DNA from: a virus
Lineage: Duplodnaviria > Heunggongvirae > Uroviricota > Caudoviricetes
Length of the DNA stretch: 43,220 bases
Virus record (IMG/VR): IMGVR_UViG_2563366806_000003
Strand: one strand, 5' to 3'
Below are positions 1 to 43,220 of the stretch, in pieces. Positions within the stretch are counted from its first letter, which is position 1. Each line of letters starts with the position of its first letter. The notes beneath the pieces are model-generated. The model made no database searches, was not told where the DNA came from, and saw only the letters and a list, made by a program, of their open reading frames with translations. The translations under genes were made by a program, and so were the position numbers.

Positions 1-708
1 ATGTGGGTCAATAAGTATATTGACGATTGCACTGATGAGGATTTAAACGATCGTGACTTTATTGCATCAGTTGTTGACCGGGCTATTTTTCATTTCGCGA
101 TTAATAGTATATGTAATCTTGGGGATAATAAAGATGCAATGCCCATTGAACAATGTACTTTTGATGTAGAAACTAAGAATGACCTTCCCTCCACGGTTCA
201 GCTATTTTATGAGGAATCTAAGGATAATGAACCTTTAGCGAATATACATTTTCAAGCAATAGGTTCTGGTTTTTTAACGTTTGTTAATGCCTGCCAGGAA
301 CATGATGACAACAGCTTAAAATTATTTGCTTCGCTGTTAATTTCACTTTCATATTCTAGTGCCTACGCAGATTTATCAGAAACAGTGTATATTAATGAAA
401 ATAATGAGAGCTACCTGAAAGCTCAGTTTGAAAAATTATCTCAACGTGATATGAAGAAGTACCTGGGAGAGATGAGGCGTCTGGCTGATGGGGGAGAAAT
501 GAATTTTGATGGCTATCTGGATAAGATGTCACATCTGGTGAATGAAGGAACGCTCGATCCTGATATTTTAAGCAAAATGCGAGATGCTGCACCACAATTA
601 ATTAGCTTCGCGAAGTCGTTTGACCCAACCTCAAAGGAAGAGATTAAAATACTTACAGTCACTTCTAAATTAATTTATGATTTGTTCGGGGTTAAATCGG
701 AGAAATAA
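1..708 (+). CDS. yjbM: Uncharacterized host protein, 235 aa (YjbM-like), outside the prophage
   Basis: Complete ORF starting at base 1 and followed by an intrinsic terminator; position upstream of dusA and the 235-aa length match my recollection of E. coli K-12 yjbM. Protein sequence itself not independently recognised. Confidence 0.5.
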   Translation: MWVNKYIDDCTDEDLNDRDFIASVVDRAIFHFAINSICNLGDNKDAMPIEQCTFDVETKNDLPSTVQLFYEESKDNEPLANIHFQAIGSGFLTFVNACQEHDDNSLKLFASLLISLSYSSAYADLSETVYINENNESYLKAQFEKLSQRDMKKYLGEMRRLADGGEMNFDGYLDKMSHLVNEGTLDPDILSKMRDAAPQLISFAKSFDPTSKEEIKILTVTSKLIYDLFGVKSEK

Positions 709-748
709 TATGTGAAGTTCTTCGATAGTATGGAAGGCATTATATAAA

Positions 749-778
749 AGGACCCAATATTTATTGGGTTCTTTTTTC
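749..778 (+). terminator. Rho-independent terminator after the yjbM-like gene
   Basis: Hairpin gacccaata/tattgggt followed by a T-run (cttttttctc). Confidence 0.6.
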
Positions 779-1070
779 TCTATCAATGCTATTAGCAGGG
801 AGATATATCACCAGAGTTTAATGTGTGATTTTTTATTTATCGTCGAACCTGGATTGTTTATCATTGGCCTTAACAAAGTTAACGGCTAATAAGATTATTT
901 CCATCACTTCGTGAGAGCTTCATGCCTTGAGAGGATCTCAATTTTCTTTTGCAATGAGACAGGCGCTTCCTGTTGTTATGGTATAGTACCTCGCTATTGA
1001 GCCTCCTGAACAGTGATGCTGAATAACATAACCCCATGATATATCGATAAAATAATCTCTACATTTGAAA

Positions 1071-1193
1071 ATGCACGGTAATTCTGAAATGCAAAAAATC
1101 AACCAAACCAGCGCAATGCCTGAAAAAACTGACGTTCACTGGAGTGGTCGGTTTAGCGTTGCACCAATGCTCGATAGGATGTACCGTTTTTGA
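1071..1193 (+). pseudogene. dusA: Displaced native 5' fragment of dusA (first ~35 codons, then out-of-frame phage DNA and stop); attL side
   Basis: Translates MHGNSEMQKINQTSAMPEKTDVHWSGRFSVAPMLD, paralogous to the N-terminus of the intact dusA at 41807; similarity ends after atgctcga (1167-1174). Confidence 0.8.
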
Positions 1194-1318
1194 AAAACAA
1201 GTAGTTATACACTTTGTGGGAGCCTATTGGGAACCCGGTGTTTTCATTTCAAGGTGTAATCCATGCCGGGCATCAGAATGAGATATAATGAGATTTTTAG
1301 TGTTCCGCTTGAGAGTCT

Positions 1319-1855
1319 ATGATGCTTACCCTAGACGAGATAGGTCAATCTGTACGTAACAATATCCAGTTGATTATTGATCATGTCGGCTTACCTCTTG
1401 CTGTTGGTCCGCTCAGTGATGATGATTACAAGATTCTGTGTGGTGGCTATGGTGAGCTTGAATGGGACTATGCGTTAAGCACCTATGGCAACTCCAGAGA
1501 AAAGTATGAGTTCTGCATAAAACTTGTTCAGCAAGGTCGGGTTCAGGGAATACCATCAGGAGCAGCAATTTGTGTTTATGGGGTTGAAGAAAACATCTTT
1601 CGTATCCATATGATCGAAAGGTTTTCTAGAGAAGATGAATCTCACCCATTGAAAGGGCGCATGGTTTTACTCACTCTTATGAGTGCTTTTATATTTTGTA
1701 AAGCTGTTGAATGTAAAGTTGTCCACATTGTAGAGCCAGTACCAGAACTGGTGCAGTATTACGAGTCTTTTGGTTTCCGCATGGAACAGTGCGGTTATGT
1801 GATGTCTGCAGTCATTGATGAGCTGCAGGATATCTTTCTTAAATTTGCTCAGTAG
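1319..1855 (+). CDS. Hypothetical cargo protein, 178 aa, weak GNAT-fold-like C-terminus (…YYESFGF…)
   Basis: AT-rich ORF just inside attL, opposite in orientation to the adjacent phage early genes; function not recognised. Confidence 0.5.
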   Translation: MMLTLDEIGQSVRNNIQLIIDHVGLPLAVGPLSDDDYKILCGGYGELEWDYALSTYGNSREKYEFCIKLVQQGRVQGIPSGAAICVYGVEENIFRIHMIERFSREDESHPLKGRMVLLTLMSAFIFCKAVECKVVHIVEPVPELVQYYESFGFRMEQCGYVMSAVIDELQDIFLKFAQ

Positions 1856-2051
1856 GTATAGACGAGAAGGGTCTACAAATTGTAGGATACCCGTCCAGAT
1901 TACCTTAAAGGTACATCTATGGCAGTCGTTTTGTGCTTAAACTACTAAGAAACGATGTCACCAATCGACATGATCGATTGGCATAAGTTAGCGAAACAAG
2001 CTAGCTTTAAAGAGAGGGTTAGAGACGCCTTTACTGTCTCGGGAGTTTTCT

Positions 2052-2225
2052 ATGAAAGATCAAAAAGCAACCAAGCCACAGGTTAAGTTCGACACAATGA
2101 AAGCATTCGCAGGTATGGGTGCTGCTGTTGAAGTTCTGATGAAGGCTGCTCCTAATGCGTTCACTCACGCTACTGTCTCTGGTAAAGAGCAGCAGGGTAA
2201 GCTTCGTCGTCGCAAAGCAGCATGA
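2052..2225 (+). CDS. Small hypothetical protein, 57 aa, basic C-terminus
   Basis: ATG preceded by GGAG at about -8; followed directly by a strong intrinsic terminator; upstream perfect palindrome ccaatcga-N5-tcgattgg (1961-1981). Below the 60-aa cutoff of the ORF track. Confidence 0.4.
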   Translation: MKDQKATKPQVKFDTMKAFAGMGAAVEVLMKAAPNAFTHATVSGKEQQGKLRRRKAA

Positions 2226-2244
2226 TCATAGCTGGTGCTTTTTG

Positions 2245-2272
2245 AAAACCCGCCTTTAGGCGGGTTTTTTCT
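2245..2272. terminator. Bidirectional intrinsic terminator (acccgcc-ttta-ggcgggt) between the small + gene and the leftward early operon
   Basis: GC hairpin flanked by an A-run upstream and a T-run downstream. Confidence 0.65.
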
Positions 2273-2554
2273 TTAGTGATGTTCTTTGCCCTTCTGTTTG
2301 CTTGTTCTGACCTGTTCCCACTCGATACGTCCTTCTTCTCGTCTTTTGTCTATGTATTCCGCAAGATCCTGAATATTGATGCAACGTTTTGCTTTTTGTG
2401 ATGTGCCGATGCGATATGTTGGAACGGGCAACTTACAAGCGTTTGCTTTTGCTTCTGCCGTGGCTGGACTCATGCCAAAGTACTTTTGGCTAACTGCTGA
2501 GAGTTCAATGTTAGGGGTATTGAATTCAGCCATCAGTAAAAACAAGGTGTTCAT
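2273..2554 (-). CDS. PrtN-family DNA-binding protein (excisionase-like / pyocin-activator-like regulator)
   Basis: MNTLFLLMAEFNT… resembles PrtN-family proteins; internal ATG at 2552-2554 preceded by GGAG; the track ORF extends to a GTG at 2581. Confidence 0.55.
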   Translation of the reverse strand: MNTLFLLMAEFNTPNIELSAVSQKYFGMSPATAEAKANACKLPVPTYRIGTSQKAKRCINIQDLAEYIDKRREEGRIEWEQVRTSKQKGKEHH

Positions 2555-2590
2555 AATTTTCTCCATCAAAACCGGCTGCACCCGGGAAAA

Positions 2591-3163
2591 TCATAATTCT
2601 GTGCTGGTGGCAGGAATTAATTTCTGCCAGATAGCGGAAACATATTTTGCCTGATGACGAGCATCAGCCAGGGCGTTGTGCCGTTCGCCATCGAAAGGCA
2701 TGTCCATTTTGGGGGCGAATCCGATGGAACGCCCAAGCGTAACGATCGTGCGTACATCGTGGTCATTCCAGTATGCCCACGGGCAGATTTGTCCTGCTCG
2801 CTCATAAGCTCCACGTAAAATTACGTTGTCGAAGGTGGCCCCGTTACCCCAGACTTTTAAATATTTTGTATTGTCTGCATGCTGATTAATGAAATGGCTC
2901 AGTTCAGAGAGTGCATCGCTGATCGACAAAGTATCATCAATACAGATTGCAGCTCGTGCTTCAGGGCTCTGTTTCAACCACCACAGGATGGTATCGCCGT
3001 CAGGTGTGGCCCCTTGCTCCATAGCACTTTCCAGGCTGACAACCGTATAGAATTCTTGTCCGATGTCTCCGGTTTCTGGGGTGAAGAACACCGCGCCAAT
3101 GGAAACGATTGGTGCATCCTTATTTTTCCCCATCGTCTCAAGGTCGATCATTAAGTTGTTCAT
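2591..3163 (-). CDS. DnaQ-like 3'-5' exonuclease
   Basis: MIDLETMG…GAV…, WGNG…FD and H…ALADA motifs typical of DEDDh exonucleases; AGGAGG 7 nt upstream of the ATG. Confidence 0.7.
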   Translation of the reverse strand: MNNLMIDLETMGKNKDAPIVSIGAVFFTPETGDIGQEFYTVVSLESAMEQGATPDGDTILWWLKQSPEARAAICIDDTLSISDALSELSHFINQHADNTKYLKVWGNGATFDNVILRGAYERAGQICPWAYWNDHDVRTIVTLGRSIGFAPKMDMPFDGERHNALADARHQAKYVSAIWQKLIPATSTEL

Positions 3164-3645
3164 CACTTCACCTCCTGCTGTGGTGCTGCTGCAATCATCG
3201 CGCGGTATGCAGCCTGCATGTCGTTGTCATCATCGTCTGTGTACGGAGCCGAATCCCATGCTGCACGCATATCCGGAGTAAGCTCAACCGGCACCATCAC
3301 CCAACCATCCGGAATCACCGGACAGTTGCCGCTCACAGCCTCCTGAAAGCGTCCAAGCTCCACGTACTCCTGACATGACCACCCGCCATCAATAAAATCG
3401 CGAGCTTCAACAGCGTCGAAAGTGAACGATGTTACACCTCCAGTTGGTGAGGTTAAGCCGTACAGGTCTGCTACCAGCTTAAACTGTGTGGCTGTTATGG
3501 TGCCCTCATTGGCGAGGGTACCATCCGCTTCGAGTGATGCCAGCGCGATACGCGCCAGTGCAGAAGCCTCACCACATTGAACGTGGTCAGTTTCGATAAT
3601 TTGCTGTAACTGCTCTTTGGTGAATTCTTTGGTGATAGTGCTCAT
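3163..3645 (-). CDS. Hypothetical phage early protein, 160 aa
   Basis: ORF in operon context with coupled start/stop overlaps; no recognised motif. Confidence 0.5.
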   Translation of the reverse strand: MSTITKEFTKEQLQQIIETDHVQCGEASALARIALASLEADGTLANEGTITATQFKLVADLYGLTSPTGGVTSFTFDAVEARDFIDGGWSCQEYVELGRFQEAVSGNCPVIPDGWVMVPVELTPDMRAAWDSAPYTDDDDNDMQAAYRAMIAAAPQQEVK

Positions 3646-3646
3646 A

Positions 3647-4783
3647 TCACTCCCCCTTCACGCCAATGCCAGCGGCGCGGTCAATACGTTCAATTTCTGC
3701 CAGAATAAGAGCGCCAGCTTTTACTAAGTCGCGGCGTGCTCCTGATTGCTTCCACCAGTCAGGAGACCACGGCCAATGTGCTGGAGTGGAGAAACCTTGG
3801 TTGTGCGCATGAATTGCGTAACAAGCCGCTGCATCTGCTAATTCGCTATTTTGATATGCGTTGTCATGTTCAGGAGTCCATCCTTCAACCGACTGTTGCC
3901 GCTGGCGTTCTGCTACCACATCAAGAATTGCGGGATTGAATGCGCCCCCCTCCAGTTCTGCTATGCGCTTCTCTGCGGCTTCCAACTCATCCAGCATCGC
4001 CAGCACGGTAGTGGGGTTTGCTGCGGAGTTCAGCGCGTTCAAGGCAGTGATATCTGCATCAAGCTGAGTTCCTTCTGCCAGTGAGATATCGAAAATGTCA
4101 TCAGGCGGCATAACACTAAGGCGCTCATGTTCGCCAACTGCTGCCGCTGCGATTTCACGCAGCGCCTGTTTGTCGATGTTGCTCATTGGACTGCCTCCTT
4201 TACGAAGCTGTTCGGCGATATCTTCGAGAACGCCATCAGAGAATGAGCGATCAAAATGGCTTTCCGGCGCATTAGTCATAAACTCAGTAGAGGTAAGGAT
4301 CATCCGGGCAATATCCGCGGCGTTCTTCGCAGTATCATCAATAAAACCAGCTTTCCAGGCTGCCAACATTCTGTTCGCCACAAAATAAGCGCCTTCCTTG
4401 CGTGCTTCAGTCTTCCCTTCAGCCAGAAAAGCATCGGTGGCTGGGGTTTTGATTTCGTTAAGCGCATCACTGAATCCACCACGCTCCATACCTAGCTCTG
4501 CTTCGTAATCGGCATCGAATGCAGCGTCTTTGCAGAACTTCTTCAGCTTTGCATTCTCCGCAGCCAGCGCTGAAAACTTCTCGTGTGCCAACTTAACAGC
4601 TGCATCAGCCTGCTTAATTGACTCAATCGCTTTCTGGTGGTCTTCGTACAGAGCCGAAATCTTGGCCTCCGCTTCAGCAAATTTACGCACCAGATATTCA
4701 GCGTTTGTTTCGTTCACTTTCAGATCTCGCGGTACACATTTCCCGCGAAGAAACCCTTCCATTTCGAAAACATTCATGCGCAT
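3647..4783 (-). CDS. Ead/Ea22-like early protein with coiled-coil region and DUF550-like (possible nucleotide pyrophosphohydrolase) C-terminal domain
   Basis: 378-aa ORF; C-terminal …EGWTPEHDNAYQNSELADAAACYAIHA… resembles the DUF550 family common in lambdoid early-left regions (recalled, not searched). Confidence 0.5.
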   Translation of the reverse strand: MRMNVFEMEGFLRGKCVPRDLKVNETNAEYLVRKFAEAEAKISALYEDHQKAIESIKQADAAVKLAHEKFSALAAENAKLKKFCKDAAFDADYEAELGMERGGFSDALNEIKTPATDAFLAEGKTEARKEGAYFVANRMLAAWKAGFIDDTAKNAADIARMILTSTEFMTNAPESHFDRSFSDGVLEDIAEQLRKGGSPMSNIDKQALREIAAAAVGEHERLSVMPPDDIFDISLAEGTQLDADITALNALNSAANPTTVLAMLDELEAAEKRIAELEGGAFNPAILDVVAERQRQQSVEGWTPEHDNAYQNSELADAAACYAIHAHNQGFSTPAHWPWSPDWWKQSGARRDLVKAGALILAEIERIDRAAGIGVKGE

Positions 4784-5337
4784 TTGCGTAACTCCGATAA
4801 CTCGTTAAAACGTTCCATAAACATCCCATAGGCATGGCCTGGCGACAGTGGAATAACTTTGAACATCTCTGTTGCCGGGATACCTTCCAGTACAGGCCAG
4901 AAAGAGCCATCATCAAGCCCGAGATCGCGGCGTTCGGTTGCCAGCATGATGAGATCGGCATATTTCACGGGCGTACTCATAACCGGGGGTAACCCGTATT
5001 TCTCACGGATTACGGCGTCTATTTTTTCTTCCATCCGTTTATAGTCAGGAAGAAGGCGTTTCAGTGGTGCGGGAATGTCCTGGCAATACGCTTCTGTTGC
5101 ATCATGCATTAACGCTTCAAAAGCAAATTCGTGCGGTACCAGCTGGCTGCAAAGCACCGCATGTTGGGCGACGCTGTAGAAGTGTGAAAGATGTCCTGCA
5201 AAGCGACAGATATTTGAAAGGGAAACCGCGATATCGTTAATAACGATGTCATCTTTATTTATCCTGTCATAATAAAAATGCTTCCCGGAAAAAGTTTTAA
5301 TAAATGACATTTTGTTCTCCACGTATATGCGCTGCAC
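4774..5337 (-). CDS. HD-domain phosphohydrolase (YfdR-like 5'-deoxynucleotidase)
   Basis: …AQHAVLCSQL…EALMHDATEAY… HD-type motif pattern; same position and order as yfdR in the CPS-53 yfdP-yfdQ-yfdR cluster. Confidence 0.65.
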   Translation of the reverse strand: MQRIYVENKMSFIKTFSGKHFYYDRINKDDIVINDIAVSLSNICRFAGHLSHFYSVAQHAVLCSQLVPHEFAFEALMHDATEAYCQDIPAPLKRLLPDYKRMEEKIDAVIREKYGLPPVMSTPVKYADLIMLATERRDLGLDDGSFWPVLEGIPATEMFKVIPLSPGHAYGMFMERFNELSELRKCA

Positions 5338-5437
5338 CGCGCTGAATTCTGGTAAAAAGAATCCCTCACCATCCGGCGATTATTGAGTAAATTACGTTTC
5401 CATAAATGCCCCCGCAGGGGCATTTGCAGTAATGAAA

Positions 5438-6262
5438 TCAGGCGGTGAAAGTACCAATAAAGGTTTCTACTTTGCTGTCCTTGAATTTCTCAACAAGCAG
5501 ATCACGAAATTCGTTAGCCATTTCTTCCTGCACCGCCTCCAGCTGAATAATGCGCAGAACCAGTACCGGACGATCGCCAGTGATAATGCTGAGGCGTAAT
5601 TTAAACGGACGTTCTTTCAGACCTTCAAACGGAATGCATTTAAATTCAAATGCCACTGGCATAATGTCTTTGGTCTTCGCTTCGACAGACTCCATCAGGG
5701 AGCGTTTGCCGCTGAAGTCATTATCTTCAAAATCAGCGGTCTGGTTTGCTTCAATCGTGATTTTACGGACCGCCGCAGCCGCTTTTGTTGCCTGAATGGT
5801 GTCACCATTAGCATCAAAGCCCACAAGGTAGTCGGCCCAGTCTTCAATCCATTCTGCCAGTGATTTCTGGGAGTTACGCTCGCCATTAACAGACAACAGA
5901 GCAGAGAACGGTGCTGTCTTTTTCAGTTTGAGAGTGGCGGTGTTATCTGCGTGACCTGGTTCATCAATAGTACCCAGGTTAAGCACACTGACGGCACGCA
6001 TATTATCAGCATCGATAAAGCAGCGGGTGCCTTCATCTGCAAGATCTTTAGAATAACGGGTAAAGTCATCGATGCTGGCAGTGGAAAGCGCACCACGGAA
6101 ACGGAAGCGATTTAAATTAAATTTTTCCAGATCATGAATGCGGAAATTCTCAGGCAATGCCACAGCATCGGCACCAATCTTACTGATAATTTCATTAACA
6201 CCCTGAGCAGAAATAAGGGCATGGATTTGATTAATTGCGGTTGCGTCTAAGTTCTGAGACAT
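5438..6262 (-). CDS. YfdQ-family (DUF2303) phage protein
   Basis: 274-aa ORF of the same length and context as E. coli prophage YfdQ. Confidence 0.6.
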
Positions 6263-6327
6263 AATAAGTCCTCACTATATAAAGATATTCAGTGATGAGA
6301 TAAATAATCAGTTAATTAAGAACGATA

Positions 6328-6690
6328 TTAATGACCTGCTGCGCGGAGTTTTCCGTCAGGTTCACCGGCAAGAGTCAGCAACTGTCCCTGGTCTTCCTGC
6401 AGAATAGTCAGGCGACCACCGCGATTGACATACATCGGCGTTTCGGTGGTGTCTTCTTCGGAAATTTTCCCGCGGTTAGTCGGGCGAACATATGAGAGTT
6501 TGTGTTTGATTTTCACTCGGTTCTCATCAAACGGTTCGATTTCCAGGTTGAGCGAGACCTTACCTTTGGTTTTCGTGTTCATCACACCGGAAGCGACTTC
6601 ACTGAGAACTGCGCCGATTTTGGTTTCAAATACGCCGCCGTCCAGCTCCCCGATAAATGCCTGCACATCAGTACTGCGTTCGCTAGCCAT
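6328..6690 (-). CDS. Hypothetical phage protein, 120 aa (YfdP-like by size and position)
   Basis: Start MASERSTDV… preceded by GAGGAG; the 226-aa track ORF upstream extension runs into GC-rich structured non-coding DNA and is not credible. Confidence 0.5.
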   Translation of the reverse strand: MASERSTDVQAFIGELDGGVFETKIGAVLSEVASGVMNTKTKGKVSLNLEIEPFDENRVKIKHKLSYVRPTNRGKISEEDTTETPMYVNRGGRLTILQEDQGQLLTLAGEPDGKLRAAGH

Positions 6691-6719
6691 TTTGCTGCTC
6701 CTCATCATATCGACCCTGC

Positions 6720-7125
6720 AAGGTCGGTTAGTTTCTCCACAAAACAGAGAAGAACACCTGCGGTGACTGCCGCCCGGATGGATTGGGTTATGAGCCCGTC
6801 GTCCGGTGATGCTCTTCTCTGTTTTGTAAAAAGGACGGTACCAGCCGGAAGCAATGGTACAAGCTGGTACCGCCAAGACTACACACAGCATAAAGTTGTG
6901 GTGCCGGGTGCCTCCCGGTGCCTGGCGAAGGTTGCACACCAGGCGGGTGGGTATCCACAGAAGGTCGACTGTCAGCCTCAACCTTAACCCGCGTGCGCTG
7001 AGCCGCATTCACCACAACGCTAAGGATTCTCTCTGGTTGAAAATACTTAGCTGTTATGTGCCTGTCTTTTCACCACTTCAGGCTCGGTGGTATCCTTTTA
7101 AGCCCGTATACATAAAAGGAAAATC
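6720..7125 (-). other. GC-rich, highly structured non-coding region (candidate ncRNA or cis-regulatory RNA structure)
   Basis: 15-bp perfect inverted repeat caaaacagagaaga (6739-6753 / 6813-6827), second stem ggtaccagc/gctggtacc (6837-6871), further GC-rich palindromes; ORFs here on both strands have non-protein-like composition. Confidence 0.3.
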
Positions 7126-7127
7126 AA

Positions 7128-7373
7128 ATGACTTTTGATGAAAAAGAACTTGATAATGCAATTAATAAAATCATCGTAACGTCGCTCTTTTCCTGTCTCA
7201 GCGACACTCAGCAGAAACAGTTCTACGAATCGGCTTTCAACATGATCGAGCGTTGTTGTTTCTGCGATGCCGACGAGTTACCTGAAAAAATCAGGAAACA
7301 GTTGGCTGATGCTCTTCGAGTGCGACTTTCTGACCAATTTTCTGAAATGTGCTCTCCGAATTTGGACAAATAG
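7128..7373 (+). CDS. Hypothetical small protein, 81 aa
   Basis: Strong RBS (aaaaggaaaatcaaATG), protein-like sequence; overlaps convergently with the 7291-7566 ORF, so only one may be real. Confidence 0.35.
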   Translation: MTFDEKELDNAINKIIVTSLFSCLSDTQQKQFYESAFNMIERCCFCDADELPEKIRKQLADALRVRLSDQFSEMCSPNLDK

Positions 7374-7566
7374 AAAAAGGCCATTTCCATTCAGGGTCTG
7401 ATGGAAATACTTCAGCCTGTTCCAAAGCACGGCGTAAAGAGAATACAACTCCAGCCATAATCTGATGTTTCCCATTGGTCCAGCTATCGCCGCTCTGATC
7501 TACAGGAGCGGCTATGTCGTATGACCAAACGACTTCACCACTATTGTTTAAAATCTGGACTTTCAT
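7291..7566 (-). CDS. Hypothetical protein, 91 aa, first ORF downstream of the leftward early promoter
   Basis: GGAGG about 12 nt upstream; position equivalent to the first pL gene; its 3' part overlaps the + ORF and contains a terminator-like hairpin. Confidence 0.35.
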   Translation of the reverse strand: MKVQILNNSGEVVWSYDIAAPVDQSGDSWTNGKHQIMAGVVFSLRRALEQAEVFPSDPEWKWPFSICPNSESTFQKIGQKVALEEHQPTVS

Positions 7567-7684
7567 TTTGTTCTTTAACCTCCAGATACGGGCGTTTAAT
7601 GGCCCCGCCGAACAGCTCTTTTCCGCAATAGCTGCAATGTCTTTCGCGCATCAGCCTGCGCATTCACCACAACTCTAAAAACAA

Positions 7685-7737
7685 ATGTAGGATATCCAAC
7701 ATGTGAGTGTCAAGAGTTTATGTTGGTTATCCTACAT
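7685..7737 (-). promoter_or_regulatory. Left operator/promoter region (OL/pL-like): two 18-bp palindromic operators flanking a TTGACA -35 on the minus strand
   Basis: atgtaggatatccaacat (7685-7702) and atgttggttatcctacat (7720-7737); same operator/-35 arrangement as the rightward promoter at 8488-8516. Confidence 0.55.
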
Positions 7738-7753
7738 AAAAAGATAGGCTCAT

Positions 7754-7779
7754 AAAAAAACCGGGGATACCCCGGTTTT
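7754..7779 (-). terminator. Intrinsic terminator downstream of the repressor gene
   Basis: ccgggg-atac-cccgg hairpin with a T-run on the minus strand. Confidence 0.65.
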
Positions 7780-7799
7780 GCGATAGTGAGGAAGATGTG

Positions 7800-8453
7800 T
7801 CAAAAATCCATTATTACTTGTTTGACAAGACCAACTATTCTGCAGTTCTCACCGCATTCAATAGTTTTATAGTTAGGATTTAGTGGGACGAGATACCTGT
7901 TCGGCCAGTCCTCAACAAATTTTTTGAGTGTCGCTTCTTGCCCACCATTGATATGGGCAACAACGATTTTTCCGTTAATACACTCTGTATCAATAATATC
8001 TGGCTCTACGATAACGATAGAACCTTCTGGTATCGATGGTGAGCCGAGGGGATTGGTCATTGAATCACCACGGACCCGTAGTGCAAATGCCATTTCTGAT
8101 ACAAGGGCGGTAGTATAAACCCACTCTTCAGCATCTTCTTTCCTGACACCAGGCTCCGTCATTGTCCATGAACCCGCCTGAACCCACGAGATGAGGGGGA
8201 CTTTTTTAACTGCGAATATTTCAGGTTTTAGATTTATCTTTGGTTCAGGCGAGCCTTTTCCGCTAACAAGCCACAGAGGATCGCATTTAAGTGCGTTGGC
8301 TAGGGCTTGAAGGTTGGCTCCATTTGGTTGGTAGTCGTCCTTTTCCCATCCAGTAACCGTGACACGGTTCACACCAGTCAAATCAGCCAGTGCTTGTTGT
8401 GTCAGGTTCAGTTCTTTTCGCCTTTGGCGAATACGATCACTCATGTTCATCAT
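7800..8453 (-). CDS. CI-like prophage repressor (N-terminal XRE-type HTH, C-terminal S24 LexA-like peptidase domain)
   Basis: …LNLTQQALADLTGVNRVTVTGWE… HTH; C-terminal …LRVRGDSMTNP… and …KKF… S24 self-cleavage motifs; divergent from the Cro-like gene with operators between. Confidence 0.85.
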   Translation of the reverse strand: MMNMSDRIRQRRKELNLTQQALADLTGVNRVTVTGWEKDDYQPNGANLQALANALKCDPLWLVSGKGSPEPKINLKPEIFAVKKVPLISWVQAGSWTMTEPGVRKEDAEEWVYTTALVSEMAFALRVRGDSMTNPLGSPSIPEGSIVIVEPDIIDTECINGKIVVAHINGGQEATLKKFVEDWPNRYLVPLNPNYKTIECGENCRIVGLVKQVIMDF

Positions 8454-8476
8454 GTAGGCAATCCTACCACATGCCC

Positions 8477-8517
8477 ATGTAGGATTCTTGACATTGGTAT
8501 GTTGGATATCCTACATT
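8477..8517 (+). promoter_or_regulatory. Right operator/promoter region (OR/pR-like)
   Basis: TTGACA at 8488-8493; 18-bp palindromic operator atgttggatatcctacat (8499-8516) over the -10 region; degenerate half-site copy at 8477-8494. Confidence 0.55.
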
Positions 8518-8548
8518 TCTGCTTAACGTAATTTAACGGGAGACAGAA

Positions 8549-8746
8549 ATGCGGAAATCCGACGTGATTAATTATTTCGGCGGAGTTTGTAAAACCGCCG
8601 AAGCCCTAGGTATTAAGCATCCGTCTGTTTCAGAGTGGCCTGAGATTATTCCTGAAGGCCGAGCGTACCAGTTAGAAAAAATTACTAACGGGAAACTGAA
8701 AGTTGACGTGTCTTTATATCAAAAGACTAACAGTGCTGCGGCATAA
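8549..8746 (+). CDS. Cro-like DNA-binding protein
   Basis: 65-aa protein divergent from the repressor; …GGVCKTAEALGIKHPSVSEW… HTH typical of Cro/YdaS-like proteins. Confidence 0.7.
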   Translation: MRKSDVINYFGGVCKTAEALGIKHPSVSEWPEIIPEGRAYQLEKITNGKLKVDVSLYQKTNSAAA

Positions 8747-8773
8747 AAACACCACAGAAATGAGGAATTAACC

Positions 8774-9358
8774 GTGGGTAAAGAACCTGAATGGAAAGTT
8801 GATAAACAACCAGCATGGCTGGTGGCAGCAATACGAAGAACGATTGCTGATTTACCTCATGGCTATGAGGAAGCAGCAGAAATTCTTGGTTTGTATAAAT
8901 CTGATGATATCACCCCAGCAAAAGATCAATTGCATAACAGACTGCGTAGCGGTGGGGATCAAATTTTTCCACTTGAGTGGGCCATGGTTTTACAGGATGC
9001 CAGTGGTACCAGGCATGTAACAGATGCAATAGCCCGTCGTAGTAATGGGGTGTTTGTGCCGCTGGTGGTCATTGATGACATTGACAATGGTGACATTAAT
9101 CAGCGGCTGATGGAGTCAATAGAATGGATTGGCAAGCATTCCCAGTACTTACGCAAGGCAACTGCTGATGGAGTTATTGACCAAGCTGAGCGTGAGCAAA
9201 TCGAAGAGAACAGCTACCAAGTAATGGCGAAGTGGCAGGAGCATTTAACACTGTTATTTCGTGTTTTTTGTGCGCCGGAAAAGAGTAACGCCCGCGAGTG
9301 TGCAGCTCCGGGCGTCGTGGCGTCGATTGCTTCTGGTTGTGGAGAAACTAACGCATGA
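8774..9358 (+). CDS. CII-like / YmfL-like early regulatory protein
   Basis: 194-aa ORF directly after cro; size and position match e14 YmfL / CP76-type CII-like regulators (recalled). Confidence 0.45.
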
Positions 9359-9693
9359 ACAGTTTAACAACACACTACCGTCGCTCGCAACTGATTGCGC
9401 TTCCTGTACCGGGTGGAAAAGCGAAGGTGGAGTATTGCTATGCAGTGAATGTACCAGGTGACAGGGAAATTGTAACCCACAGCTTTGCAGAGTGGGCTGT
9501 GGGGGATTTCAACCGGCAGAAGGAGACAGTCCTTTGCGACAAGTTAACCGCTGGTTCAAAGATCACTACGGAGTGCCCGTCAGAGTCATTCGTTGGGAAC
9601 CGGAAACACAACGGGTTATCTACCTCCGCGAAGGCTATGAGTATGAGTGCTTCAGCCCGCTCGAACAGTTTCGTCGTAAATTCAGGGAAATAG
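9355..9693 (+). CDS. Hypothetical early protein, 112 aa (YmfM-like by size and position)
   Basis: ATGA start/stop overlap with the upstream gene; C-terminal third is low-complexity and overlaps a protein-like alternative frame (9492-9713). Confidence 0.4.
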
Positions 9694-9702
9694 AGGTCGG
9701 TC

Positions 9703-10644
9703 ATGAGCACTAAATTAACCGGCTATGTATGGGATGGTTGCGCAGCGTCAGGCATGAAATTATCCAGCGTGGCAATTATGGCCCGCCTGGCTGATTTCAG
9801 TAATGACGAAGGTGTGTGCTGGCCATCAATTGAAACCATTGCCCGCCAGATTGGCGCGGGGATGAGTACCGTCAGAACGGCTATCGCACGGCTGGAAGCA
9901 GAAGGCTGGTTAACGCGTAAGGCGCGTCGCCAGGGTAACCGCAATGCGTCGAATGTTTATCAGCTTAACGTTGCGAAGCTTCAGGCAGCGGCATTTTCTC
10001 AACTGTCAGATTCTGACCAGTCAAAATCTGACGCATCAAAATCTGACCCGTCAAAATTTGATGCGTCGAAATCTGGCAAAAAAGCGGGTTTTCACCCGTC
10101 AGAATCTGGCGGGGATCCGTCAGTAAAATCAAAACATGATCCGTCAGATAAAAAACCTTCTCGTCCGGACGCTTCGCAACCGGACACGCAGACGGCTGAA
10201 CAGGATTTTTTAACTCGCCATCCTGATGCGGTTGTATTCAGCCCTAAAAAACGCCAGTGGGGGACGCAGGATGATTTGACCTGCGCACAGTGGCTCTGGA
10301 AAAAAATCATCGCCCTGTACGAGCAGGCCGCCGAATGTGACGGCGAGGTGGTTCGTCCCAAAGAACCGAACTGGACAGCCTGGGCAAACGAAATTCGCCT
10401 GATGTGTGTGCAGGATGGTCGTACTCATAAACAAATCTGCGAGATGTACAGCCGCGTCAGTCGCGATCCGTTCTGGTGCCGTAACGTGCTCAGCCCGTCG
10501 AAGCTGCGGGAAAAATGGGATGAGCTTTCCCTGCGCTTATCGCCGTCCGTCAGCACATACACAGAAAAACGTGAAGATCCGTACTTCAAATCCAGTTACG
10601 ACAACGTGGACTACAGCCAGATCCCGGCAGGATTCAGGGGGTGA
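9703..10644 (+). CDS. Replication initiator (O-like, N-terminal HTH) with internal iteron-encoded repeat region
   Basis: N-terminal HTH (…MSTVRTAIARLEAEGWL…); central SKSD/PS repeats encoded by iterons at 10005-10160. Confidence 0.65.
   Translation: MSTKLTGYVWDGCAASGMKLSSVAIMARLADFSNDEGVCWPSIETIARQIGAGMSTVRTAIARLEAEGWLTRKARRQGNRNASNVYQLNVAKLQAAAFSQLSDSDQSKSDASKSDPSKFDASKSGKKAGFHPSESGGDPSVKSKHDPSDKKPSRPDASQPDTQTAEQDFLTRHPDAVVFSPKKRQWGTQDDLTCAQWLWKKIIALYEQAAECDGEVVRPKEPNWTAWANEIRLMCVQDGRTHKQICEMYSRVSRDPFWCRNVLSPSKLREKWDELSLRLSPSVSTYTEKREDPYFKSSYDNVDYSQIPAGFRG
10005..10160. repeat. Putative replication origin iterons inside the initiator gene
   Basis: At least 7 direct repeats of about 15 bp (tcaaaatctgac / ccgtcagaatctg variants) followed by an A-rich stretch. 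Confidence 0.5.
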
Positions 10645-11135
10645 TCATGAGTCTTTTGAATGAAGTTCAGAAATTCATTGAAGCCCATCCGGGGTGTACT
10701 TCCGGAGACATTGCGGATGCTTTTGCAGGTTACTCACGGCAGCGCGTTCTGCAGTCAGCAAGCAAGTTACGTCAGAGTGGGCGTGTGGCTCACCGTTGTG
10801 AAGGAGATACACGCAGACATTTCTCGCGCCTGACTGAGAGAGCGCAGGAGCCGGAACCACAACCAGTTTGTGAAACCAGACCTGTGCGCAAGTTCTATGT
10901 CGGCACTAACGCCCCCCGGGTGATTTTGTGCCTGACCCGCCAGGCTGAAGAACTGGAGTCGAGGGGCTTATACCGTCGTGCTGCAACGGTGTGGATGGAG
11001 GCATTCCGTGAAAGCCACTCCCAGCCAGAACGAAACAATTTTCTGGCGCGTCGTGAACGGTGTTTACGGAAAAGCAGCAAGCGCGCTGCATCGGGTGAAG
11101 AGTGGTATCTGTCAGGGAATTACGTGGGGGCTTAA
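10641..11135 (+). CDS. PerC-family-like regulatory protein with N-terminal extension
   Basis: C-terminal …AEELESRGLYRRAATVWMEAF… matches the PerC signature as recalled. Confidence 0.45.
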   Translation: MIMSLLNEVQKFIEAHPGCTSGDIADAFAGYSRQRVLQSASKLRQSGRVAHRCEGDTRRHFSRLTERAQEPEPQPVCETRPVRKFYVGTNAPRVILCLTRQAEELESRGLYRRAATVWMEAFRESHSQPERNNFLARRERCLRKSSKRAASGEEWYLSGNYVGA

Positions 11136-11461
11136 TGACTACGTTAACTCAATGCCAGCAGCAGGTGCTGGATATGCTGATTTCTTATCAGAAAGAACGT
11201 GGCTTCCCGCCAACCAATCAGGAGGTGGCAACCATGCTGGGATACCGTTCAGTGAATGCAGCGGTGGAGCATCTTCGCGCACTGGAGAAAAAAGGCGTCA
11301 TCACGATAAAGCGTGGCGTGGCCCGGGGCATCACGCTTCATACCGCGGTGAAGGACGACGACAGCGAGGCGGTCGGGATTATCCGCGCACTGCTTGCCGG
11401 TGAGGCAAACGCCAGGCTGCGTGCAGCCCACTGGTTACATGAGAGGGGCCTGAAAGTATGA
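11135..11461 (+). CDS. LexA N-terminal DNA-binding-domain-only protein (winged HTH, no S24 peptidase domain)
   Basis: LTQCQQQVLDMLISYQKERGFPPTNQEVATMLGYRSVNAAVEHLRALEKKGVITIKRGVARGITL aligns residue-by-residue with the E. coli LexA N-terminal domain; protein ends after about 108 aa. Confidence 0.65.
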   Translation: MTTLTQCQQQVLDMLISYQKERGFPPTNQEVATMLGYRSVNAAVEHLRALEKKGVITIKRGVARGITLHTAVKDDDSEAVGIIRALLAGEANARLRAAHWLHERGLKV

Positions 11462-11847
11462 AGCTAATACTGCCTTTTCCGCCCAGCGTGAACACGTACT
11501 GGCGACACCCCAACAAAGGGGCGCTTGCAGGTAAGAGCCTGATAAGCGCGGCGGGGCGAAAATTCCAGAGCGCAGCGTGTGCAGCCATCATTGAGCAGTT
11601 ACGTCGTCTGCCGAAACCAACGTCGGCACCAGCTTCAGTGGAGATCGTGTTGTTTCCTCCGGATAACCGGCTTCGCGATCTGGACAACTATAACAAGGCG
11701 CTGTTTGACGCCCTGACCCACGCGGGTGTGTGGGTGGACGACAGCCAGGTGAAAAGAATGCTGGTGGAGTGGGGGCCGGTTATCCCGGAAGGGAAGGTCG
11801 AAATCACTATCAGTAAGTACGAGAAAACGGCGGGTGCAGCCGCCTGA
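11458..11847 (+). CDS. rusA: RusA Holliday-junction resolvase
   Basis: MKLILPFPPSVNTYWR… and …RDLDNYNKALFDALTHAGVWVDDSQV… are hallmark RusA motifs. Confidence 0.9.
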   Translation: MKLILPFPPSVNTYWRHPNKGALAGKSLISAAGRKFQSAACAAIIEQLRRLPKPTSAPASVEIVLFPPDNRLRDLDNYNKALFDALTHAGVWVDDSQVKRMLVEWGPVIPEGKVEITISKYEKTAGAAA

Positions 11848-11866
11848 TTAAGAGGAGAAACGAAGT

Positions 11867-12676
11867 ATGAATAATCTGATGGTTATTGATGGTATTGAAG
11901 TTCGTCGTGATGCTTATGGGCGTTACAGCCTGAACGATCTGCATCGCGCAGCAGTAGCATCTGGTGCAAATGCCAGAACCAAGGAGCCAGGAAAGTTTCT
12001 TTCCAGCCAACAAACTGTTGAGCTTGTTCATGAATTAACCAACACCCAGAATTTGGGTGTTGACCCGGTGAGTGTGATTCATGGGGGAAATGAACGGGGA
12101 ACGTATGTCTGTAAGGAACTGGTGTATGCCTATGCAATGTGGATCAGCCCGTCATTCCATCTGAAGGTGATCCGTACTTTCGATATGGTAACCAGCGCAC
12201 CGGAAAAATTATCCGGACAGGCTGCTGACAAGATGCAGGCTGGCGTGATTCTGCTGGACTTTATGCGCCGGGAGTTAAATCTGTCTAACTCATCTGTGCT
12301 TGGGGCCTGTCAGAAACTCCAGGAGGCTGTTGGCTTACCGAATCTGGCACCGCGCTATGCCATTGATGCACCTGCTGACGCGCCTGATGGCTCAAGCCGC
12401 CCGACGCTGTCGCTGAGTGCACTGCTGAAGCAGTATGGTATCCGCCTGACGGCTAATCAGGCATATCACCAGATGGTGAAGCTGGGGATCGTCGAGCAGC
12501 GCGAACGATACAGCCGTACCGGGATTAACAACATCAAAAAATTCTGGTCGCTGACGGCGAAAGGCTGCATGTTCGGCAAGAACATCACCAGTCCCGCAAA
12601 TCCGCGTGAGACGCAGCCGCATTTCTTCGAATCCCGATTCCCTGAGCTGTTAAAGCTGCTCGATACCGTTCATTGA
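11867..12676 (+). CDS. KilA-N domain protein (putative antirepressor-like)
   Basis: N-terminal KilA-N pattern (…IDGIEVRRDAYGRYSLNDLHRAA…). Confidence 0.6.
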   Translation: MNNLMVIDGIEVRRDAYGRYSLNDLHRAAVASGANARTKEPGKFLSSQQTVELVHELTNTQNLGVDPVSVIHGGNERGTYVCKELVYAYAMWISPSFHLKVIRTFDMVTSAPEKLSGQAADKMQAGVILLDFMRRELNLSNSSVLGACQKLQEAVGLPNLAPRYAIDAPADAPDGSSRPTLSLSALLKQYGIRLTANQAYHQMVKLGIVEQRERYSRTGINNIKKFWSLTAKGCMFGKNITSPANPRETQPHFFESRFPELLKLLDTVH

Positions 12677-12677
12677 G

Positions 12678-13673
12678 GTGACCGTGAGAGCACTACTGAC
12701 CCCTGAAATAGCCCCGCGTATGGGGATTGTATTGTTCAGACCAGGTTCAGAGCTGATGCCCCTGTTTATGCAGGGGCGTGTCCTGCTGGAGCCTGAGCCG
12801 GAACGTTATTCATCTTTCGCCAGTGGTGCCGTTCCGGCGGCATCACAACCGCTGGCGGATGATCCTGCCGTTAGGGCCGTGTTCCGCAATGAGGCAGTGA
12901 TCCGTCGTGCTGGTGGCGTGGAATGTCTTGAAAGCTGGTTACTTCGTGAAAAAGGCTGCCAGTGGCCTCATTCCGACTGGCACAGCGAGAACATGACCAC
13001 AATGCGACACGCGCCGGGCGCGATCCGTCTGTGCTGGCACTGCGATAACCAGCTGCGCGATCAGTTCACGGAACGGCTGGAATCAATGGCAACGGATAAC
13101 TGTGCCCGCTGGGTGTTGTCTGTAGTCCGTCTGGATCTCGGTTTTGATGATAACCATGCCGTGACAATGCCGGAACTGTGCTGGTGGCTGATTCGTAATG
13201 ACCTGGCGGATGCCTTACCGGAAAGTGCAGCCCGTAAGGCACTGAGATTACCGAAGCCTGTTGTGCCGTCTGTCACCCGGGAAAGTGACCTTGTGCCTTC
13301 GGTTCCTGCCACCAGCATCATCCAGGATAAGGCGAAAAAGGTGCTGGCGCTGAAAGTGGATCCGGAGTCGCCGGAGTCTTTTATGTTACGCCCAAAACGC
13401 CGCCGCTGGGTTAATGAAAAGTACACGCGCTGGGTTAAGACACAGCCGTGTGCATGTTGTGGAAAGCCTGCTGATGATCCCCACCACCTGATAGGCCACG
13501 GTCAGGGTGGAATGGGTACAAAAGCGCATGACCTCTTTGTGTTGCCTTTGTGCAGAAAGCATCACGACGAGCTGCATGCGGATACCGTGGCATTTGAAGA
13601 GAAGTATGGCTCTCAGCTGGAGCTGATATTTCGTTTTATCGATCGTGCGCTGGCAATTGGCGTATTGGCGTAA
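12678..13673 (+). CDS. DUF968-family lambdoid protein with C-terminal HNH-like Zn-binding motif
   Basis: …CACCGKPADDPHHL… and …LPLCRKHHDELH… in the C-terminus; typical nin-region position. Confidence 0.55.
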   Translation: MTVRALLTPEIAPRMGIVLFRPGSELMPLFMQGRVLLEPEPERYSSFASGAVPAASQPLADDPAVRAVFRNEAVIRRAGGVECLESWLLREKGCQWPHSDWHSENMTTMRHAPGAIRLCWHCDNQLRDQFTERLESMATDNCARWVLSVVRLDLGFDDNHAVTMPELCWWLIRNDLADALPESAARKALRLPKPVVPSVTRESDLVPSVPATSIIQDKAKKVLALKVDPESPESFMLRPKRRRWVNEKYTRWVKTQPCACCGKPADDPHHLIGHGQGGMGTKAHDLFVLPLCRKHHDELHADTVAFEEKYGSQLELIFRFIDRALAIGVLA

Positions 13674-13686
13674 GTGGAGAACGAGC

Positions 13687-14439
13687 ATGAACCTTGAAGC
13701 CTTACCAAAATATTACTCCCCAAAATCTCCAAAATTGAGCGATGACGCACCGGCGACAGGCTCAGGTGGTTTAACGATTACGGATGTGATGGCTGCGCAG
13801 GGGATGGTGCAGTCGAAAGCACCGCTTGGGTTTGCCTTATTCCTGGCAAAAGTTGGTGTTCAGGATCCTCAATTTGCGATTGAAGGTCTGCTCAATTACG
13901 CGATGGCACTGGATAACCCGACATTGAACAAATTGAGTGAAGAAACCCGGTTACAGATCATCCCTTACCTTGTGAATTTTGCCTTTGCTGATTATTCCAG
14001 GTCTGCGGCAAGTAAGGCTCGCTGTGAGCATTGTGCTGGTACTGGATTTCATAATGTATTGCGCGAAGTGGTGAAACACTCCAGAAGCGGGGAATCTGTT
14101 ATCAAGGAAGAGTGGGTGAAGGAACTATGTCAGCATTGTCATGGTAAGGGAGAAGTCAGCACAGCGTGCAGAGGGTGTAAGGGTAAAGGTATTGTCCTGG
14201 ATGAAAAAAGGACCCGGCTTCATGGCACGCCTGTTTATAAGATTTGTGGGCGTTGCAATGGAAACCGGTTTAGCCGTTTACCAACCACGCTGGCACGACG
14301 TCATGTCCAGAAGCTGGTACCAGACCTGACCGATTATCAGTGGTATAAGGGGTATGCGGACGTCATTGGTAAACTGGTAACAAAGTGCTGGCAGGAAGAA
14401 GCATACGCGGAAGCGCAATTGAGGAAGGTGACGAGATAA
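13687..14439 (+). CDS. Q: Late-gene antiterminator Q (lambdoid)
   Basis: Cys-rich Zn-finger region (CEHCAGTG…CQHCHGKG…CRGCKGKG); immediately upstream of a late promoter and short-transcript terminator. Confidence 0.8.
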   Translation: MNLEALPKYYSPKSPKLSDDAPATGSGGLTITDVMAAQGMVQSKAPLGFALFLAKVGVQDPQFAIEGLLNYAMALDNPTLNKLSEETRLQIIPYLVNFAFADYSRSAASKARCEHCAGTGFHNVLREVVKHSRSGESVIKEEWVKELCQHCHGKGEVSTACRGCKGKGIVLDEKRTRLHGTPVYKICGRCNGNRFSRLPTTLARRHVQKLVPDLTDYQWYKGYADVIGKLVTKCWQEEAYAEAQLRKVTR

Positions 14440-14470
14440 ATGATTTTTGCTGAAGATGGCGACATGATGC

Positions 14471-14499
14471 TTGCATTTTTCAAAAAATATGGATAAGAT
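14471..14499 (+). promoter_or_regulatory. Late promoter (pR'-like)
   Basis: TTGCAT -35, 17-bp spacer, TAAGAT -10, located 30 bp after Q. Confidence 0.5.
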
Positions 14500-14544
14500 T
14501 TTCCCAACGATGGGCTTTGTATGTCTACCGTTGATAAGATTTAG

Positions 14545-14571
14545 GAACCCGCCACTGAGCGGGTTTTTTGT
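14545..14571 (+). terminator. tR'-like intrinsic terminator (Q-antiterminated)
   Basis: acccgc-cactga-gcgggt hairpin followed by T6, about 65 nt downstream of the late promoter. Confidence 0.7.
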
Positions 14572-14667
14572 ACCTGTAAACTTGGTGCAGTACAGTAAAC
14601 ACGCTGGTGGTCGTGAATACTGACTTTTTATCTTGCTGGATTTTTAGACAAGAGTTATTGGTATGTC

Positions 14668-14895
14668 ATGTTAACCAGAAGGGAAAAAGACATGCTAAAA
14701 CAGCAAGATATGACAGAAACCGCCGCCGCAGTCCTTCATTTCTTACCTGCTGACAAGTGGGTAACGCCACGCATGATGACGAGAACTACCGGAGTAAGCG
14801 AAGCCCGGTGCCAGTTAATACTGACTCAGTTAGTTCTGGCGGGTCTGGCGAAGGATAACGGCGGGTACGGGAATAAATTCAGACGCTGCCAGTAA
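14668..14895 (+). CDS. Hypothetical small late protein, 75 aa
   Basis: First ORF of the late transcript; no recognised motif. Confidence 0.35.
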   Translation: MLTRREKDMLKQQDMTETAAAVLHFLPADKWVTPRMMTRTTGVSEARCQLILTQLVLAGLAKDNGGYGNKFRRCQ

Positions 14896-15045
14896 TGGCG
14901 GTTTCCTGCTGTGAAAATGGGCGGCTGGTGGGTGTTGGTAGCACCTGCCAGCCATTCGCTCATGCTTACTGGTCACAAGCGAACCACGGCCCACTGCTTT
15001 AGCGCAAAAGCAGAGTGAGCCTACCAGAGTTACGCTTACTGATCC

Positions 15046-16098
15046 ATGAAAAATACTGTAAAAATAAACAGTGTTGATTTAATCAACGCTGATTGCCTGC
15101 ATTTTATTCAGTCCCTGCCTGATGATTCCATTGACCTGATTGTTACCGATCCGCCTTACTTCAAGGTGAAACCTAACGGTTGGGACAATCAGTGGAAAGG
15201 GGACGAAGATTACCTTAAGTGGCTGGACCACTGTCTGGCCCAGTTCTGGCGGGTGTTGAAACCTGCCGGAAGCCTTTACCTGTTCTGTGGGCATCGCCTG
15301 GCATCTGATATTGAGATCATGATGCGTGAACGTTTCAACGTGCTTAACCATATCATCTGGGCGAAGCCGTCCGGACGTTGGAATGGGTGTAATAAAGAAA
15401 GTCTGCGCGCATATTTTCCTGCCACAGAGCGCGTTCTGTTTGCTGAACATTACCAGGGGCCATATCGCGGCAAAAGTGACGGCTATGCGGCAAAAGAAAG
15501 GGAACTCAAACAGCACATAATGGCACCGCTGATATCGTATTTCAGGGATGCTCGTGCCGAACTGGGTATAACGGCAAAACAAATTGCCGAAGCCACAGGT
15601 AAGAAAAATATGGTTTCCCACTGGTTTGGTGCCAGTCAGTGGCAGTTGCCGAATGAGGCTGACTATCGGAAGTTACAGGCACTGTTTTCCCGTATAGCGG
15701 CAGAGAAGTTTCAGGAACAACAACTGGAACAACCACACCACCAGCTGGTGGCATCTTATGATTCACTGAATCGCAAATATTCTGAATTGCTGGATGAGTT
15801 TAAATCTCTCCGGCGCTATTTCTCCGTATCAGTTTCCGTGCCTTATACCGATGTCTGGACGCATAAGCCCGTTCAGTTCTATCCGGGTAAACATCCGTGC
15901 GAGAAACCGGCGGATATGCTCCGGCAAATAATCAATGCCAGTAGTCGACCTGGTGATCTGGTTGCTGATTTCTTTATGGGATCCGGTTCCACAATAAAAG
16001 CAGCAATGGCGCTGGGGCGTCGGGCGTTAGGTGTTGAACTTGAGTCAGAGCGGTTTAATCAGACGGTGAAAGAGGTAAGTGAACTGGTGGGGAAATAA
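15046..16098 (+). CDS. Orphan DNA N6-adenine/N4-cytosine methyltransferase (beta-class)
   Basis: DPPY motif (…IVTDPPYF…) near the N-terminus and FxGxG (…DFFMGSGST…) near the C-terminus; no adjacent restriction endonuclease. Confidence 0.8.
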   Translation: MKNTVKINSVDLINADCLHFIQSLPDDSIDLIVTDPPYFKVKPNGWDNQWKGDEDYLKWLDHCLAQFWRVLKPAGSLYLFCGHRLASDIEIMMRERFNVLNHIIWAKPSGRWNGCNKESLRAYFPATERVLFAEHYQGPYRGKSDGYAAKERELKQHIMAPLISYFRDARAELGITAKQIAEATGKKNMVSHWFGASQWQLPNEADYRKLQALFSRIAAEKFQEQQLEQPHHQLVASYDSLNRKYSELLDEFKSLRRYFSVSVSVPYTDVWTHKPVQFYPGKHPCEKPADMLRQIINASSRPGDLVADFFMGSGSTIKAAMALGRRALGVELESERFNQTVKEVSELVGK

Positions 16099-16174
16099 TT
16101 CTGGTGGCCACGTTGCGTGGCCTTTTTATTTCCAACACAGCACCCGCAAATATCGCGAGGTGAGAGATGACGAA

Positions 16175-16510
16175 ATGCCTCATAACCCAAATACCTGGCC
16201 GGACTGGCTGGAGTTGTTTCAGAGCTGGTGGCGTGGAGACACACCGCTGGGTGCAGTGATTATGTCGATCGTTATGGCTGGTTTGCGCATCGCCTATTTT
16301 GGCGGTGGTGGTGGCTGGAAGCGAAAAACGCTCGAGATTTTGCTATGTGGCGCTCTGACGCTGACCTTTGCATCCGCTCTTGAGTATGTCGGATGGCCTA
16401 AATCGCTTTCTGTTGCCATTGGTGGTGGCGTGGGGCTGATCGGTGTCGATGCTATTCGTGGGGCTGCAATGCGAGTAATCGGTAACAAATTTGGTAGCTC
16501 GAAGGAGTAA
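16175..16510 (+). CDS. Holin
   Basis: Small protein with predicted transmembrane segments immediately upstream of endolysin R; internal ATG after the gaggtgagag RBS; the track ORF extends upstream into the methyltransferase gene. Confidence 0.65.
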   Translation: MPHNPNTWPDWLELFQSWWRGDTPLGAVIMSIVMAGLRIAYFGGGGGWKRKTLEILLCGALTLTFASALEYVGWPKSLSVAIGGGVGLIGVDAIRGAAMRVIGNKFGSSKE

Positions 16511-16513
16511 TTT

Positions 16514-16990
16514 ATGCAGGCACTAAATTCCCAGCGTAAAGCTTTCCTGGATATGGTGGCATGGTCAGAAGGAACGGATAACGGGCGACAACCGACACGT
16601 AACCACGGTTATGATGTTATTGTTGGTGGCGAACTGTTCACTGATTACTCCGATCACCCTCGCAAACTTGTCACGCTAAACCCCAAACTCAAATCAACAG
16701 CCGCCGGACGTTACCAGCTTCTTTCACGCTGGTGGGATGCTTACCGTAAACAGCTTGGCCTGAAAGATTTTTCTCCAGAAAGCCAGGACGCTGTAGCTCT
16801 GCAACAGATTAAAGAGCGTGGCGCTTTACCGATGATTGACCGCGGTGATATTCGTCAGGCAATCGACCGTTGCAGCAATATCTGGGCTTCACTGCCGGGC
16901 GCTGGTTATGGCCAGTTCGAGCATAAGGCTGACAGCCTGATTGCAAAATTCAAAGAGGCTGGCGGAACGGTCAGAGAGATTGAGGTATGA
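16514..16990 (+). CDS. R: Endolysin, lambda R-type lytic transglycosylase
   Basis: Near-identical over most of its length to lambda R as recalled (…[22 protein letters not shown]…[35 protein letters not shown]…). Confidence 0.95.
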
Positions 16991-17424
16991 GCAGAGTCAC
17001 CGCGATTATCTCCGCTCTGGTTATCTGCATCATCGTCTGCCTGTCATGGGCTGTTAATCATTACCGTGATAACGCCATGACCTACAAAGAGCAGCGCGAT
17101 AAAGCCACATCCATAATCGCTGACATGCAGGAGCGTCAACGTGACGTAGCAGAACTCGACGCCAGATACACAAAGGAGCTTGCTGATGCTAACTCGACTA
17201 TCGAAAGTCTTCGTGCTGATGTTTCTGCTGGGCGTAAGCGCCTGCAAGTCGCCGCCACCTGTGCAAAGTCAACGACCGGAGCCAGCAGCATGGGCGATGG
17301 AGAAAGCCCAAGACTTACAGCAGATGCTGAACTCAATTATTACCGTCTCCGAAGTGGAATCGACAAGATAACCGCGCAGGTTAACTACCTGCAGGAATAC
17401 ATCAGGACGCAATGCCTGAAATAA
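16987..17424 (+). CDS. Rz: Rz i-spanin
   Basis: [30 protein letters not shown]… matches the lambda Rz N-terminus; ATGA overlap with R. Confidence 0.9.
17180..17371 (+). CDS. Rz1: Rz1 o-spanin lipoprotein, embedded in the +1 frame of Rz
   Basis: Lipobox LLGVSAC followed by a Pro-rich segment ([13 protein letters not shown]), wholly inside Rz in another frame. Confidence 0.85.
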
Positions 17425-17629
17425 TTTTTTTGCAAATCACAAAGTCAATTTAATGAGCCTCGCGATGCGGGGCTTTTTTTACATCTGAATTTCACAGCGC
17501 ATCTCACGCGCATATTACATCACCCGAGCCTTTCAGAAAGTTGAGCCTGAGAACTGCCGTATATGGTGGCGACCATCTCGGGGCGGCTTTTCTGTGAGAC
17601 AGGCTCACTTTCTAAAAGGTAAAGACGCT

Positions 17630-18148
17630 ATGAATCATCAATTGGCTAATCTCGATTTCCGGGACATGGTGGTTGTTTCTGGTGATCGCGTGATCACAAC
17701 CTCCCGCAAGGTAGCAGCTTACTTCGACAAGCAGCATCACCACATCATTCAGAAAATCGAAAAGCTAGACTGTTCGGATGAATTTCTAACCAGCAACTTT
17801 TCGCGGGTTACCTATGAACACAAGGGTAATCAGTATGTTGAATATGAAATTTCCAAAGACGGTGCGATGTACATCATCATGTCGTTTACCGGCAAAAAAG
17901 CTGCCGCCATCAAAGAGGCGTTTATCAAAGCATTTAATTGGATGCGTGACAGGCTGATGGAGATGGCTCACTCATACCAAAGAGAGCACAACGAGTTAAT
18001 GCTGGAGTTCATGAAGGAAAAGGATGTTGCCAGTATGTCAGGACGCTTGCTGAACCGCTGGGGCAGGATCAAAAAACCGCAACTCATAGCAAGAATAGAA
18101 AGGCTTGAGCAGCAGGCGCAAATATCGATCCCCGGACTGCCAAAGTGA
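17630..18148 (+). CDS. Rha-family phage regulatory protein (antirepressor-like)
   Basis: MNHQLANLDFRDMVVVSGDRVITTSRKVAAYFDKQHHHIIQKIEKL… is a typical Rha N-terminal domain. Confidence 0.7.
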   Translation: MNHQLANLDFRDMVVVSGDRVITTSRKVAAYFDKQHHHIIQKIEKLDCSDEFLTSNFSRVTYEHKGNQYVEYEISKDGAMYIIMSFTGKKAAAIKEAFIKAFNWMRDRLMEMAHSYQREHNELMLEFMKEKDVASMSGRLLNRWGRIKKPQLIARIERLEQQAQISIPGLPK

Positions 18149-18381
18149 CCATTCCAAAGCCCAACGGTGATGTTCTCAGAAAAATCGAGCAGGTTAAGGA
18201 TGATTGCTCGCGTGAGTTTAGCCAACGCAATTTTGCGTCGGCTTATTATATCGATGAGCAGACCAAAGAGTTCTTAGCCGAGCTGGAGAAAAACCACGAA
18301 TCTGTGGTTTTTACTGAGCGCGGCGCCCAAGCCAGTTTTTTTTGCATTACGGCAGTACTTCGAAACAACCCAAGCCAGTAA
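18145..18381 (+). CDS. Hypothetical protein, 78 aa
   Basis: ATGA-coupled to the Rha-like gene. Confidence 0.4.
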   Translation: MTIPKPNGDVLRKIEQVKDDCSREFSQRNFASAYYIDEQTKEFLAELEKNHESVVFTERGAQASFFCITAVLRNNPSQ

Positions 18382-18635
18382 GTGGGGAAATAACACTGGC
18401 AGCCACTGAAAGATGAACCTCCAGCCTTATGGCAAAAAAGATTCTTTGTGGTGGCGGACTGATGGAAAGACATCGGTTATTGCAGAGACCATTCAATGAG
18501 TGGTCTCGACAATGGCTTATACCCTACACGGGATAACTTAACTGATATCCCTTTTAACGGATAAACGGAGCCAACAATGGCAGAGAATGTCGGCATTATG
18601 GCAGTGAAATTTGGATAAATCGGAGATTAGTACAT

Positions 18636-18986
18636 ATGCCGCCACGAATCCCAAAAGCCTGCCGTGTTCGCGGTTGCCGCCATACCACCACAGATCCGTC
18701 AGGCTATTGTGAAAGCCACAAAAGCGAAGGCTGGACGCAATATAAGCCAGGTCAGTCCCGTCACCAGCGCGGTTATGGTTCGAAGTGGGACGTTATCCGC
18801 GCGCGTGTGCTGAAGCGTGACAAAGGCCTGTGCCAGTTGTGCCTGCGTGCCGGTGTGGTACGTGAGGCGAAAACCGTTGACCACATCATCCCTAAAGCGC
18901 ATGGCGGCACAGATGCCGACAGCAATCTGCAGAGCCTGTGCTGGCCGTGCCATAAGGCGAAGACGGCCCGTGAACGGCTAAAGTGA
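18636..18986 (+). CDS. HNH endonuclease (terminase-associated)
   Basis: …VDHIIPKAHGGTDADSNLQSLCWPCHKAK… HNH motif; immediately upstream of the terminase small subunit as in HK97-like cos phages. Confidence 0.85.
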   Translation: MPPRIPKACRVRGCRHTTTDPSGYCESHKSEGWTQYKPGQSRHQRGYGSKWDVIRARVLKRDKGLCQLCLRAGVVREAKTVDHIIPKAHGGTDADSNLQSLCWPCHKAKTARERLK

Positions 18987-19111
18987 TAATAATTCTCAAC
19001 TGTCTGAGGGGAGGGGCGGGTCAAATCCCTGTGACCTGACGTCTTCCGGACTGCCCGCCCCATCGTTTTTTTATACCCGCGAAAAATGAAATTTAACCAG
19101 GAGTGCCGCAT
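18987..19111. other. HNH-TerS intergenic region, candidate cos site / terminator
   Basis: GC-rich inverted repeat ggggcggg (19013-19020) / cccgcccc (19054-19061) followed by a T-run; this is the position of cos in HK97-like genomes. Confidence 0.3.
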
Positions 19112-19606
19112 ATGGCTGGAACGGCGGGGCGTTCCGGGCGTCGCCCCAAGCCAACGGCGCGCAAGGCGCTGTCCGGAAACCCCGGCAAGCGAGCCCTGAA
19201 CAAAGATGAACCTGTTTTTACGCCCATCAAAGGTGTTGAGCCACCGGAGTGGTTCGCTGAAGAGGATCTCCCTCTCGCCACGATCATGTGGCAACTGACA
19301 ACCAAAGAACTCTGCGGTCAGGGCCTGCTGTGCGTGACTGACCTGGCGGTACTTGAGCGGTGGTGCGTGGCCTATGAGTTCTGGCGACGTGCCGTGAAAA
19401 ATATTGCCAGACAGGGCAACACCATCACCGGTGCAATGGGCGGTATGGTCAAAAATCCGGAGCTGACCGCCAAGAAAGAACAGGAGTCCGAGATGAGCAG
19501 CACGGGGGCAATGCTCGGACTCGACCCCAGCAGCCGCCAGCGTCTGATTGGCCTGGCGGGGCAGAAGAAAGCCGCTAACCCGTTTCTGAAAATCAGAGAA
19601 TCATGA
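19112..19606 (+). CDS. Terminase small subunit (P27 family)
   Basis: [14 protein letters not shown]… N-terminus typical of P27-family TerS; AGGAG 8 nt upstream of the ATG. Confidence 0.8.
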
Positions 19607-21336
19607 GCCGGAAATCTTACCCCAACGTAAATGCTGCCAATCAGTATGCCCGGGATGTCGTGCGCGGAAAGATTGTGGCCTGCCAGTTTGTGATTCAGTC
19701 CTGCCAGCGCCATCTTGATGACCTGATGGCGGAAAAAAGTAAGTCGTTTCGTTACCGCTTCGACAAGGACCTGGCTGAACGGGCCGCAAAATTTATTCAG
19801 CTGTTGCCGCACACCAAGGGGGAGTGGGCATTCAAACGGATGCCCATCACGCTGGAGCCGTGGCAGCTCTTTGTGATCTGCTGTGCGTTTGGCTGGGTCA
19901 ATAAAGGTACCCGGCTGCGCCGCTTCCGGGAGGTGTATACCGAAATCCCCCGTAAGAACGGCAAATCGGCAATCTCTGCCGGTGTCGCCCTGTATTGTTT
20001 TGCCTGTGATAACGAGTTTGGCGCGGAAGTGTATTCCGGTGCCACGACAGAGAAACAGGCGTGGGAAGTCTTTCGCCCGGCGCGACTGATGTGTAAACGC
20101 ACGCCCATGCTGACGGAAGCGTTCGGGATTGAGGTTAACGCCTCAAACATGAACCGTCCGGAGGATGGCGCGCGGTTTGAACCGCTGATCGGTAACCCCG
20201 GTGATGGTTCATCGCCCCACTGTGCGGTGGTGGATGAATATCACGAGCACGCCACCGATGCGCTTTATACCACGATGCTTACCGGGATGGGGGCGCGACG
20301 TCAGCCACTGATGTGGGCTATCACCACCGCCGGGTACAACATTGAGGGGCCGTGCTACGACAAGCGGCGGGAAGTTATCGAGATGCTCAACGGTTCGGTA
20401 CCCAACGATGAACTGTTCGGGATCATCTATACCGTTGATGAAGGTGACGACTGGACCGACCCGCAGGTGCTGGAAAAAGCCAATCCAAATATTGGCGTGT
20501 CGGTTTATCGCGAATTTTTGTTAAGTCAGCAGCAGCGTGCGAAAAATAACGCCCGTCTGGCAAACGTCTTTAAAACAAAACACCTCAATATCTGGGTGTC
20601 GGCGCGTTCGGCGTATTTCAACCTGGTGAGCTGGCAGAGCTGCGAGGATAAATCACTGTCCCTTGAGCAGTTCGAGGGGCAGCCATGCATTCTGGCCTTT
20701 GACCTGGCGCGTAAGCTGGATATGAACAGCATGGCGCGACTTTATACCCGCGAGATTGACGGTAAAACGCATTACTACAGTGTGGCCCCGCGTTTCTGGG
20801 TACCGTATGACACGGTGTACAGCGTCGAGAAAAATGAAGATCGACGGACAGCCGAACGCTTTCAGAAATGGGTGGAAATGGGCGTTCTGACCGTTACCGA
20901 TGGTGCGGAAGTGGATTATCGCTACATCCTCGAGGAGGCCAAAGCGGCGAACAAAATCAGCCCGGTCAGTGAGTCACCCATCGACCCCTTCGGGGCGACC
21001 GGGTTGTCACATGACCTTGCTGATGAAGACCTGAATCCCGTCACTATCGTCCAGAACTTCACCAATATGTCCGACCCGATGAAAGAGCTGGAAGCGGCGA
21101 TTGAATCGGGACGTTTTCATCATGACGGCAATCCCATCATGACCTGGTGTATCGGCAACGTGGTCGGCAAAACCATTCCGGGTAACGATGATGTGGTGAA
21201 GCCCGTCAAAGAGCAGGCGGAAAACAAAATCGATGGTGCAGTTGCGCTGATTATGGCGGTTGGCAGAGCCATGCTGTACGAGAAAGAAGACACGCTGTCT
21301 GACCACATTGAGTCCTATGGGATCCGCTCGCTTTAA
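19603..21336 (+). CDS. Terminase large subunit
   Basis: 577-aa protein with ATPase Walker-type region (…IPRKNGKSA…), a …AVVDEYHEH… motif and a C-terminal nuclease region; coupled to TerS. Confidence 0.9.
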
Positions 21337-21347
21337 CTGAGGTAATT

Positions 21348-21530
21348 ATGATCATGCTGATTCTCGCGCCTCTGGTGGGCGTGCTGGGGGCGCTTTTGCT
21401 GGCGTATGGTGCCTGGCTGATTTATCCCCCGGCGGGGTTTGTTGTTGCCGGGGCGTTGTGCCTGTTCTGGTCGTGGCTGGTGGCGCGATATCTCGACCGT
21501 ACACAGTCGTCTGCCGGCGGAGGTAAATAG
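21348..21530 (+). CDS. Small hydrophobic protein, 60 aa
   Basis: GAGGT RBS; predicted membrane helices; between terminase and portal. Confidence 0.3.
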
Positions 21531-22771
21531 TGTTCTTTTCGGGATTATTTCAACGAAAAAGTGACGCACCGGTGACCACGCCAGCAGAGCTGGCGGATGC
21601 TATCGGGTTGTCCTACGACACCTATACCGGAAAGCAGATCAGCAGCCAGCGGGCCATGCGACTGACGGCGGTTTTTTCCTGTGTCAGGGTGCTGGCGGAG
21701 TCGGTCGGGATGTTGCCCTGCAACCTGTATCACCTGAACGGCAGCCTGAAGCAGAGAGCCACTGGCGAACGTCTGCATAAGCTGATCTCCACGCATCCCA
21801 ATGGCTATATGACGCCGCAGGAGTTCTGGGAGCTGGTGGTCACCTGTCTGTGCCTGCGGGGAAACTTTTACGCCTACAAAGTGAAAGCATTTGGCGAAGT
21901 GGCTGAACTGCTGCCCGTCGATCCCGGCAGTGTGGTACCGAAGCTTAACAGTAGCTGGGAGCCGGTCTATCAGGTCACATTCCCGGATGGCTCCACGGAT
22001 GTACTGAGCCAGGAGGATATCTGGCATGTGCGCACGCTGACGCTGGACGGACTGGTGGGGCTGAATCCCATCGCCTATGCCCGCGAGGCAATATCGCTGG
22101 CGGCAGCGACCGAAGAGCACGGGGCCAGACTGTTCAGCAATGGCGCGGTGACGTCGGGTGTGTTGCGTACAGAGCAGACGCTGTCAGATCAGGCTTATGA
22201 GCGCCTGAAGAAAGATTTTGAGGAGCGTCACACCGGGCTTGGCAATGCTCACCGCCCGATGATCCTTGAGATGGGGCTGGACTGGAAGTCGATGGCGCTG
22301 AACGCCGAGGACAGCCAGTTCCTGGAAACCCGCAAGTTTCAGCTTGAAGAAATCTGTCGTCTGTTCCGGGTGCCGTTGCACATGGTGCAGAACACCGATC
22401 GCGCCACCTTCAACAATATCGAAGAGCTGGGGCTGGGATTTATCAACTATTCACTGGTGCCGTATCTGACCCGCATCGAACAGCGGATCAACACCGGACT
22501 GGTACGAAAAAGTAAGCAGGGCGTTTATTACGCCAAATTTAACGCCGGGGCGTTACTGCGCGGGGATATGAAGTCCCGTTTTGAAGCCTACGCCACCGGG
22601 ATTAACTGGGGAATTTACTCTCCCAATGACTGCCGCGACCTGGAAGATATGAATCCGCGTCCCGGTGGTGATGTCTATCTCACACCGATGAACATGACCA
22701 CGAAACCCTCCGATGGCAGTAAAGCCGGTAAGCAGAAGGATAACGCCAATGCAGACGAAACAACGTCTTGA
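21530..22771 (+). CDS. Portal protein (HK97 family)
   Basis: 413-aa protein, size, position and sequence character of HK97-type portals; GTG start after GGAGG. Confidence 0.85.
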   Translation: MFFSGLFQRKSDAPVTTPAELADAIGLSYDTYTGKQISSQRAMRLTAVFSCVRVLAESVGMLPCNLYHLNGSLKQRATGERLHKLISTHPNGYMTPQEFWELVVTCLCLRGNFYAYKVKAFGEVAELLPVDPGSVVPKLNSSWEPVYQVTFPDGSTDVLSQEDIWHVRTLTLDGLVGLNPIAYAREAISLAAATEEHGARLFSNGAVTSGVLRTEQTLSDQAYERLKKDFEERHTGLGNAHRPMILEMGLDWKSMALNAEDSQFLETRKFQLEEICRLFRVPLHMVQNTDRATFNNIEELGLGFINYSLVPYLTRIEQRINTGLVRKSKQGVYYAKFNAGALLRGDMKSRFEAYATGINWGIYSPNDCRDLEDMNPRPGGDVYLTPMNMTTKPSDGSKAGKQKDNANADETTS

Positions 22772-23399
22772 TGTACCGCTGAGTCTGAAATCTGTCAGTG
22801 ACTCCGGTGAGTTTGAAGGGTATGGCTCCGTCTTTGGTGTAAAGGACAGCCACGATGATGTGGTGATGTCCGGGGCATTTGCTGCTTCCCTGCGGGCGTG
22901 GAGTGACAGAAAAGCGTTACCTGCGCTGCTCTGGCAGCACCGCATGGATGAGCCCATCGGAGTTTACACCGAAATGAAGGAAGACGATGTCGGGCTTTAC
23001 GTCAGGGGGCGGTTGCTCATTGATGATGATCCCCTGGCAAAACGCGCACATGCACACATGAAGGCCGGTTCGTTAACCGGCCTTTCTATTGGGTACGTCC
23101 TGAAAGACTGGGAATACGACCGGACGAAAGAAGCCTTTTTGCTGAAAGAAATCGACCTCTGGGAAGTCAGTCTGGTGACGTTTCCGTCTAACGACGAGGC
23201 GCGGATCAGCGACGTCAAGAACGCGCTGGCCCGCGGGGAAATCCCTGAACAGAAAAAAATCGAAAGAGTCCTGCGTGATGTCGGACTCTCCCGTACCCAG
23301 GCCAAAGCATTCATGGCCGGGGGCTATGGCGCACTGTCCCTGCGCGACGCTGAGGATGTGGGCTCTGCACTGAATGCACTGAAAAATCTGAACTTCTAA
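22749..23399 (+). CDS. Prohead protease (HK97 family)
   Basis: …GYGSVFGVKDSHDDVVMSGAF… pattern; between portal and major capsid genes; internal ATG after an AAGGA RBS. Confidence 0.8.
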   Translation: MQTKQRLDVPLSLKSVSDSGEFEGYGSVFGVKDSHDDVVMSGAFAASLRAWSDRKALPALLWQHRMDEPIGVYTEMKEDDVGLYVRGRLLIDDDPLAKRAHAHMKAGSLTGLSIGYVLKDWEYDRTKEAFLLKEIDLWEVSLVTFPSNDEARISDVKNALARGEIPEQKKIERVLRDVGLSRTQAKAFMAGGYGALSLRDAEDVGSALNALKNLNF

Positions 23400-23413
23400 T
23401 CAGGAGAAATACG

Positions 23414-24619
23414 ATGGCGGTTGATATTAAAGATGTGGAACAGGTCGCGCAGGAGCTGCAGCAGAAGTTTGACGACTTCAAGGCAAAGAACGACAAGCGC
23501 GTGGATGCGATTGAGCAGGAAAAAGGCAAACTTGCCGGGCAGGTGGAAACCCTGAACGGGAAACTCAGCGAGCTGGAAAATCTCAAAAGCGATCTTGAAA
23601 AAGAGCTGCTTGAGCTGAAACGTCCGGCAGGTGGTGTGCAAAATAAACTGGCCACTGAGCATAAAGAAGCGTTTGTGGGCTTTCTGCGTAAAGGCCGTGA
23701 AGACGGTCTGCGCGATCTGGAGCGCAAGGCATTACAGGTGGGCACCGATGAAGACGGTGGCTATGCCGTGCCGGAAGCACTGGATCGCAACATTCTCACC
23801 CTGCTGAAAGATGAAGTGGTGATGCGCCAGGAAGCTACGGTGATCACTGTTGGCGGTTCCGACTACAAAAAACTGGTGAATCTGGGCGGTACGGCTTCCG
23901 GATGGGTGGGGGAAACGGATACGCGATCCCAGACTGCCACCTCCAGACTGGAGCTGATTGAACCTCTCATGGGGGAAATTTACGGCAACCCGCAGGCTAC
24001 CCAGAAAATGCTGGACGATGCCTTCTTCAACGTGGAGGCCTGGATCAACAGCGAGCTGGCAACCGAATTTGCCGAACAGGAAGAAATTGCCTTTACCTCA
24101 GGCGATGGCACCAAGAAGCCGAAAGGGTTCCTGGCGTATGAATCCACTGATGAAAACGACAAGGTCCGGGCGTTCGGCAAACTTCAGCATATTGTATCCG
24201 GCGAAGCGACCGCGGTGACCGCAGACGCCATTATCAAACTGATTTACACGCTGCGTAAGGCACACCGCACTGGCGCGAAGTTCATGATGAACAACAACAG
24301 CCTGTTTGCCATCCGTCTGCTGAAAGACACCGAGGGTAACTATCTGTGGCGTCCGGGGCTGGAACTGGGGCAGCCGTCCTCTCTGGCGGGTTACGGTATC
24401 GCTGAAAACGAACAGATGCCGGATATCGCCGCTGATGCGAAAGCCATTGCATTTGGTAACTTCAAACGGGGTTACACCATCGTTGACCGTATCGGCACCC
24501 GCATTCTGCGTGACCCGTACACCAATAAACCGTTTGTCGGTTTTTATACCACCAAGCGCACCGGCGGGATGCTGGTCGATTCGCAGGCCATCAAACTGCT
24601 GAAGATTGCAGCGGCGTAA
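23414..24619 (+). CDS. Major capsid protein (HK97 fold) with N-terminal coiled-coil delta domain
   Basis: 401 aa; N-terminal coiled coil followed by a capsid domain; follows the prohead protease. Confidence 0.9.
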   Translation: MAVDIKDVEQVAQELQQKFDDFKAKNDKRVDAIEQEKGKLAGQVETLNGKLSELENLKSDLEKELLELKRPAGGVQNKLATEHKEAFVGFLRKGREDGLRDLERKALQVGTDEDGGYAVPEALDRNILTLLKDEVVMRQEATVITVGGSDYKKLVNLGGTASGWVGETDTRSQTATSRLELIEPLMGEIYGNPQATQKMLDDAFFNVEAWINSELATEFAEQEEIAFTSGDGTKKPKGFLAYESTDENDKVRAFGKLQHIVSGEATAVTADAIIKLIYTLRKAHRTGAKFMMNNNSLFAIRLLKDTEGNYLWRPGLELGQPSSLAGYGIAENEQMPDIAADAKAIAFGNFKRGYTIVDRIGTRILRDPYTNKPFVGFYTTKRTGGMLVDSQAIKLLKIAAA

Positions 24620-24668
24620 TCACTCAGGGGCGTGGAACCGCGCCCCCTGTTCTGACGGGTGAAGAATC

Positions 24669-24860
24669 ATGATCCTGAAACAAGATCTGAAATGGTCACC
24701 GGACGGTATGCGTGTTGAGGTCATTCGGGCCGGTGAGTATGACGACGGGGCGCTTCCTGCCCGGGTGCAGGAGATTGCACTTCAGGCCGGGTTAGCAGAG
24801 CGCGGAACCAGTGCAAAAAGCAGTAAAGCGACAAAAGAGAAAAAAAGCCACGACCAGTAA
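24669..24860 (+). CDS. Hypothetical small head-module protein, 63 aa
   Basis: ORF after a GC hairpin downstream of the capsid gene. Confidence 0.3.
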   Translation: MILKQDLKWSPDGMRVEVIRAGEYDDGALPARVQEIALQAGLAERGTSAKSSKATKEKKSHDQ

Positions 24861-24872
24861 AGAGGGCTGAGT

Positions 24873-25196
24873 ATGCTTCTGACAATGGAAGAGATTAAAG
24901 CCCAACTCAGGCTGGATGAGGATTTCGATGCTGATGACCGCCATCTGCAACTGCTGGCCTGTGCGGCGCAAAAGCGGACGGAAACGTATCTGAACCGGAA
25001 GCTCTATGCTCCGGATGAAACCATTCCGGACAGCGATCCGGACGGGCTGCACCTGCCGGATGATATTCGTCTGGGGATGCTGATGCTTATCAGCCATTTT
25101 TACGAAAACCGCTCGTCGGTTACGGAAGTGGAGAAACTCGACATGCCGCAGAGTTTTGGCTGGCTTGTCGGCCCGTACAGGTACTTTCCGCAATGA
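24873..25196 (+). CDS. Head-tail connector (gp6-like)
   Basis: MLLTMEEIKAQLRLDEDFDADD… is typical of gp6-like head-tail connector proteins. Confidence 0.6.
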   Translation: MLLTMEEIKAQLRLDEDFDADDRHLQLLACAAQKRTETYLNRKLYAPDETIPDSDPDGLHLPDDIRLGMLMLISHFYENRSSVTEVEKLDMPQSFGWLVGPYRYFPQ

Positions 25197-25603
25197 AAAT
25201 TCGTCAGGCGCAGACCAGCGCAACCTACATTCTGCCGGACCCCGGTGAACTGAATAAACGCGTCCTGATCCGCCAGCGGGTGGATATGCCCGCGGATAAC
25301 TTTGGCGTGGATCCTCAATACCCGGTTGCGTTCCGGACATGGGCGAAGGTTGTCCAGACCAGTGCCACCACCTGGCAGGAAACCGCGCAGACCGGGGACG
25401 CCATCACCCATTACATCACCATTCGTTACCGCCGGGGGATCACCGCTGATTATGAGGTGGTCTGCGGTGACAGTGTGTACCGGGTGAAACGTCAGCGCGA
25501 TCTGAACGGGGCGCGGCGCTTTCTGCTGCTGGAGTGTACGGAACTGGGCGAATTTACGCAGAGTCACGGAGGCAGCAATGGCGACTCCCTTTTTTCACGT
25601 TGA
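25193..25603 (+). CDS. Head closure / head-tail adaptor protein
   Basis: Size and position after the gp6-like gene; ATGA coupling. Confidence 0.5.
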   Translation: MKIRQAQTSATYILPDPGELNKRVLIRQRVDMPADNFGVDPQYPVAFRTWAKVVQTSATTWQETAQTGDAITHYITIRYRRGITADYEVVCGDSVYRVKRQRDLNGARRFLLLECTELGEFTQSHGGSNGDSLFSR

Positions 25604-26084
25604 TGTTCAGCAGCCCGCGGAGATGCGCTTTAACCGTGCCCGTGTCCGGCGGGCGTTTGTCACGATTGGGCAGCGTCATATGCGTGATGCCCGTCGGCTG
25701 GTGATGCGCCGTGCGCGGTCGGCACCGGGTGAAAACCCCGGTTATCAGACCGGACGCCTGGCTCGTTCGATTGGTTACATGGTGCCGAGAGCCAGTAAAA
25801 AGCGAGCCGGTTTTATGACACGCATTGCCCCTAACCAGCGCAACGGGAAGGGGAACCGGATGATCTCTGGTGACTTCTATCCGGCGTTTCTGTTTTTTGG
25901 TGTCCGGGGAGGAGCAAAGCGTCGTCGCAGCCATCATCGTGGTGCATCCGGTGGCAGCGGCTGGCGACTGGCTCCACGTAATAACTTTATGGTGGAAACG
26001 CTTGAAAAGAACCGCAGCTGGACACGCTATTTTCTGGCGCGGGAATTACGTAAATCACTGAAGCCGGAGCGACGACACAGATGA
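25578..26084 (+). CDS. HK97 gp10-like tail-component protein
   Basis: Basic, about 170 aa, position consistent with this family. Confidence 0.45.
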   Translation: MATPFFHVDVQQPAEMRFNRARVRRAFVTIGQRHMRDARRLVMRRARSAPGENPGYQTGRLARSIGYMVPRASKKRAGFMTRIAPNQRNGKGNRMISGDFYPAFLFFGVRGGAKRRRSHHRGASGGSGWRLAPRNNFMVETLEKNRSWTRYFLARELRKSLKPERRHR

Positions 26085-26641
26085 AACTGACGCCTGTTAT
26101 TGCTGCGCTGCGTGCCCGCTGCCCGTATTTTGAAAACCGGGTGGCAGGCGCGGCACAGTTCAAAAATCTGCCGGAGGTCGGAAAGCTGAGACTCCCGGCG
26201 GCGTATGTGGTACCGGGTGATGACTCTCCGGGAGAAAACAAAAGCCAGACCGACTACTGGCAGGAGCTGAAAGAGGGCTTCTCCGTGGTTGTCATACTGA
26301 GTAACGGGCGTGATGAGCGCGGTCAGTTTGCTTCGTATGATGTGGTGGACGATGTCCGGCAGATGCTCTTTAAGGCCCTGCTGGGCTGGAACCCGGAAGC
26401 GTGCGGTAACCCGATTACCTATGACGGCGGCACGCTGCTGGATCTGAATCGTCATGAACTGATTTATCAGTTCGATTTTTCGGTCATCAGCGAGCTGACC
26501 GAAGACGATACCCGCCAGCAGGATGACCTGAACAGTCTGGATGAACTGCGAACGCTGGCGATTGATGTTGATTATCTCGATCCCGGTAACGGGCCTGACG
26601 GCGATATCGAACATCACACCGAAATAACCCTTCCTTCCTGA
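26081..26641 (+). CDS. Tail completion / tail-associated protein (Mu-like module)
   Basis: ATGA-coupled; precedes the DUF2635-like and sheath genes. Confidence 0.4.
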   Translation: MKLTPVIAALRARCPYFENRVAGAAQFKNLPEVGKLRLPAAYVVPGDDSPGENKSQTDYWQELKEGFSVVVILSNGRDERGQFASYDVVDDVRQMLFKALLGWNPEACGNPITYDGGTLLDLNRHELIYQFDFSVISELTEDDTRQQDDLNSLDELRTLAIDVDYLDPGNGPDGDIEHHTEITLPS

Positions 26642-26649
26642 GAATCTTC

Positions 26650-26819
26650 ATGTTTGTGAAACCTGTTAAAGGGCGGTCAGTGCCTGACCCTGCCCGCGGT
26701 GACCTTTTGCCCACCGAAGGGCGAAATGTTGATGAGAACAACTACTGGCTGCGCCGTGAAGCAGCGGGTGATATCCGGCGCGTGAATAAAAAGGTGAACA
26801 CCGATGACGATAAGCTTTA
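26650..26819 (+). CDS. DUF2635-like small protein preceding the tail sheath gene
   Basis: MFVKPVKGRSVPDPARGDLLPTEGRNVDENNYWLRR… resembles DUF2635 proteins found before Mu-like sheath genes; 56 aa, below the track cutoff. Confidence 0.45.
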
Positions 26820-28300
26820 ACACCATTCCGTCGAATACGCTGGTTCCGCTGTTTTATGCGGAAATGGATAACCAGGCGGCGAATACTGCACAGGACAGCG
26901 GAGCATCGCTGCTGATTGGTCATGCCAATAACGGTGCAGAGATTGTTGCCAACAGTCTGGTGCTGATGCCGTCGGCAGACTATGCACGCCAGATTTGTGG
27001 TGCGGGAAGTCAGCTGGCGCGTATGGTCGAGGCTTATCGCCAGACCGACCCGTTTGGTGAGCTGTATGTGATTGCCGTTCCTGAATCCACGGGCGCGGCG
27101 GCAACGGTTACGCTGACGGTGACCGGGGCGGCAACCGAAACCGGCACGGTTAATGTTTATGTGGGACGTACCCGCGTACAGGCACCGGTGACCAACGGCG
27201 ATAACGTTGCGACGATTGCCAGCAGTATCAAAGATGCCATCAATGCCGTTCCGGCCCTGCCGTTTACGGCTTCATCTTCGGCAGGCGTGGTCACACTGAC
27301 CGCGCGTCATAAGGGGCTTTGCGGGAATGAAATTCCTGTCAGCCTCAATTACTACGGGTTTGGTGGGGGCGAAGTGCTGCCAGCGGGCGTACAGATTGCC
27401 GTGGCGACGGGTACCGCCGGAACGGGCGCTCCGGTTCTCACCGGCGCGGTGGCTGCAATGGCGGATGAGCCGTTTGATTATATCGGCCTGCCGTTCAACG
27501 ACACGGCCTCCGTTAACACGCTGGTGACCGAGATGAACGATACCAGCGGTCGCTGGAGCTATGCGCGTCAGCTGTATGGTCATGTGTATACGGCAAAGAT
27601 CGGCACGCTGTCAGAACTGGTGACCGCAGGTGACCAGTTTAACCAGCAGCACATTACCCTGGCGGGATACGAAAAAGACACTCAGACGCCAGCCGACGAG
27701 CTGGCGGCAAGCCGTACCGCCCGCGCAGCGGTGTTTATTCGCAACGATCCGGCACGTCCCACGCAGACCGGTGAGCTGGTGGGTATGCTGCCTGCGCCGA
27801 AGGGGAAACGGTTCACGATGACCGAGCAACAGACCCTGCTGTCTCATGGCGTGGCAACGGCGTATGTCGAAAGTGGGGTACTGCGCATTCAGCGTGATGT
27901 CACCACGTACAGGAAAAACGCTTACGGGGTTGCGGATAACAGCTACCTCGACAGTGAGACGCTGCATACCAGCGCGTATGTACTGCGCAAACTGAAATCC
28001 GTCATTACCAGTAAGTACGGGCGTCACAAGCTTGCCAGTGACGGTACCCGCTTTGGTCCCGGTCAGGCGATTGTCACCCCGGCGGTGATCAAAGGGGAAC
28101 TGCTGGCAACCTACCGTCAGCTCGAGCGTGCGGGGATCGTGGAAAACTACGAACTGTTTAAGCAGTACCTGGTTGTGGAGCGTGATGCCAGCGATCCGAA
28201 CCGCCTGAACACGCTGTTCCCGCCTGACTATGTTAACCAGTTGCGTGTCTTTGCCGTGGTTAACCAGTTCCGTCTTCAGTATTCAGAGGAGTCTGCATAA
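26804..28300 (+). CDS. Contractile tail sheath protein (Mu L-like)
   Basis: 498 aa, immediately upstream of a 118-aa tube gene; Mu-like order. Confidence 0.8.
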   Translation: MTISFNTIPSNTLVPLFYAEMDNQAANTAQDSGASLLIGHANNGAEIVANSLVLMPSADYARQICGAGSQLARMVEAYRQTDPFGELYVIAVPESTGAAATVTLTVTGAATETGTVNVYVGRTRVQAPVTNGDNVATIASSIKDAINAVPALPFTASSSAGVVTLTARHKGLCGNEIPVSLNYYGFGGGEVLPAGVQIAVATGTAGTGAPVLTGAVAAMADEPFDYIGLPFNDTASVNTLVTEMNDTSGRWSYARQLYGHVYTAKIGTLSELVTAGDQFNQQHITLAGYEKDTQTPADELAASRTARAAVFIRNDPARPTQTGELVGMLPAPKGKRFTMTEQQTLLSHGVATAYVESGVLRIQRDVTTYRKNAYGVADNSYLDSETLHTSAYVLRKLKSVITSKYGRHKLASDGTRFGPGQAIVTPAVIKGELLATYRQLERAGIVENYELFKQYLVVERDASDPNRLNTLFPPDYVNQLRVFAVVNQFRLQYSEESA

Positions 28301-28656
28301 TGGCCCGTATCGGGGGAACCTGTTATTTCAAAATTGACGGTCAGCAGCTATCGCTGACCGGCGGCATTGAGGTGCCCATGAACAAAACGGTTAACGATGA
28401 CATCATCGGCCTGGACGGTTCAGTGGACCGCAAGGAAACTCACCGTGCACCTTATGTCAAAGGGACCTTCAAGGTGCCGAAGAATTTTCCGGTGAGCAAA
28501 ATCACCTCGTCTGATGAGATGACCATCACTGCCGAGCTGGCGAACGGTCAGGTCTATGTACTGTCGTCTGCCTGGCTGCACGGCGAAGCGAACCATAATG
28601 CCGAAGAAGGCACGGTCGATCTTGAGTTCCACGGTGAAGAAGGGGATTACCAGTAA
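28300..28656 (+). CDS. Tail tube protein (Mu M-like)
   Basis: 118 aa, ATGA-coupled to the sheath gene. Confidence 0.75.
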   Translation: MARIGGTCYFKIDGQQLSLTGGIEVPMNKTVNDDIIGLDGSVDRKETHRAPYVKGTFKVPKNFPVSKITSSDEMTITAELANGQVYVLSSAWLHGEANHNAEEGTVDLEFHGEEGDYQ

Positions 28657-28925
28657 TGAAAGAGCTTGAGTTAAAGAAACCGATTACCGCTCATGGCGAG
28701 ACACTCTCCGTACTGGAGTTTGATGAGCCCACCGGGAAAGATGTCCGCGAGCTGGGATATCCCTACCAGATGAATCAGGATGAGTCCGTCAGACTTCTGG
28801 CGCATGTGGTATCGAAATACATCGTGCGGCTGGCGAAAGTGCCGCAAAGCTCTGTCGACCAGATGTCTCCGGCAGACCTGAATGCAGCGGCGTGGCTTGT
28901 GGCCGGTTTTTTCCTCCAGGCCTGA
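28656..28925 (+). CDS. Tail assembly chaperone
   Basis: Small acidic protein before the tape-measure gene; overlapped at its 3' end by an alternative-frame ORF (28892-29074). Confidence 0.6.
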   Translation: MKELELKKPITAHGETLSVLEFDEPTGKDVRELGYPYQMNQDESVRLLAHVVSKYIVRLAKVPQSSVDQMSPADLNAAAWLVAGFFLQA

Positions 28926-29074
28926 CGGCTGAATACCTCACTGATCGCTTCTTTGACTGCGCCAGTTACTGGCGCATTAATCCCTTCGAATTGCTGAATA
29001 TGCCGATCAGTGAAATTCCCTTGCTGGTCAGTCAGGCAAACAGGATAGAGCAGGAGAAACGCACACATGGCTGA
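28892..29074 (+). CDS. Putative frameshift extension of the tail assembly chaperone
   Basis: Overlapping ORF in another frame between chaperone and tape measure; ggttttttcc slippery-like run in the overlap. Confidence 0.35.
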   Translation: MACGRFFPPGLTAEYLTDRFFDCASYWRINPFELLNMPISEIPLLVSQANRIEQEKRTHG

Positions 29075-31022
29075 ATTTGAGCTTAAGGCGTTGATCACCG
29101 GTGTCGACAGGCTTTCTCCCGCGCTGTCGAAAATGCAAAAGAAAATCCGGGGATTTAAACGCCAGGCGGAAGAAGCGTCACAGGGTGGGCTGGCGCTTGG
29201 TGGCGGACTGGCAGCGGGTCTGACGCTTTCCCTGAAATCTTATGCCGATCAGGAAAACGCCGCCACCGGGCTGAAAGTCGCCATGATGGATGCGAACGGC
29301 GAGGTTGGAAAGAGCTTTCAGGACATCAATAAACTGGCTATTGGCCTGGGTAACCAGCTACCCGGTACAACGGCTGATTTCCAGAACATGATGCAGATGC
29401 TGGTGCGTCAGGGGATCCCGGCAGAAAACATTCTTGGTGGTGTGGGTAAAGCGACAGCTTATCTTGCGGTACAACTGAAAAAAACACCGGAAGCGGCTGC
29501 TGAGTTTGCTGCAAAGATGCAGGATGCTACCGGAACGGCGTCAGAAGACATGATGGGGCTGTTCGACACTATCCAGAAGGCGTTTTATCTGGGCGTTGAC
29601 GATACCAACATGTTGTCCTTCTTCACTAAAACCAGTTCTGTTCTGAAGATGGTGAACAAGGACGGTCTTCAGGCTGCACAGAGCCTTGCCCCCATCAGCG
29701 TCATGATGGATCAGATGGGGATGAACGGGGAGTCGGCAGGTAATGCCCTGCGAAAAGTTATCCAGTCCGGATTAAGCGTTAAGAAAATCAGGGACGTCAA
29801 TAAAGTCATGGCCCGCCAGAGACTCGGGGTACAGCTCGATTTTACTGACGGCAAAGGAAGTTTTGGCGGTCTTGATAACATGTTCAGGCAACTGGCAAAG
29901 CTGCGAAAACTGACCGACGTTAAGCGAACAGGTGTACTTAAGGCAATATTTGGTGATGATGCCGAAACCCTTCAGGTGGTCAATGCACTAATCGATAAAG
30001 GAAAGGATGGCTACGATCAGATCCAGCAGAAGATGAATAAACAGGCCAGCCTGAATAAACGTGTTCAGGCACAGCTTGGTACGCTGTCCAACCTGTGGGA
30101 GGCAATGACGGGGACCGCAACTAACGGCCTTGCGGCTATTGGCGGCGCATTTTCTGGTGACGCCAAAAATATCACGCAATGGCTGGGGGAGTTGGGGGAA
30201 AAATTCACGAAGTTTGCGGATGAAAATCCCCGGGTTATTCGCGGCGTCGTCGGGCTTGCTGCCGGTCTTGCGATTCTGAAACTGGGATTGATGGGCGTGG
30301 GCAGTGCCATCAGTATCGTCAGCAGGATCATGTCGATGACGCCGATTGGCATGATTGCGACGGCGATTGCCTTGGCTGCGGGATTAATTATCACTAACTG
30401 GGATGTTGTTGGACCTTATTTCAAGAAGCTCTGGGAAACCATTGGTCCTTATTTTGAGGCTGGCTGGGAACTTCTGAAGAAGGTTTTTGCCTGGTCGCCG
30501 CTGGGGATGGTAATCAATAACTGGGGACCGGTTGTTAAGTGGTTTCAGGATATGTGGGACAAGCTGAAGCCAATTATTGAGTGGTTTACCGACAGTTCCG
30601 GTGACACGGTCGATGCCATTAACTCGGCGCAGTGGGGCGCGGGTGCTTATGATGCTTATGGGACGGGAATACCGCCACGGGGATACACTCCTTATCCGGC
30701 GCAGTCAAACAACGCCTCCGGTGACACGGTCGATGCCATTAACTCTGCGCAGTGGGGCGCGGGTGCTTATGATGCTTATGGGACGGGAATACCGGCGCGG
30801 GGATACACACCTTATCCGGCGGTAGATCCGGCTCAGTCAAACAACGCCTCCGATGCTACAGGCCCGAATCCCTTCATGATTAACAAAGCTTCTGCGCCAA
30901 AAGTTGACGGTGAGATCAAGGTCTCTTTTGTGAATTCGCCTCCGGGTATGCGGGTTATGGAAACGCGATCCAGCGGTTTTGATATAAATCACGATGTTGG
31001 CTATACGCATATTGGCAGATGA
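29067..31022 (+). CDS. Tail tape measure protein
   Basis: 651 aa, helical/Gly-Ala-rich with hydrophobic segments; contains a tandem duplication. Confidence 0.85.
   Translation: MAEFELKALITGVDRLSPALSKMQKKIRGFKRQAEEASQGGLALGGGLAAGLTLSLKSYADQENAATGLKVAMMDANGEVGKSFQDINKLAIGLGNQLPGTTADFQNMMQMLVRQGIPAENILGGVGKATAYLAVQLKKTPEAAAEFAAKMQDATGTASEDMMGLFDTIQKAFYLGVDDTNMLSFFTKTSSVLKMVNKDGLQAAQSLAPISVMMDQMGMNGESAGNALRKVIQSGLSVKKIRDVNKVMARQRLGVQLDFTDGKGSFGGLDNMFRQLAKLRKLTDVKRTGVLKAIFGDDAETLQVVNALIDKGKDGYDQIQQKMNKQASLNKRVQAQLGTLSNLWEAMTGTATNGLAAIGGAFSGDAKNITQWLGELGEKFTKFADENPRVIRGVVGLAAGLAILKLGLMGVGSAISIVSRIMSMTPIGMIATAIALAAGLIITNWDVVGPYFKKLWETIGPYFEAGWELLKKVFAWSPLGMVINNWGPVVKWFQDMWDKLKPIIEWFTDSSGDTVDAINSAQWGAGAYDAYGTGIPPRGYTPYPAQSNNASGDTVDAINSAQWGAGAYDAYGTGIPARGYTPYPAVDPAQSNNASDATGPNPFMINKASAPKVDGEIKVSFVNSPPGMRVMETRSSGFDINHDVGYTHIGR
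30596..30835 (+). repeat. Tandem duplication (about 120 bp x2) inside the tape measure gene
   Basis: ggtgacacggtcgatgccattaactc…ccttatccggcg occurs twice consecutively, encoding SGDTVDAINSAQWGAGAYDAYGTGIP(P/A)RGYTPYPA twice. Confidence 0.85.
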
Positions 31023-31074
31023 CGGAACCAGATATAATTTGTCTTTAAGTTTGTTATCAACTGAAGGGAAATCT

Positions 31075-31452
31075 ATGGGTCTGTTACATGCCATTATAGG
31101 TAATGCCGGTGAAATTAATGCATCAGATGCACAACAGGAATTAGGGGCTGTTTTAGGTGAGGGAGAAAATGTCGAACTTGCCTATAAACTCATTCGTGAC
31201 CAAATTATTCTGACTAACAGAAGGTTAATTTTTATTGATAAGCAGGGTGTCACAGGGAAAAAAGTAGAGTATCGTTCGATTCCTTATAAATCTGTGACAA
31301 ACTTTTCTATTGAAACCGCCGGGCATCTTGATCTTGATGCTGAAATGAAGATATGGATTTCTGGTATTGCAGAACCGATAAAAAAACAGTTCAGTAAAGG
31401 AGCAAACATTTATAAATTGCAGGCTCATCTGGCTCAAAAAATAGCAGGGTAA
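31075..31452 (+). CDS. Bacterial PH-domain-like protein (moron in the tail operon)
   Basis: AT-rich 125-aa ORF (…ILTNRRLIFIDKQGVTGKKVEYRSIPYKSVTNFSIETAG…) with its own sigma70-like promoter and terminator. Confidence 0.5.
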   Translation: MGLLHAIIGNAGEINASDAQQELGAVLGEGENVELAYKLIRDQIILTNRRLIFIDKQGVTGKKVEYRSIPYKSVTNFSIETAGHLDLDAEMKIWISGIAEPIKKQFSKGANIYKLQAHLAQKIAG

Positions 31453-31478
31453 ACCTTACATTAATTTATGTCTTTCAT

Positions 31479-31501
31479 GCCCACTTCGGTGGGCTTTTTT
31501 A
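31479..31501 (+). terminator. Intrinsic terminator after the PH-domain-like moron
   Basis: gcccac-ttcg-gtgggc hairpin plus T6. Confidence 0.7.
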
Positions 31502-31515
31502 TATCCGGAGTTTAT

Positions 31516-32844
31516 ATGACGTGGAAAGACAGGCTTCAGGACGCGTCATTTCGCGGTGTGCCGTTTAAGGTTGAAGAAGAAAGTGCGGGAACAGGTCGCC
31601 GTGTGGAAACACACGAATATCCGAACCGCGACAAACCCTATACCGAAGATCTGGGAAAAGTCACTTTCCGCCCGTCCATCACGGCTTATGTGGTGGGCGA
31701 TGACTGCTTTGACCAGCGCGATCGCCTGATTGACGCGCTGAATAAACCCGGTCCCGGCACGCTTGTCCACCCGACTTACGGTGAGCTGAAAGTCTGTGTT
31801 GACGGAGAGGTTCGGGTCAGCACATCGAAAAGTGAAGGGCGTATTGTCCGCTTTGACCTGAAGTTTGTCGAAGCGGGAGAACTCTCTTACCCCACATCAG
31901 GTGCGGCGACGGCGCAGACGCTGATGTCATCCTGTTCTGCACTGGATGACTGCATCAGTGACAGCTTCAGCGGTTTCAGTATCGATGGTGTGGCGGATTT
32001 CGTGCAGAACGACGTTATCGGTAATGCCAGCATAATGCTGGGGTATGTTTCTGATGCGATGAAAGTGGTGGATTCTGCCGTATCGGATGCCGCCAGGCTG
32101 TTGCAGGGGGATATCTCGGTACTTCTGCCGCCGCCATCGTCAGGCAAAAATTTCGTTGAGCAGGTGCAGAAAATGTGGCGTACCGGGAAACGCCTTTATG
32201 GTAACGCCAGCGACCTGGTCACCATGATCAAAACGCTTTCCGGTGTCAGCCTCGGCAGCGATCTGCAACCGCGCGGCGTCTGGAAAACGGACAGTAAAAC
32301 CACCGCCACGGCGACGCAGCAGCGTAACGTGGTTGCCAGCACCCTTCGTGCGACCGCAATCAGCGAAGCGGCGTATGCCGTCACCCGATTGCCTGCGCCA
32401 ACAACTTCCGCGGTGATGCAGAATGCCGCAGTGGGGCAGTCAACAACTTCCGCGCAGAGCAACAACTGGCCTTCCGTCACGCATCCGGCACTGAACAATG
32501 CACCGGCGGTGAAAAACACGGTTGACCTGCCAACGTGGGAAGAACTGACTGACATTCGCGACACACTGAATACGGCAATTGATAAGGAGTTGTCCCGTAC
32601 AACCAGTGATGCGCTGTTTCTGGCGCTGCGCCGGGTGAAAGCAGATCTGAATGCGGATATCAACACGCGCCTTGAACAGTCTGCTCGGATCATTCAGCGC
32701 ACGCCGGATGAGGTCTTACCCGCGCTGGTGCTGGCGGCGACCTGGTTTGATAACGCGGCGCGTGACGCGGACATTATCCGGCGTAATGCCATTACGCATC
32801 CCGGCTTTGTGCCGGTGATCCCTCTGAAGGTGCCAGTGCAATGA
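31516..32844 (+). CDS. DNA circularization protein (Mu N-like)
   Basis: MTWKDRLQDASFRGVPFKVEEES… is the typical N-terminus of this family; follows the tape measure. Confidence 0.75.
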   Translation: MTWKDRLQDASFRGVPFKVEEESAGTGRRVETHEYPNRDKPYTEDLGKVTFRPSITAYVVGDDCFDQRDRLIDALNKPGPGTLVHPTYGELKVCVDGEVRVSTSKSEGRIVRFDLKFVEAGELSYPTSGAATAQTLMSSCSALDDCISDSFSGFSIDGVADFVQNDVIGNASIMLGYVSDAMKVVDSAVSDAARLLQGDISVLLPPPSSGKNFVEQVQKMWRTGKRLYGNASDLVTMIKTLSGVSLGSDLQPRGVWKTDSKTTATATQQRNVVASTLRATAISEAAYAVTRLPAPTTSAVMQNAAVGQSTTSAQSNNWPSVTHPALNNAPAVKNTVDLPTWEELTDIRDTLNTAIDKELSRTTSDALFLALRRVKADLNADINTRLEQSARIIQRTPDEVLPALVLAATWFDNAARDADIIRRNAITHPGFVPVIPLKVPVQ

Positions 32845-33920
32845 ACGATAACGTCACGCTACGGGTAAATGGCCGGGAGTGGAATGGCTGGACATCGGTG
32901 CGCATCGGTGCCGGTATTGAACGGCTGGCGCGGGATTTCAGCGTGGAGATCACCCGCCAGTGGCCGGGAGATGAGGGTATCACCACGCTTCAGCCGCGCA
33001 TTAAAAATGGTTCAAAAGTGGAAGTGCTGATTGGTGATGAGCTGGTGATCACCGGCTGGGTGGAGGCGACCCCCGTTCGTTACGATGCCCGTTCGGTCAG
33101 CACCGGTATTGCCGGACGTAGTCTGACGGCTGACCTGATTGACTGTGCAGCCGAACCGACACAGTTTAACGGACGCTCGCTGGTGCAGATTGCGCAGGCG
33201 CTTGCTGCGCCTTTCGGCATTGAGGTGGTGAACAGCGATGCGCCGTCGGGTGTTATTCCGGATGTCCAGCCTGATCACGGTGAAACGGTGATCGAGGTGA
33301 TCAACAAAATACTCGGTCAGCAGCAGGCGCTGGCTTATGACGACCCGCACGGCAGGCTGGTGATTGGTGGTATTGGCTCAACGCGGGCACATACCGCGCT
33401 GGTACTTGGGGAAAACATCCTTTCCTGTGATACGGAGAAGAGTATCCGGGAGCGGTTTTCAGTTTACCAGGTGGCGGGGCAGCGTGCCGGAAACGACGAT
33501 GATTTCGGTGAGGCCACCACCACCGCGCTGCGGGCCCGCACAGAGGACGCATTTATTGCCCGTTACCGTCCGATGTATATCAGGCAGACAGGGCAGGCTA
33601 CGGGGGCAGGCTGTATTGCCCGTGCGGACTTTGAAGCCCGACAACGGGCGGCGCGGACGGATGAAACCACCTATGTGGTGCAGGGCTGGCGACAGGGTAA
33701 CGGTACGCTGTGGCAGCCCAACCAGCGGGTGATTGTCTTTGATCCGGTCTGTGGTTTCGACAATACCGAACTGCTTGTTTCGGAAGTCACGTTTACTCAG
33801 GACCAGAACGGCACCCTGACGGAAATCCGTGTCGGCCCACCTGATGCTTATCTGCCTGAACCCGAAGCCCCCGGCGCGCGGAAAAAGAAAAAAGCCAGAG
33901 TACAGGAGGAGCCGTTCTGA
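32841..33920 (+). CDS. Mu P-like tail/baseplate hub protein
   Basis: 359 aa; gene order N-P-V-W-J as in Mu-like tails. Confidence 0.65.
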   Translation: MNDNVTLRVNGREWNGWTSVRIGAGIERLARDFSVEITRQWPGDEGITTLQPRIKNGSKVEVLIGDELVITGWVEATPVRYDARSVSTGIAGRSLTADLIDCAAEPTQFNGRSLVQIAQALAAPFGIEVVNSDAPSGVIPDVQPDHGETVIEVINKILGQQQALAYDDPHGRLVIGGIGSTRAHTALVLGENILSCDTEKSIRERFSVYQVAGQRAGNDDDFGEATTTALRARTEDAFIARYRPMYIRQTGQATGAGCIARADFEARQRAARTDETTYVVQGWRQGNGTLWQPNQRVIVFDPVCGFDNTELLVSEVTFTQDQNGTLTEIRVGPPDAYLPEPEAPGARKKKKARVQEEPF

Positions 33921-34468
33921 TGAGGACGATTGAAGCCATGCAGCGACAACTCCTCGGCCTGATTGGGCGGGCCGTGGTGAAAAGCATCAGTGCCGCCACG
34001 AAATGTCAGACCGTGGATGTGTCCCTGATTGCCGGTGAACCCAAAGCCGGGGTTGAACATCTTGAACCCTACGGTTTTACCGCAAGGGCAAACAGCGGTG
34101 CGGAAGCGGTGGTGTTGTTTCCGGATGGCGACCGTTCTCATGCGGTGGTTGTTACGGTGTCGGACCGTCGCTACCGCCTGAAAGGGCTGCAAACGGGGGA
34201 GGTGGCTGTCTATGACGATCAGGGGCAGTCCGTGACGCTGACCAGGGAGGGGATCGTGGTGGACGGTGCAGGTAAAACGATCACGTTTCGCAATGCGCCC
34301 AGAGCACGCTTTGAAATGGACCTGGAAGTGACAGGACAGGTGAAAGACCTGTGCGACTCCGGCGGCACCACCATGTCAGCGATGCGGCTTGCCTATAACG
34401 GGCATCGTCACAGAGAGAACGGTCAGGGAAGTAACACCGACAAACCTGATAAAGCGATGGAGGCATGA
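33920..34468 (+). CDS. Baseplate assembly protein V (spike)
   Basis: 182 aa, position and size. Confidence 0.6.
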   Translation: MRTIEAMQRQLLGLIGRAVVKSISAATKCQTVDVSLIAGEPKAGVEHLEPYGFTARANSGAEAVVLFPDGDRSHAVVVTVSDRRYRLKGLQTGEVAVYDDQGQSVTLTREGIVVDGAGKTITFRNAPRARFEMDLEVTGQVKDLCDSGGTTMSAMRLAYNGHRHRENGQGSNTDKPDKAMEA

Positions 34469-34893
34469 TGGAACTGTGGCTGACGGTGAACGGTAAACGC
34501 ACCTGCGCCAGCGCACCGCTGGATCCGCTGCCCCGCGCCGTGGTGATTTCCCTGTTCACCTGGCGGCGGGCGGAGCCTGATGACAACGCCGACGTCCCGA
34601 TGGGATGGTGGGGGGATACCTGGCCTGCGGTACAGAATGACCGTTACGGCTCCCGACTGTGGCTGCTTCAGCGCAGCAAACTGACCAATCAGCTGGTGCA
34701 GACGGTAAGGGGGTATATCCGCGAATGCCTGCAATGGATGATTGATGACGGCGTGGTGTCCCGTATTGATCTGGATATCCGCCGCACCGGGATTAATGAG
34801 CTTGGTAACAGTATCACTCTCTGGCGTCGTGACGGACCGGTAATGATTTCTTTTGATGATCTGTGGAGTGCGATAACGCATGGCGGACAGTGA
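34465..34893 (+). CDS. Mu gp46-like baseplate protein
   Basis: 142 aa, between V-like and J-like genes. Confidence 0.55.
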   Translation: MMELWLTVNGKRTCASAPLDPLPRAVVISLFTWRRAEPDDNADVPMGWWGDTWPAVQNDRYGSRLWLLQRSKLTNQLVQTVRGYIRECLQWMIDDGVVSRIDLDIRRTGINELGNSITLWRRDGPVMISFDDLWSAITHGGQ

Positions 34894-35938
34894 ATTTCAG
34901 CGCCCGACGCTGGCAGAAAATATCAGTATGCTCCGTAACGATTTATTCGCCAGGCTGGACGTCAGCGACACGCTCCGGCGCATGGATGAAGACGTGCGGG
35001 CAAAGGTGTATGCGGCGGCGCTGCATACGGTTTACGGGTACATCGATTATCTGGCAATGAATATGCTGCCTGACCTGTGCGATGAGTCCTGGCTGGCGCG
35101 ACATGCTGCGATGAAACGGTGTCCGCGCAAGGGGGCCACGGCTGCCAGCGGGTATATGCGCTGGGAAGGTGTCAGCGATGGCCTGAAGGTGACTGCCGGG
35201 AGCGTGATTCAGCGCGATGACCTGGTTCAGTACACGGCAACTGCCGATGCAACCAGCTCCGGTGGTGTCCTGCGTGTGCCGATCACTTGCTCAACTACAG
35301 GCGCGGTCGGTAACGCTGACGACGGTACGGCATTAATCCTGGTCACGCCGGTGAATGGTCTGCCGTCTTCCGGTGTTGCAGATACCCTGACTGGCGGATT
35401 CGATACTGAAGATCTGGAAACGTGGCGCGCCCGCGTCATTGAGCGGTATTACTGGACGCCGCAGGGCGGGGCTGACGGGGACTATGTCGTCTGGGCTAAA
35501 GAAGTGCCCGGCATTACCCGCGCATGGACATACCGTCACTGGATGGGAACGGGAACTGTCGGTGTGATGATTGCCAGCAGTGACCTGATTAATCCCATTC
35601 CGGAAGAATCAACGGAAACGGCGGCAAGACAACATATCGTGCCACTGGCCCCGGTGGCAGGCTCTGATTTGTATGTGTTCAGGCCGGTGGCACATACGGT
35701 GGATTTTCATATCCGCGTGACGCCGGACACACCGGAAATACGGGCTGCCATCACCGCGGAGTTGCGTTCGTTCCTGCTGCGTGATGGTTATCCGCAGGGA
35801 GAACTGAAGGTATCGCGTATCAGTGAGGCGATTTCCGGTGCGAACGGGGAATACAGCCATCAGTTGTTTGCACCGGCAGACAATATCTCCATTGCAAAAA
35901 ATGAACTGGCGGTACTGGGGACGATTTCATGGACGTGA
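34880..35938 (+). CDS. Baseplate J-like protein (Mu gp47-like)
   Basis: 352 aa, position. Confidence 0.7.
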
Positions 35939-36513
35939 CAAACGATGATTACATCCGTCTGTTGTCGGCACTGTTGCCCCCCGGTCCGGCGTGGTCAGCC
36001 AGCGATCCGGCGATTGCCGGTGCGGCACCGTCATTAACCCGCGTTCATCAGCGTGCGGATGCCCTGATGCGGGAGCTGGATCCGCGCACCACCACCGAAC
36101 TGATAAATCGCTGGGAGCGTCTGTGCGGCCTGCCGGATGAATGTATTCCCGCAGGGACACAGACCCTTCGCCAGCGTCAGCAACGACTGGATGCGAAGGT
36201 TAACCTGGCGGGCGGCATCAATGAGGATTTTTACCTTGCACAGCTTGCTGCCCTGGGCAGACCAGACGCCACCATCACGCGATACGACAAAAGCACGTTC
36301 ACCTGCTCATCGGCCTGTACTGACGCGGTGAATGCGCCGGAATGGCGGTATTACTGGCAGGTCAACATGCCAGCCGCCACCAACACCACCTGGATGACAT
36401 GTGGCGATCCCTGTGATTCCGCACTGCGTATCTGGGGCGACACCGTTGTCGAGTGTGTGCTTAACAAACTCTGCCCGTCGCATACCTACGTAATTTTTAA
36501 ATATCCGGAGTAA
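35929..36513 (+). CDS. Mu gp48-like / YmfQ-like (DUF2313) tail protein
   Basis: 194 aa, directly upstream of the tail fibre gene, as in e14. Confidence 0.55.
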
Positions 36514-36516
36514 TCC

Positions 36517-37266
36517 ATGCATCGTATAGACACGAAAACCGCGCAGAAGGATAAGTTCGGCGCGGGTAAGAACGGTTTTACCCGTGGTAATCCCCAGACT
36601 GGTACGCCTGCCACCGATCTGGATGATGACTACTTTGACATGTTGCAGGAGGAGCTTTGCAGCGTTGTGGAGGCATCCGGTGCCAGCCTGGAGAAGGGGC
36701 GGCATGACCAGTTGCTTACCGCACTTCGCGCACTGCTGTTAAGCCGCAATAATCCGTTTGGTGATATCAAATCGGACGGCACGGTACCAACGGCTCTCGA
36801 AAACCTTGGTTTGGGAGAAGGTTCGGCATTACCCGTTGGTGTGCCTGTTCCGTGGCCTTCCGCCACTCCGCCAACAGGCTGGCTGAAATGCAACGGTGCG
36901 GCTTTTTCTGCTGAAGAATACCCGGAACTGGCAAAGGCTTACCCGACAAATAAATTGCCTGATTTACGTGGTGAGTTCATTCGTGGCTGGGATGACGGAA
37001 GAGGAATTGATACTAACCGTAGCTTGCTTTCATCACAGGGCGATGCCATTCGAAATATAATTGGTGCATTAGTGGATGTCAGGTTTAATACCTACCCTTC
37101 TGATTCTGGCGTTTTTACAACCAGCGTCATCGGAGATGCTTCATCTGATTCAATTAAAGGTGGTTATGCAAAGCGAGTAACATTCGATGCTTCCAGAGTT
37201 GTTCCAACTGCAAACGAAAACCGACCTCGTAACATTGCCTTTAATTATATCGTGAGGGCTGCCTGA
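36517..37266 (+). CDS. Tail fibre protein (constant N-terminus + variable C-terminus inside the invertible segment)
   Basis: N-terminus [44 protein letters not shown]… is typical of e14/Mu-type tail fibres; recombination site lies at codons [10 protein letters not shown]. Confidence 0.8.
36795..36821. repeat. Left recombination site of the invertible segment (gix/hix-like)
   Basis: tctcgaaaaccttggtttgggagaagg; the 15-mer ttggtttgggagaag recurs inverted at 38604-38618. Confidence 0.7.
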
Positions 37267-37868
37267 TGAATAAAGCCGTATTAAATAACGAACTCATTGC
37301 CATAAAAGCGGGAGACATTACCATTTATAATTATGATGGTGAAACGCGGGAATATATTTCCACATCAACTGAATATCTTGCGGTTGGCGTCGGTATACCG
37401 GCATGTTCTTGTTTAGATGCACCAGTTACACATAAAGCTGGTTATGCAATCTGCCGTTCTGCAGATTTTAACTCATGGGAATATGTGCCAGACCATCGCG
37501 GTGAAATCATCTATAGCACCGAAACAGGAGAATCAAAAGAAATCACAGCTCCGGGTGATTACCCTGAAAATACAACCACTATCGCCCCGTTAACGCCATT
37601 CGATAAATGGGATGGTGAGAAATGGGTGACCGATACTGAGGCACAGCATCGCGCCGCAGTAGACGCGGCAGAAGCACAGCGTCAGTCACTGATTGATACT
37701 GCAATGGCTTCCATTAGTCTGATTCAACTGAAATTACAGGCCGGGCGGAAACTGACGCAGGCAGAAACAACCCGGCTTAACGCTGTGCTGGATTACATTG
37801 ACGCGGTGACGGCAACAGATACCAGCACCGCGCCGGATGTCATCTGGCCTGAACTGCCGGAGGAGTAG
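37266..37868 (+). CDS. Tail fibre assembly protein (expressed orientation)
   Basis: ATGA-coupled to the tail fibre gene; C-terminal conserved Tfa motif also present in the inverted paralog. Confidence 0.75.
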   Translation: MNKAVLNNELIAIKAGDITIYNYDGETREYISTSTEYLAVGVGIPACSCLDAPVTHKAGYAICRSADFNSWEYVPDHRGEIIYSTETGESKEITAPGDYPENTTTIAPLTPFDKWDGEKWVTDTEAQHRAAVDAAEAQRQSLIDTAMASISLIQLKLQAGRKLTQAETTRLNAVLDYIDAVTATDTSTAPDVIWPELPEE

Positions 37869-38280
37869 GCCATTCAATATCTGGTGCACTGGAAGTATCG
37901 ACCAGCTCCAGTGCGTCCAGATAATCCAGCCACAAATTATATTGCGCCAGTTCCTCACCTTTCAGACGACCAATAGCCGCTTTACCAACCCATTGTCTAC
38001 TGTTCATATAATCGTTGGCCTGATTAATCAATTGCTGCTTTTTAGTTTCGGCTGATGCAATTTGTTCTTCACGTGTTGGCGGTGGAACATCTGCCCATGC
38101 TGGCATTCCATCGTCTCCGGTAATTCTGTACTTACCGTCAGGCGGCGTATCATGGAAATATTCCCTGAAAATAGCTTCGTCTATATCCACGCCTTTACCT
38201 TCGGGCCATTGGCCTTTTGCAGCGTAAACAGACTGGAGGGCATAAGGGTACGCCAGATTATCAACATACAAATATTTCAT
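37840..38280 (-). CDS. Alternative tail fibre assembly protein (silent orientation)
   Basis: Convergent with the first Tfa; similar C-terminal end (…DTSSAPDIEWPTPP… vs …DTSTAPDVIWPELP…). Confidence 0.7.
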   Translation of the reverse strand: MKYLYVDNLAYPYALQSVYAAKGQWPEGKGVDIDEAIFREYFHDTPPDGKYRITGDDGMPAWADVPPPTREEQIASAETKKQQLINQANDYMNSRQWVGKAAIGRLKGEELAQYNLWLDYLDALELVDTSSAPDIEWPTPPAVQAR

Positions 38281-38282
38281 AA

Positions 38283-38615
38283 TTAACGCCCTTTCGCGTA
38301 GAAGGCTCCACCTTCAAAGCCATAGTTACAATGAGCAACGAAACCTGTTTTCGTCCAGTTAGTTGCGCCCCACATATTCCCACCACCAAAACCGCCGTCA
38401 TATACAATCACTACGTCTGGCTCCTGCGTAAAAGGAATGGTGAAAGTCACATTTGTAGATACCGCCGCGGCGTTATTCGGGAAATTAATTCTTCCCCACT
38501 GTTCAATTGAACCATCAGGCAATTTTTGCCAGCCAGATCCTGATGAATAAGCTGACATATCAGGTATCTGATTTTCCCCTGTTCCCACATTCCGTTTTGC
38601 CGCTTCTCCCAAACC
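38283..38615 (-). CDS. Alternative tail fibre variable C-terminal segment (promoterless until inversion)
   Basis: Begins at the right recombination site with the same N-x-G-L-G-E junction codons as the tail fibre gene. Confidence 0.7.
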   Translation of the reverse strand, partial: GLGEAAKRNVGTGENQIPDMSAYSSGSGWQKLPDGSIEQWGRINFPNNAAAVSTNVTFTIPFTQEPDVVIVYDGGFGGGNMWGATNWTKTGFVAHCNYGFEGGAFYAKGR

Positions 38616-38628
38616 AACGTTTATGAAA
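38602..38628. repeat. Right recombination site of the invertible segment (inverted copy)
   Basis: Reverse complement tttcataaacgttggtttgggagaagc matches the left site. Confidence 0.7.
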
Positions 38629-38683
38629 ATGCAGAAATAGCGCGCAAATGGCATCGTTCCTGTTTTTGTCAGGAGGAGCTATC

Positions 38684-39240
38684 ATGCTTATTGGCTATGT
38701 TCGCGTATCAACAAATGACCAGAACACCGATCTACAACGTAATGCGTTGAACTGTGCAGGATGTGAGCTGATTTTTGAAGACAAGATAAGCGGTACAAAG
38801 TCCGACAGACCAGGACTGAAAAAGCTGCTCAGGACATTATCGGCAGGTGACACGCTGGTGGTCTGGAAACTGGACCGACTGGGGCGCAGTATGCGGCATC
38901 TTGTCGTGCTGGTGGAAGAGTTGCGCGAACGTGGCGTTAATTTTCGCAGCCTGACGGATGCTATTGATACCAGCACACCAATGGGGCGCTTTTTCTTTCA
39001 TGTGATGGGTGCCCTGGCTGAAATGGAGCGAGAGTTTATTGTCGAACGTACTAGGGCGGCTTTGCCGCAGCACGACAAGAAGGGAGGAACGGTGGGCGAA
39101 AGCCAAAGCTGACAGTAGAACAATGGGGGCAGGCTGGCAGGTTGATTGAATCGGGAATATATCAGCAGCAAGTCGCACTGATTTATGATCTGGGTATTTC
39201 AACGGTGTATAAAAAATTCCCTGTAGCAAGTAAACCATAG
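38684..39240 (+). pseudogene. Gin/Pin/Hin-family serine DNA invertase, disrupted by a single-base frameshift
   Basis: MLIGYVRVSTNDQNTDLQ… catalytic domain runs to 39112; the HTH domain (GRKPKLTVEQWGQAGRLIE…VALIYDLGISTVYKKFP) continues in another frame to 39240; join point at agggcggctttgcc (about 39052-39062) consistent with loss of one G. Confidence 0.75.
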
Positions 39241-39266
39241 CCTTACGCCACATTGATGATCGCGGA

Positions 39267-39962
39267 TTATGCACTATTTTTAGGTCTTGTAACCCGAGGT
39301 GGGAGTTGTTTGGTTATATGTTCAAGTGATTTTTTGCCCAAGATAGTTCTTTGGACAAAACTTTCTATAGCTTCTAGCATTTGTTCGAACTCACTTTTAT
39401 TCGGGCTCCAACTGCGATGTGCGGCGGCGTTTCCTGCATCAATTACTGAAGATATAACGCATGCCTCAGTGTCGCCTATGACTCCATCTTGTTTTAATTT
39501 TTCAACTTTTTCACCAAGCGGCAAACCGGGGTGAATTTGTAACAGTTCAGCAGTTCGATCAAAAATCGTCCGTAAACCGATGGACGAAAGAATGAAATGG
39601 TCAGAAGTATATGAAGAATACATTTCATTAAATATTTGAAAGAGCTGACGATCAACTGATTCAAGCTTGGATAACCATATCGGAGCTTGAAATGTTTCAG
39701 CGGCAGGATAGGTAGTGATCATATCTATAGGCGTTTCTACAAATTCACCATCACGATATTCGTGGGTAGTATGCTCACTGAAGTGTTCGTTGTGGTGATA
39801 GAAGACAGTATCACAGCCATTGCATTGGAGTAGGTGATGGTAATGGTACCCATAAACTGGATATTGGGAATCCTCCCAGCTAGTGGTTAGCTTCCCATGC
39901 ACAGTGCAGTTACGTAACCCACCGCATGTAGGGCAAAGAGCCTTGAGTATTTCCTTTTTCAT
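39267..39962 (-). CDS. Hypothetical Zn-ribbon protein (231 aa), candidate defence/exclusion cargo; function not recognised
   Basis: AT-rich ORF antisense to the tail operon; N-terminal CPTCGG…C and CNGC cysteine pairs; the rest matches nothing I recognise. Confidence 0.55.
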   Translation of the reverse strand: MKKEILKALCPTCGGLRNCTVHGKLTTSWEDSQYPVYGYHYHHLLQCNGCDTVFYHHNEHFSEHTTHEYRDGEFVETPIDMITTYPAAETFQAPIWLSKLESVDRQLFQIFNEMYSSYTSDHFILSSIGLRTIFDRTAELLQIHPGLPLGEKVEKLKQDGVIGDTEACVISSVIDAGNAAAHRSWSPNKSEFEQMLEAIESFVQRTILGKKSLEHITKQLPPRVTRPKNSA

Positions 39963-40029
39963 AAAGTCTCTGATTCTATATGTAGGTTAAGACCACTATT
40001 AGCTATACGGACCTAATAATCAATCGTGT

Positions 40030-40056
40030 GCAGATACAAAAAAGCCCGTATAGCGG
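40030..40056 (-). terminator. Intrinsic terminator between the dinI-like gene and the 231-aa gene
   Basis: cccgctatacggg hairpin followed by a T-run on the minus strand. Confidence 0.45.
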
Positions 40057-40310
40057 GATTTCATGTCACTAAGGGCCGCGGCTACTTTGCGTATCTTTTT
40101 TGTCTTCTCACCGTCTGGCCGGTATTTTGCTGAGACTGCTTATTTCCAGTTTTTACTAGTGCTGTACTGGTACTGCCCAATCATGATTGGTGGGGGACGG
40201 AGTTGAGACCGCAGCCACGTCGTATGCAAGAACGCGCTGCGGTTGGCTGGTGAACTTTCGATAGTGCGAGTATTGAATGATTTCCAGCCGTTACAGATTT
40301 TACGTGTTTA

Positions 40311-40559
40311 TTAGTGAACAAACCACTCGTCAGCAGATTCCCAGGTATCTTTCAGAGTCTCCTGAACAAAAGTTTTTGCAGAATCCTTATCTGCGGTGCG
40401 TGTAACAGAAAGGCCATCATTGCTGGTGGCTTTTACTAACACCTCAACATCGTCATAACGCTTACTGATGCGTCGGGTTAATTCTTCCTTTAACGCATCC
40501 ACAGCACCGGTTGGCATTTTAGTCATTTTTTCTTTGGCTATGCAGATTTCAATACGCAT
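40311..40559 (-). CDS. dinI: DinI-family protein
   Basis: MRIEICIAK…, and C-terminal …[15 protein letters not shown]… match host DinI; two LexA boxes immediately upstream. Confidence 0.85.
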
Positions 40560-40572
40560 AAAAGTCCCTCCA

Positions 40573-40620
40573 TACTGTGTTTGTATACAGCATTATTTTT
40601 AACTGTATGGATAAACAGTG
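40573..40620. promoter_or_regulatory. Two tandem LexA (SOS) boxes upstream of the dinI-like gene
   Basis: tACTGTgtttgtatACAGca (40573-40592) and aaCTGTatggataaACAGtg (40601-40620), both CTGT-N8-ACAG. Confidence 0.7.
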
Positions 40621-41718
40621 TCAAGAGGTCTTATTTCTGCTCCTTTGGAGCTCTTCAAAACGATTATGTAAAGATTTCGGATACAGTTCGGTATATACCT
40701 GCCATAGCACGTTTAATGAACGATGCCCTGTAACTTGGGCGACTTCCTCAATACTAAAACCAGCCTCAAATAAGCGACTTGCCCCTTCTCTACGCAAATC
40801 ATGGTATCGCAGATCCTTAATACCTAATTTGCTTCTTACTCTCTGAAATCCCGCAGTAACAGAAGTGCTGTTATATGGAAAAATGAATTCCGATTTTTGG
40901 GGCTGTCGTTGGACGATATCCCAGGCTTCCCCAAGCAAGGCTACTTTCATGTGGTTGCCTTCCTTTTTGCGTGGATCTTTCCTGTCTCTTACGAGTATAG
41001 ATTTTTGTTCCTGGTCGAGATCTTCCCATCGTAACCGGCATACTTCTCCGATTCGCATACAGGACCATACAGAAAATTTGAGGATATCAACGAACGGAAT
41101 TTTTGAGCATTTATGAGTAGATCGTTGTTGAAGGCCTGCAATGAGCATGTCCAGTTCATCAGATGCTGGTCTACGATTACGACGGTTTGATTTACCAATC
41201 AAACCAAGTTTAAGTAGATATGGGCGAGCGCTTTTCGCCGGGTTTGATGTGTAATTAATTCCGTATACAGGTTTGGCCGCATCCAGAACACTGCCAAGAT
41301 AACTAACATCGTGGCTGACTGTTGCAGGACCTGCACCAGCGTTGTTTCTTAGCCTGCAATGTTCAATTACGTCATTTTCTGTCAGTTCAGATAGTTTGAT
41401 CGCGGAGATGTCACTATCCATAAGCAGTTCCAGCACATATCTTTTAGTACGGCCTGCTTTACCTCCGGCATTTGGGTCATTTAAATATTTGTGTAGTAAG
41501 TCACGGACTGTAAGTCCGTCAACTGCATTTGATGATGGAATACCATATAGATCTAATTCCATCACTTTCTGTGTGCCCCATGTTTTGGCATGAGCATGTT
41601 TAGGGAATGTTTTGCTTTCCCTGTAAGTGATAACACCTTTTTCTTTGATAATCACATTACAGCGATAGCGTGGTGTGCCATCGGATTTTAGTCGTTTCTC
41701 TATGTTATAGTACGCCAT
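40621..41718 (-). CDS. int: Tyrosine integrase (dusA-specific type)
   Basis: 365 aa with C-terminal catalytic region (…HDLRREGASRLFEAG…VTGHRSLNVLWQVY…); adjacent and divergent to dusA. Confidence 0.9.
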   Translation of the reverse strand: MAYYNIEKRLKSDGTPRYRCNVIIKEKGVITYRESKTFPKHAHAKTWGTQKVMELDLYGIPSSNAVDGLTVRDLLHKYLNDPNAGGKAGRTKRYVLELLMDSDISAIKLSELTENDVIEHCRLRNNAGAGPATVSHDVSYLGSVLDAAKPVYGINYTSNPAKSARPYLLKLGLIGKSNRRNRRPASDELDMLIAGLQQRSTHKCSKIPFVDILKFSVWSCMRIGEVCRLRWEDLDQEQKSILVRDRKDPRKKEGNHMKVALLGEAWDIVQRQPQKSEFIFPYNSTSVTAGFQRVRSKLGIKDLRYHDLRREGASRLFEAGFSIEEVAQVTGHRSLNVLWQVYTELYPKSLHNRFEELQRSRNKTS

Positions 41719-41806
41719 TACACGACCTCGTTATTTCGGGTTCCCATAAAACGTGGGAACCTGTGCGGGAACCTAACGCGAGAAAAATAGCCTGAAATGT
41801 TCAAAA

Positions 41807-42844
41807 ATGCACGATAATCATGAAACACAAAAAATTAATCAAACCAGCGTGATGCCTGAAAAAACTGGTGTTTACTGGAATTCTCGGTTTAGCATTGCTC
41901 CTATGCTCGACTGGACGGACAGACATTGCCGCTATTTCTTGCGTCTGCTTTCCCGCAATACGTTGCTGTATACTGAAATGGTAACTACAGGGGCGATTAT
42001 TCACGGTAAAGGTGATTACCTGGCGTATAGTGAAGAAGAACATCCGGTAGCGTTGCAACTCGGCGGTAGCGATCCGGCGGCGCTGGCGCAGTGTGCGAAG
42101 CTGGCAGAAGCGCGTGGATATGATGAGATCAACCTGAATGTCGGCTGCCCGTCTGACCGGGTGCAGAACGGCATGTTTGGTGCGTGTCTGATGGGTAATG
42201 CGCAGCTGGTTGCCGACTGCGTGAAAGCGATGCGCGATGTGGTGTCGATTCCGGTGACGGTGAAAACGCGTATTGGCATCGACGACCAGGACAGCTATGA
42301 ATTTCTCTGCGATTTCATCAACACCGTTTCCGGCAAAGGCGAGTGTGAGATGTTCATCATCCATGCACGTAAAGCCTGGCTTTCGGGGTTAAGTCCGAAA
42401 GAAAACCGTGAGATCCCGCCGCTCGATTATCCGCGTGTGTATCAACTGAAGCGTGACTTTCCGCATCTGACAATGTCGATTAACGGTGGTATCAAGTCGC
42501 TGGAAGAGGCCAAAGCACACCTGCAACATATGGATGGCGTGATGGTCGGGCGCGAGGCGTATCAGAATCCGGGTATTCTGGCGGCGGTAGACCGGGAGAT
42601 CTTTGGTTCCTCGGATATCGATGCCGATCCGGTGGCGGTAGTGCGCGCCATGTATCCGTACATTGAGCGTGAACTCAGCCAGGGGACGTATCTCGGTCAT
42701 ATTACCCGGCATATGTTGGGCTTGTTCCAGGGTATTCCTGGCGCGCGGCAGTGGCGGCGTTATTTAAGTGAAAACGCCCATAAAGCGGGTGCAGACATTA
42801 ATGTGCTGGAACACGCGCTCAAACTGGTGGCGGATAAGCGTTAA
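41807..42844 (+). CDS. dusA: tRNA-dihydrouridine(20/20a) synthase DusA; first ~32 codons supplied by the prophage
   Basis: 345 aa Dus-family protein; N-terminus [35 protein letters not shown] differs from the displaced native N-terminus at 1071-1175. Confidence 0.9.
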
Positions 42845-42977
42845 CTTTTCACCAAAAAATAGTCAAATTCACCACGCCCTGCGCACCGTCGCGGGGCGTT
42901 TTGCTGTTAAATCAATAGATTATTTTTGGCATGATTCTTGTAATGCCAGCAAGAGATTTCATATTTGGGAGTGCATC

Positions 42978-43220
42978 ATGCTGGAACTACTTTTTGTGAT
43001 TGGCTTTTTTGTCATGCTGATGGTCACCGGCGTTTCGTTGCTGGGCATTATCGCCGCGCTGGTTGTGGCGACGGCCATTATGTTCCTCGGCGGTATGCTG
43101 GCATTGATGATTAAGTTGCTGCCGTGGTTACTACTGGCGATTGCGGTGGTGTGGGTTATTAAGGCGATTAAAGCACCAAAAGTGCCGAAATATCAGCGTT
43201 ATGACCGCTGGCGTTACTAA
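42978..43220 (+). CDS. pspG: Phage shock protein G
   Basis: 80-aa hydrophobic protein MLELLFVIGFFVMLMVTGVS… directly downstream of dusA as in E. coli; GGGAG RBS; the track ORF's upstream extension is not credible. Confidence 0.8.
   Translation: MLELLFVIGFFVMLMVTGVSLLGIIAALVVATAIMFLGGMLALMIKLLPWLLLAIAVVWVIKAIKAPKVPKYQRYDRWRY

Follow-up and report, generated by a model that had tools for sequence, protein, structure and literature searches.

One phage protein consisting of a stand-alone LexA DNA-binding domain (DBD) has been characterized, and it is the single precedent for the kind. The Bacillus thuringiensis tectivirus GIL01 encodes gp6, a truncated LexA homologue that is 44% identical to the DBD of its host LexA, recognizes GaCACAnnTGTGaC by way of Lys38 and switches on the late promoter P3 (PMC6182141). 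Fusion to any dimerizing module is enough to make the LexA DBD repress efficiently, as in LexA two-hybrid and LEVI/LexRO systems (PMC7102963), where a heterologous C-terminal dimerizer (LOV domains or test proteins) turns it into a working repressor. Among forms of LexA itself, Ind- LexA, which keeps its full C-terminal dimer domain, and LexA(1–84) bind DNA in a way that RecA cannot switch off, the state that we propose for the protein described here. The natural LexA 1–84 fragment binds weakly and is degraded by ClpXP.

The 43,220-nucleotide stretch that we analysed (the window) is a lambdoid prophage of E. coli. Its tail is of the contractile SfV/Mu type, its integrase gene adjoins dusA, and its gene set comprises CI, Cro, CII, an O-like protein, RusA, Q, lysis, head, tail and integrase genes. 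Like GIL01 gp6, its LexA-DBD protein is phage-encoded, stands alone without a protease (identity to host LexA is 44% there and ~50% here) and is expected early in lytic growth after DNA damage. It differs from gp6, a winged helix-turn-helix (wHTH) with no helical tail from a Gram-positive tectivirus, in a conserved helical tail, a nearly LexA-like recognition helix and a wiring of the family into SOS-controlled cassettes. The best PDB and NCBIfam matches of the phage protein are gammaproteobacterial LexA. Against the E. coli LexA N-terminal domain (1lea; 3jso), the fold is the same at ~50% identity and homology extends through the hinge to the cleavage-site stretch, whereas the hinge region of the phage protein is predicted to be helical, running into a new second helix. 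E. coli LexA also differs in its setting: the phage gene lies in an early operon, and in the lineage of the window there is no autoregulation by SOS boxes of its own. Where Ind- LexA retains the dimer domain, the phage protein has its own conserved tail, and where the engineered fusions are synthetic, that tail is a natural 35-residue hairpin whose capacity to dimerize we infer. The surroundings of the gene are as follows.

7800–8453, minus strand: CI repressor with HTH_3 and Peptidase_S24 domains, RecA-cleavable type (Pfam)
8488–8517, plus strand: pR-like promoter TTGACA-18-TACATT among the CI operators (promoter search)
8549–8746: Cro, followed by a CII-like gene (Pfam)
9703–10644: O-like replication protein (Pfam)
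10641–11135, plus strand: PerC-family (YfdN-like) gene, whose TAA stop overlaps the ATG of the LexA-DBD gene (TAATG)
11135–11461 (stop included), plus strand: LexA-DBD gene, a 108-aa open reading frame of phrog_362, annotated 'LexA family transcriptional regulator'
11458–11847, plus strand: RusA Holliday-junction resolvase gene, whose ATG overlaps the TGA of the LexA-DBD gene (ATGA), with KilA-N and DUF968 genes next
about 13.7–14.4 kb: Q, positioned by offset from the strain 730V1 prophage (L001)

Nothing promoter-like lies directly before the LexA-DBD gene. The only good promoter-like site upstream on the plus strand is the TTGACA-18-TACATT site at 8488–8517, which is therefore presumed to be the source of the transcript. 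The gene is an early-right (nin-region-like) member of the CI-controlled pR operon, coupled to the PerC-like gene and to rusA by overlapping starts and stops. Lacking its own promoter and lying in a CI-repressed operon, it is expected to be off in the lysogen, and CI cleavage or infection would switch it on. The preliminary description had suggested that the protein lets the phage tune its own induction; from the CI-repressed pR operon it can act only once induction or infection has occurred, and so it cannot set the induction threshold. The strain 730V1 prophage differs from the window in the immunity region and at the left end, identity being confined to the surroundings of the gene. PADLOC reported no defence-system membership.

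The reading frame runs from ATG 11135 to TGA 11459–11461 and encodes MTTLTQCQQQVLDMLISYQKERGFPPTNQEVATMLGYRSVNAAVEHLRALEKKGVITIKRGVARGITLHTAVKDDDSEAVGIIRALLAGEANARLRAAHWLHERGLKV. All homologues begin with MTTLT, or similarly, at this same start codon. The parts of the protein are set out below.

11135–11338, plus strand: LexA-type wHTH, residues 1–68, three helices and a two-strand wing (PF01726, 1lea, 3jso)
11252–11290, plus strand: recognition helix, residues 40–52, VNAAVEHLRALEK, directly preceded by S39, with N41, A42 and E45 kept, Val for E44 and Val for P40
11339–11353, plus strand: flexible linker, residues 69–73 (AlphaFold2 pLDDT below 50 at 71–73)
11354–11458, plus strand: conserved helical hairpin, residues 74–108, helices 74–88 and 93–103 (AlphaFold2 model, family alignment)

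A close match to the N-terminal wHTH of LexA, claimed in the preliminary description with a motif (YRSVNAAVEHLRALEKKGVI) that corresponds to residues 37–56, is confirmed, and the profile searching proposed there as a check gives a resemblance far above chance. Residues 1–65 cover the whole 65-position Pfam model PF01726 (LexA_DNA_bind; E=2.9e-19, 69 bits, exceeding the gathering threshold of 23.7). Among solved structures 1lea, the N-terminal domain of E. coli LexA, matches best (E=6.3e-16), with residues 2–70 aligned to 2–70 without a gap; with entries for full-length LexA, residues 2–90 align to 2–86. An AlphaFold2 model built from 23 family sequences (mean pLDDT 83) places helices in the DBD at 6–22, 28–35 and 40–52 and strands at 56–58 and 66–68, and superimposes on the DNA-bound E. 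coli LexA DBD 3jso at 1.1 Å over 68 residues, of which ~50% are identical.

The same description held that the protein stops before any S24 autoproteolysis domain, and this too is borne out. No library searched gave a Peptidase_S24 match for the 108-aa protein, and since rusA begins at 11458, right behind residue 108 and the stop, neither a protease domain nor a decayed remnant of one could fit. The NCBIfam LexA equivalog TIGR00498 scores 70.7 bits, below its cut-off of 110.95, and is matched at profile positions 1–91 of 203 only. Of LexA repressor proper, the N-terminal winged HTH is thus present and the S24/dimerization domain with the Ser119/Lys156 dyad is absent.

The 35-residue C-terminal hairpin went unmentioned in the preliminary description. 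Confidently predicted, conserved and amphipathic, it seems too short to fold by itself. In its first part it shares homology with the hinge and cleavage-site stretch of LexA (ALLAGE versus VAAGE): ALLA-GE aligns with VAA-GE, which holds the Ala84-Gly85 site, in LexA part of an extended loop docking into the active site, but the stretch is predicted to be helical and the A-G is not conserved family-wide. We considered the tail A-G as a functional cleavage site, cut in trans, and rejected it, given the predicted helix and the lack of A-G in most members of the wider family. What the family does share is the pattern EAxxLLRALxxGExxARxRAIxxLxxRG, with invariant A, A, L and G, kept across 40% identity. 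The tail alone gave nothing significant in a profile search of the PDB or a scan of Pfam. It may act as a dimerization module, and it is probably what allows a lone DBD to function.

We tentatively favour the reading that the LexA-DBD protein is a LexA surrogate insensitive to RecA, produced as host LexA undergoes cleavage. Transcribed with the pR operon, it would appear only after cleavage of the S24-type CI, or on infection, at a time that would coincide with the destruction of host LexA. Its N-terminal winged HTH would bind palindromes of the CTGT-N8-ACAG type much as LexA does, with the hairpin substituting as dimerizer for the catalytic and dimerization domain of LexA; having no cleavable domain, the protein could not be removed by activated RecA. 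Repression would thereby be re-imposed on LexA-controlled promoters, among them those of the phage dinI-like gene, the box in the phage methyltransferase gene and host SOS genes, and LexA-controlled functions of rival elements would be affected likewise. In this scheme, SOS-box binding, dimerization through the tail and the physiological effect are all what we infer from the sequence and its context.

Several observations speak for such a surrogate. The protein is a close LexA homologue that keeps S39, N41, A42, E45 and the wing R64-G65-I66. The timing fits: nothing promoter-like precedes the gene, its start and stop overlap those of its neighbours, the pR-like site lies at 8488–8517 and CI has an S24 domain. 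Purifying selection acts on the gene. By analogy with engineered repressors, in which a LexA DBD with any dimerizer represses (PMC7102963), the conserved amphipathic hairpin could make the domain functional. The prophage also holds candidate targets.

15054–15073: third strong SOS box, candidate target, in codons 4–9 of a DNA methyltransferase gene (23.2 bits)
40311–40559, minus strand: dinI-like gene (PF06183, E=1e-19)
40573–40592 and 40601–40620: two SOS boxes, candidate targets (matrix scores 21.0 and 21.7 bits)

These three sites, scored in a scan of the window with a matrix made from 25 E. coli SOS boxes (a lead, not a curated set), reach 23.2, 21.7 and 21.0 bits, whereas no score in 50 shuffles exceeded 18.2. 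All are exact matches to CTGT-N8-ACAG, with those of the dinI pair at 40575 and 40603, so the two boxes first reported before the dinI-like gene are real. They occupy the spacer of a TTGACA-17-TAAAAT promoter for this gene and the stretch directly following its -10; the box in the methyltransferase gene is conserved in SfV, mEp460 and strain 730V1. Four phages with the LexA-DBD gene together contain 16 exact CTGT-N8-ACAG matches where mononucleotide shuffles predict 2.4, a comparison in which codon bias is uncontrolled. Like the three scores above every shuffle, this excess counts for the surrogate. The variant half-sites CTGG and CTGC were also enriched in the four phages and were dropped, the examples inspected being coding, with GC-rich spacers and an uncontrolled CTG/CAG bias. 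Three other lineages with the same gene arrangement (the Citrobacter locus L005, the locus L008 and the Cronobacter locus L010) lack an SOS box within 10 kb of it, which counts against the surrogate; boxes in the host would remain available to it.

E. coli LexA contacts bases through Ser39, Asn41, Ala42, Glu44 and Glu45 (PMC3091678). Four of the five are retained in the phage protein (S39, N41, A42 and E45), with V44 replacing Glu44; the wing R64-G65-I66 is the same as in E. coli LexA, and Pro40 of LexA is Val, at a position that also varies in the family. When 29 family members were aligned with E. coli LexA, S39 and the wing R64-G65-I66 proved invariant and N41 and A42 nearly so. Position 44 is never Glu in those 29 members, being V, A, T, N, S, F, L or Y, and position 45 is Glu or Asp in most and G, T, L or I in some. 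The 44/45 pairs differ by lineage: VE, AE, AD, ND, FE, LT, LL, FI and AG. The subfamily of the window thus looks largely LexA-like at its recognition helix, and the family as a whole resembles a scaffold with drifting specificity. The altered-specificity mutant LexA408 carries its substitutions at residues 40–42. The family-wide absence of Glu44 and the variability at Pro40, which lies in the stretch changed in LexA408, count against the surrogate, as do differences at 44/45 between lineages that have canonical boxes, which would be unexpected if all members read the host box.

Comparing the window with eleven further lineages, we distinguish two gene arrangements. In class A (the window, L005, L007, L008, L010, L018 and L020), the gene stands directly after replication, PerC, Dam or C5-methylase genes and is followed, directly in most lineages, by RusA; there is no upstream SOS box. 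Class B is an N-terminally extended sister subfamily of 118–135 aa, found in Enterobacter, Klebsiella and three further lineages. In five of five class B lineages, a near-consensus SOS box (20.9–26.8 bits) overlaps a promoter 0.4–1.5 kb upstream of the gene, preceded by a terminator-like hairpin where the sequence was read (L012, L021). Between box and gene, three of the five lineages carry DinI (Klebsiella), a full RecA (L017) or a RecA fragment (L022). The order is then a 77-aa phrog_1813 protein, the LexA-DBD gene and a 66-aa phrog_1212 protein (absent from L021), followed by RusA (absent from the Klebsiella loci), DUF968 and Q or an unannotated reading frame in its place. RusA lies within ~0.7 kb downstream in every lineage examined except Klebsiella L014–L016, where DUF968 follows directly.

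The constant SOS box of class B, with DinI or RecA behind it in three lineages, indicates that the family is wired into the SOS circuit, and the position of this sister subfamily counts for the surrogate. The family would be expressed when LexA falls, through CI cleavage or directly, and is accompanied by other RecA/SOS modulators. Divergence of the helix is greatest in class B (AAAEH, AVLLH, AALTH, TVFIH and YAAYEH), where the SOS boxes are canonical, which argues that these boxes serve host LexA and not necessarily the phage protein.

The alternative that survives best, one we hold possible if somewhat short of likely, is that the protein is a phage-specific regulator derived from LexA, with an operator of its own that differs between lineages, and that it controls phage promoters in lytic growth as repressor or activator, like gp6 at P3. 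Loss of Glu44 throughout the family and changes at 42–45 by lineage, with S39, N41 and the wing fixed, look like diversifying specificity on a conserved scaffold. That 44/45 drift while the neighbouring SOS boxes stay canonical speaks for lineage-specific operators and not for a fixed host SOS box; Klebsiella (LL), L017 (LT) and L021 (FI) have lost both acidic residues and yet sit behind canonical boxes. GIL01 gp6 sets the precedent, binding GaCACAnnTGTGaC at 44% identity to the host LexA DBD (PMC6182141); by analogy it weighs against the surrogate, since a protein of similar identity to its host LexA reads another palindrome and activates. A constant nin-like position before RusA–DUF968–Q, held across 40–100% identity, likewise suggests a job internal to the phage. 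No candidate operator came to light, however. A de novo search of six independent lineages for perfect 4+4 and 5+5 palindromes with spacers of 2–12 returned composition-driven noise only, and among short inverted repeats near the gene there were only CI operators and origin iterons, none standing out as an operator. The subfamily of the window keeps four of the five LexA contacts, which fits poorly with an operator of its own, and lambdoid late transcription is already served by Q, leaving no obvious vacancy for an activator.

It is improbable that the protein acts mainly through protein contacts or DNA transactions, for example with its tail binding the RecA filament, LexA, RusA or ClpX, or by targeting recombination. 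Such a role would suit the tight, conserved coupling to rusA and to DUF968 (HNH-like), joined in some lineages by recA and dinI, and a tail that is conserved and yet matches nothing in the PDB or Pfam. Against it, little or no variation is seen at S39, N41 and the wing R64-G65-I66, as would be expected of a sequence-specific DNA binder; we found no evidence for any partner, and synteny in lambdoid nin regions is often historical and not functional.

The distribution of the gene bears on whether it works at all. A 1.2-kb PerC–LexA-like–RusA segment is present at 90–100% identity in 2691 of 5426 complete E. coli genomes. An identical copy of the protein is annotated 'LexA family transcriptional regulator' in RefSeq (WP_000210152.1), and residues 1–108, tail included, match positions 1–106 of the 106-position profile of phrog_362 ('transcriptional repressor', ~106 aa; E=4.2e-59). 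The gene is found in SfV (orf42), SfII, SfIV, cdtI, mEp460 (gp46), mEp390 and Stx2a, Stx2c and Stx2k phages, with 95–100% identity to the proteins of SfV (orf42), mEp460 (gp46), SfII, cdtI and the Stx2a and Stx2c phages. The tail is shared by relatives from Citrobacter, Salmonella, Cronobacter, Atlantibacter, Klebsiella, Enterobacter and Hafnia. The family is listed as pham 237 in an Stx-phage survey (PMC8136144); in the literature we found catalogue mentions of the family only and no functional study. The family is therefore already annotated in RefSeq and PHROGs and widespread, and less new than was first implied. Distant pairs show pN 0.20–0.39 against a saturated pS of ~0.75, indicating purifying selection, and close pairs have dN/dS of 0.09–0.54; as far as sequence can tell, the gene is functional. 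That it is a decaying remnant of a captured lexA without present function, as resemblance to LexA residues 1–91 with a short foreign end and two HMM alignments spanning the hinge and cleavage-site stretch might suggest, appears close to refuted by conservation: the gene is intact in thousands of genomes from at least eight enterobacterial genera at 40–100% identity, its tail is conserved, and pN is far below pS.

Returning to the surrogate, its widest form, which we think unlikely, makes the family a phage-borne SOS off-switch: an uncleavable LexA mimic, made after host LexA has been cleaved, would re-repress the host SOS regulon while RecA is active, and the sister subfamily with DinI or RecA would be a LexA-controlled pulse cassette. 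If so, the targets would include SOS toxins, mutagenic polymerases, colicin lysis genes and LexA-controlled antirepressors of rival prophages, and, with the segment in roughly one of every two complete E. coli genomes and the gene in Stx2a phages, the family would influence antibiotic-induced SOS, mutagenesis and the induction of Shiga-toxin phages. The gene is carried by Stx2a and Stx2c phages of O157:H7 and by serotype-converting Shigella phages. Should the protein rebind SOS boxes, induced prophages would carry an off-switch for the host DNA-damage response, and SOS mutagenesis, persistence, the rivalry of co-resident prophages and the release of Shiga toxin after antibiotics would be affected. 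Should it instead have its own operator, it would be an unrecognized early regulator of lambdoid phages and a case of natural specificity evolution of the LexA domain on a fixed scaffold. The tail may offer a compact natural dimerizer for LexA-based genetic tools. Stand-alone LexA-DBD proteins are frequent among predicted viral structures (BFVD).

The tail of the LexA-DBD protein contains the stretch ALLAGE (window 11375–11404), which two independent HMM alignments place against the LexA cleavage site VAAGE, so that the protein looks, by sequence, like LexA 1–91 with 17 new residues appended. This stretch is predicted to be helical, and its A-G is not kept across the wider LexA-DBD family.

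A cassette containing LexA-DBD is conserved across Klebsiella and Enterobacter prophages and others related to them, and is predicted to be LexA-controlled.

Cassettes with an SOS box and LexA-DBD
L014 (Klebsiella), 7385–10243
L017, 2893–7186
L012, 9560–12413
L021, 5561–8195
L022, 4907–7666

The SOS box comes first; next stands one of DinI, full RecA and a RecA fragment, or none of these, and then phrog_1813 (77 aa). The order continues with LexA-DBD, phrog_1212 (66 aa; absent in L021), RusA (absent in Klebsiella loci), DUF968 and Q (or an unannotated ORF in its place); Q may itself be LexA-controlled. Because the L012 prophage repressor possesses an HTH but lacks an S24 domain, an SOS-controlled antirepressor is a possible role for the small phrog_1813 protein. 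Beside the methyltransferase of L021, the prophage carrying the P0189 homologue, Cas1-like and AcrVA2-like proteins are encoded (9794–11390).

Four related phages, all of which also have the LexA-DBD gene, place a near-perfect SOS box (24.7–26.4 bits) inside the cI coding sequence, ~210 nt from its start.

SOS boxes within cI
L001 (E. coli O19:H7 730V1), 17588–17607
L003, 31970–31989
L004 (phiSTEC1575-Stx2k), 7725–7744
L007, 4836–4855

Such a box could indicate a LexA-controlled promoter inside the gene, or a roadblock; the window CI is of a different immunity type, without this box. In phiSTEC1575-Stx2k, a DUF4065 (Panacea-type) gene located at the end of the prophage has three further SOS-like boxes (16.5–21.2 bits) immediately 5′ of it (L004 167–290).

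Window and 730V1 are identical around the LexA-DBD gene and differ in the immunity region (7100–9400) and left end (1–2000), a typical lambdoid mosaic. Sites and genes of interest in the window are as follows.

Window features
7685–7737 and 8477–8516, two ATGTAGGATATCCAACAT-type palindrome clusters, either side of cI
10005–10067, iteron-like inverted repeats GTCAGATTCTGAC, GTCAAAATCTGAC and GACGCATCAAAATCTGAC, within the O-like replication gene
15046–16098, N6/N4 DNA methyltransferase gene, between Q and the lysis genes
15054–15073, near-consensus SOS box TACTGTAAAAATAAACAGTG (23 bits)
40560–40625, minus strand, dinI-like promoter with two SOS boxes

The dinI-like promoter has the layout of a textbook LexA-locked promoter: one SOS box takes up the 17-nt spacer between TTGACA and TAAAAT, and the second box follows TAAAAT, covering the start region. 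The palindrome clusters are likely the OL-side and OR operators of the window immunity type. The iteron-like repeats match the position of an SKSD/SKFD peptide repeat and are probably the replication origin.

The 15054–15073 box overlies codons 4–9 of the methyltransferase gene, a putative LexA site within the beginning of this late-region gene. An identical box occupies the same methyltransferase position in SfV, mEp460 and E. coli 730V1, and a one-base variant lies 5′ of the L021 methyltransferase (8739–8758).

Follow-up and report, generated by a model that had tools for sequence, protein, structure and literature searches.

An M.EcoGII-family methyltransferase gene in the late operon of an SfV-like prophage and the conserved structured RNA leader directly upstream of it

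The gene at positions 15046..16098 (+ strand) of the viral record IMGVR_UViG_2563366806_000003, which was analysed here over its whole length of 43,220 nucleotides (the window), raises the question of why a prophage carries a DNA methyltransferase (MTase) just ahead of its lysis genes, which sequence such an enzyme would recognize, and how its production would be controlled. An SfV-like lambdoid prophage, inserted at dusA, takes up the entire window, and a tRNA scan of the window detected none. The MTase gene is an intact ORF with an ATG start and encodes 350 aa. Its motifs are arranged in the beta-class order of N6A/N4C amino-methyltransferases, with DPPY at aa 35-38, FMGSG (the F.G.G motif) at aa 310-314 and the target-recognition region between them. 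Pfam PF01555 (N6_N4_Mtase) matches aa 29-341 with E=1.3e-42, and the top PADLOC match is a Type II MTase model.

The structure predicted by AlphaFold2 is in agreement with this assignment. The model built from a deeper alignment reached pLDDT 94.5 and pTM 0.90, and it supersedes an earlier run on 42 close homologues (pLDDT 65). In a Foldseek comparison with the PDB it retrieved M.BceJIV, CcrM, M.RsrI and M.MboIIA (E 1e-14 to 1e-17), and each of the best 46 PDB matches was either a beta-class DNA MTase or a Mod subunit of a Type III system. These four enzymes share the catalytic fold of the window MTase (target-normalised TM 0.55-0.78, sequence E down to 3e-24); however, they are site-specific and only about 20% identical to it, and the helical insert of the window MTase, spanning aa 147-255 (helices at aa 147-173, 177-184, 190-194, 204-223 and 238-255), has no counterpart in the shorter solved enzymes. 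No restriction enzyme was found among the 25 window proteins compared with Pfam, the six compared with PADLOC, or the annotated genes of the near-identical CX21 prophage, and the nuclease domains among the scanned window proteins were limited to a terminase-associated HNH and DUF968. The initial annotation as an orphan beta-class amino-methyltransferase, made from the 350-aa ORF, the order of DPPY before FxGxG and the lack of a partner restriction enzyme, is confirmed; the gene is real and intact, and it is of a well-known prophage kind.

The position of the gene is informative about its likely control. On the + strand, the order is Q, pR'-like promoter, tR', small ORF, MTase, terminator, holin, endolysin and spanin. 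The Q-type late antiterminator gene (13687..14439, +) matches PF03589 Antiterm (E=1.9e-53) and phrog_127, and an equivalent 753-nt Q gene was annotated by PGAP in CX21. A putative pR'-like late promoter, TTGCAT-17 nt-TAAGAT (14471..14499, +), was recognized from its sequence and from its position after Q and before a terminator. The latter is a tR'-like intrinsic terminator with an AACCCGC/GCGGGTT stem and T6 (14546..14569, +), and a putative rho-independent terminator is annotated at the equivalent site of SfV. Both elements were read by eye, the promoter having been missed by the consensus promoter scan and tR' by the terminator scan. They are followed by a small late ORF of 67 aa (14692..14895, +), which matches phrog_331 of unknown function (E=4.6e-26), gave no match in the Pfam and PADLOC scans, and has counterparts listed as hypothetical in CX21, SfV (orf47) and Stx2a_WGPS2. 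A terminator-like hairpin, GCTGCC/GGCGGT then TTCCT (14885..14907, +), lies over its stop codon; it is a weak terminator in the window and carries a long T-run in related loci. Downstream of the MTase, the terminator scan found an intrinsic terminator at 16106..16131 (+), with a GGCCACG/CGTGGCC stem (16106-16122) and a T-run, which is also annotated in SfV and phage Ayreon. The lysis cassette (16175..17424, +) then comprises ORFs for a holin (16175-16510; phrog_126), an endolysin (16514-16990) and a spanin (16987-17424), and its equivalents are annotated in CX21 (PGAP) and SfV. The placement between a late promoter and the holin, as first proposed, therefore holds for the interval from tR' to the holin, with the promoter itself deduced from position and sequence, and among the late genes the MTase is the first of any size, although the 67-aa ORF comes before it.

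This slot between pR'/tR' and S, in the orientation of the lysis genes, is also where stx and other 'moron' genes of lambdoid phages are found. Q-dependent expression from the slot is established for stx. The MTase cargo is unlike stx in that it acts on nucleic acid, is no toxin and has a structured leader of its own. The 'DNA methylase' genes of SfV (orf48), mEp460, cdtI, Ayreon and PhiR40_1 show 97-99.8% DNA identity to the window gene and are likewise placed after Q/tR' and before the holin, with no difference of substance; they are known from database annotation, and no functional studies of them were found. SfV differs in another respect, as a second, Dam-type MTase in its nin region, also present in CX21, is absent from the window prophage. 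The gene is common: of 5426 complete E. coli genomes, 1256 carry it. More distant homologues lie directly upstream of lysis genes in a Serratia lambdoid phage (63% identical to M.EcoGII), an N15-like phage (56%) and a Vibrio VHML-like phage (50%). In Stx2a_WGPS2, a homologue that shares 93% identity with M.EcoGII is found in this late-operon slot with the same leader, between the small ORF and the ileZ-argN-argO tRNAs, which are followed by stx2AB.

M.EcoGII has been characterised as a non-specific adenine methylase of E. coli prophages whose substrates also include RNA, single-stranded DNA and DNA:RNA hybrids (PMC5778455). Judged by sequence, the window MTase belongs to the same family. Over the full length, 283 of 349 aligned positions are identical to M.EcoGII (81%), or about 82% once three evident machine-reading errors are corrected; since the reference is a machine-read copy from a published supplement, and both alignment gaps are such errors, the identities are lower bounds. 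The window MTase is nearer to the reconstructed ancestor Anc291 (at least 88% identical) than to M.EcoGII, and is at least 70% identical to SUPREM. Like M.EcoGII and M.EcoGI from the prophages of E. coli O104:H4 C227-11 (PMC5778455), it has the beta-class order, falls within 349-350 aa, is prophage-borne and is an orphan, and it is unlike M.EcoGII in that about 18% of the residues of this SfV orf48-type allele differ. In the published model of the family, aa 160-237 form a four-helix bundle and aa 97-110 and 116-140 the dimer interface. Apart from a machine-reading error, the interface stretches of the window MTase differ from those of M.EcoGII at just two residues, N98 (S) and V130 (I), and the target-recognition region at aa 160-237 is 77% identical. 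The initial annotation held that the target could not be told from the sequence, yet this kinship allows a prediction. The target is most probably adenine in any sequence context, as for M.EcoGII, because of the 81-82% identity, because M.EcoGII, Anc291 and SUPREM displayed no sequence motif on RNA in published assays, and because the closest site-specific relative, M.PflMI, is just 27% identical to M.EcoGII.

Taken together, we consider it likely that an M.EcoGII-type MTase acting on any adenine would be expressed late under Q, be controlled further by its leader, and protect progeny DNA from restriction. Owing to the terminator on each side of the gene, its transcription would be confined to the time after induction, when Q renders RNA polymerase termination-resistant, and the 137-nt leader would add translational control. 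The enzyme made late would then methylate replicated phage DNA before packaging, so that the progeny could resist those Type I, II and III restriction enzymes of the next host that are blocked by adenine methylation, while the lysogen would be spared an enzyme that is harmful under constitutive expression. Protection of progeny DNA, which the initial annotation had also considered, is the function proposed in the literature for the M.EcoGII family; M.EcoGI and M.EcoGII cause no detectable methylation in lysogens, and constitutive clones are unstable and slow-growing (PMC5778455). An epigenetic role in the lysogen, the second role first suggested, is unlikely in view of the flanking terminators and the silence of family members there. 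Because of this silence, a comparison of methylation between the lysogen and a cured strain would be expected to show nothing, and the finding of no new motif could not refute activity, since a non-specific enzyme gives no motif.

The alternative that survives best, although we regard it as unlikely, is that the main role of the MTase lies in lytic-phase regulation or host takeover, i.e., that adenines are methylated globally, in the DNA of host or phage or in RNA, and that transcription, replication, repair or packaging is altered in this way. The breadth of M.EcoGII substrates, reaching to RNA, single-stranded DNA and DNA:RNA hybrids, would be in accordance with such a role, and the linkage to the lysis cassette, kept in three phage architectures, suggests that timing matters. 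Reviews also point out that regulation of the viral cycle may be the task of many orphan MTases of phages. Moreover, Murray et al. reported a 10,000- to 100,000-fold loss of transformation of non-restricting E. coli by pBR322 with 80% m6A (PMC5778455). This poor establishment argues against simple full protection of virion DNA; heavily methylated virion DNA may be harmful, and the natural m6A level may be low. Nucleases that depend on m6A would likewise make adenine modification a liability. However, according to the M.EcoGII authors, partial methylation suffices to blunt restriction (PMC5778455). The presence of the Dam-type MTase in SfV and CX21 and its absence here further indicate that no one regulatory circuit of the phage is bound up with the late MTase. 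Protection of the progeny is the role that we prefer.

The same logic has been proposed for other enzymes. Mom of phage Mu modifies adenine in another way, comes from an unrelated protein family and is governed by its own control circuit. Nevertheless, Mom, the promiscuous MTases of Drozdz et al. 2012 (cited in PMC5778455) and the window MTase are alike in being phage or prophage enzymes of broad adenine modification, by which many restriction systems could be evaded. In the Drozdz enzymes, the motif order is reversed (alpha) relative to that of the window MTase.

The sequence immediately upstream of the MTase gene (14909..15045, +) is a conserved, structured 5' leader RNA of 137 nt, as indicated by a covariance model, covariation and linkage to the MTase. 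The covariance model matched 14909-15051 with 151 bits (E=1e-42), its sole match in the window. The architecture is that of a three-way junction with additional hairpins and invariant unpaired nucleotides. Helix H0 (14918-14922/14989-14993, +) closes the junction around P1 (14923-14934/14942-14953, +) and P2 (14955-14964/14974-14983, +). P3 (14994-15000/15007-15013, +) is followed by a conserved GAGCCUAYCA block, and a tentative P4, AUCAG/CUGAU (15023-15027/15039-15043, +), by the start of the gene, with UGAUCC immediately before the MTase AUG and no canonical Shine-Dalgarno sequence in the leader. In the alignment that had not been fitted to the structure, 83.7% of cells were paired, compared with 28-42% in slid controls, and 19 pairs had changed on both sides, compared with 6-13 in controls; the covariation of the leader exceeds both shuffled and slid controls. 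In the fitted alignment of 71 distinct sequences, H0 was 100% and P1 94% paired, with compensatory changes in 10 of the 12 P1 pairs. Support is weak for P4, the putative expression-platform helix, which is 74-79% paired with one or two covarying pairs and has a C-A mismatch in the window. Two mutually exclusive and nearly isoenergetic folds, one with H0 and the other with an extended P3, each show some covariation; the extended P3 is a possibility with modest support, being 76.7% paired with one clearly covarying pair.

Several other candidates were rejected. A pseudoknot between the P1 loop (UGGUAG) and a conserved CUACCA was discarded, as the loop varies in other copies without matching changes. 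A 7-bp helix AGUGAGC/GCUUACU from a constrained fold was likewise discarded, as GCUGACU variants break it without compensation. The leader also does not overlap a conserved small ORF, as each frame is open in at most 27 of the 71 copies; length differences between copies are also not multiples of three. The apparent fusion of the leader to another gene in one locus (L259) was attributed to an assembly gap.

Copies of the leader range from E. coli to Vibrio phages. Among the 82 copies, which were found independently by DNA pattern, an M.EcoGII-family MTase or a fragment of it, with protein identity down to about 56%, follows at the modelled start codon in 81. The small ORF is missing from some related loci, and there the leader directly follows tR'. 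The leader is mostly or wholly missing from the Photorhabdus and Xenorhabdus homologues and from loci L113 and L126. In eight distant comparisons, nucleotide identity amounted to 58-91% in the leader, 59-77% in the coding sequence and 36-55% at third codon positions; the leader equalled or surpassed the coding sequence in conservation in seven of the eight and was more conserved than synonymous positions in all eight.

It could be argued that the upstream block instead acts as DNA, whether as an internal promoter or as a palindrome bound by a protein, or is a mere hitch-hiker of the module. Any RNA hairpin doubles as a DNA palindrome, many copies have a perfectly palindromic P3 apex (TTTAGCGCTAAA), and linkage by itself would account for the co-occurrence of leader and MTase. 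We consider this reading quite unlikely. Hitch-hiking fails as an explanation because the conservation of the block surpasses that of the coding sequence in seven of the eight distant comparisons and, by a wide margin, that of the synonymous sites in all eight. Compensatory changes preserve four helices, one of them long-range. G-U pairs are frequent (for example, 25 U-G at one P1 pair); they assign the structure to the strand of the MTase gene, as they would be A-C mismatches on the opposite strand. Moreover, the promoter scan detected no sigma-70-like promoter inside the leader. The block is an RNA of conserved structure that is encoded on the same strand as the MTase gene and immediately precedes members of a single gene family.

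The function of this RNA is most likely the translational control of a toxic enzyme. Since Q would already provide the late timing, this additional level of control is something that we infer from the structure and position of the leader. It resembles riboswitches and other structured 5' leaders in its roughly 140 nt before the start codon, its multi-helix junction, its covariation and its alternative folds, and it is unlike known riboswitches in having no Rfam family match. Searches of Rfam 15 with the 191-nt region or the Vibrio phage copy gave no relevant match with E up to 10, and full-text literature searches for leader sequence strings, AgvB with methyltransferase, and N6_N4_Mtase RNA motifs returned nothing relevant. 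Tentatively, and with somewhat less than even confidence, the leader might represent an undescribed class of cis-regulatory RNA for M.EcoGII-type hypermethylases, in which a bistable three-way junction would gate translation of the toxic enzyme, perhaps in response to SAM/SAH, a phage late factor or the methylase. M.EcoGII is known to act on RNA, and a putative feedback could involve binding of the methylase to, or methylation of, its own mRNA.

With respect to the enzyme, it could also be supposed that the MTase is a sequence-specific orphan with a defined recognition site, which guards against a few restriction systems or marks particular sites. PF01555 enzymes are mostly site-specific, the NCBI product name is 'site-specific DNA-methyltransferase', and the specificity of the window allele rests on homology; as 18% of the residues differ from M.EcoGII, including 23% in the target-recognition region, an altered specificity could in principle be conceived. 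We hold this to be very unlikely, however, since the window MTase is closer still to Anc291, enzymes of the reconstructed M.EcoGII lineage down to about 70% identity to it (SUPREM) displayed no motif in the published RNA assays, and the nearest site-specific enzyme is as remote as M.PflMI. The ancestors tested on this lineage were all active on DNA, and 93%-similar homologues have already been labelled non-specific in published methylome work. An MTase acting on adenine in any context remains the predicted enzyme. It is hardly credible that the gene is a decaying, non-functional prophage remnant: although only a C-terminal piece (aa 315-348) is kept in many Stx2a phages, shortened copies occur (L178 and L189) and lysogens give no methylation signal from family members, the window copy is full length with every motif intact and is under purifying selection (dN/dS of 0.06 against SfV and 0.09 against an Stx2a phage copy), intact copies number in the hundreds, and silence in lysogens is a prediction of late-operon control rather than a sign of decay.

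Based on these results, the methylase is a common gene of a known prophage kind, and the conserved leader is the new part. Correct filing of the MTase is still of value, as genome annotation calls it 'site-specific' and methylome studies of lysogens would miss it. The MTase may decide whether induced phages, including Shiga-toxin phages with the module upstream of stx, cross the restriction barriers between strains. Its best-studied relative, M.EcoGII, has already been put to use in published work as a tool for studying chromatin and RNA methylation, and users who express a native M.EcoGII-type gene should be aware of the upstream leader. The leader would be a new and experimentally tractable RNA regulatory element, and it could explain how cells and phages keep a harmful methylase off until lysis.

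The open reading frame at 15046-16098 on the plus strand starts with ATG and encodes 350 amino acids, as the initial annotation had stated, and the motif order by which the product had been assigned to the beta class was borne out, with DPPY at residues 35-38 followed by FMGSG at residues 310-314. A Pfam match to PF01555 (N6_N4_Mtase) covers residues 29-341 (E=1.3e-42), and the solved structures nearest to it in sequence are those of M.BceJIV, M.RsrI, M.MboIIA, and CcrM. An earlier AlphaFold2 model from close homologues only was poor; the model from an 87-sequence alignment had a pLDDT of 94.5 and a pTM of 0.90, and its best PDB matches were all beta-class amino-methyltransferases (E 1e-14 to 1e-17). 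The dN/dS values (0.06 against SfV and 0.09 against Stx2a_WGPS2, a Shiga-toxin phage with a homologue) show that selection on the gene is strongly purifying.

The characterised member of the family is M.EcoGII, a non-specific adenine methyltransferase from a prophage of E. coli O104:H4 (PMC5778455). The reference sequence used here was the one printed in the supplement of PMC11551740; 283/349 residues were identical over the full length, and the true identity is about 82%, since three differences in the printed copy are evident machine-reading errors. Identity reached 89% across the N-terminal catalytic part and fell to 77% over the target-recognition region (residues 160-237). Among reconstructed relatives, the enzyme is at least 88% identical to the ancestor Anc291 and about 70% identical to SUPREM. 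Sequence motifs on RNA are lacking for M.EcoGII, Anc291, and SUPREM, DNA activity was present in all ancestors tested, and M.PflMI, which comes closest among enzymes whose specific site is confirmed, shares only 27% identity with M.EcoGII. Because of these identities, the motif-free relatives, the distance of M.PflMI, and the purifying selection, sequence comparison places the enzyme in the M.EcoGII family, and it is predicted to methylate adenine regardless of context, although for this allele the activity is one that we infer. The target, which was thought impossible to tell from the sequence, is thus predicted by homology to M.EcoGII, and the initial interpretation is supported in part. M.EcoGII is silent in the lysogen, and constitutive clones were slow-growing and unstable (PMC5778455). 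The comparison of methylation between lysogen and cured strain, as proposed in the initial annotation, would be uninformative. In itself the methylase is ordinary, being one more member of a known family.

A complete SfV-like prophage occupies the window; it is inserted at dusA (41807-42844), and its integrase lies at 40621-41718. On the plus strand, the Q antiterminator (13687-14439; PF03589) comes first. Inspection of the sequence showed, 3' of it, a promoter-like TTGCAT-17 nt-TAAGAT (14471-14499) and, at 14546-14569, the hairpin and T-run of tR'; a terminator equivalent to the latter is annotated in SfV. Next is a 67-aa ORF of unassigned function (14692-14895; phrog_331). The methyltransferase gene lies between this ORF and a clear-cut intrinsic terminator (16106-16122, followed by a T-run), after which come the holin, endolysin, and spanin genes on the same strand. 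This anatomy strongly suggests late, Q-dependent expression. The enzyme had been called an orphan, and no partner restriction enzyme was found among the scanned window proteins; none is annotated in CX21, a near-identical prophage. In SfV (453-1106 of locus L001) and CX21 (15440-16093 of L002), a 654-bp Dam-type 'phage N-6-adenine-methyltransferase' gene lies between PerC-family and LexA-like genes; compared with both, it is cleanly missing at the window junction 11135-11138, which leaves the late gene as the sole methylase found here. The small ORF region (14720-14910, against 4685-4865 of L001) is a divergent allele relative to SfV, most of it without a BLAST match and with flanks 97-98% identical; the ORF is missing from some related loci, where the leader described below lies directly 3' of tR'.

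Two other loci were also noted. Facing tail-fibre-assembly genes (37266-37868, plus; 37840-38280, minus), a Gp53-like tail-fibre C-terminal ORF (38283-38654, minus), and a serine recombinase (38648-39112, plus; PF00239, E=7e-49) together look like a Gin/Cin-type invertible host-range switch at 37266-39112. A DUF4145 protein gene (39267-39962, minus; phrog_1305, 'DNA binding protein') occupies a typical cargo position, flanked by the tail-fibre region and the integrase; its product matched no PADLOC defence model.

At the DNA level, the gene is 97-99.8% identical to annotated DNA methylase genes of SfV (orf48), cdtI, mEp460, Ayreon, and PhiR40_1; against the copies in Stx2c phages the figure is about 86%. 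Of 5426 complete E. coli genomes, 1256 carry it, with a maximum of 8 copies in one genome, and close homologues are spread throughout Enterobacterales. In Shiga-toxin phages, stx sits in the slot that the methylase fills here. The full gene is kept 5' of the tRNAs and stx2AB in Stx2c phages and in Stx2a_WGPS2 (small ORF, methylase homologue, ileZ-argN-argO, stx2AB), whereas many Stx2a-converting phages (phage records H62-H78) retain only the last ~34 codons (residues 315-348; e.g., NC_008464.1, 59743-59841), which suggests repeated loss in this slot. Three homologues, with 63%, 56%, and 50% identity to M.EcoGII, come from one Serratia lambdoid phage (L004, 2498-3526), one N15-like phage (L005, 2501-3577), and one Vibrio VHML-like phage (L006, 2462-3541), respectively. 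Each lies immediately 5' of holin or endolysin genes, and the linkage with lysis thus persists where the remaining genome architecture does not.

The unexpected result, and the one meriting experimental follow-up, is a conserved leader RNA. When upstream sequences were compared, the block directly 5' of the start codon (14909-15045, plus) was unexpectedly conserved and had no canonical Shine-Dalgarno. It shares 58-91% of its nucleotides with distant copies; the coding sequence shares 59-77%, and third codon positions 36-55%. The block exceeded the coding sequence in 7 of 8 comparisons, and no reading frame was conserved through it. RNAalifold on fifty-one diverse copies (alignment A5) identified a hairpin with covariation as well as a long-range helix, and the architecture then defined is a three-way junction with hairpins, in which H0 (UGGGC/GCCCA) encloses P1 and P2, followed by P3, an invariant GAGCCUAYCA block, a tentative P4, and UGAUCY abutting the AUG. 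Covariation was first scored on a MAFFT alignment, which is not fitted to this structure: 83.7% of cells were paired (28-42% with slid partners), 19 pairs were changed on both sides (6-13 in slid controls), and the covariation score was 0.142 (0.045-0.080), values reached by none of 500 shuffles. When 71 distinct leaders were realigned with a covariance model, a fit biased towards the structure, H0 was 100% paired with one compensatory change (G-C to A-U), P1 was 94% paired with compensatory changes in 10 of 12 pairs, and such changes occurred in 8/10 pairs of P2 and 6/7 of P3. Because G-U pairs are frequent, the structure is assigned to the strand of the gene. An alternative helix extending P3 and excluding H0 has similar energy in the window and modest covariation, and therefore the leader may be bistable.

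The leader precedes M.EcoGII-family genes from E. coli to Vibrio phages, and the covariance model finds exactly one copy in the window (14909-15051, 151 bits). Scanning viral contigs with a leader-only DNA pattern gave 120 stretches, of which 100 were searched with the model, yielding 82 hits; contig ends interrupt many of the copies, and a few are truncated remnants. In 81 of these hits the frame at the modelled AUG was a family methylase or fragment (56-100% identity), and the one exception, of Vibrio type, has a longer spacer. Photorhabdus and Xenorhabdus homologues (L141-L166; ~64-65% identical) have only a shortened leader, which retains the 5' GUGAAAUGG block and the P1 hairpin without the 3' half of P2, the H0 partner, and P3; the model does not find these upstream regions, and their leader may be a reduced form or an alternative one. 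The element is missing at two further loci. No Rfam 15 family matched it, even at E up to 10, and literature searches on it found nothing relevant.

No GGAGG-type ribosome-binding site was found 5' of the gene (15039-15048). The conserved UGAUCY abutting the AUG is complementary to GGAUCA, a sequence close to the 3' end of 16S rRNA, so it may act as an unusual initiation signal. The weak translation signals, together with the leader, may limit the methylase dose.

A role of the enzyme in host takeover or RNA methylation is possible, though less likely. The most likely reading is that in the lysogen a harmful non-specific adenine methylase is kept silent by the terminators and the structured leader. 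After induction, Q-modified polymerase would read through the terminators, and the methylase would be made together with the lysis and morphogenesis proteins. Plasmid DNA with 80% m6A transformed 10,000 to 100,000 times less efficiently (PMC5778455), which argues against full methylation, and natural methylation levels are therefore probably partial. Replicated phage DNA would be methylated ahead of packaging, and methylation of the virion DNA would make restriction by the next host less effective.

What the first reader, a model, noticed from the sequence alone, without database searches (positions are those of the whole stretch)
31011..31501. Self-contained moron in the tail operon encoding a PH-domain-like protein
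Between the tape measure and the DNA-circularization gene there is an AT-rich unit with its own candidate promoter (TTGGCA at 31012-31017, TATAAT at 31033-31038, 15-bp spacer), RBS, a 125-aa ORF with a bacterial PH-domain-like signature, and a strong intrinsic terminator. Independent expression signals inside a late structural operon suggest expression from the prophage during lysogeny and a function for the host or for exclusion of other phages. The biochemical function is unknown.
Basis: partly seen in the sequence, partly recalled or inferred. Interest (0 to 1): 0.5.

Follow-up and report, generated by a model that had tools for sequence, protein, structure and literature searches.

The report
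Prophage add-on gene encoding PH-domain protein
A small AT-rich accessory gene ("moron") for a bacterial PH-domain ring protein sits at a swap-in/swap-out cargo site between two tail genes of an SfV-like E. coli prophage; it is a real but fairly ordinary example of a known kind, and its biochemical job is still unknown.

Summary
ORF 31075-31452 encodes a full-length bPH_1/PHb1 protein (Pfam PF08000, E 3e-48; about 60% identical to the solved pentameric rings 3DCX and 3HSA). It lies in a 36% GC island between the tape-measure gene and the Mu N-like gene of a lambdoid, Q-dependent, SfV/SfII-like prophage.

It is not a tail component. SfV, SfII and SfI lack it, and only 28 of about 1,094 E. coli genomes with this tail junction carry it. 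IS1 disrupts it in four of those.

The junction is a cargo hotspot. About half of the sampled prophages are empty there. Others carry a lipoprotein, two signal-peptide or membrane-anchored proteins, or a reverse-strand membrane-anchored OB-fold protein of the same Pfam family as the lactococcal exclusion protein Sie2009.

"Self-contained" is only partly right. The terminator and the -35 hexamer are already present at empty sites; the cargo supplies the -10, RBS and gene.

The gene is under strong purifying selection (dN/dS 0.016 against the Edwardsiella phage copy). In other phages, bPH_1 genes usually sit in the lysogeny module (44 of 67 loci).

The most likely reading is a lysogen-expressed accessory protein, probably for phage exclusion or envelope function. 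Expression and function are inferred, not shown. It is a new member of a known kind.

The parts
29067..31022 (+). Tape-measure protein gene (651 aa), the left flank of the cargo site. Its last ~13 codons (30984-31022) are a variant allele and contain the -35 hexamer.
   Evidence: Pfam PhageMin_Tail, E 1.1e-26. It is 97% identical to the SfII, SfV and SfI tape-measure genes. The 3' end is compared with empty sites.
31012..31017 (+). Candidate -35 hexamer TTGGCA. It lies in tape-measure coding sequence and is also present at empty sites.
   Evidence: Empty sites read TTTGGCAGGTAA. The block is conserved 13 of 16 in the non-coding Edwardsiella relic.
31033..31040 (+). Candidate -10 region, supplied by the cargo, with two overlapping registers: TATAAT (31033-31038, 15-bp spacer) and TAATTT (31035-31040, 17-bp spacer).
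   Evidence: Matrix scores are 13.0 and 11.5, ranks 8 and 14 of 86,376. Edwardsiella copies keep TTGGCA-N17-TAACCT but read TATAAC in the other register. The empty site has no comparable site (best score 6.8).
31063..31069 (+). Ribosome-binding site GAAGGGA, 5 nt before the ATG.
   Evidence: GAAGGG is invariant in the Edwardsiella copies.
31075..31452 (+). bPH_1 / PHb1 gene: 125 aa, with no hydrophobic segment.
   Evidence: Pfam PF08000, E 3.1e-48. phrog_7115, E 6e-54. PDB 3dcx and 3hsa, E about 1e-39. Maximum Kyte-Doolittle 19-residue value is 0.58. dN/dS is 0.016 against phage EPP-1.
31479..31500 (+). Intrinsic terminator (6-bp GC stem, UUCG loop, T6). It is a fixture of the tape-measure-N junction, not specific to this cargo.
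   Evidence: It is present in empty sites and, with compensatory stem changes, behind every forward cargo. It is 22 of 22 identical to the Edwardsiella copy. SfII's record annotates it as a terminator.
31516..32844 (+). Mu N-like DNA-circularisation / tail protein gene, the right flank. Its RBS GGAG is at 31507-31510.
   Evidence: Pfam DNA_circ_N, E 3e-34. The 1,329-nt annotation in relatives supports this start.
13645..14439 (+). Q-type late antiterminator of the same prophage. It is relevant because Q-modified polymerase is expected to read through the junction terminator during lytic growth.
   Evidence: Pfam Antiterm PF03589, E 1.9e-53. Read-through is inferred from established lambda Q biology.

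Best explanation
This is a moron: a horizontally acquired accessory cassette sitting at a recurrent cargo hotspot between the tape-measure gene and the N-like gene of an SfV/SfII-type lambdoid prophage with a Mu-like tail.

It encodes a soluble 125-aa PHb1 (Pfam bPH_1) protein. By about 60% identity to solved homologues, this protein should form a dome-shaped pentameric ring. Its base should carry the conserved acidic partner-binding patches formed between neighbouring subunits.

The cargo brings a -10 element, an RBS and the gene. It uses a TTGGCA -35 that lies in the last codons of the tape-measure gene, and a terminator that already belongs to the junction. Two routes of expression are inferred:
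- in the lysogen, from its own sigma-70 promoter, with the terminator insulating the downstream baseplate genes;
- late in lytic growth, by Q-antiterminated read-through.

The favoured function is inferred, not shown. The ring would dock through its acidic base onto a basic segment of an inner-membrane-associated complex, or of an incoming phage's ejected protein. That would protect the lysogen against superinfecting phages or alter envelope behaviour, as cargo at such slots typically does.

I hold the parts with different confidence: about 0.9 that it is a moron encoding a PHb1 protein, about 0.6 that it is expressed in lysogens, and about 0.35 that its role is phage exclusion or defence.
For: Shown:
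- Full-length bPH_1 match and close solved homologues.
- All eight residues of the conserved PHb1 site are present at the same positions (against Xu et al. 2010, PMC2817789). These are D42, D55, Q57, K63, E80, D86, D88 and E90.
- No hydrophobic segment.
- GC of 36% against 52-56% in the flanks.
- Absent from SfV, SfII and SfI, and from about 97% of E. coli genomes with this junction: 28 of about 1,094 carry it, four of those with IS1 inside it.
- The junction holds at least five alternative contents. Every forward cargo has a promoter-like site; the empty junction does not.
- dN/dS is 0.016 against the Edwardsiella phage copy, and PH is the best-conserved protein of the region.
- Promoter blocks are conserved 18 of 22, against 36-48% identity at neutral-like sites, binomial P about 9e-4.
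- A Q antiterminator is present.

Supporting the inference of lysogenic expression and an exclusion-type role:
- bPH_1 genes in unrelated temperate phages lie in the lysogeny module, on the same strand as the repressor and integrase. Examples are ul36, a Vibrio phage, and 44 of 67 IMG/VR loci.
- Their neighbours include Ltp-type exclusion lipoproteins, Abi_2, SIR2 and Schlafen-type proteins.
- The same two protein families alternate at cargo slots in both E. coli SfV-like and lactococcal P335 phages: PH domain proteins and Sie2009-type membrane-anchored OB-fold proteins.
- The first described moron is a precedent. HK97 gp15 sits in the tail operon next to the tape-measure gene, derives from a chromosomal gene family and is a superinfection exclusion protein (PMC3594210).
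Against: - There are no expression data.
- The TATAAT register has a poor 15-bp spacer and becomes TATAAC in Edwardsiella. The 17-bp register has weaker -10 hexamers (TAATTT, TAACCT).
- The promoter footprint rests on only two effective lineages.
- The protein has no membrane anchor, unlike proven Sie proteins.
- It matches no PADLOC model.
- The one PH-domain protein at a lactococcal sie locus that is discussed in the literature, bIL285 orf2, is not among those reported to give resistance. Only sie309 and sie312 were reported to do so (PMC6127208).
- Chromosomal bPH_1 genes are highly conserved, stand alone among housekeeping neighbours, and give no hint of a phage-related role.
- Co-location with defence-like genes may only reflect shared cargo slots.
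Confidence: 0.6

Rival explanations
1. The gene is a host-fitness factor rather than an anti-phage factor. The prophage-expressed PHb1 ring would modulate an envelope or stress-response process of the lysogen, as proposed for cellular family members. It would pay for prophage carriage in that way.
For: - B. subtilis YvbH is found in the membrane-associated fraction, and its paralogue YozO belongs to the sigma-W envelope-stress regulon (Xu et al. 2010).
- The phage protein keeps the complete conserved site of the cellular family, so it probably has the same biochemical activity.
- Prophage bIL285, which carries a PH-domain orf2, changes the host's sensitivity to lysozyme and nisin. The authors suggested orf2 as a candidate cause (PMC6127208).
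Against: - No direct evidence exists.
- Among the best 120 homologues, the only cluster attributed to E. coli is this cassette itself. There is therefore no indication of a native E. coli pathway for it to plug into.
- The cargo slots where it occurs are dominated by exclusion- or defence-type genes.
Confidence: 0.2
2. The gene acts only in the lytic cycle. The promoter-like site would be non-functional, and the gene would be transcribed only as part of the Q-antiterminated late operon. It would then serve the phage itself, for example in counter-defence, lysis timing or an assembly-efficiency role.
For: - The gene has the same orientation as the late operon and lies downstream of a Q antiterminator, so late read-through is expected regardless.
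- The promoter is suboptimal in either register.
Against: - In other phages the gene sits with the repressor and integrase, not with late genes.
- The promoter blocks are conserved above background where they are non-coding.
- One alternative cargo at this site is on the opposite strand and cannot be expressed from the late transcript. The slot therefore accommodates independently expressed genes.
- Late expression would be too late for most counter-defence roles (inference).
Confidence: 0.12
3. The cassette is neutral or decaying passenger DNA with no current function.
For: It is rare (28 genomes), and IS1 interrupts it in four of them.
Against: - dN/dS is 0.016 with saturated synonymous divergence between the E. 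coli and Edwardsiella copies.
- The ORF is intact and all family site residues are conserved.
Confidence: 0.03
4. The protein is a structural or assembly component of the contractile tail.
For: Only its position between the tape-measure gene and N.
Against: - It is absent from the plaque-forming phages SfV, SfII and SfI, and from most prophages with 97% identical flanks.
- Unrelated genes, or nothing, replace it at the same site.
- Its homologues are ubiquitous chromosomal proteins.
Confidence: 0.01

Closest known systems
PHb1 proteins of Pfam bPH_1 (PF08000, formerly DUF1696): Shewanella structures 3DCX and 3HSA, and B. subtilis YvbH
   Same: - Same length and single-domain architecture.
- About 60% identity to the solved proteins.
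- All eight conserved acidic-site residues and most perimeter residues are retained.
- No membrane segment.
   Different: - It is encoded in an AT-rich prophage cassette rather than as a chromosomal stand-alone gene.
- The His67/His76 inter-subunit pair of the Shewanella protein is Arg67/Asn76 here.
- The function of the whole family is unknown.
Phage PHb1 genes noted by Xu et al. 2010: Lactococcus phage ul36 ORF124 and Microbacterium phage Min1 ORF77
   Same: Same Pfam family in temperate phages (ul36 ORF124: bPH_1, E 1.6e-39). No function has been assigned. Presumed to be accessory.
   Different: - ul36 ORF124 lies in the lysogeny module on the repressor/integrase strand, and Xu et al. 2010 place Min1 ORF77 there too; here that gene was only seen close to the end of the linear Min1 record. 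This one is a separate unit inside the late tail operon.
- Only 33-41% identical.
HK97 gp15 moron (Juhala et al. 2000; Cumby et al. 2012; reviewed in PMC3594210)
   Same: - An accessory gene inserted in the tail operon next to the tape-measure gene, with composition differing from the flanks.
- Derived from a chromosomal bacterial gene family.
- The moron model of own promoter and terminator applies.
   Different: - gp15 is a small inner-membrane protein of the YebO family with a demonstrated exclusion phenotype.
- The PH protein is soluble, belongs to an unrelated fold, and is untested.
Lactococcal prophage Sie proteins (Sie2009 of Tuc2009; 'sie285' = bIL285 orf2)
   Same: - They occupy a cargo slot where PH-domain and membrane-anchored OB-fold (PF12869) proteins alternate, as at the E. 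coli tape-measure-N junction.
- bIL285 orf2 carries a bacterial PH domain (bPH_3, E 7e-23) plus SHOCT.
   Different: - Sie2009 is a different fold with an N-terminal membrane anchor.
- bIL285 orf2 is bPH_3, not bPH_1, and has not been reported to confer resistance.
- The window protein has no anchor.

Membership tests
Pfam bPH_1 / PHb1 (PF08000) | Full-length profile match above the curated gathering score | tested here: met
   163.2 bits against a 27.7-bit cut-off; residues 3-122 on profile positions 2-121 of 122.
Pfam bPH_1 / PHb1 (PF08000) | Conserved inter-subunit acidic site (D42, D55, Q57, K63, E80, D86, D88, E90 in PHb1 numbering) | tested here: met
   All eight residues are present at the same positions in the translated ORF, matched to the list in Xu et al. 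2010. The alignment to 3dcx has no gaps.
Pfam bPH_1 / PHb1 (PF08000) | Soluble single-domain protein of about 125 aa | tested here: met
   125 aa; the maximum 19-residue Kyte-Doolittle hydropathy is 0.58, against 1.7-2.6 for the anchored cargo proteins.
Pfam bPH_1 / PHb1 (PF08000) | Pentameric dome-shaped ring | not testable with these tools
   Inferred from about 60% identity to 3dcx and 3hsa. No multimer prediction or experiment was possible.
Moron (Hendrix/Juhala definition) | Extra gene between two genes that are adjacent in otherwise collinear relatives | tested here: met
   The tape-measure gene and N are separated by about 60 bp in SfII and in E. coli QEC11-421, against 493 bp here. The cassette is in 28 of about 1,094 genomes.
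Moron (Hendrix/Juhala definition) | Base composition distinct from the flanks | tested here: met
   36.4% GC against 52% and 56% in the flanks.
Moron (Hendrix/Juhala definition) | Own promoter | tested here: inconclusive
   A high-scoring sigma-70-like site (rank 8 of 86,376) is conserved above neutral background, and nothing comparable exists at empty sites. However, the -35 is backbone sequence, the spacer or -10 is suboptimal, and there are no transcript data.
Moron (Hendrix/Juhala definition) | Own terminator | tested here: inconclusive
   A strong terminator follows the gene. The same hairpin is present at empty sites and is kept, with compensatory changes, behind other cargos. It belongs to the site, not to this cargo.
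Moron (Hendrix/Juhala definition) | Expression from the repressed prophage | not testable with these tools
   Requires RNA or protein data from a lysogen.
Superinfection exclusion proteins (Sie2009 / HK97 gp15 / SieA / Ltp types) | Membrane anchor or lipobox | tested here: not met
   No hydrophobic segment. By contrast, the other four cargos at this site have one.
Superinfection exclusion proteins (Sie2009 / HK97 gp15 / SieA / Ltp types) | Sequence homology to a proven Sie family | tested here: not met
   The Pfam hits are only bPH_1 and bPH_3. Sie2009 is PF12869.
Superinfection exclusion proteins (Sie2009 / HK97 gp15 / SieA / Ltp types) | Blocks DNA entry of superinfecting phage | not testable with these tools
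   Requires phage challenge experiments.
Catalogued anti-phage defence systems (PADLOC-DB 2.0.0) | Match to any defence-protein model | tested here: not met
   No families at E up to 1. The phage PH homologues from ul36 and the Vibrio phage also give no match.

The most novel reading that the evidence does not exclude
PHb1 rings may be a previously unrecognised, cytoplasmic class of prophage-encoded superinfection-exclusion or anti-phage proteins. They would be functionally interchangeable with Sie2009-type membrane-anchored OB-fold proteins at prophage cargo slots.

The pentamer would use its acidic base to cap the cytoplasmic face of the DNA-entry machinery, or to bind basic segments of ejected tape-measure or pilot proteins. 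In some phages it might act as a partner of adjacent SIR2 or Schlafen effectors.

If true, this would give the first function to a family conserved at 57-65% identity across bacterial phyla and left unexplained since its structures were solved in 2010.
Probability: 0.2. Interest if true: 0.7.

Novelty: new member of a known kind. Interest (0 to 1): 0.35.

Why it matters
On its own this is one more moron, and phage-borne PHb1 genes were already noted in 2010. Three points give it some value.

- It supplies a clean natural experiment. Near-isogenic prophages exist with an empty junction, with the PH gene, with an IS1-disrupted PH gene, or with one of four other cargos. Strains such as E. coli G3/10 and G5 carry the intact cassette, so the function of a widespread domain of unknown function can be tested directly.
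- The tape-measure-N junction of SfV-like prophages is present in about a fifth of complete E. coli genomes. It turns out to be a cargo hotspot whose contents include a Sie2009-like protein. That is relevant to phage-resistance prediction and to phage therapy.
- The anatomy refines the moron model. The terminator and the -35 belong to the landing site and are reused by whatever cargo arrives.

Tried and rejected
- **Rfam scan of 30800-31700** at permissive E-values: only sub-threshold chance matches. There is no RNA gene in the cassette.
- **PADLOC** on the PH protein, its phage homologues and the other hotspot cargos: no matches, apart from the SIR2 and Schlafen neighbours.
- **Conserved chromosomal partner.** I examined 69 of 80 genome loci from many phyla. 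Neighbours are conserved only within genera and are housekeeping genes (AlaX-like, DUF1871, 6PGD, enolase/SecG, MetRS, SOD). They give no clue to function.
- **The longer 152-aa ORF from 30994:** rejected, because homologues start at the MGL methionine.
- **A sigma-54 reading of TGGCA:** rejected by eye, because no GC element follows at the required spacing.
- **TTGATA (30979) as an alternative -35:** the -10 is poor and the site is not conserved.
- **Origin of the empty site by deletion** between GGCAGG-like microhomologies. The resemblance between the 3' ends is weak in AT-rich sequence. I did not test it statistically, and it is unresolved.
- **The left boundary of the cargo** cannot be placed more exactly than 30984-31022. 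The variant tape-measure 3' end is shared with prophages carrying other cargos.
- **Mahony et al. 2008,** the primary test of lactococcal sie genes, could not be retrieved. The status of bIL285 orf2 therefore rests on a secondary source.
- **Gene calls** in the IMG/VR and genome surveys were crude (greedy longest ORFs). The integrase, repressor and ImmA profiles were iterated from a few seeds. The figure of 44 of 67 is approximate, and serine recombinases were not counted.
Full report
**What is there**

The window is a complete lambdoid prophage with a Mu-like contractile tail, of the SfV/SfII/SfI type. Its tail region is 97-98% identical to those Shigella and E. coli phages. It carries:
- a cI-like repressor (7800-8450, minus strand);
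- a Q antiterminator (13645-14436);
- holin and lysis genes;
- sheath, tube, chaperone, tape-measure, N-, P- and baseplate-type genes;
- an integrase (40621-41715, minus strand).

The finding lies between the tape-measure gene (29067-31022) and the N-like DNA-circularisation gene. The N gene most likely starts at ATG 31516, with RBS GGAG at 31507-31510. This matches the 1,329-nt annotation in relatives.

- TTGGCA at 31012-31017, a 15-bp spacer, and TATAAT at 31033-31038;
- RBS GAAGGGA at 31063-31069 and ATG at 31075;
- a 125-codon ORF ending at 31452;
- a GC-rich hairpin with a UUCG loop at 31479-31494, followed by six T.

The ORF is a full-length Pfam bPH_1 domain (E 3e-48). It falls in a PHROG of unknown function.

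It is about 60% identical to the two solved PHb1 structures from Shewanella, 3DCX and 3HSA (E about 1e-39).

The cassette is 36% GC, in a 51% GC phage with 52-56% GC flanks.

The terminator folds far better than shuffled sequence (z = -4.2).

The standard promoter scan misses the promoter because of its 15-bp spacer. With a simple sigma-70 matrix that penalises the spacer, it ranks 8th of 86,376 positions in the window. That matrix uses approximate frequencies from my own knowledge.

**It is an accessory gene, not a tail protein**

SfII, SfV, SfI and many E. coli prophages have the same flanks, with only about 60 bp between the tape-measure gene and N.

About 1,094 of 5,426 complete E. coli genomes have this junction. 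Only 28 contain the PH cassette, and four of those have IS1 inside the gene.

The isolated Edwardsiella phage EPP-1 and Edwardsiella prophages carry an 88-90% identical protein at the same junction. The next relative (72% identity) is an ordinary chromosomal gene of Edaphovirga.

The protein is not a conserved structural component.

**The junction is a cargo hotspot**

An evenly spaced sample of the 1,102 matching E. coli records gave these contents:
- About half are empty.
- The rest carry one of several unrelated AT-rich genes:
  - A 170-aa protein with a signal-peptide-like N-terminus, as in phage SKA5. It is found in 85 genomes.
  - A 176-aa protein with an N-terminal hydrophobic segment, in ETEC H10407.
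  - A 225-aa lipoprotein with an LLGGC lipobox.
  - A 128-148-aa protein encoded on the reverse strand, including in strain 042. It has an N-terminal membrane anchor and a PF12869 OB-fold.

The last architecture and Pfam family are those of Sie2009 of lactococcal phage Tuc2009 (BLASTP E 1e-6). Sie2009 is described in the literature as a proven superinfection exclusion protein (PMC7693887).

The PH protein is the only cargo without a hydrophobic segment.

**"Self-contained" is only partly right**

- *The terminator belongs to the site.* The hairpin and T-run just before the N RBS are already present at empty sites. SfII's depositors annotated them as a terminator in a phage with no cargo. A hairpin plus T-run is kept behind each forward cargo, with compensatory stem changes: CCCAC/GTGGG, CCCGC/GCGGG and GCCACC/GGTGGC. 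The hairpin is 22 of 22 identical between the E. coli and Edwardsiella cassettes.
- *The -35 belongs to the backbone.* The TTGGCA hexamer lies in the last codons of the tape-measure gene, and empty sites have it too.
- *The cargo adds the rest.* It contributes the -10 region, the RBS and the gene. The empty junction has no comparable promoter-like site (best matrix score 6.8, against 13.0). The other forward cargos each have one (scores 9.1-12.2).

**Is the promoter real?**

The only evidence available is comparative.

Between the window and phage EPP-1, third codon positions are 48% identical, the 3' untranslated stretch 46%, and the segment 31039-31059 36%. By contrast, the -35 block is 13 of 16 identical and the -10 is 5 of 6. 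The combined 18 of 22 has a binomial P of about 9e-4 against the neutral-like background.

In Edwardsiella this region is non-coding. It is a decayed relic of an E. coli-type tape-measure 3' end, translating as ...DVNHDAEHTSIGR* after the phage's own tape-measure stop codon. This shows that the cassette moved between phages together with about 100 bp of upstream flank.

The TATAAT register becomes TATAAC in Edwardsiella and so loses the critical last T. An overlapping register with the optimal 17-bp spacer keeps the two key bases in both lineages: TAATTT at 31035-31040 here, and TAACCT there.

I therefore regard a promoter as likely, and the 17-bp register as the better candidate. Only two effective lineages support this, and nothing shows activity.

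**Selection**

The gene is clearly functional. dN/dS is 0.016 against EPP-1, with synonymous sites saturated.

At 88.8% identity it is better conserved than the neighbouring tail proteins, which are 73-83% identical.

All eight residues of the acidic inter-subunit site defined on the Shewanella pentamer are present at the same positions: D42, D55, Q57, K63, E80, D86, D88 and E90 (against PMC2817789). The phage protein therefore probably has the same, still unknown, molecular activity as the cellular family.

That family is found in at least 595 species, at 57-65% identity across phyla.

**Clues to the role**

Xu et al. [quoted passage not shown] I extended this:
- In ul36 the order is repressor, ImmA-like protease, ORF355, PH, integrase, all on one strand.
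- In a Vibrio phage the order is repressor, PH, a SIR2 protein, integrase. The SIR2 protein matches PADLOC SIR2 models.
- I surveyed 67 IMG/VR loci that are not SfV-like. In 44 of them an integrase, an HTH repressor or an ImmA-type protease lies within three genes of PH, almost always on the same strand.
- Pfam families among 111 dereplicated neighbours are led by HTH_3, Phage_integrase, Peptidase_M78 and Peptidase_S24. They also include Abi_2 and the Ltp exclusion lipoprotein.
- In four loci the adjacent gene is a Schlafen/AlbA_2 protein with PADLOC Argonaute-associated hits.
- In lactococcal P335 phages the slot next to the integrase holds a Sie2009-type OB-fold protein (Tuc2009), a bPH_1 protein (ul36), or a bPH_3-SHOCT protein (bIL285 orf2, called sie285).

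So the same two families alternate at cargo slots in two unrelated phage groups.

There are cautions:
- Only sie309 and sie312 are reported to give resistance, not the PH-domain protein (PMC6127208).
- The PH protein matches no PADLOC model.
- Chromosomal bPH_1 genes have no conserved partner.

**Most likely mechanism**

- *Shown:* this is a horizontally mobile accessory cassette at a cargo hotspot. It encodes an intact PHb1 protein under strong selection.
- *Inferred from homology:* a soluble pentameric ring with acidic partner-binding patches.
- *Inferred from sequence and comparison:* transcription in the lysogen from TTGGCA-N17-TAATTT (or the N15-TATAAT register), ending at the junction terminator, which shields the baseplate genes. 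Q-dependent read-through would also occur during lytic growth.
- *Inferred from context only:* the ring binds a basic segment of a membrane-associated host complex, or of an incoming phage's ejected protein. This would benefit the lysogen through phage exclusion (my favoured reading, about 0.35) or through altered envelope physiology (about 0.2).

The closest conceptual precedent is the HK97 gp15 moron. It sits next to the tape-measure gene, derives from the chromosomal YebO family, and excludes superinfecting phages (PMC3594210).

**Novelty and verdict**

Morons, phage-borne PHb1 genes and tail-operon exclusion genes are all known. This is a new member of a known kind.

The modestly new points are:
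- the tape-measure-N hotspot and its set of cargos, including a Sie2009-like protein in E. coli;
- the shared, site-owned terminator and -35;
- the quantitative lysogeny-module association of bPH_1.

Interest is moderate to low (0.35). It would rise considerably if PHb1 rings proved to be a new soluble class of exclusion or defence proteins.

Noticed in passing
window 30597-30821: There is a 120-bp tandem duplication (1.9 copies, 96% identical) inside the tape-measure gene. It gives a 651-aa protein, against 611 aa in SfII. Several close E. coli relatives lack the extra copy: their matches to the 2,501-base query span 2,381 bases. Because tape-measure length sets tail length, this prophage may make a slightly longer tail.
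   Followed up: partly
L015 634-1080 (minus strand) and L016 633-1019 (E. coli 042); same junction as window 31023-31515: Other SfV-like E. coli prophages carry a reverse-strand gene at this junction for a membrane-anchored OB-fold protein (PF12869). This is the same architecture and Pfam family as the lactococcal superinfection exclusion protein Sie2009. It may be an untested exclusion gene in E. coli, including the enteroaggregative strain 042.
   Followed up: partly
L003 1925-1950, L001 2925-2950, L014, L017 and L002, just upstream of the N gene (equivalent to window 31479-31500): An intrinsic terminator is kept inside the late tail operon even at empty junctions, and it shows compensatory stem changes among variants. 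Why a cargo-less phage keeps it is unexplained. It may be a landing pad or the scar of an earlier cargo.
   Followed up: partly
L004 3350-3445 and L008-L011 about 3850-3950: In Edwardsiella phages a non-coding, decayed copy of an E. coli-type tape-measure 3' end sits between the phage's own tape-measure stop codon and the PH gene. The block TTGATnnAAATCACGATG is 16 of 18 identical to window 30979-30996 although it is non-coding there.
   Followed up: partly
window 31075-31452 against L004 3501-3875: The PH cassette stays at 38-40% GC in both the E. coli and Edwardsiella phages, although synonymous sites are saturated and the flanks are 48-59% GC. There is no sign of compositional amelioration.
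   Followed up: no
L006 3450-5737; L033 4398-6378 (also L036, L038, L039): In two unrelated prophage contexts the PH gene lies directly beside a defence-like effector. One is a 612-aa SIR2 protein. The other is a 510-aa Schlafen/AlbA_2 plus HATPase_c_4 protein with PADLOC Argonaute-associated hits. This could be chance co-location in a cargo slot, or a two-gene system.
   Followed up: partly
E. coli genomes NZ_CP075062.1, NZ_CP117717.1, NZ_CM142896.1 and NZ_LR890651.1 (hits H31-H34): An IS1 element is inserted in the PH gene, at about window position 31164. These are natural knock-outs that could serve as controls.
   Followed up: partly
window 37840-39962: A second cargo-like block lies between the tail-fibre genes and the integrase. 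It includes a minus-strand DUF4145 protein at 39267-39959. From my own knowledge, the serotype-converting relatives carry O-antigen modification genes at this position. I did not analyse it.
   Followed up: no
window 15046-16095: An N6/N4 DNA methyltransferase gene lies between the Q antiterminator and the holin. It may be another accessory or anti-restriction gene.
   Followed up: no

Follow-up and report, generated by a model that had tools for sequence, protein, structure and literature searches.

A probable e14-type invertible tail-fibre segment with a frameshifted invertase gene in an SfII-like prophage at dusA

Switch systems of the kind considered here are already known and have been well described, as in the P segment of e14 in Escherichia coli K-12, a relative of the G segment of phage Mu. 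For the Gin/Cin/Pin/Hin class as a whole, a mechanism based on an invertase and a Fis-bound enhancer is established. Inversion of the e14 P segment has been detected by whole-genome sequencing and PCR (PMC4272514). Two invertases, PinE and PinQ, are able to invert it, acting at the same repeat, TTGGTTTGGGAGAAGG; PinQ, which is only 38% identical to PinE, acts in trans (PMC12529663). One product of the e14 locus, StfE2, blocks adsorption of phage T2 (PMC12529663).

The DNA analysed here (the window, 43,220 bp) contains a region that is very probably an e14-type P segment, a switch of the Gin/Cin/Pin/Hin class carried by a complete SfII/SfV/e14-like prophage at dusA, its cis-encoded invertase having been inactivated. 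The first-pass annotation had described a G-segment-like switch comparable to those of Mu (G), P1 (C) and e14 (P). The class assignment holds, but the closest system is the e14 P segment, with which the sites are identical, and not Mu G. The features are as follows.

36517–36805, + strand: constant 5′ part of the tail-fibre gene (Sc), outside the invertible segment; start of a 249-aa ORF (36517–37266)
36794–36819: left 26-bp crossover site, CTCTCGAAAACC TT GGTTTGGGAGAA, with the central TT at 36806–36807; the same as the left e14 site of MG1655
36806–37266, + strand: variable tip at present fused to Sc (Sv, tail-collar type, StfE-like); Pfam Collar PF07484, E = 1.8e-15
37266–37868, + strand: tail-fibre assembly chaperone paired with Sv (U, TfaE-like); Pfam Caudo_TAP, E = 1e-32
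37840–38280, − strand: alternative tail-fibre assembly chaperone (U′, TfaP-like); Pfam Caudo_TAP, E = 4e-32
38283–38617, − strand: alternative variable tip (Sv′, gp53-like C-terminal domain), now unjoined to Sc; Pfam Gp53-like_C PF21882, E = 1.6e-8
38283–38654, − strand: 123-aa ATG-initiated ORF across the right site, its first 17 codons outside the segment
38604–38629: right 26-bp crossover site, TTCTCCCAAACC AA CGTTTATGAAAA, with the central AA at 38616–38617; the same as the right e14 site
38684–39240, + strand: Pin/Gin-family serine DNA invertase pseudogene; Pfam Resolvase, E = 6.9e-49
38705–38768: candidate Fis-dependent recombinational enhancer within the 5′-terminal part of the invertase gene; two G-N13-C 15-mers

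Crossover sites, fibre genes and related segments

The sequence TTGGTTTGGGAGAAG occurs exactly twice in the window, at 36806–36820 (+) and 38603–38617 (−). The exact 15-bp inverted repeat reported earlier is thus real, while its right copy, placed at 38604–38618, was one nucleotide off. With up to two mismatches allowed, 0.09 matches would be expected by chance, and two matches were obtained in 0 of 100 shuffled sequences. A repeat search extended the arms to 20 nt with 95% complementarity (36801–36820 and 38603–38622), which makes them the longest inverted repeat within 35–41 kb. A generic 26-bp invertase-site pattern (TTNTCNNAAACCNNGGTTTNNGANAA) matched the window at two places only, with one mismatch each (0.01 expected). 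These matches, at 36794–36819 and 38604–38629, bear out the suggestion that the repeat is embedded in longer gix/hix-like sites. The same pattern falls on the annotated boundaries of the Mu G segment and on the e14 sites, and both sites of the window are base-for-base identical to those of the P segment in E. coli K-12 (MG1655). Their central dinucleotides, TT and AA, match in inverted orientation, which is a requirement for inversion. No third 26-bp site was detected anywhere in the window at up to three mismatches. Multiple-inversion systems (Min of p15B, the R64 shufflon) need more than two crossover sites and were rejected as models for this two-site locus.

The left site was predicted to lie inside the tail-fibre gene, at the boundary of its constant and variable parts, and this is where relatives lose collinearity: they follow Sc to 36820, after which the alignment breaks. 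The N-terminal part of Sc is nearly identical to K-12 StfP (YcfK), and the whole fibre in its present state (249 aa) shares 74% identity with an in-silico K-12 StfP2. The U chaperone is 91% identical to K-12 TfaE. It is met by the convergent U′ gene, which overlaps it by 29 bp and the C-terminal half of whose product is 73% identical to K-12 TfaP. As also foreseen, the right site begins the opposed gp53-like tip and chaperone gene and stands 67 bp upstream of a Pin/Gin-type invertase gene. The gene order is ymfQ/gp48-like, fibre, chaperone, opposed chaperone, opposed tip and invertase, as in e14 and Mu. When the segment is inverted in silico, Sv′ joins the reading frame of Sc, and the resulting fibre of 207 aa has 98.6% identity with the one annotated in strain LR-46. 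Both fibres, the present one of 249 aa and the flipped one of 207 aa, precede a Caudo_TAP gene, in agreement with the earlier proposal that inversion exchanges the fibre C-terminus together with its chaperone. NCBIfam searches with the fibre and chaperone proteins yielded no specific model. No exact copy of the combination of cassettes seen here was found among complete E. coli genomes and phage records, where the best interior matches were 88% (full-length) and 93–96% (mosaic).

Besides the two identical sites, the region shares with the e14 P segment the order ymfQ-stf-tfa-tfa-stf-pin (in e14 stfP/ycfK, tfaP, tfaE, stfE and pinE), a 29-bp overlap between the convergent chaperone genes, an Sc part of about 96% DNA identity, the TfaE-like chaperone (91%) and the invertase (85%). 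Measured from centre to centre, the segment is 1,812 bp long here and 1,829 bp in e14. They differ in that e14 is a remnant of 15 kb at icd whose pinE works and which has mcrA next to it, whereas the dusA prophage that contains the present segment is complete and measures about 40.7 kb. Here the invertase gene is frameshifted, and a DUF4145 gene takes the place of mcrA. The segment is oriented opposite to the MG1655 reference, and its gp53-like tip is another allele, the StfE2-equivalent ORFs being about 36% identical.

The Mu G segment (S/U, S′/U′, gin and gix) has the same architecture and position after the gp45–gp48 baseplate genes, a 26-bp site type found by the same pattern, an invertase (Gin) to which the one here is 74% identical, and the same distance of 67 bp between the centre of the right site and the start codon of the invertase. 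It differs in its size (about 3 kb), much longer fibres, intact gin gene and other site sequences; its chaperones are 27–32% identical to those here and its fibre tips are unrelated. Invertible tail-fibre segments of P2-like E. coli prophages, such as the one of O25b:H4 (CP015085/CP015088), have interior cassettes about 96% identical to those here and identical inner half-sites, but a long P2 H-like constant fibre part, other outer half-sites, and an intact invertase that is 84% identical.

The segment is carried by a complete myovirus prophage (about 40.7 kb) that resembles SfII, SfV and e14; it is not e14 itself but a full-length relative. It possesses repressor, lysis, head and tail genes, and to the right of the segment DUF4145, dinI-like and int genes. 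A PADLOC search with the DUF4145 protein gave no match. The head/tail/baseplate module matches that of the serotype-converting Shigella phages SfII, SfI, SfIV and SfV, with 97.5% identity across 97% of 16.9 kb. SfII differs in having a single short fibre and one chaperone, with neither an invertase nor a second cassette, so that the invertible module is an optional addition in this phage group.

The invertase gene, its frameshift and the proposed switch

The first-pass annotation had hinted that the invertase gene might not be intact, and alignment with the intact L001 gene bears this out, revealing a single 1-nt gap. One G is missing from the run at 39058–39059 (intact GGGCGGGC, here GGGCGGC). 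The ORF consequently ends after 142 aa (stop at 39112) and leaves the helix-turn-helix DNA-binding domain out of frame. When the frame is repaired, the protein can be aligned over its whole length with PinE (84.8% identity) and Gin (74.2%) and matches the Gin structures 3UJ3 and 4M6F over residues 1–181 (E ~1e-90). An NCBIfam search returned recombinase matches below threshold only. The repaired protein has the catalytic Ser9 motif, YVRVSTNDQ. The residues specific to invertases that depend on Fis and an enhancer are, in Hin, K47, K/R48 and K/R51 together with Q151, R154 and L155 (PMC3798978); in the alignment, K46, K47 and R50 (each one less than its Hin number) can be seen, as can the motif QAGRL, which falls in the stretch now out of frame. 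The neighbouring invertase gene being inactivated by the 1-nt deletion, the switch cannot be driven in cis. No second invertase gene was detected in the window.

A candidate Fis enhancer is located in the 5′ end of the invertase gene, with the 15-mers GTATCAACAAATGAC (38705–38719) and GTGCAGGATGTGAGC (38754–38768), whose distances to the crossover point are 97 and 146 bp. Matching 15-mers occur at both of these offsets in Mu gin, and for e14 pinE one is listed at the first offset only. The TAATG element noted for the hin enhancer (PMC3798978) is kept between the two. This stretch is also coding, so its conservation alone is no proof of an enhancer. A scan of 36.3–39.4 kb for promoters and terminators gave nothing above background, including upstream of the invertase gene and of the 123-aa ORF.

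The identical deletion occurs in eight other independent complete assemblies, and the allele is annotated as 'frameshifted' in relatives. It lies on a haplotype block common to the carriers, with several linked SNPs, which points to inheritance of the deletion rather than error; the alleles of TL20 and LWY6 have a recombinant upstream background. Compared with intact relatives, the frameshift allele also has the non-synonymous changes L118F and E149G. Recurrent mutation at a hotspot was rejected, given one haplotype block among the eight other assemblies. Programmed frameshifting was set aside on inspection of the sequence, as there is no slippery heptamer or long homopolymer at AGGGCGGCTTTG.

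By analogy with the class, a Pin-family serine invertase would bind the two 26-bp sites and, in concert with a Fis-bound enhancer inside the 5′ part of the gene that encodes it, would exchange strands at the central TT/AA, flipping the 1,812-bp segment. In the present orientation, Sc (36517–36805) is fused to the collar-type tip and followed by the TfaE-like chaperone; in the other, Sc would carry the gp53-like tip and be followed by the TfaP-like chaperone. Exchange of the tips, which are known by their Pfam domains only, may change the receptor specificity of the virion. With the adjacent gene broken, the switch is either locked or dependent for its flipping on a related invertase from another locus of the host genome.

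Orientation among relatives and the present state of the switch

The same dusA prophage occurs in strains G5, LR-46 and HH107, where the flanks are 97–99.9% identical to those of the window and the interior aligns to the opposite strand; the change of strand falls at 36801–36820 and 38603–38622. HH107 and GF66.2 share one cassette pair but have it in opposite orientations, with interiors 97.3% identical. Within a single assembly, that of E. coli O25b:H4, both orientations are recorded for a segment about 96% identical to the present one; the flanks are 100% and 99.87% identical, the interiors 99.9%, and the outer half-sites are swapped. Across complete E. coli genomes, the junction of Sc with the collar tip was found in 515 and that of the collar tip with the invertase in 1006. 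Carriers of the frameshift likewise fall into two groups: the window, TL20 and LWY6 share one orientation, and G5, HH107 and four others have the opposite one. The frameshift allele was found with at least eight different cassette pairs.

Whether the segment of this strain still inverts is finely balanced. A frozen relic, locked with the collar-type fibre and carrying the opposed tip and chaperone as unexpressed baggage, comes a little short of an even chance. The 1-nt deletion removes the DNA-binding domain of the invertase, the allele has acquired L118F and E149G, the window supplies no second enzyme, and a search among frameshift carriers for near-identical interiors in opposite orientations returned no pair; the sole opposite-orientation pair above 97% combines one frameshifted and one intact allele. 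Orientation differences among the carriers could also reflect homologous replacement of the whole segment rather than site-specific inversion, because their cassettes differ and the invertase region is mosaic. Against a relic, the crossover sites are perfectly conserved, and a frameshift allele of single origin occurs with both orientations. Related segments are present at a median of two places per matching genome, so that trans-acting invertases are often on hand, and PinQ, at only 38% identity to PinE, inverts the e14 segment in trans (PMC12529663).

These observations also allow a more tentative history, in which the allele was broken once and the orphaned switch is still flipped, and perhaps restocked with cassettes, by the invertases of other resident prophages, as PinQ does for e14. 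Its basis is that the identical deletion sits on a common haplotype block yet accompanies both orientations and at least eight cassette pairs. It is possible but doubtful, as is its further suggestion that the StfE2-like ORF might protect the lysogen.

That ORF is the basis of another explanation, according to which inversion has been selected for a free-standing gp53-like protein of 123 aa that blocks other phages, and not for the host range of the phage itself. The orientation in the window creates the ORF, which by position is the equivalent of e14 StfE2. Its N-terminus, MPFARYFCIFINVGLGE, compares with MPFACYFFIFINVGLGE in K-12, the 17 residues being almost identical to those of StfE2; it carries the gp53-like domain, and StfE2 is reported to stop T2 adsorption (PMC12529663). 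However, overall identity to an in-silico K-12 StfE2 is only 36%, the gp53-like part being likewise 36% identical, no promoter-like site was found upstream of the ORF, and PADLOC returned no match for it. The prophage, unlike e14, looks complete and SfII-like, which leaves a role in virion host range fully available. A defensive function as the selected one is considered unlikely.

Far less probable is a sequencing or assembly error that conceals an invertase functional in cis. The deletion does lie within a short G-rich repeat, GGGCGGGC, and the frame beyond it is open to the normal stop codon, but its recurrence in eight independent complete assemblies, annotated as frameshifted and sharing one haplotype block with linked SNPs, argues strongly for a true mutation. 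Finally, the idea that the inverted repeat arose by chance, or from a short motif common to two diverged tail-fibre paralogues (both arms encode the peptide LGLGE, in two fibre genes), and does not serve as a recombination site, is effectively refuted by a chance expectation of just 0.01–0.09, by sites equal to the experimentally inverted e14 sites (PMC12529663) and by orientation breakpoints of relatives exactly within the repeats.

The reading of the region as an e14-type P segment matters little beyond correct annotation, which should name it an invertible tail-fibre (P) segment of the e14 type whose pin gene has become a pseudogene. Differences between assemblies in the orientation of the segment may be legitimate, and the fibre expressed by this inducible-looking prophage would depend on that orientation. 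The survey of the frameshift allele amounts to a modest natural test of the reliance of such switches on trans-acting enzymes. In E. coli the loss of the cis invertase need not leave a switch locked, as several Pin-type invertases that cross-react are often present together.

Crossover sites and gene layout

The 15-bp inverted repeat proposed in the first-pass annotation is real and exact, the 15-mer TTGGTTTGGGAGAAG being present as two copies in the window, at 36806–36820 (+) and 38603–38617 (−), the latter 1 nt from the coordinate first assigned. Chance expectation in the window is about 0.09 matches, even allowing two mismatches. The longest inverted repeat returned by a repeat search of the 35–41 kb region has 20-nt arms (36801–36820 and 38603–38622) that are 95% complementary. 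A generic 26-bp invertase-site pattern, validated as a detector of such sites because it also matches the annotated phage Mu G-segment boundaries and the e14 sites, found only two matches in 43 kb (one mismatch each, 0.01 expected). The central dinucleotides of these sites, TT (left) and AA (right), are equivalent when inverted. The sites and genes of the segment are as follows.

36517–37266 (+), tail fibre, 249 aa, with a tail-collar domain in its C-terminal part (Pfam Collar)
36794–36819, left 26-bp site, CTCTCGAAAACC TT GGTTTGGGAGAA (generic invertase-site pattern)
37266–37868 (+), tail-fibre assembly protein (Pfam Caudo_TAP)
37840–38280 (−), second tail-fibre assembly protein (Pfam Caudo_TAP)
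38283–38654 (−), ORF with a gp53-like C-terminal domain (Pfam Gp53-like_C)
38604–38629, right 26-bp site, TTCTCCCAAACC AA CGTTTATGAAAA (generic invertase-site pattern)
from 38684 (+), serine recombinase gene (Pfam Resolvase, E = 6.9e-49)

Baseplate genes of the Mu gp47/gp48 type (Baseplate_J, Phage_Mu_Gp48/YmfQ) lie 5' of the fibre gene, and the gene order is that of phage Mu (gp45-48, S, U, U', S', gin) and of e14 (ymfQ, stfP, tfaP, tfaE, stfE, pinE). Inversion of 36806–38617 in silico joins the constant part of the fibre in frame to the gp53-like tip, giving a 207-aa fibre with the second chaperone gene directly 3' of it.

Both orientations among related prophages

The two 26-bp sites match those of e14 in E. 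coli K-12 MG1655 at every base. The e14 P segment inverts at TTGGTTTGGGAGAAGG by the action of PinE, and also of PinQ in trans (PMC12529663), and phase-varies in culture (PMC4272514). The MG1655 segment has the reverse orientation of the one in the window. At dusA, the same prophage is found in strains G5, LR-46 and HH107. Its flanks are collinear with those of the window (97–99.9% identical); the interior aligns to the other strand, and the alignments switch at 36801–36820 and 38603–38622. Over all 207 residues, the fibre predicted for the flipped state shares 98.6% identity with the annotated LR-46 fibre, and the same cassette pair (97.3% identical) is flipped in HH107 and unflipped in GF66.2. 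An E. coli O25b:H4 assembly holds two copies, in a chromosomal P2-like prophage and in an extrachromosomal record, with interiors that are 99.9% identical to each other (~96% to that of the window) but oppositely oriented; between the two copies the outer half-sites have changed places, and the flanks agree at 100% and 99.87% identity. In a set of 5,426 complete genomes of E. coli, the junction of constant part and collar tip (present state) occurs in 515 and the collar–invertase junction (flipped state) in 1006, consistent with PMC12529663, which reports an inverted fraction of 33%. The sites, the gene order, the in-frame fusion and the flipped relatives all support the first-pass reading of an invertible tail-fibre switch, with a predicted effect on host range.

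The O25b:H4 copies are at NZ_CP015085.1 4681598–4689427 (L006, chromosomal) and NZ_CP015088.1 17410–25239 (L007, extrachromosomal). The latter is part of a linear 'extrachromosomal' record (29.5 kb) for the same phage. Several genes in this record are frameshifted, and heterogeneous orientation or induced phage DNA may have produced it as a by-product of assembly.

A shared invertase frameshift

In alignment, the invertase gene of the window lacks one G at about 39058 (GGGCGGC versus GGGCGGGC in L001, the closest relative, whose gene is intact), so that the reading frame is cut to 142 codons and the helix-turn-helix domain is no longer in frame. The frame-repaired protein shares 84.8% identity with PinE and 74.2% with Gin, is matched by Gin crystal structures at E ~1e-90, and keeps the catalytic Ser motif and the residues specific to Fis/enhancer-dependent invertases described in PMC3798978. 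Conserved 15-mers only (38705–38719 and 38754–38768), inside the 5' end of the gene, point to a candidate Fis enhancer at 38705–38768; counterparts of these 15-mers occur at both offsets in Mu gin, and were listed for e14 pinE at the first only.

An identical 1-nt deletion, annotated there as 'frameshifted', is found in 8 of 14 fetched relatives that carry a DUF4145 gene after the invertase.

39040–39130, frameshift allele in the window; also in loci L002, L004 and L017–L022

The deletion sits on a shared SNP haplotype block, and the upstream (5') half of the gene is mosaic, with TL20 and LWY6 resembling the intact L001 allele there. This combination indicates a single origin of the allele and its spread by recombination within the gene, rather than a sequencing error or mutational hotspot.

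No second invertase gene was found in the window and the cis invertase is dead, and therefore any flipping here would depend on invertases elsewhere in the genome. Frameshift carriers occur in the window's orientation (the window, TL20 and LWY6) and in the opposite one (G5, HH107 and four others). This pattern could also have come about by homologous replacement of entire segments, since the cassettes differ among these carriers and the region is recombinogenic: the interior (36821–38602) shows 88–94% identity to relatives, with parts unalignable, versus 99.5–99.9% for the flanks (34000–36820 and 38603–43220). Segment length varies from 1,802 to 1,902 bp among relatives, with many different gp53-like tips, and the cassettes appear to be exchanged much faster than the remainder of the prophage. 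Among the relatives, no two frameshift carriers that share identical cassettes were found to differ in orientation.

The present orientation is the one that creates an ATG-initiated 123-aa ORF (38654–38283, −) across the right site, the positional equivalent of e14 StfE2, which is reported to block T2 adsorption (PMC12529663). For a prophage of fully functional appearance, a similar defence role ranks as a possible, secondary reading. Against it, the gp53-like part shares only 36% identity with K-12 StfE2, no promoter-like site lies 5' of the ORF, and PADLOC returned no match for it.

Prophage context and relation to known systems

The dusA–pspG DNA flanking the prophage is 99.9% identical to E. 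coli. The whole prophage (~40.7 kb) lies in the window, bounded by a 16-bp direct repeat, ATGCCTGAAAAAACTG (1116–1131 and 41852–41867), that falls inside the 5' end of dusA, the known arrangement of dusA-specific integrases.

40621–41718 (−), tyrosine integrase gene, adjoining dusA
41807–42844 (+), dusA

In HH107 a leftover dusA 5' fragment is annotated at the opposite prophage end. Gene content includes a CI-like repressor, an Rz lysis gene and a DinI-like gene; the last (40311–40559, −; Pfam DinI, E = 1e-19) is flanked by the DUF4145 and integrase genes and is kept in all dusA relatives examined. The HH107 prophage is 98.9–99.8% identical to that of the window across most of its length. Three stretches absent from it (1236–2303, 3179–4679 and 16963–18634) resemble ordinary exchanges of accessory modules. 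Among their genes are an Ead/Ea22-like gene (3647–4783), a Rha-family regulator (17594–18148) and the Rz gene (16987–17424); a neighbouring Rv2179c-like 3'-5' exonuclease gene (2591–3166) is common to HH107. The slot right of the invertase (39267–39962, −) encodes a 231-aa DUF4145 protein, for which PADLOC gave no match, and its cargo varies among relatives (mcrA in e14 and phage vB_EcoM-689R6, a LEM-3-like GIY-YIG gene in strain STEC719). The slot has the look of a small hotspot for defence genes or morons.

By sequence, the region belongs to, and would work like, the Gin/Cin/Pin/Hin inversion systems; a multiple-inversion system is rejected, as the window has only two 26-bp sites. The region is orthologous to the e14 P segment: the sites are identical, the genes follow the same order, and shared parts show 85–96% identity. 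Unlike e14, the segment sits in a complete prophage at dusA, with a pseudogenised invertase, a DUF4145 gene in place of mcrA, and other tip alleles. The structural module is 97.5% identical to those of the viable Shigella phages SfII, SfI, SfIV and SfV, and e14 belongs to this SfII/SfV-like group in truncated form. SfII has one fibre and one chaperone without an invertase, which makes the invertible module an optional one among these phages. The system is a known one and is widespread in E. coli, where over 3,000 of 5,426 complete genomes have related segments; the only mildly new point is a widespread frameshifted invertase allele, of single origin, that coexists with both orientations.

Follow-up and report, generated by a model that had tools for sequence, protein, structure and literature searches.

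Gene content and composition of the locus

The window, that is, the whole stretch of 43,220 nucleotides of Caudoviricetes DNA that was analysed, carries on its minus strand, antisense to the tail genes, an open reading frame for a protein of 231 amino acids, exactly as the initial annotation had described it (Table 1). The protein is identical to WP_001514810.1, which the annotation of E. coli S56 lists as a 'DUF4145 domain-containing protein', and its Pfam DUF4145 score together with its 1,513 relatives establishes it as a real gene, far beyond what chance would produce. The gene order is a resolvase/invertase gene (38648–39112), the DUF4145 gene, dinI (40311–40559), a tyrosine integrase gene (40621–41718) and dusA (41807–42844), with the DUF4145 gene oriented in the same way as dinI and the integrase gene; on the far side of the invertase lie a Mu-like baseplate and an invertible tail-fibre segment. 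Pfam assigns the neighbours to Resolvase, DinI, Phage_integrase, Dus, Caudo_TAP and Mu Gp48.

Some details of the surroundings deserve mention in their own right. The pin-type DNA invertase (38648–39240, plus strand) is truncated to 154 amino acids, its reading frame stopping inside the Resolvase N-terminal domain or directly behind it, and an identical copy in S56 is annotated as 'frameshifted'. Two opposed Caudo_TAP genes adjoin it (37266–37868 on the plus strand and 37840–38280 on the minus strand), and the tail-fibre inversion switch next to the truncated invertase is, to judge from these sequences, probably frozen. The prophage is integrated at dusA (40621–43220), the integrase gene standing directly upstream of an intact-looking dusA that is followed by a pspG-like open reading frame. 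In strain PEC41 the same dinI–int–dusA arm is joined to a different tail module.

The gene had been singled out initially as markedly AT-rich and as a terminator-delimited unit, and each of these descriptions was borne out in part. Its GC content is 41.5% (GC3 34%), compared with 55.5% in the tail/baseplate region and 51.0% in the whole window, but this composition is not peculiar to it: dinI (43.0%) and int (42.6%) have comparable values, so that the bias belongs to the whole right arm and not to the DUF4145 gene alone. As for the boundaries of the unit, a hairpin followed by a U6 run is present upstream (z −1.4) and looks like a weak terminator or insulator, but the terminator scan gave nothing convincing downstream of the gene (z −0.5). 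A promoter scan of the stretch between the start codon and this hairpin found no convincing consensus promoter.

Table 1. Features of the zinc-ribbon/DUF4145 gene and of its cassette, in window coordinates
Feature	Position	Strand	Basis or remark
Coding sequence, 231 aa, ATG start, zinc-ribbon + HEPN single-gene module	39267..39962	−	ORF; Pfam; PHROG
β-rich zinc-ribbon domain, residues 1–85, presumed sensor	39708..39962	−	β-strands between residues 5 and 85
Cys4 ligands	C10 39933–39935; C13 39924–39926; C47 39822–39824; C50 39813–39815	−	conserved, putative Zn ligands
Interdomain linker, residues 86–96	39675..39707	−	P86, P94 and W96 nearly invariant
HEPN/DUF4145 helical domain, residues 97–211	39330..39674	−	signature D175-A-G-N-A-A-A-H182-R183-x-W-x-P
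Key residues	H182 39417–39419; R183 39414–39416; R131 39570–39572	−	
Basic C-terminal tail, residues 212–231, low confidence	39270..39329	−	P221 conserved; Arg/Lys-rich
5' untranslated and putative promoter stretch of the cassette	39963..40032	−	promoter assignment inferred
Short GC hairpin (CCCG-CUAUA-CGGG) then U6, inside the cassette	40033..40057	−	−7.4 kcal/mol, z −1.37
Variable cargo cassette, approximate extent (~1 kb)	39250..40208	.	invertase flank to 'capsid remnant'/dinI flank

A mobile cassette in the pin–dinI slot

The gene is present, at 99% identity or more, in 34 of 5,426 complete E. coli genomes. Both of its flanks are common to thousands of genomes, and the points at which the similarity breaks, at ~39,050–39,250 on the invertase side and at ~40,208 on the dinI side, delimit a cassette of ~1 kb. 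The pin–dinI slot in which this cassette lies (window ~39250–40208; 8068–12918 in locus L001 and 3333–6100 in locus L090) varies in content. The slot of S56 contains the identical DUF4145 gene, then a gene for a 366-aa protein with 363 of 365 residues identical to DS-38 (WP_001313577.1) and, beyond it, a partial integrase and an HNH_2 protein, while that of TUM12357 holds an unrelated membrane protein of 365 aa without a Pfam match (WP_001542677.1). The DUF4145 gene and DS-38 stand next to each other in only 2 of the 5,426 genomes. Sporadic occurrence, a variable slot, atypical composition and the lack of a conserved partner are all found here, as is expected of moron or defence cargo.

At the dinI side of the slot there is also a 'capsid protein' pseudogene remnant of ~100 nt (window ~40208–40310), which abuts the 3' end of dinI, is common to more than 3,000 E. 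coli genomes and constitutes the right-hand recombination boundary of the cassette.

The N-terminal zinc-ribbon domain

The AlphaFold2 model of the protein (16 homologs, mean pLDDT 83) consists of a β-rich N-terminal domain and C-terminal helices that span residues 97–219, with pLDDT values below 50 at residues 211–217. The four cysteines at positions 10, 13, 47 and 50 are kept in 153–162 of 164 relatives, C47 being invariant in the 140-row alignment A2, and they form two CxxC knuckles located at β-hairpin turns of a confident model (pLDDT 94.6). The earlier interpretation of the cysteine cluster as a zinc ribbon thus stands for these four residues, but C19, which had also been listed, varies (A, C or S). 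A fold search carried out with the N-terminal domain returned neither a zinc-ribbon match nor a RAZR fold match.

This domain is the more variable part of the protein, with a mean pairwise identity of 28% versus 39% for the C-terminal domain among 140 relatives, and the same is true among close relatives (54% versus 65%).

Two lineages show peculiarities in this region. The zinc ribbon of the enterobacterial clade is rich in histidine, with nine His in the 46 residues from 22 to 67 (39762–39899, minus strand); its strings HHLLQC and EHFSEHTTH are kept in close relatives and not family-wide, and the stretch may form a further site for metal binding or a surface for recognition peculiar to this lineage. 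A subgroup of ~400 aa (P0065, P0119, P0121, P0139, P0146, P0149 and P0150) carries an extra N-terminal module of ~180 aa, made of a second zinc ribbon (CPxCG...CxRCG) and then a helical region, before the standard zinc-ribbon–HEPN body.

The DUF4145 domain and its active site

The C-terminal DUF4145/HEPN domain that the initial annotation had suspected is confirmed. Pfam DUF4145 (PF13643) aligns with residues 115–199 over positions 4–87 of the 88 of the profile, well above its cutoff (E 8.8e-10; 39 bits against 23.1), and the PF13643 assignment is precomputed for all close homologs; the similarity whose absence from profile searches had been named as counter-evidence is therefore present. The GNAAAH string (G177-N178-A-A-A-H182) is real and corresponds to the DUF4145 signature. 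The protein also matches over its full length PHROG 1305 (E 5e-43), whose label, 'DNA binding protein', comes without a tested function; the NCBIfam search gave nothing meaningful.

The domain has the four-helix up-down bundle fold of HEPN proteins, and the motif histidine, H182, is shared by all 164 sequences; the model puts it where helix 164–181 reaches its C-terminal end. The arginine that is expected five to seven residues before it is missing: positions 175–177 are D/E, A and G (G177 in 161 of 164). One residue further upstream, at position 174 (H−8), Val occurs in 56, Thr in 54 and Ile in 45 of the 164 sequences, and Arg never does. GNAAAH is accordingly an HEPN-type motif as far as its invariant histidine is concerned, but the arginine needed to make up the canonical catalytic motif is missing from it. 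What is conserved in its place is D175-A-G177-[N/S]-A-A-A-H182-R183-x-W185-x-P187, with E200 in a later helix, and a group of residues in helix 2 (R131, T132 and D135), where the model places R131 and D135 in helix 123–140. R131 is present in 164 of 164 sequences and R183 in 159, and D135, W185, P187 and E200 are kept in at least 93%.

Only about 80% of DUF4145 members keep the Rx4-6H motif, and in the PaREP1 and c2405 families, which have kept the histidine and lost the arginine, other conserved basic residues have been proposed to take over (PMC3710099). The PaREP1 structure (2q00/2jpu) is among the top structure matches. By the conservation pattern, R131 in helix 2 and/or R183 probably supply the basic role at the active site. 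In RAZR, a defence protein whose resemblance to the window protein is discussed below, both R146 and H154 are required and R146A abolishes defence (PMC13017515). The counterpart of this pair is incomplete in the 164 sequences, where H182 is present and H−8 is never Arg; since the equivalent position, 174, is Ile, Val or Thr, RNase activity is not guaranteed.

Size, spread and mobility of the family

An exhaustive search of a library of 1.84 billion representatives, clustered at 50% identity, returned 1,513 relatives at E ≤ 1e-3, of which 546 have E ≤ 1e-10 and 74 have E ≤ 1e-30, and the best 150 are nearly all full-length alignments of about 230 aa. At least 137 relatives lie in genomes of GTDB species, which belong to the Gamma-, Beta- and Alphaproteobacteria, Acidobacteriota, Bacteroidota and Chloroflexota. 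A tblastn search of 50,697 phage genomes detected no homolog, a result at odds with the possibility, raised by the initial annotation against its own proposal, that the homologs are mainly conserved structural or regulatory phage genes. Neither the accession WP_001514810.1 nor peptide strings of the protein appear in those parts of the literature and of the DefensePredictor table text that were accessible to searching.

The GC content of the gene is lower than that of the surrounding ±8 kb in 58 of 61 dereplicated loci, the mean difference being 8 points. Across 37 loci, whose 148 nearest neighbours were compared, no neighbouring family recurs in more than five, the upstream regions do not align across genera, and no tandem repeats, Rfam family or tRNA were found.

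A cluster of 16 records (L023, L026–L034, L036–L038, L040, L042 and L046) contains copies with pairwise identities of 80% or more. These records come mostly from different genera of Sphingomonadales, the reference copy (L023) being from Mesorhizobium, and such identity indicates that a common mobile element has recently spread the copies horizontally.

Neighbourhoods in other genera

The homologs of Citrobacter and Enterobacter (about 70% identity) are solo genes located at the ends of P2-like, lambda-like and P22-like prophages, where they adjoin tail-fibre, DinI, UmuD and Gtr genes. The Pseudomonas homolog is inserted in a P2-like tail cluster, between gpR/gpS (tail completion) and gpV/gpW (baseplate), and a Gabija-like pair stands next to the Burkholderia homolog. 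In the raw listing of the 37 loci, the recurrent themes among neighbours are P2 tail genes, restriction of types I, IIG and IV, DrmMI, PDC-S02, mad2 and transposases; the restriction, DrmMI (DISARM), PDC-S02 and mad2 neighbours occur in other phyla, and some loci of the family are chromosomal defence islands far from prophages. The suggestion that the gene is defence cargo gains from the ~1-kb cassette, the variable slot, the DS-38 neighbour in S56 and these homolog loci at prophage ends and beside defence genes.

Regarding the sites themselves, the Pseudomonas insertion (L012, 6850–9719, with similar ones in L013, L019, L024 and L055) is a moron site different from the prophage end used in Enterobacteriaceae. 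In three Enterobacter loci (L005, L006 and L007, at about 5700–5800) an upstream stretch resembles the 3' part of a tRNA (GGTAGCCGGAGTGGGACTTGAACCC...); ARAGORN recognised no tRNA at this stretch, which by its resemblance is probably the remnant of an att site. If so, the DUF4145 gene would be the last gene inside the prophage boundary.

Proposed function and alternative explanations

Anantharaman et al. (2013, PMC3710099) list fusions of zinc ribbons among the architectures of DUF4145, a domain tied to contexts of restriction and abortive infection. PD-T7-4 (RAZR) emerged from a functional selection in E. coli, with the annotation 'Zn finger-HEPN' (Vassallo et al., 2022, PMC9519451). In RAZR, an N-terminal Cys4 domain that resembles zinc ribbons of the RPB9/TFIIS type precedes a DUF4145 HEPN domain. 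The protein, whose mode of action is abortive infection, assembles into 24-mers around ring-shaped phage proteins (SECphi27 Gp77 and the T7 portal) and then cleaves ssRNA non-specifically, its zinc-finger domain being the part that sets specificity and the most variable one (Zhang et al., 2026, PMC13017515). The initial label 'undescribed' has to be softened, since the architecture is known: RAZR/PD-T7-4 is already a characterised defence RNase that combines a zinc finger with DUF4145 (PMC9519451; PMC13017515). Zinc-ribbon–DUF4145 fusions have been on record since 2013 and the validation of RAZR dates from 2022 and 2026, so that the finding is not categorically new.

The explanation that we favour, with a probability of roughly 0.6, is that the gene encodes a stand-alone anti-phage effector of the abortive-infection type, which is carried as 'moron' cargo by a dusA-integrated prophage and works like RAZR/PD-T7-4. 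HEPN domains function in dimeric or oligomeric form, their RNase site being composite and independent of metal, and it is for this reason that RNA cleavage upon activation is proposed. The variable Cys4 zinc-ribbon β-domain would sense a protein or assembly that is specific to infection and would thereby switch on the DUF4145-type HEPN domain, which, as an activated dimer or oligomer, would cleave cellular and phage RNA, bring translation to a stop and abort the infection. The site would be non-canonical, with H182 in its usual position and R131 and/or R183 as substitutes for the lost arginine of the motif. Our analysis thus describes a probable single-gene abortive-infection RNase.

Other explanations have to be weighed against this one, and the nearest in content is that the protein is a divergent orthologue of RAZR/PD-T7-4 with an identical action, in which linear oligomers would wrap large ring-forming phage proteins (the portal or an Erf-like annealase) and the resulting geometry would activate the HEPN RNase. 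Both proteins have the same domain order and size, a DUF4145 domain and a variable N-terminal domain, and 3 of 140 members give marginal matches to the PD-T7-4 HMM (E about 0.02). We nevertheless regard orthology as unlikely. PADLOC, which includes the PD-T7-4 model PDLC04109, does not match the window protein, and this model misses 137 of the 140 relatives, the three that it does match having E ≥ 0.021. Profiles A1 and A2 of the family (16 and 140 members) retrieve no RAZR chain at E ≤ 10 from a copy of the PDB sequences that contains the RAZR–Gp77 entries 9Y6U and 9Y9C (Gp77 is found in it, with E 1e-142), and a DS-38-like probe likewise failed to find the RAZR chain in the PDB sequence set. 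In addition, the essential R146 is replaced here by Ile, Val or Thr. At the level of sequence, the window protein is not a detectable member of the RAZR family, membership being judged here from the PADLOC model and the published residue numbers.

The missing arginine of Rx4-6H also lends itself to the notion of a catalytically dead HEPN domain in a prophage regulator that binds RNA, nucleotides or DNA and is not a nuclease, a role that motif-less HEPN domains can play (PMC3710099) and that the PHROG label would suit. This is improbable given that H182, R131 and R183 hardly vary from phylum to phylum, as befits an active site that has been retained and not a motif-less binder, that there is no HTH domain, that the label carries no tested function, and that the gene is a sporadic cargo with changing neighbours and not a conserved part of any prophage type. 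The changing neighbours bear as well on the idea that the protein is the toxin of a prophage-stabilising toxin–antitoxin module whose antitoxin is an unrecognised small protein or RNA: no neighbour gene is conserved, upstream regions cannot be aligned across genera, tandem repeats and Rfam matches are absent, and the 25 Pfam families that occur most often in the 148 neighbour proteins include no MNT-type nucleotidyltransferase, all of which makes such a module somewhat less probable still. Finally, since HEPN sites are composite across the dimer, the canonical arginine is missing and the protein is phage-borne, it could be imagined as a counter-defence decoy that heterodimerises with host HEPN effectors and poisons them, or that sequesters their activators. 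We consider this very improbable, because the family also occurs in chromosomal defence islands far from prophages, does not co-occur with a specific host HEPN partner and has conserved His and Arg residues that argue for an activity of its own. All four explanations are less likely than a RAZR-like stand-alone effector.

Implications

A wider claim, to which we would give slightly less than an even chance, is that the window protein is the first representative of an anti-phage family which at present escapes defence-finder tools although it is widespread, ranging over Proteobacteria, Acidobacteriota, Bacteroidota and Chloroflexota and counting more than 500 clusters (E ≤ 1e-10). Such a family would have converged on the RAZR layout or diverged from it anciently, with a novel zinc-nucleated β-sheet sensor for other phage triggers and a rewired HEPN site whose arginine comes from R131 or R183.

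If the protein is active, it would represent a second lineage, distinct in sequence, of single-protein immunity based on a zinc ribbon and HEPN, and the RAZR design (variable zinc-finger sensor plus DUF4145 RNase) would be a general and widely distributed solution and not the property of one family. The difference between the sensor domains predicts phage triggers other than those of RAZR, and the active site, arginine-less and otherwise highly conserved, offers a natural test of catalytic rewiring in HEPN RNases. Since PADLOC misses the family, there are gaps in the inventories of defence genes for Enterobacteriaceae prophages and for many alphaproteobacterial genomes. The junction between pin and dinI in these dusA prophages is, moreover, a compact cargo slot in which further systems could be sought.

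Comparison with known systems

By its score, the window protein is a member of Pfam DUF4145 (HEPN superfamily, clan KNTase_C), in which it falls within the minority, of about 20%, that lacks the conserved arginine of Rx4-6H (PMC3710099). PaREP1/8 (PDB 2q00/2jpu) is an archaeal stand-alone HEPN protein, without a zinc ribbon and unrelated in sequence. BxaP (PMC10799925) and Ishtar (bioRxiv 10.64898/2026.07.06.735840) resemble the window protein in that their anti-phage or anti-plasmid action is presumed to be exerted by a DUF4145 HEPN domain, but in both of them this domain is N-terminal and fused to HEAT-like or β/α domains, with no zinc ribbon.

DS-38 is a validated single-gene defence of E. 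coli with HEPN and zinc-finger domains, reported with DefensePredictor (WP_001313577.1; PMC13092281). It shares with the window protein this combination of domains and the same prophage slot, where it directly adjoins the gene in S56. The two proteins are not the same: DS-38 has 366 aa and the opposite order of domains, an N-terminal HEPN domain with a canonical RNRVVH motif preceding a C-terminal multi-Cys region, it has no Pfam DUF4145 match and no detectable homology to the window protein, and in S56 it is in fact the product of the neighbouring gene.

With RAZR the differences lie in the sequence and in the site: the arginine at H−8 (R146 in RAZR) corresponds to Ile, Val or Thr in the window protein, which keeps G-N-x3-H, and the N-terminal domain is larger here (about 85 versus about 65 residues). 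The layout, in turn, is that of RAZR, a Cys4 zinc finger followed by a DUF4145 HEPN domain in ~220 aa. Each is the product of a single gene, of 231 and about 219 aa, respectively, with an N-terminal domain that is the more variable of the two, and each is located on mobile elements near integrases.

Follow-up and report, generated by a model that had tools for sequence, protein, structure and literature searches.

The window analysed here, the complete stretch of 43,220 nucleotides, represents a lambdoid prophage of the mEp460/SfV-like kind that has inserted into the 5' end of E. coli dusA. The prophage spans about positions 1116-41867, with dusA and pspG lying beyond, as annotated at an identical locus. 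An exact repeat search placed the attR core at 41852-41867 in the 5' end of dusA, as a 16-bp direct repeat of 1116-1131. [quoted passage not shown] The int gene (40621-41718, minus strand) was recognized by its Pfam Phage_integrase match and by the RefSeq and mEp460 annotation as a tyrosine integrase of the dusA-integrating type. It is the upstream neighbour of dinI, and it ends directly at the distal of two LexA boxes, in agreement with the sequence-only reading of this DNA, which had placed dinI next to the integrase. A CI-type repressor is encoded at 7800-8453 (minus strand) with the Pfam domains HTH_3 (E 1.1e-15) and Peptidase_S24 (E 3.7e-25), and its gene adjoins those of a P22-type Cro and a CII-like protein. 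Because this repressor carries a Peptidase_S24 domain, the prophage should be induced by the lambda route, that is by RecA-stimulated self-cleavage of the repressor.

The open reading frame at 40311-40559 (minus strand) starts with ATG and encodes a protein of 82 amino acids. Its assignment to the phage-type DinI subfamily draws on the open reading frame list, Pfam, the PDB match and an AlphaFold model. The Pfam family DinI (PF06183) was matched with 71 bits against a cut-off of 24.2, and residues 16-80 covered the complete profile (1-63 of 63). With phmmer, the protein aligned over its full length to E. coli DinI (1GHH/7YWA, E 3.8e-13), with which it shares 49% identity. The AlphaFold2 model, calculated from an input alignment of 15 subfamily members, had a pLDDT of 75.7. 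It revealed a small alpha/beta fold with a long C-terminal helix, as is found in the DinI family (predicted elements E2-8, H9-14, H19-32, E39-45, E50-55 and H59-80). A search of the PDB with this model returned 1GHH (TM 0.75) and 7YWA (TM 0.75-0.78, rmsd 2.5 Å) as the sole significant matches; the next match had an E value of 0.035. The protein is thus almost certainly a member of the DinI family, and the description as DinI-like was borne out by the profile, the structural match and the predicted fold alike. Against the NCBIfam DinI equivalog NF007893 it scored 72.8 bits, below the cut-off of 111. Judged by these alignments, it is a member of a paralogous, phage-type DinI subfamily and not a copy of the host gene. 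The coding sequence itself is kept across genera.

In the cryo-EM structure, DinI residues L13, L21, W71, W77 and F78 form a pocket for RecA F203, and E24, E69 and D76 pair with RecA K232/R243/K245 (PMC9926225). The aligned residues in the phage protein are M15, L23, W73, W79 and F80 for the pocket and E26, D71 and E78 for the charged pairs. At seven of the eight positions the residue is identical or its charge is kept; the exception is L13, which is replaced by methionine. Since these contact residues are kept and the predicted fold is that of DinI, the phage protein probably docks in the RecA groove. Each DinI spans five RecA protomers, and LexA, UmuD and lambda CI share the groove surface with it (PMC9926225). 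A review describes DinI that is stoichiometric with RecA as stabilizing the filaments and as mainly a positive modulator; it describes inhibition, both of the UmuD cleavage induced by RecA and of recombinase activity, for high DinI concentrations only (PMC6590174). The protein had been called an inhibitor of the RecA coprotease in the earlier reading. The term covers one side of DinI only and is overstated, as DinI stabilizes filaments at stoichiometric levels (PMC6590174).

The gap between the int stop codon and the dinI start codon comprises 61 bp and holds both LexA boxes. On the minus strand it reads CTC-TTGACA-CTGTTTATCCATACAG-TT-AAAAAT-AATG-CTGTATACAAACACAG-TAT-GGAGGG-ACTTTT-ATG. A sigma-70 scan yielded a match at 10 of 12 positions, with a spacer of 18 nt when AAAAAT is taken as the -10 element. 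The -35 hexamer TTGACA (40619-40624, minus strand) overlaps the int stop codon at 40621-40623 and forms the left boundary of the cassette. The -10-like AAAAAT (40595-40600, minus strand; alternatively TAAAAA with a 17-nt spacer) lies between the boxes. It is a weak match; homologues retain a TAAA(A)AT block rich in A/T. The distal box, O1 (40601-40620, CACTGTTTATCCATACAGTT on the minus strand), fills the spacer between the -35 and -10 elements, its first two bases doubling as the end of the -35 hexamer. The proximal box, O2 (40573-40592, TGCTGTATACAAACACAGTA on the minus strand), is located 13 nt from the ATG; it follows the -10 element after 2 nt and should cover the predicted transcription start. 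Both boxes were assigned by sequence, index and conservation. A Shine-Dalgarno sequence GGAGGG (40566-40571, minus strand) was identified 6-7 nt before the dinI ATG, and homologous promoters have a purine-rich block where GGAGGG sits. These promoter elements are consensus predictions read from the sequence. A terminator between int and dinI is not present, and for this reason transcripts running on from int could lead to dinI expression irrespective of LexA.

The two 20-mers as located in the window, TACTGTGTTTGTATACAGCA at 40573-40592 and AACTGTATGGATAAACAGTG at 40601-40620, are both perfect CTGT-N8-ACAG sites. The near-consensus LexA boxes of the earlier reading are therefore present exactly where it had placed them, and the motif is rare: three matches were found in the 43,220-base window, compared with 0.64 expected from shuffles. 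We also scored the window with a heterology index, which was symmetrised and trained on 20 E. coli sites and the absolute values of which are approximate. The two dinI boxes had values of 5.75 and 6.29 and a third site at 15054-15073 had a value of 5.2, while the training sites themselves score 2.0-12.3. No further position of the window had an index of 12 or below. Compared with TACTGTATATATATACAGTA, which we take to be the enterobacterial LexA operator consensus, the dinI boxes match at 16 and 15 of the 20 positions.

Conservation of the promoter was analyzed with 80 DinI loci fetched from different Enterobacterales species. At least one LexA-like site was present within 160 bp of the start in 73 of them, usually 13-21 nt from the ATG. 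Two boxes were found in 14 of the 19 loci with a phage-type DinI of 82 amino acids, but in only 2 of the 61 other DinI loci sampled, both of them weak cases (Fisher p = 8e-10). In the phage-type loci, the distance to the ATG is about 41 nt for one box and 13-15 nt for the other. We then aligned 14 distinct promoter sequences, from E. coli, Shigella, Pantoea, Trabulsiella, Erwinia, Mixta and two probably mis-binned assemblies. The mean column identity was 73%, and the invariant columns were TTGACACTG and CAG in the O1 region, TG and CAGT in O2, and, in the start codon, the second and third bases (GTG takes the place of ATG in one MAG sequence). Apart from the start codon, this would be the footprint expected of a -35 element plus two LexA operators. 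E. coli subfamilies with 66-74% protein identity had the same two-box layout and a nearly unchanged promoter. The start-to-start spacing of the boxes is 28 bp in the window and 24-29 bp among the homologues; thus, the order -35/O1/-10/O2 is conserved and the helical phase is not. Cooperative, helically phased binding of LexA was considered and is unlikely with a spacing that varies in this way. Since the order is kept while the spacing varies, we infer that LexA blocks the promoter sterically and independently at each box rather than by cooperative binding. Across the loci compared, the tandem operators are a conserved hallmark of the phage-type DinI subfamily.

Downstream of the dinI stop codon follows a structured 3'UTR of 65 nt. 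An inverted repeat search identified a hairpin GGCUGG...CCAGCC at 40245-40289 (minus strand), the sequence of which is conserved in cassette copies. A second, terminator-type hairpin lies 68 nt after the stop codon (40208-40243, minus strand) and forms the right boundary of the cassette. It was assigned by folding (-18.8 kcal/mol) and by covariation, with compensatory changes in 4 of 11 pairs among 12 sequence variants. Together, the two hairpins fold with z = -3.07. The possibility that the 3'UTR belongs to a known RNA family was rejected: an Rfam search of 39900-40750 on both strands returned only a match to CssrB, with 18.6 bits far below the threshold of 76. In most relatives, a U-tract follows the hairpin at 40208-40243 (mEp460 has TTTTTCTTTTT there), and for this reason the hairpin is assigned as an intrinsic terminator in these relatives. 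The copy in the window has no U-tract; its homology to mEp460 breaks off where the stem ends. Among 80 close copies, about 12 lack the U-tract. When the locus was examined for the own promoter and own terminator of a moron, the promoter-like site and the covarying hairpin were present and the U-tract was absent here.

The edges of this unit could be located by comparing copies. On the left, the cassette begins sharply at CCTTGA of the -35 element, behind two different upstream sequences; on the right, at least eight unrelated sequences were found downstream of the hairpin. All of 80 near-identical copies found on viral contigs have kept both boxes. Cassettes of other E. coli prophages occupy the outermost gene position, directly before host DNA (yehU, prfC and others), and are convergent with the tail-fibre genes. 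The unit of 418 bp matched 3163 of 5426 complete E. coli genomes (58%) at 6080 places, with up to 8 copies per genome, and many Stx1 and Stx2 phages carry it as well. The GC profile did not reveal a sharp island at the cassette, which has about 40-48% GC like the adjacent prophage DNA. On this comparative evidence the region appears as a self-contained, putatively LexA-repressed dinI cassette ('moron') that extends from the promoter to the hairpin at 40208-40243. In the window, the hairpin without U-tract is followed by the DUF4145 gene (39267-39962, minus strand, Pfam DUF4145). A scan found no sigma-70-like promoter between dinI and this gene, and DUF4145 is thus possible read-through cargo of the SOS promoter. 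PADLOC gave no match for the DinI or the DUF4145 protein, and NCBIfam gave none for the DUF4145 protein.

The closest known counterparts are found in other lambdoid phages. In mEp460 (JQ182728), gp021 is annotated as 'DinI-like protein', the int-dinI region is 97.8% identical at the DNA level and the integrase is of the same dusA type. The mEp460 record annotates a promoter over the same -35 and -10 elements, but not the LexA boxes. The two diverge from the hairpin onward, where mEp460 keeps the U-tract followed by a tail-fibre gene, whereas the window has the DUF4145 gene and the invertase. H0001 of the Stx1 prophage VT1-Sakai (AP000400) also has 82 amino acids, is 94% identical and has the same promoter layout. 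This record, from around 2000, annotates a promoter and a LexA-bound 'putative SOS box' before H0001; it marks the proximal box only, and the distal box falls within the annotated promoter. Like dinI of many Stx1 and Stx2 phages, H0001 is located close to att at the end of the prophage, in convergent orientation to the tail-fibre genes. However, the VT1-Sakai cassette is directly beside attL without an integrase in between, whereas the window has int at this place. Furthermore, both boxes are weaker in copies of the VT1-Sakai type (CTGG...ACAG; approximate heterology index 10-12), and a YkgJ-like gene follows the VT1-Sakai cassette. A literature search for dinI, Stx phages and the SOS box in combination found nothing. 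The EHEC transcriptome papers report chromosomal dinI only; probes or reads for the near-identical prophage genes were excluded or not listed.

More distant relatives provide the experimental precedent. [quoted passage not shown] They belong to a different DinI subfamily (about 43% identity between the Gifsy-2 and the window protein) and have a single box, 19 nt from the ATG, in contrast to the two boxes of the window. Gifsy dinI opens a dinI-antirepressor-irsA operon in the nin region, and the Gifsy repressors are not cleaved, whereas the repressor of the window is of the S24 type. The product of chromosomal dinI in E. coli and other Enterobacterales shares the fold and the residues that contact RecA, and a LexA box precedes the start codon of the gene. 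E. coli chromosomal DinI has 81 amino acids, and a single strong box lies about 19 nt before its gene. Salmonella chromosomal dinI has an additional site at 42 nt, with a heterology index of 17.6 (PMC8072944). [quoted passage not shown] Tum has 146 amino acids, with an antirepressor half fused to a DinI-like half, while the window protein is the DinI domain alone. Because of the precedent in the Gifsy prophages and in chromosomal dinI, together with the sequence of the boxes, we consider LexA control of the cassette highly probable.

Based on these observations, the explanation that we favour by a small margin over an even chance is a LexA-repressed dinI cassette whose product may damp prophage induction. 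In the unstressed lysogen, two dimers of host LexA would block both the binding of RNA polymerase and the clearance of the start site. Upon DNA damage, RecA would become active, LexA would cleave itself and the cassette would fire independently of the prophage repressor. [quoted passage not shown] Speculatively, the extra DinI might add to host DinI, stabilize the filament and occupy the groove. Since lambda CI uses the same groove surface, a groove filled with DinI should exclude the S24-type repressor. Cleavage of slower substrates, such as UmuD and the prophage's own S24-type CI, might thereby be slowed, and brief SOS episodes would not commit the prophage to lysis. Competition between DinI and CI for the groove is plausible, given the S24 domain of the repressor, but its direction is ambiguous, and the damping step taken by itself is tentative, somewhat short of an even chance. 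As DinI action depends on concentration (PMC6590174), an effect in favour of induction is equally possible. Caution is also advised by Gifsy-1 and Gifsy-3, in which deletions of dinI did not affect induction (PMC3121763). Even so, an extra dose of DinI that raises or delays the threshold of induction and limits the processing of UmuD appears the likeliest of the possible roles. The mechanism that the sequence-only reading proposed, feedback of an SOS-controlled inhibitor on repressor cleavage, is thus plausible, and it may even have the wrong sign.

The closest competitor keeps the same LexA-controlled cassette and reverses this sign, in that stabilized filaments would prolong RecA* and allow repressor cleavage to be completed. 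The filament stabilization at stoichiometric levels (PMC6590174), the five protomers spanned by each DinI (PMC9926225) and the retention of hydrophobic and acidic contact residues by the phage protein would all fit such a role for DinI. Against it, lambda CI relies on the groove elements that DinI also uses, so that CI should be excluded from a groove filled with DinI. Non-polar deletions of dinI in Gifsy-1 and Gifsy-3 left induction unchanged, and did not reduce it (PMC3121763). We regard this sign as unlikely, at about one chance in a handful. Rather less credit is given to the notion that the unit is mainly an SOS-inducible promoter for variable downstream cargo, here DUF4145, with dinI as merely the conserved first gene. 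The loss of the U-tract, shared by the window and about 12 of the 80 close copies, and the lack of a promoter-like site found between dinI and the DUF4145 gene are in line with it, as are the VT1-Sakai record, which names a 'putative promoter of H0001 and H0002', and BP-4795, in which dinI is followed, in the same orientation, by the gene of a putative avirulence protein. Moreover, the functionally important gene in Gifsy is the one downstream of dinI (PMC3121763). However, most copies keep the hairpin and the U-tract and are convergent with tail-fibre genes, without a co-oriented gene downstream. The conservation of the dinI coding sequence across genera also argues against a mere promoter unit, and in the window a weak hairpin with T6 (minus strand, near 40040-40060) may stop read-through.

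Two further explanations appear very improbable. [quoted passage not shown] The window did not reveal such a module. Searching it completely by tblastn with the GftA-like and IrsA-like proteins of Gifsy-2 gave best E values of 0.073 and 0.099, elsewhere in the window, so that homologues of GftA/IrsA are absent (E > 0.07), and the Gifsy-type operon was rejected. A fusion of the Tum type was rejected as well, as the DinI alignment covers the 82-aa protein end to end, leaving a DinI domain only, and the upstream neighbour is the integrase. The covarying hairpin 68 nt past the dinI stop codon, the S24 self-cleavage domain of the prophage repressor and the low identity to Gifsy-2 DinI (only about 43%) also stand against an antirepressor module. 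That the two palindromes are not LexA operators but sequences of chance or structural origin is equally hard to credit. In favour of chance, one of the three matches in the window lies within protein-coding DNA, where such a motif may turn up at random. Nevertheless, two perfect sites 28 bp apart in a 61-bp gap contrast with the 0.64 matches expected per 43 kb, the half-sites are invariant while the remaining promoter drifts, and 73 of the 80 Enterobacterales DinI loci have at least one box at the same place.

The favoured dinI cassette is real but ordinary: it is widespread among lambdoid prophages and had already been annotated there, and on the genome comparisons the arrangement is not special to this prophage. 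Records of relatives already annotated the gene, the promoter and one SOS box, and work on Salmonella had shown that LexA controls prophage dinI genes. Among the few fresh points are the tandem operators as a mark of the phage-type subfamily and, modestly, the defined edges of the cassette. Its co-residence with an S24 repressor, a protein consisting of a LexA DNA-binding domain only and a third conserved LexA box is a modest addition. If phage DinI alters RecA-dependent cleavage of the repressor, the induction of Shiga-toxin phages and antibiotic-triggered lysis would be influenced. Matches to the cassette were found in 58% of the complete E. coli genomes, many of which have multiple copies, and Stx1 and Stx2 phages carry it too.

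The LexA-like protein just mentioned is encoded in the nin region at 11135-11461 (plus strand) and has 108 amino acids. The earlier reading had described this gene as LexA-DBD-only, which was confirmed: the product matched LexA_DNA_bind over the full profile (1-65 of 65, E 2.9e-19) and had no S24 domain. It aligned to residues 2-70 of 1LEA (E 6e-16) with S39, N41, A42 and E45 identical, and these are the base-contacting residues of LexA in LexA-DNA structures. Because they are identical, it is a reasonable inference that the protein can bind the same boxes. The gene was found in 61 phage records and is common in SfV, SfII and Stx2c-type phages, where it is annotated as LexA-like. PADLOC gave only a weak, irrelevant match for this protein, and a search of the literature for phage LexA-DBD-only proteins found nothing relevant.

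These parts might act together and wire the prophage into the LexA network at several points. We consider this improbable. Host LexA would then hold three conserved operators in the lysogen, two at dinI and one inside the 5' end of a methylase gene. DinI, transiently in the RecA groove, would set the induction threshold, also for co-resident prophages with S24-type repressors, and its dose would sum over up to 8 copies of the cassette per genome. After lytic commitment, the early-expressed, non-cleavable LexA-DBD protein would re-occupy SOS boxes, namely those that host LexA can no longer cover.

The third LexA box itself came as a surprise. It was assigned by motif, index and conservation and lies at 15054-15073, within codons 3-9 of a DNA methylase gene of the late region (15046-16098). 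We compared this site in 6 homologues with 68-100% DNA identity. The box, ACTGT-N8-(A/C)CAGT, was invariant in all of them, synonymous sites included, while the neighbouring codons varied.

The predicted LexA boxes of the window are not confined to the dinI promoter. A third predicted box, a perfect match (TACTGTAAAAATAAACAGTG), was found at 15054-15073, where it occupies codons 3-9 of an N6/N4 DNA methylase gene (15046-16098) in the late region. This box sits 3' of Q, a pR'-like promoter and a terminator (~14540-14570). Its sequence was compared among six methylase homologues from E. coli, Providencia and Yersinia phages. Across these homologues, which share 68-100% DNA identity, the ACTGT-N8-(A/C)CAGT pattern was unchanged. 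The synonymous positions of the box were also invariant, and the neighbouring codons differed.

A potential ligand of such sites is encoded by a nin-region gene that has a PerC-like gene and rusA as its neighbours. The gene at 11135-11461 (plus strand) specifies a protein of 108 aa that consists of the LexA N-terminal DNA-binding domain and a tail of ~40 aa, and that lacks an S24 self-cleavage domain. Identity was observed at the positions aligned to LexA S39, N41, A42 and E45. This protein might bind SOS boxes as a ligand that cannot be cleaved. It was found in 61 phage records, including SfV, SfII, SfIV and Stx2c phages, where the existing annotation describes it as LexA-like and nothing more.

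The 3' end of the minus-strand dinI transcript was also analyzed. The 3'UTR (65 nt, 40245-40310) contains a GGCUGG...CCAGCC hairpin and is conserved to the same degree as the coding sequence among copies of the dinI cassette, that is the promoter, gene, 3'UTR and terminator-type hairpin. Joint folding of 3'UTR and terminator hairpin resulted in z = -3.07. A search of the 3'UTR against Rfam gave no family match. The U-tract of the terminator hairpin was lost at a recombination junction (region 40195-40245).

The minus-strand gene that comes next after this hairpin (39267-39962) encodes a DUF4145 protein of 231 aa with an N-terminal CxxC motif, which had no match in PADLOC or NCBIfam. Since no recognisable promoter was found upstream of this gene, it may be transcribed from the predicted SOS promoter of dinI. 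In phage BP-4795 (locus L164, 248-1908) the dinI cassette is followed by a same-strand gene for a putative avirulence protein, and in VT1-Sakai (locus L165, 1501-2106) by one for a YkgJ-like protein. Thus SOS-linked expression of cargo genes placed after the cassette is conceivable.

Enterobacterial-type dinI loci with predicted LexA boxes were also retrieved under labels of unrelated taxa, namely a Chryseobacterium-labelled assembly (L087), a Saccharibacteria MAG (L090), a Wohlfahrtiimonas MAG (L091) and Vagococcus (L132). These probably represent contamination or mis-binning.

The prophage ends are marked by a 16-bp direct repeat, ATGCCTGAAAAAACTG, at 1116-1131 and 41852-41867 within the dusA 5' end, and the prophage provides a replacement dusA 5' end (41807-41851). 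Adjoining the tail-fibre segments, a Hin/Gin-type DNA invertase gene (38648-39240, plus strand) appears frameshifted. The region contains a 154-aa ORF with the Resolvase domain, then a separate ORF of 32 aa, and in an identical RefSeq locus the recombinase is annotated as frameshifted.
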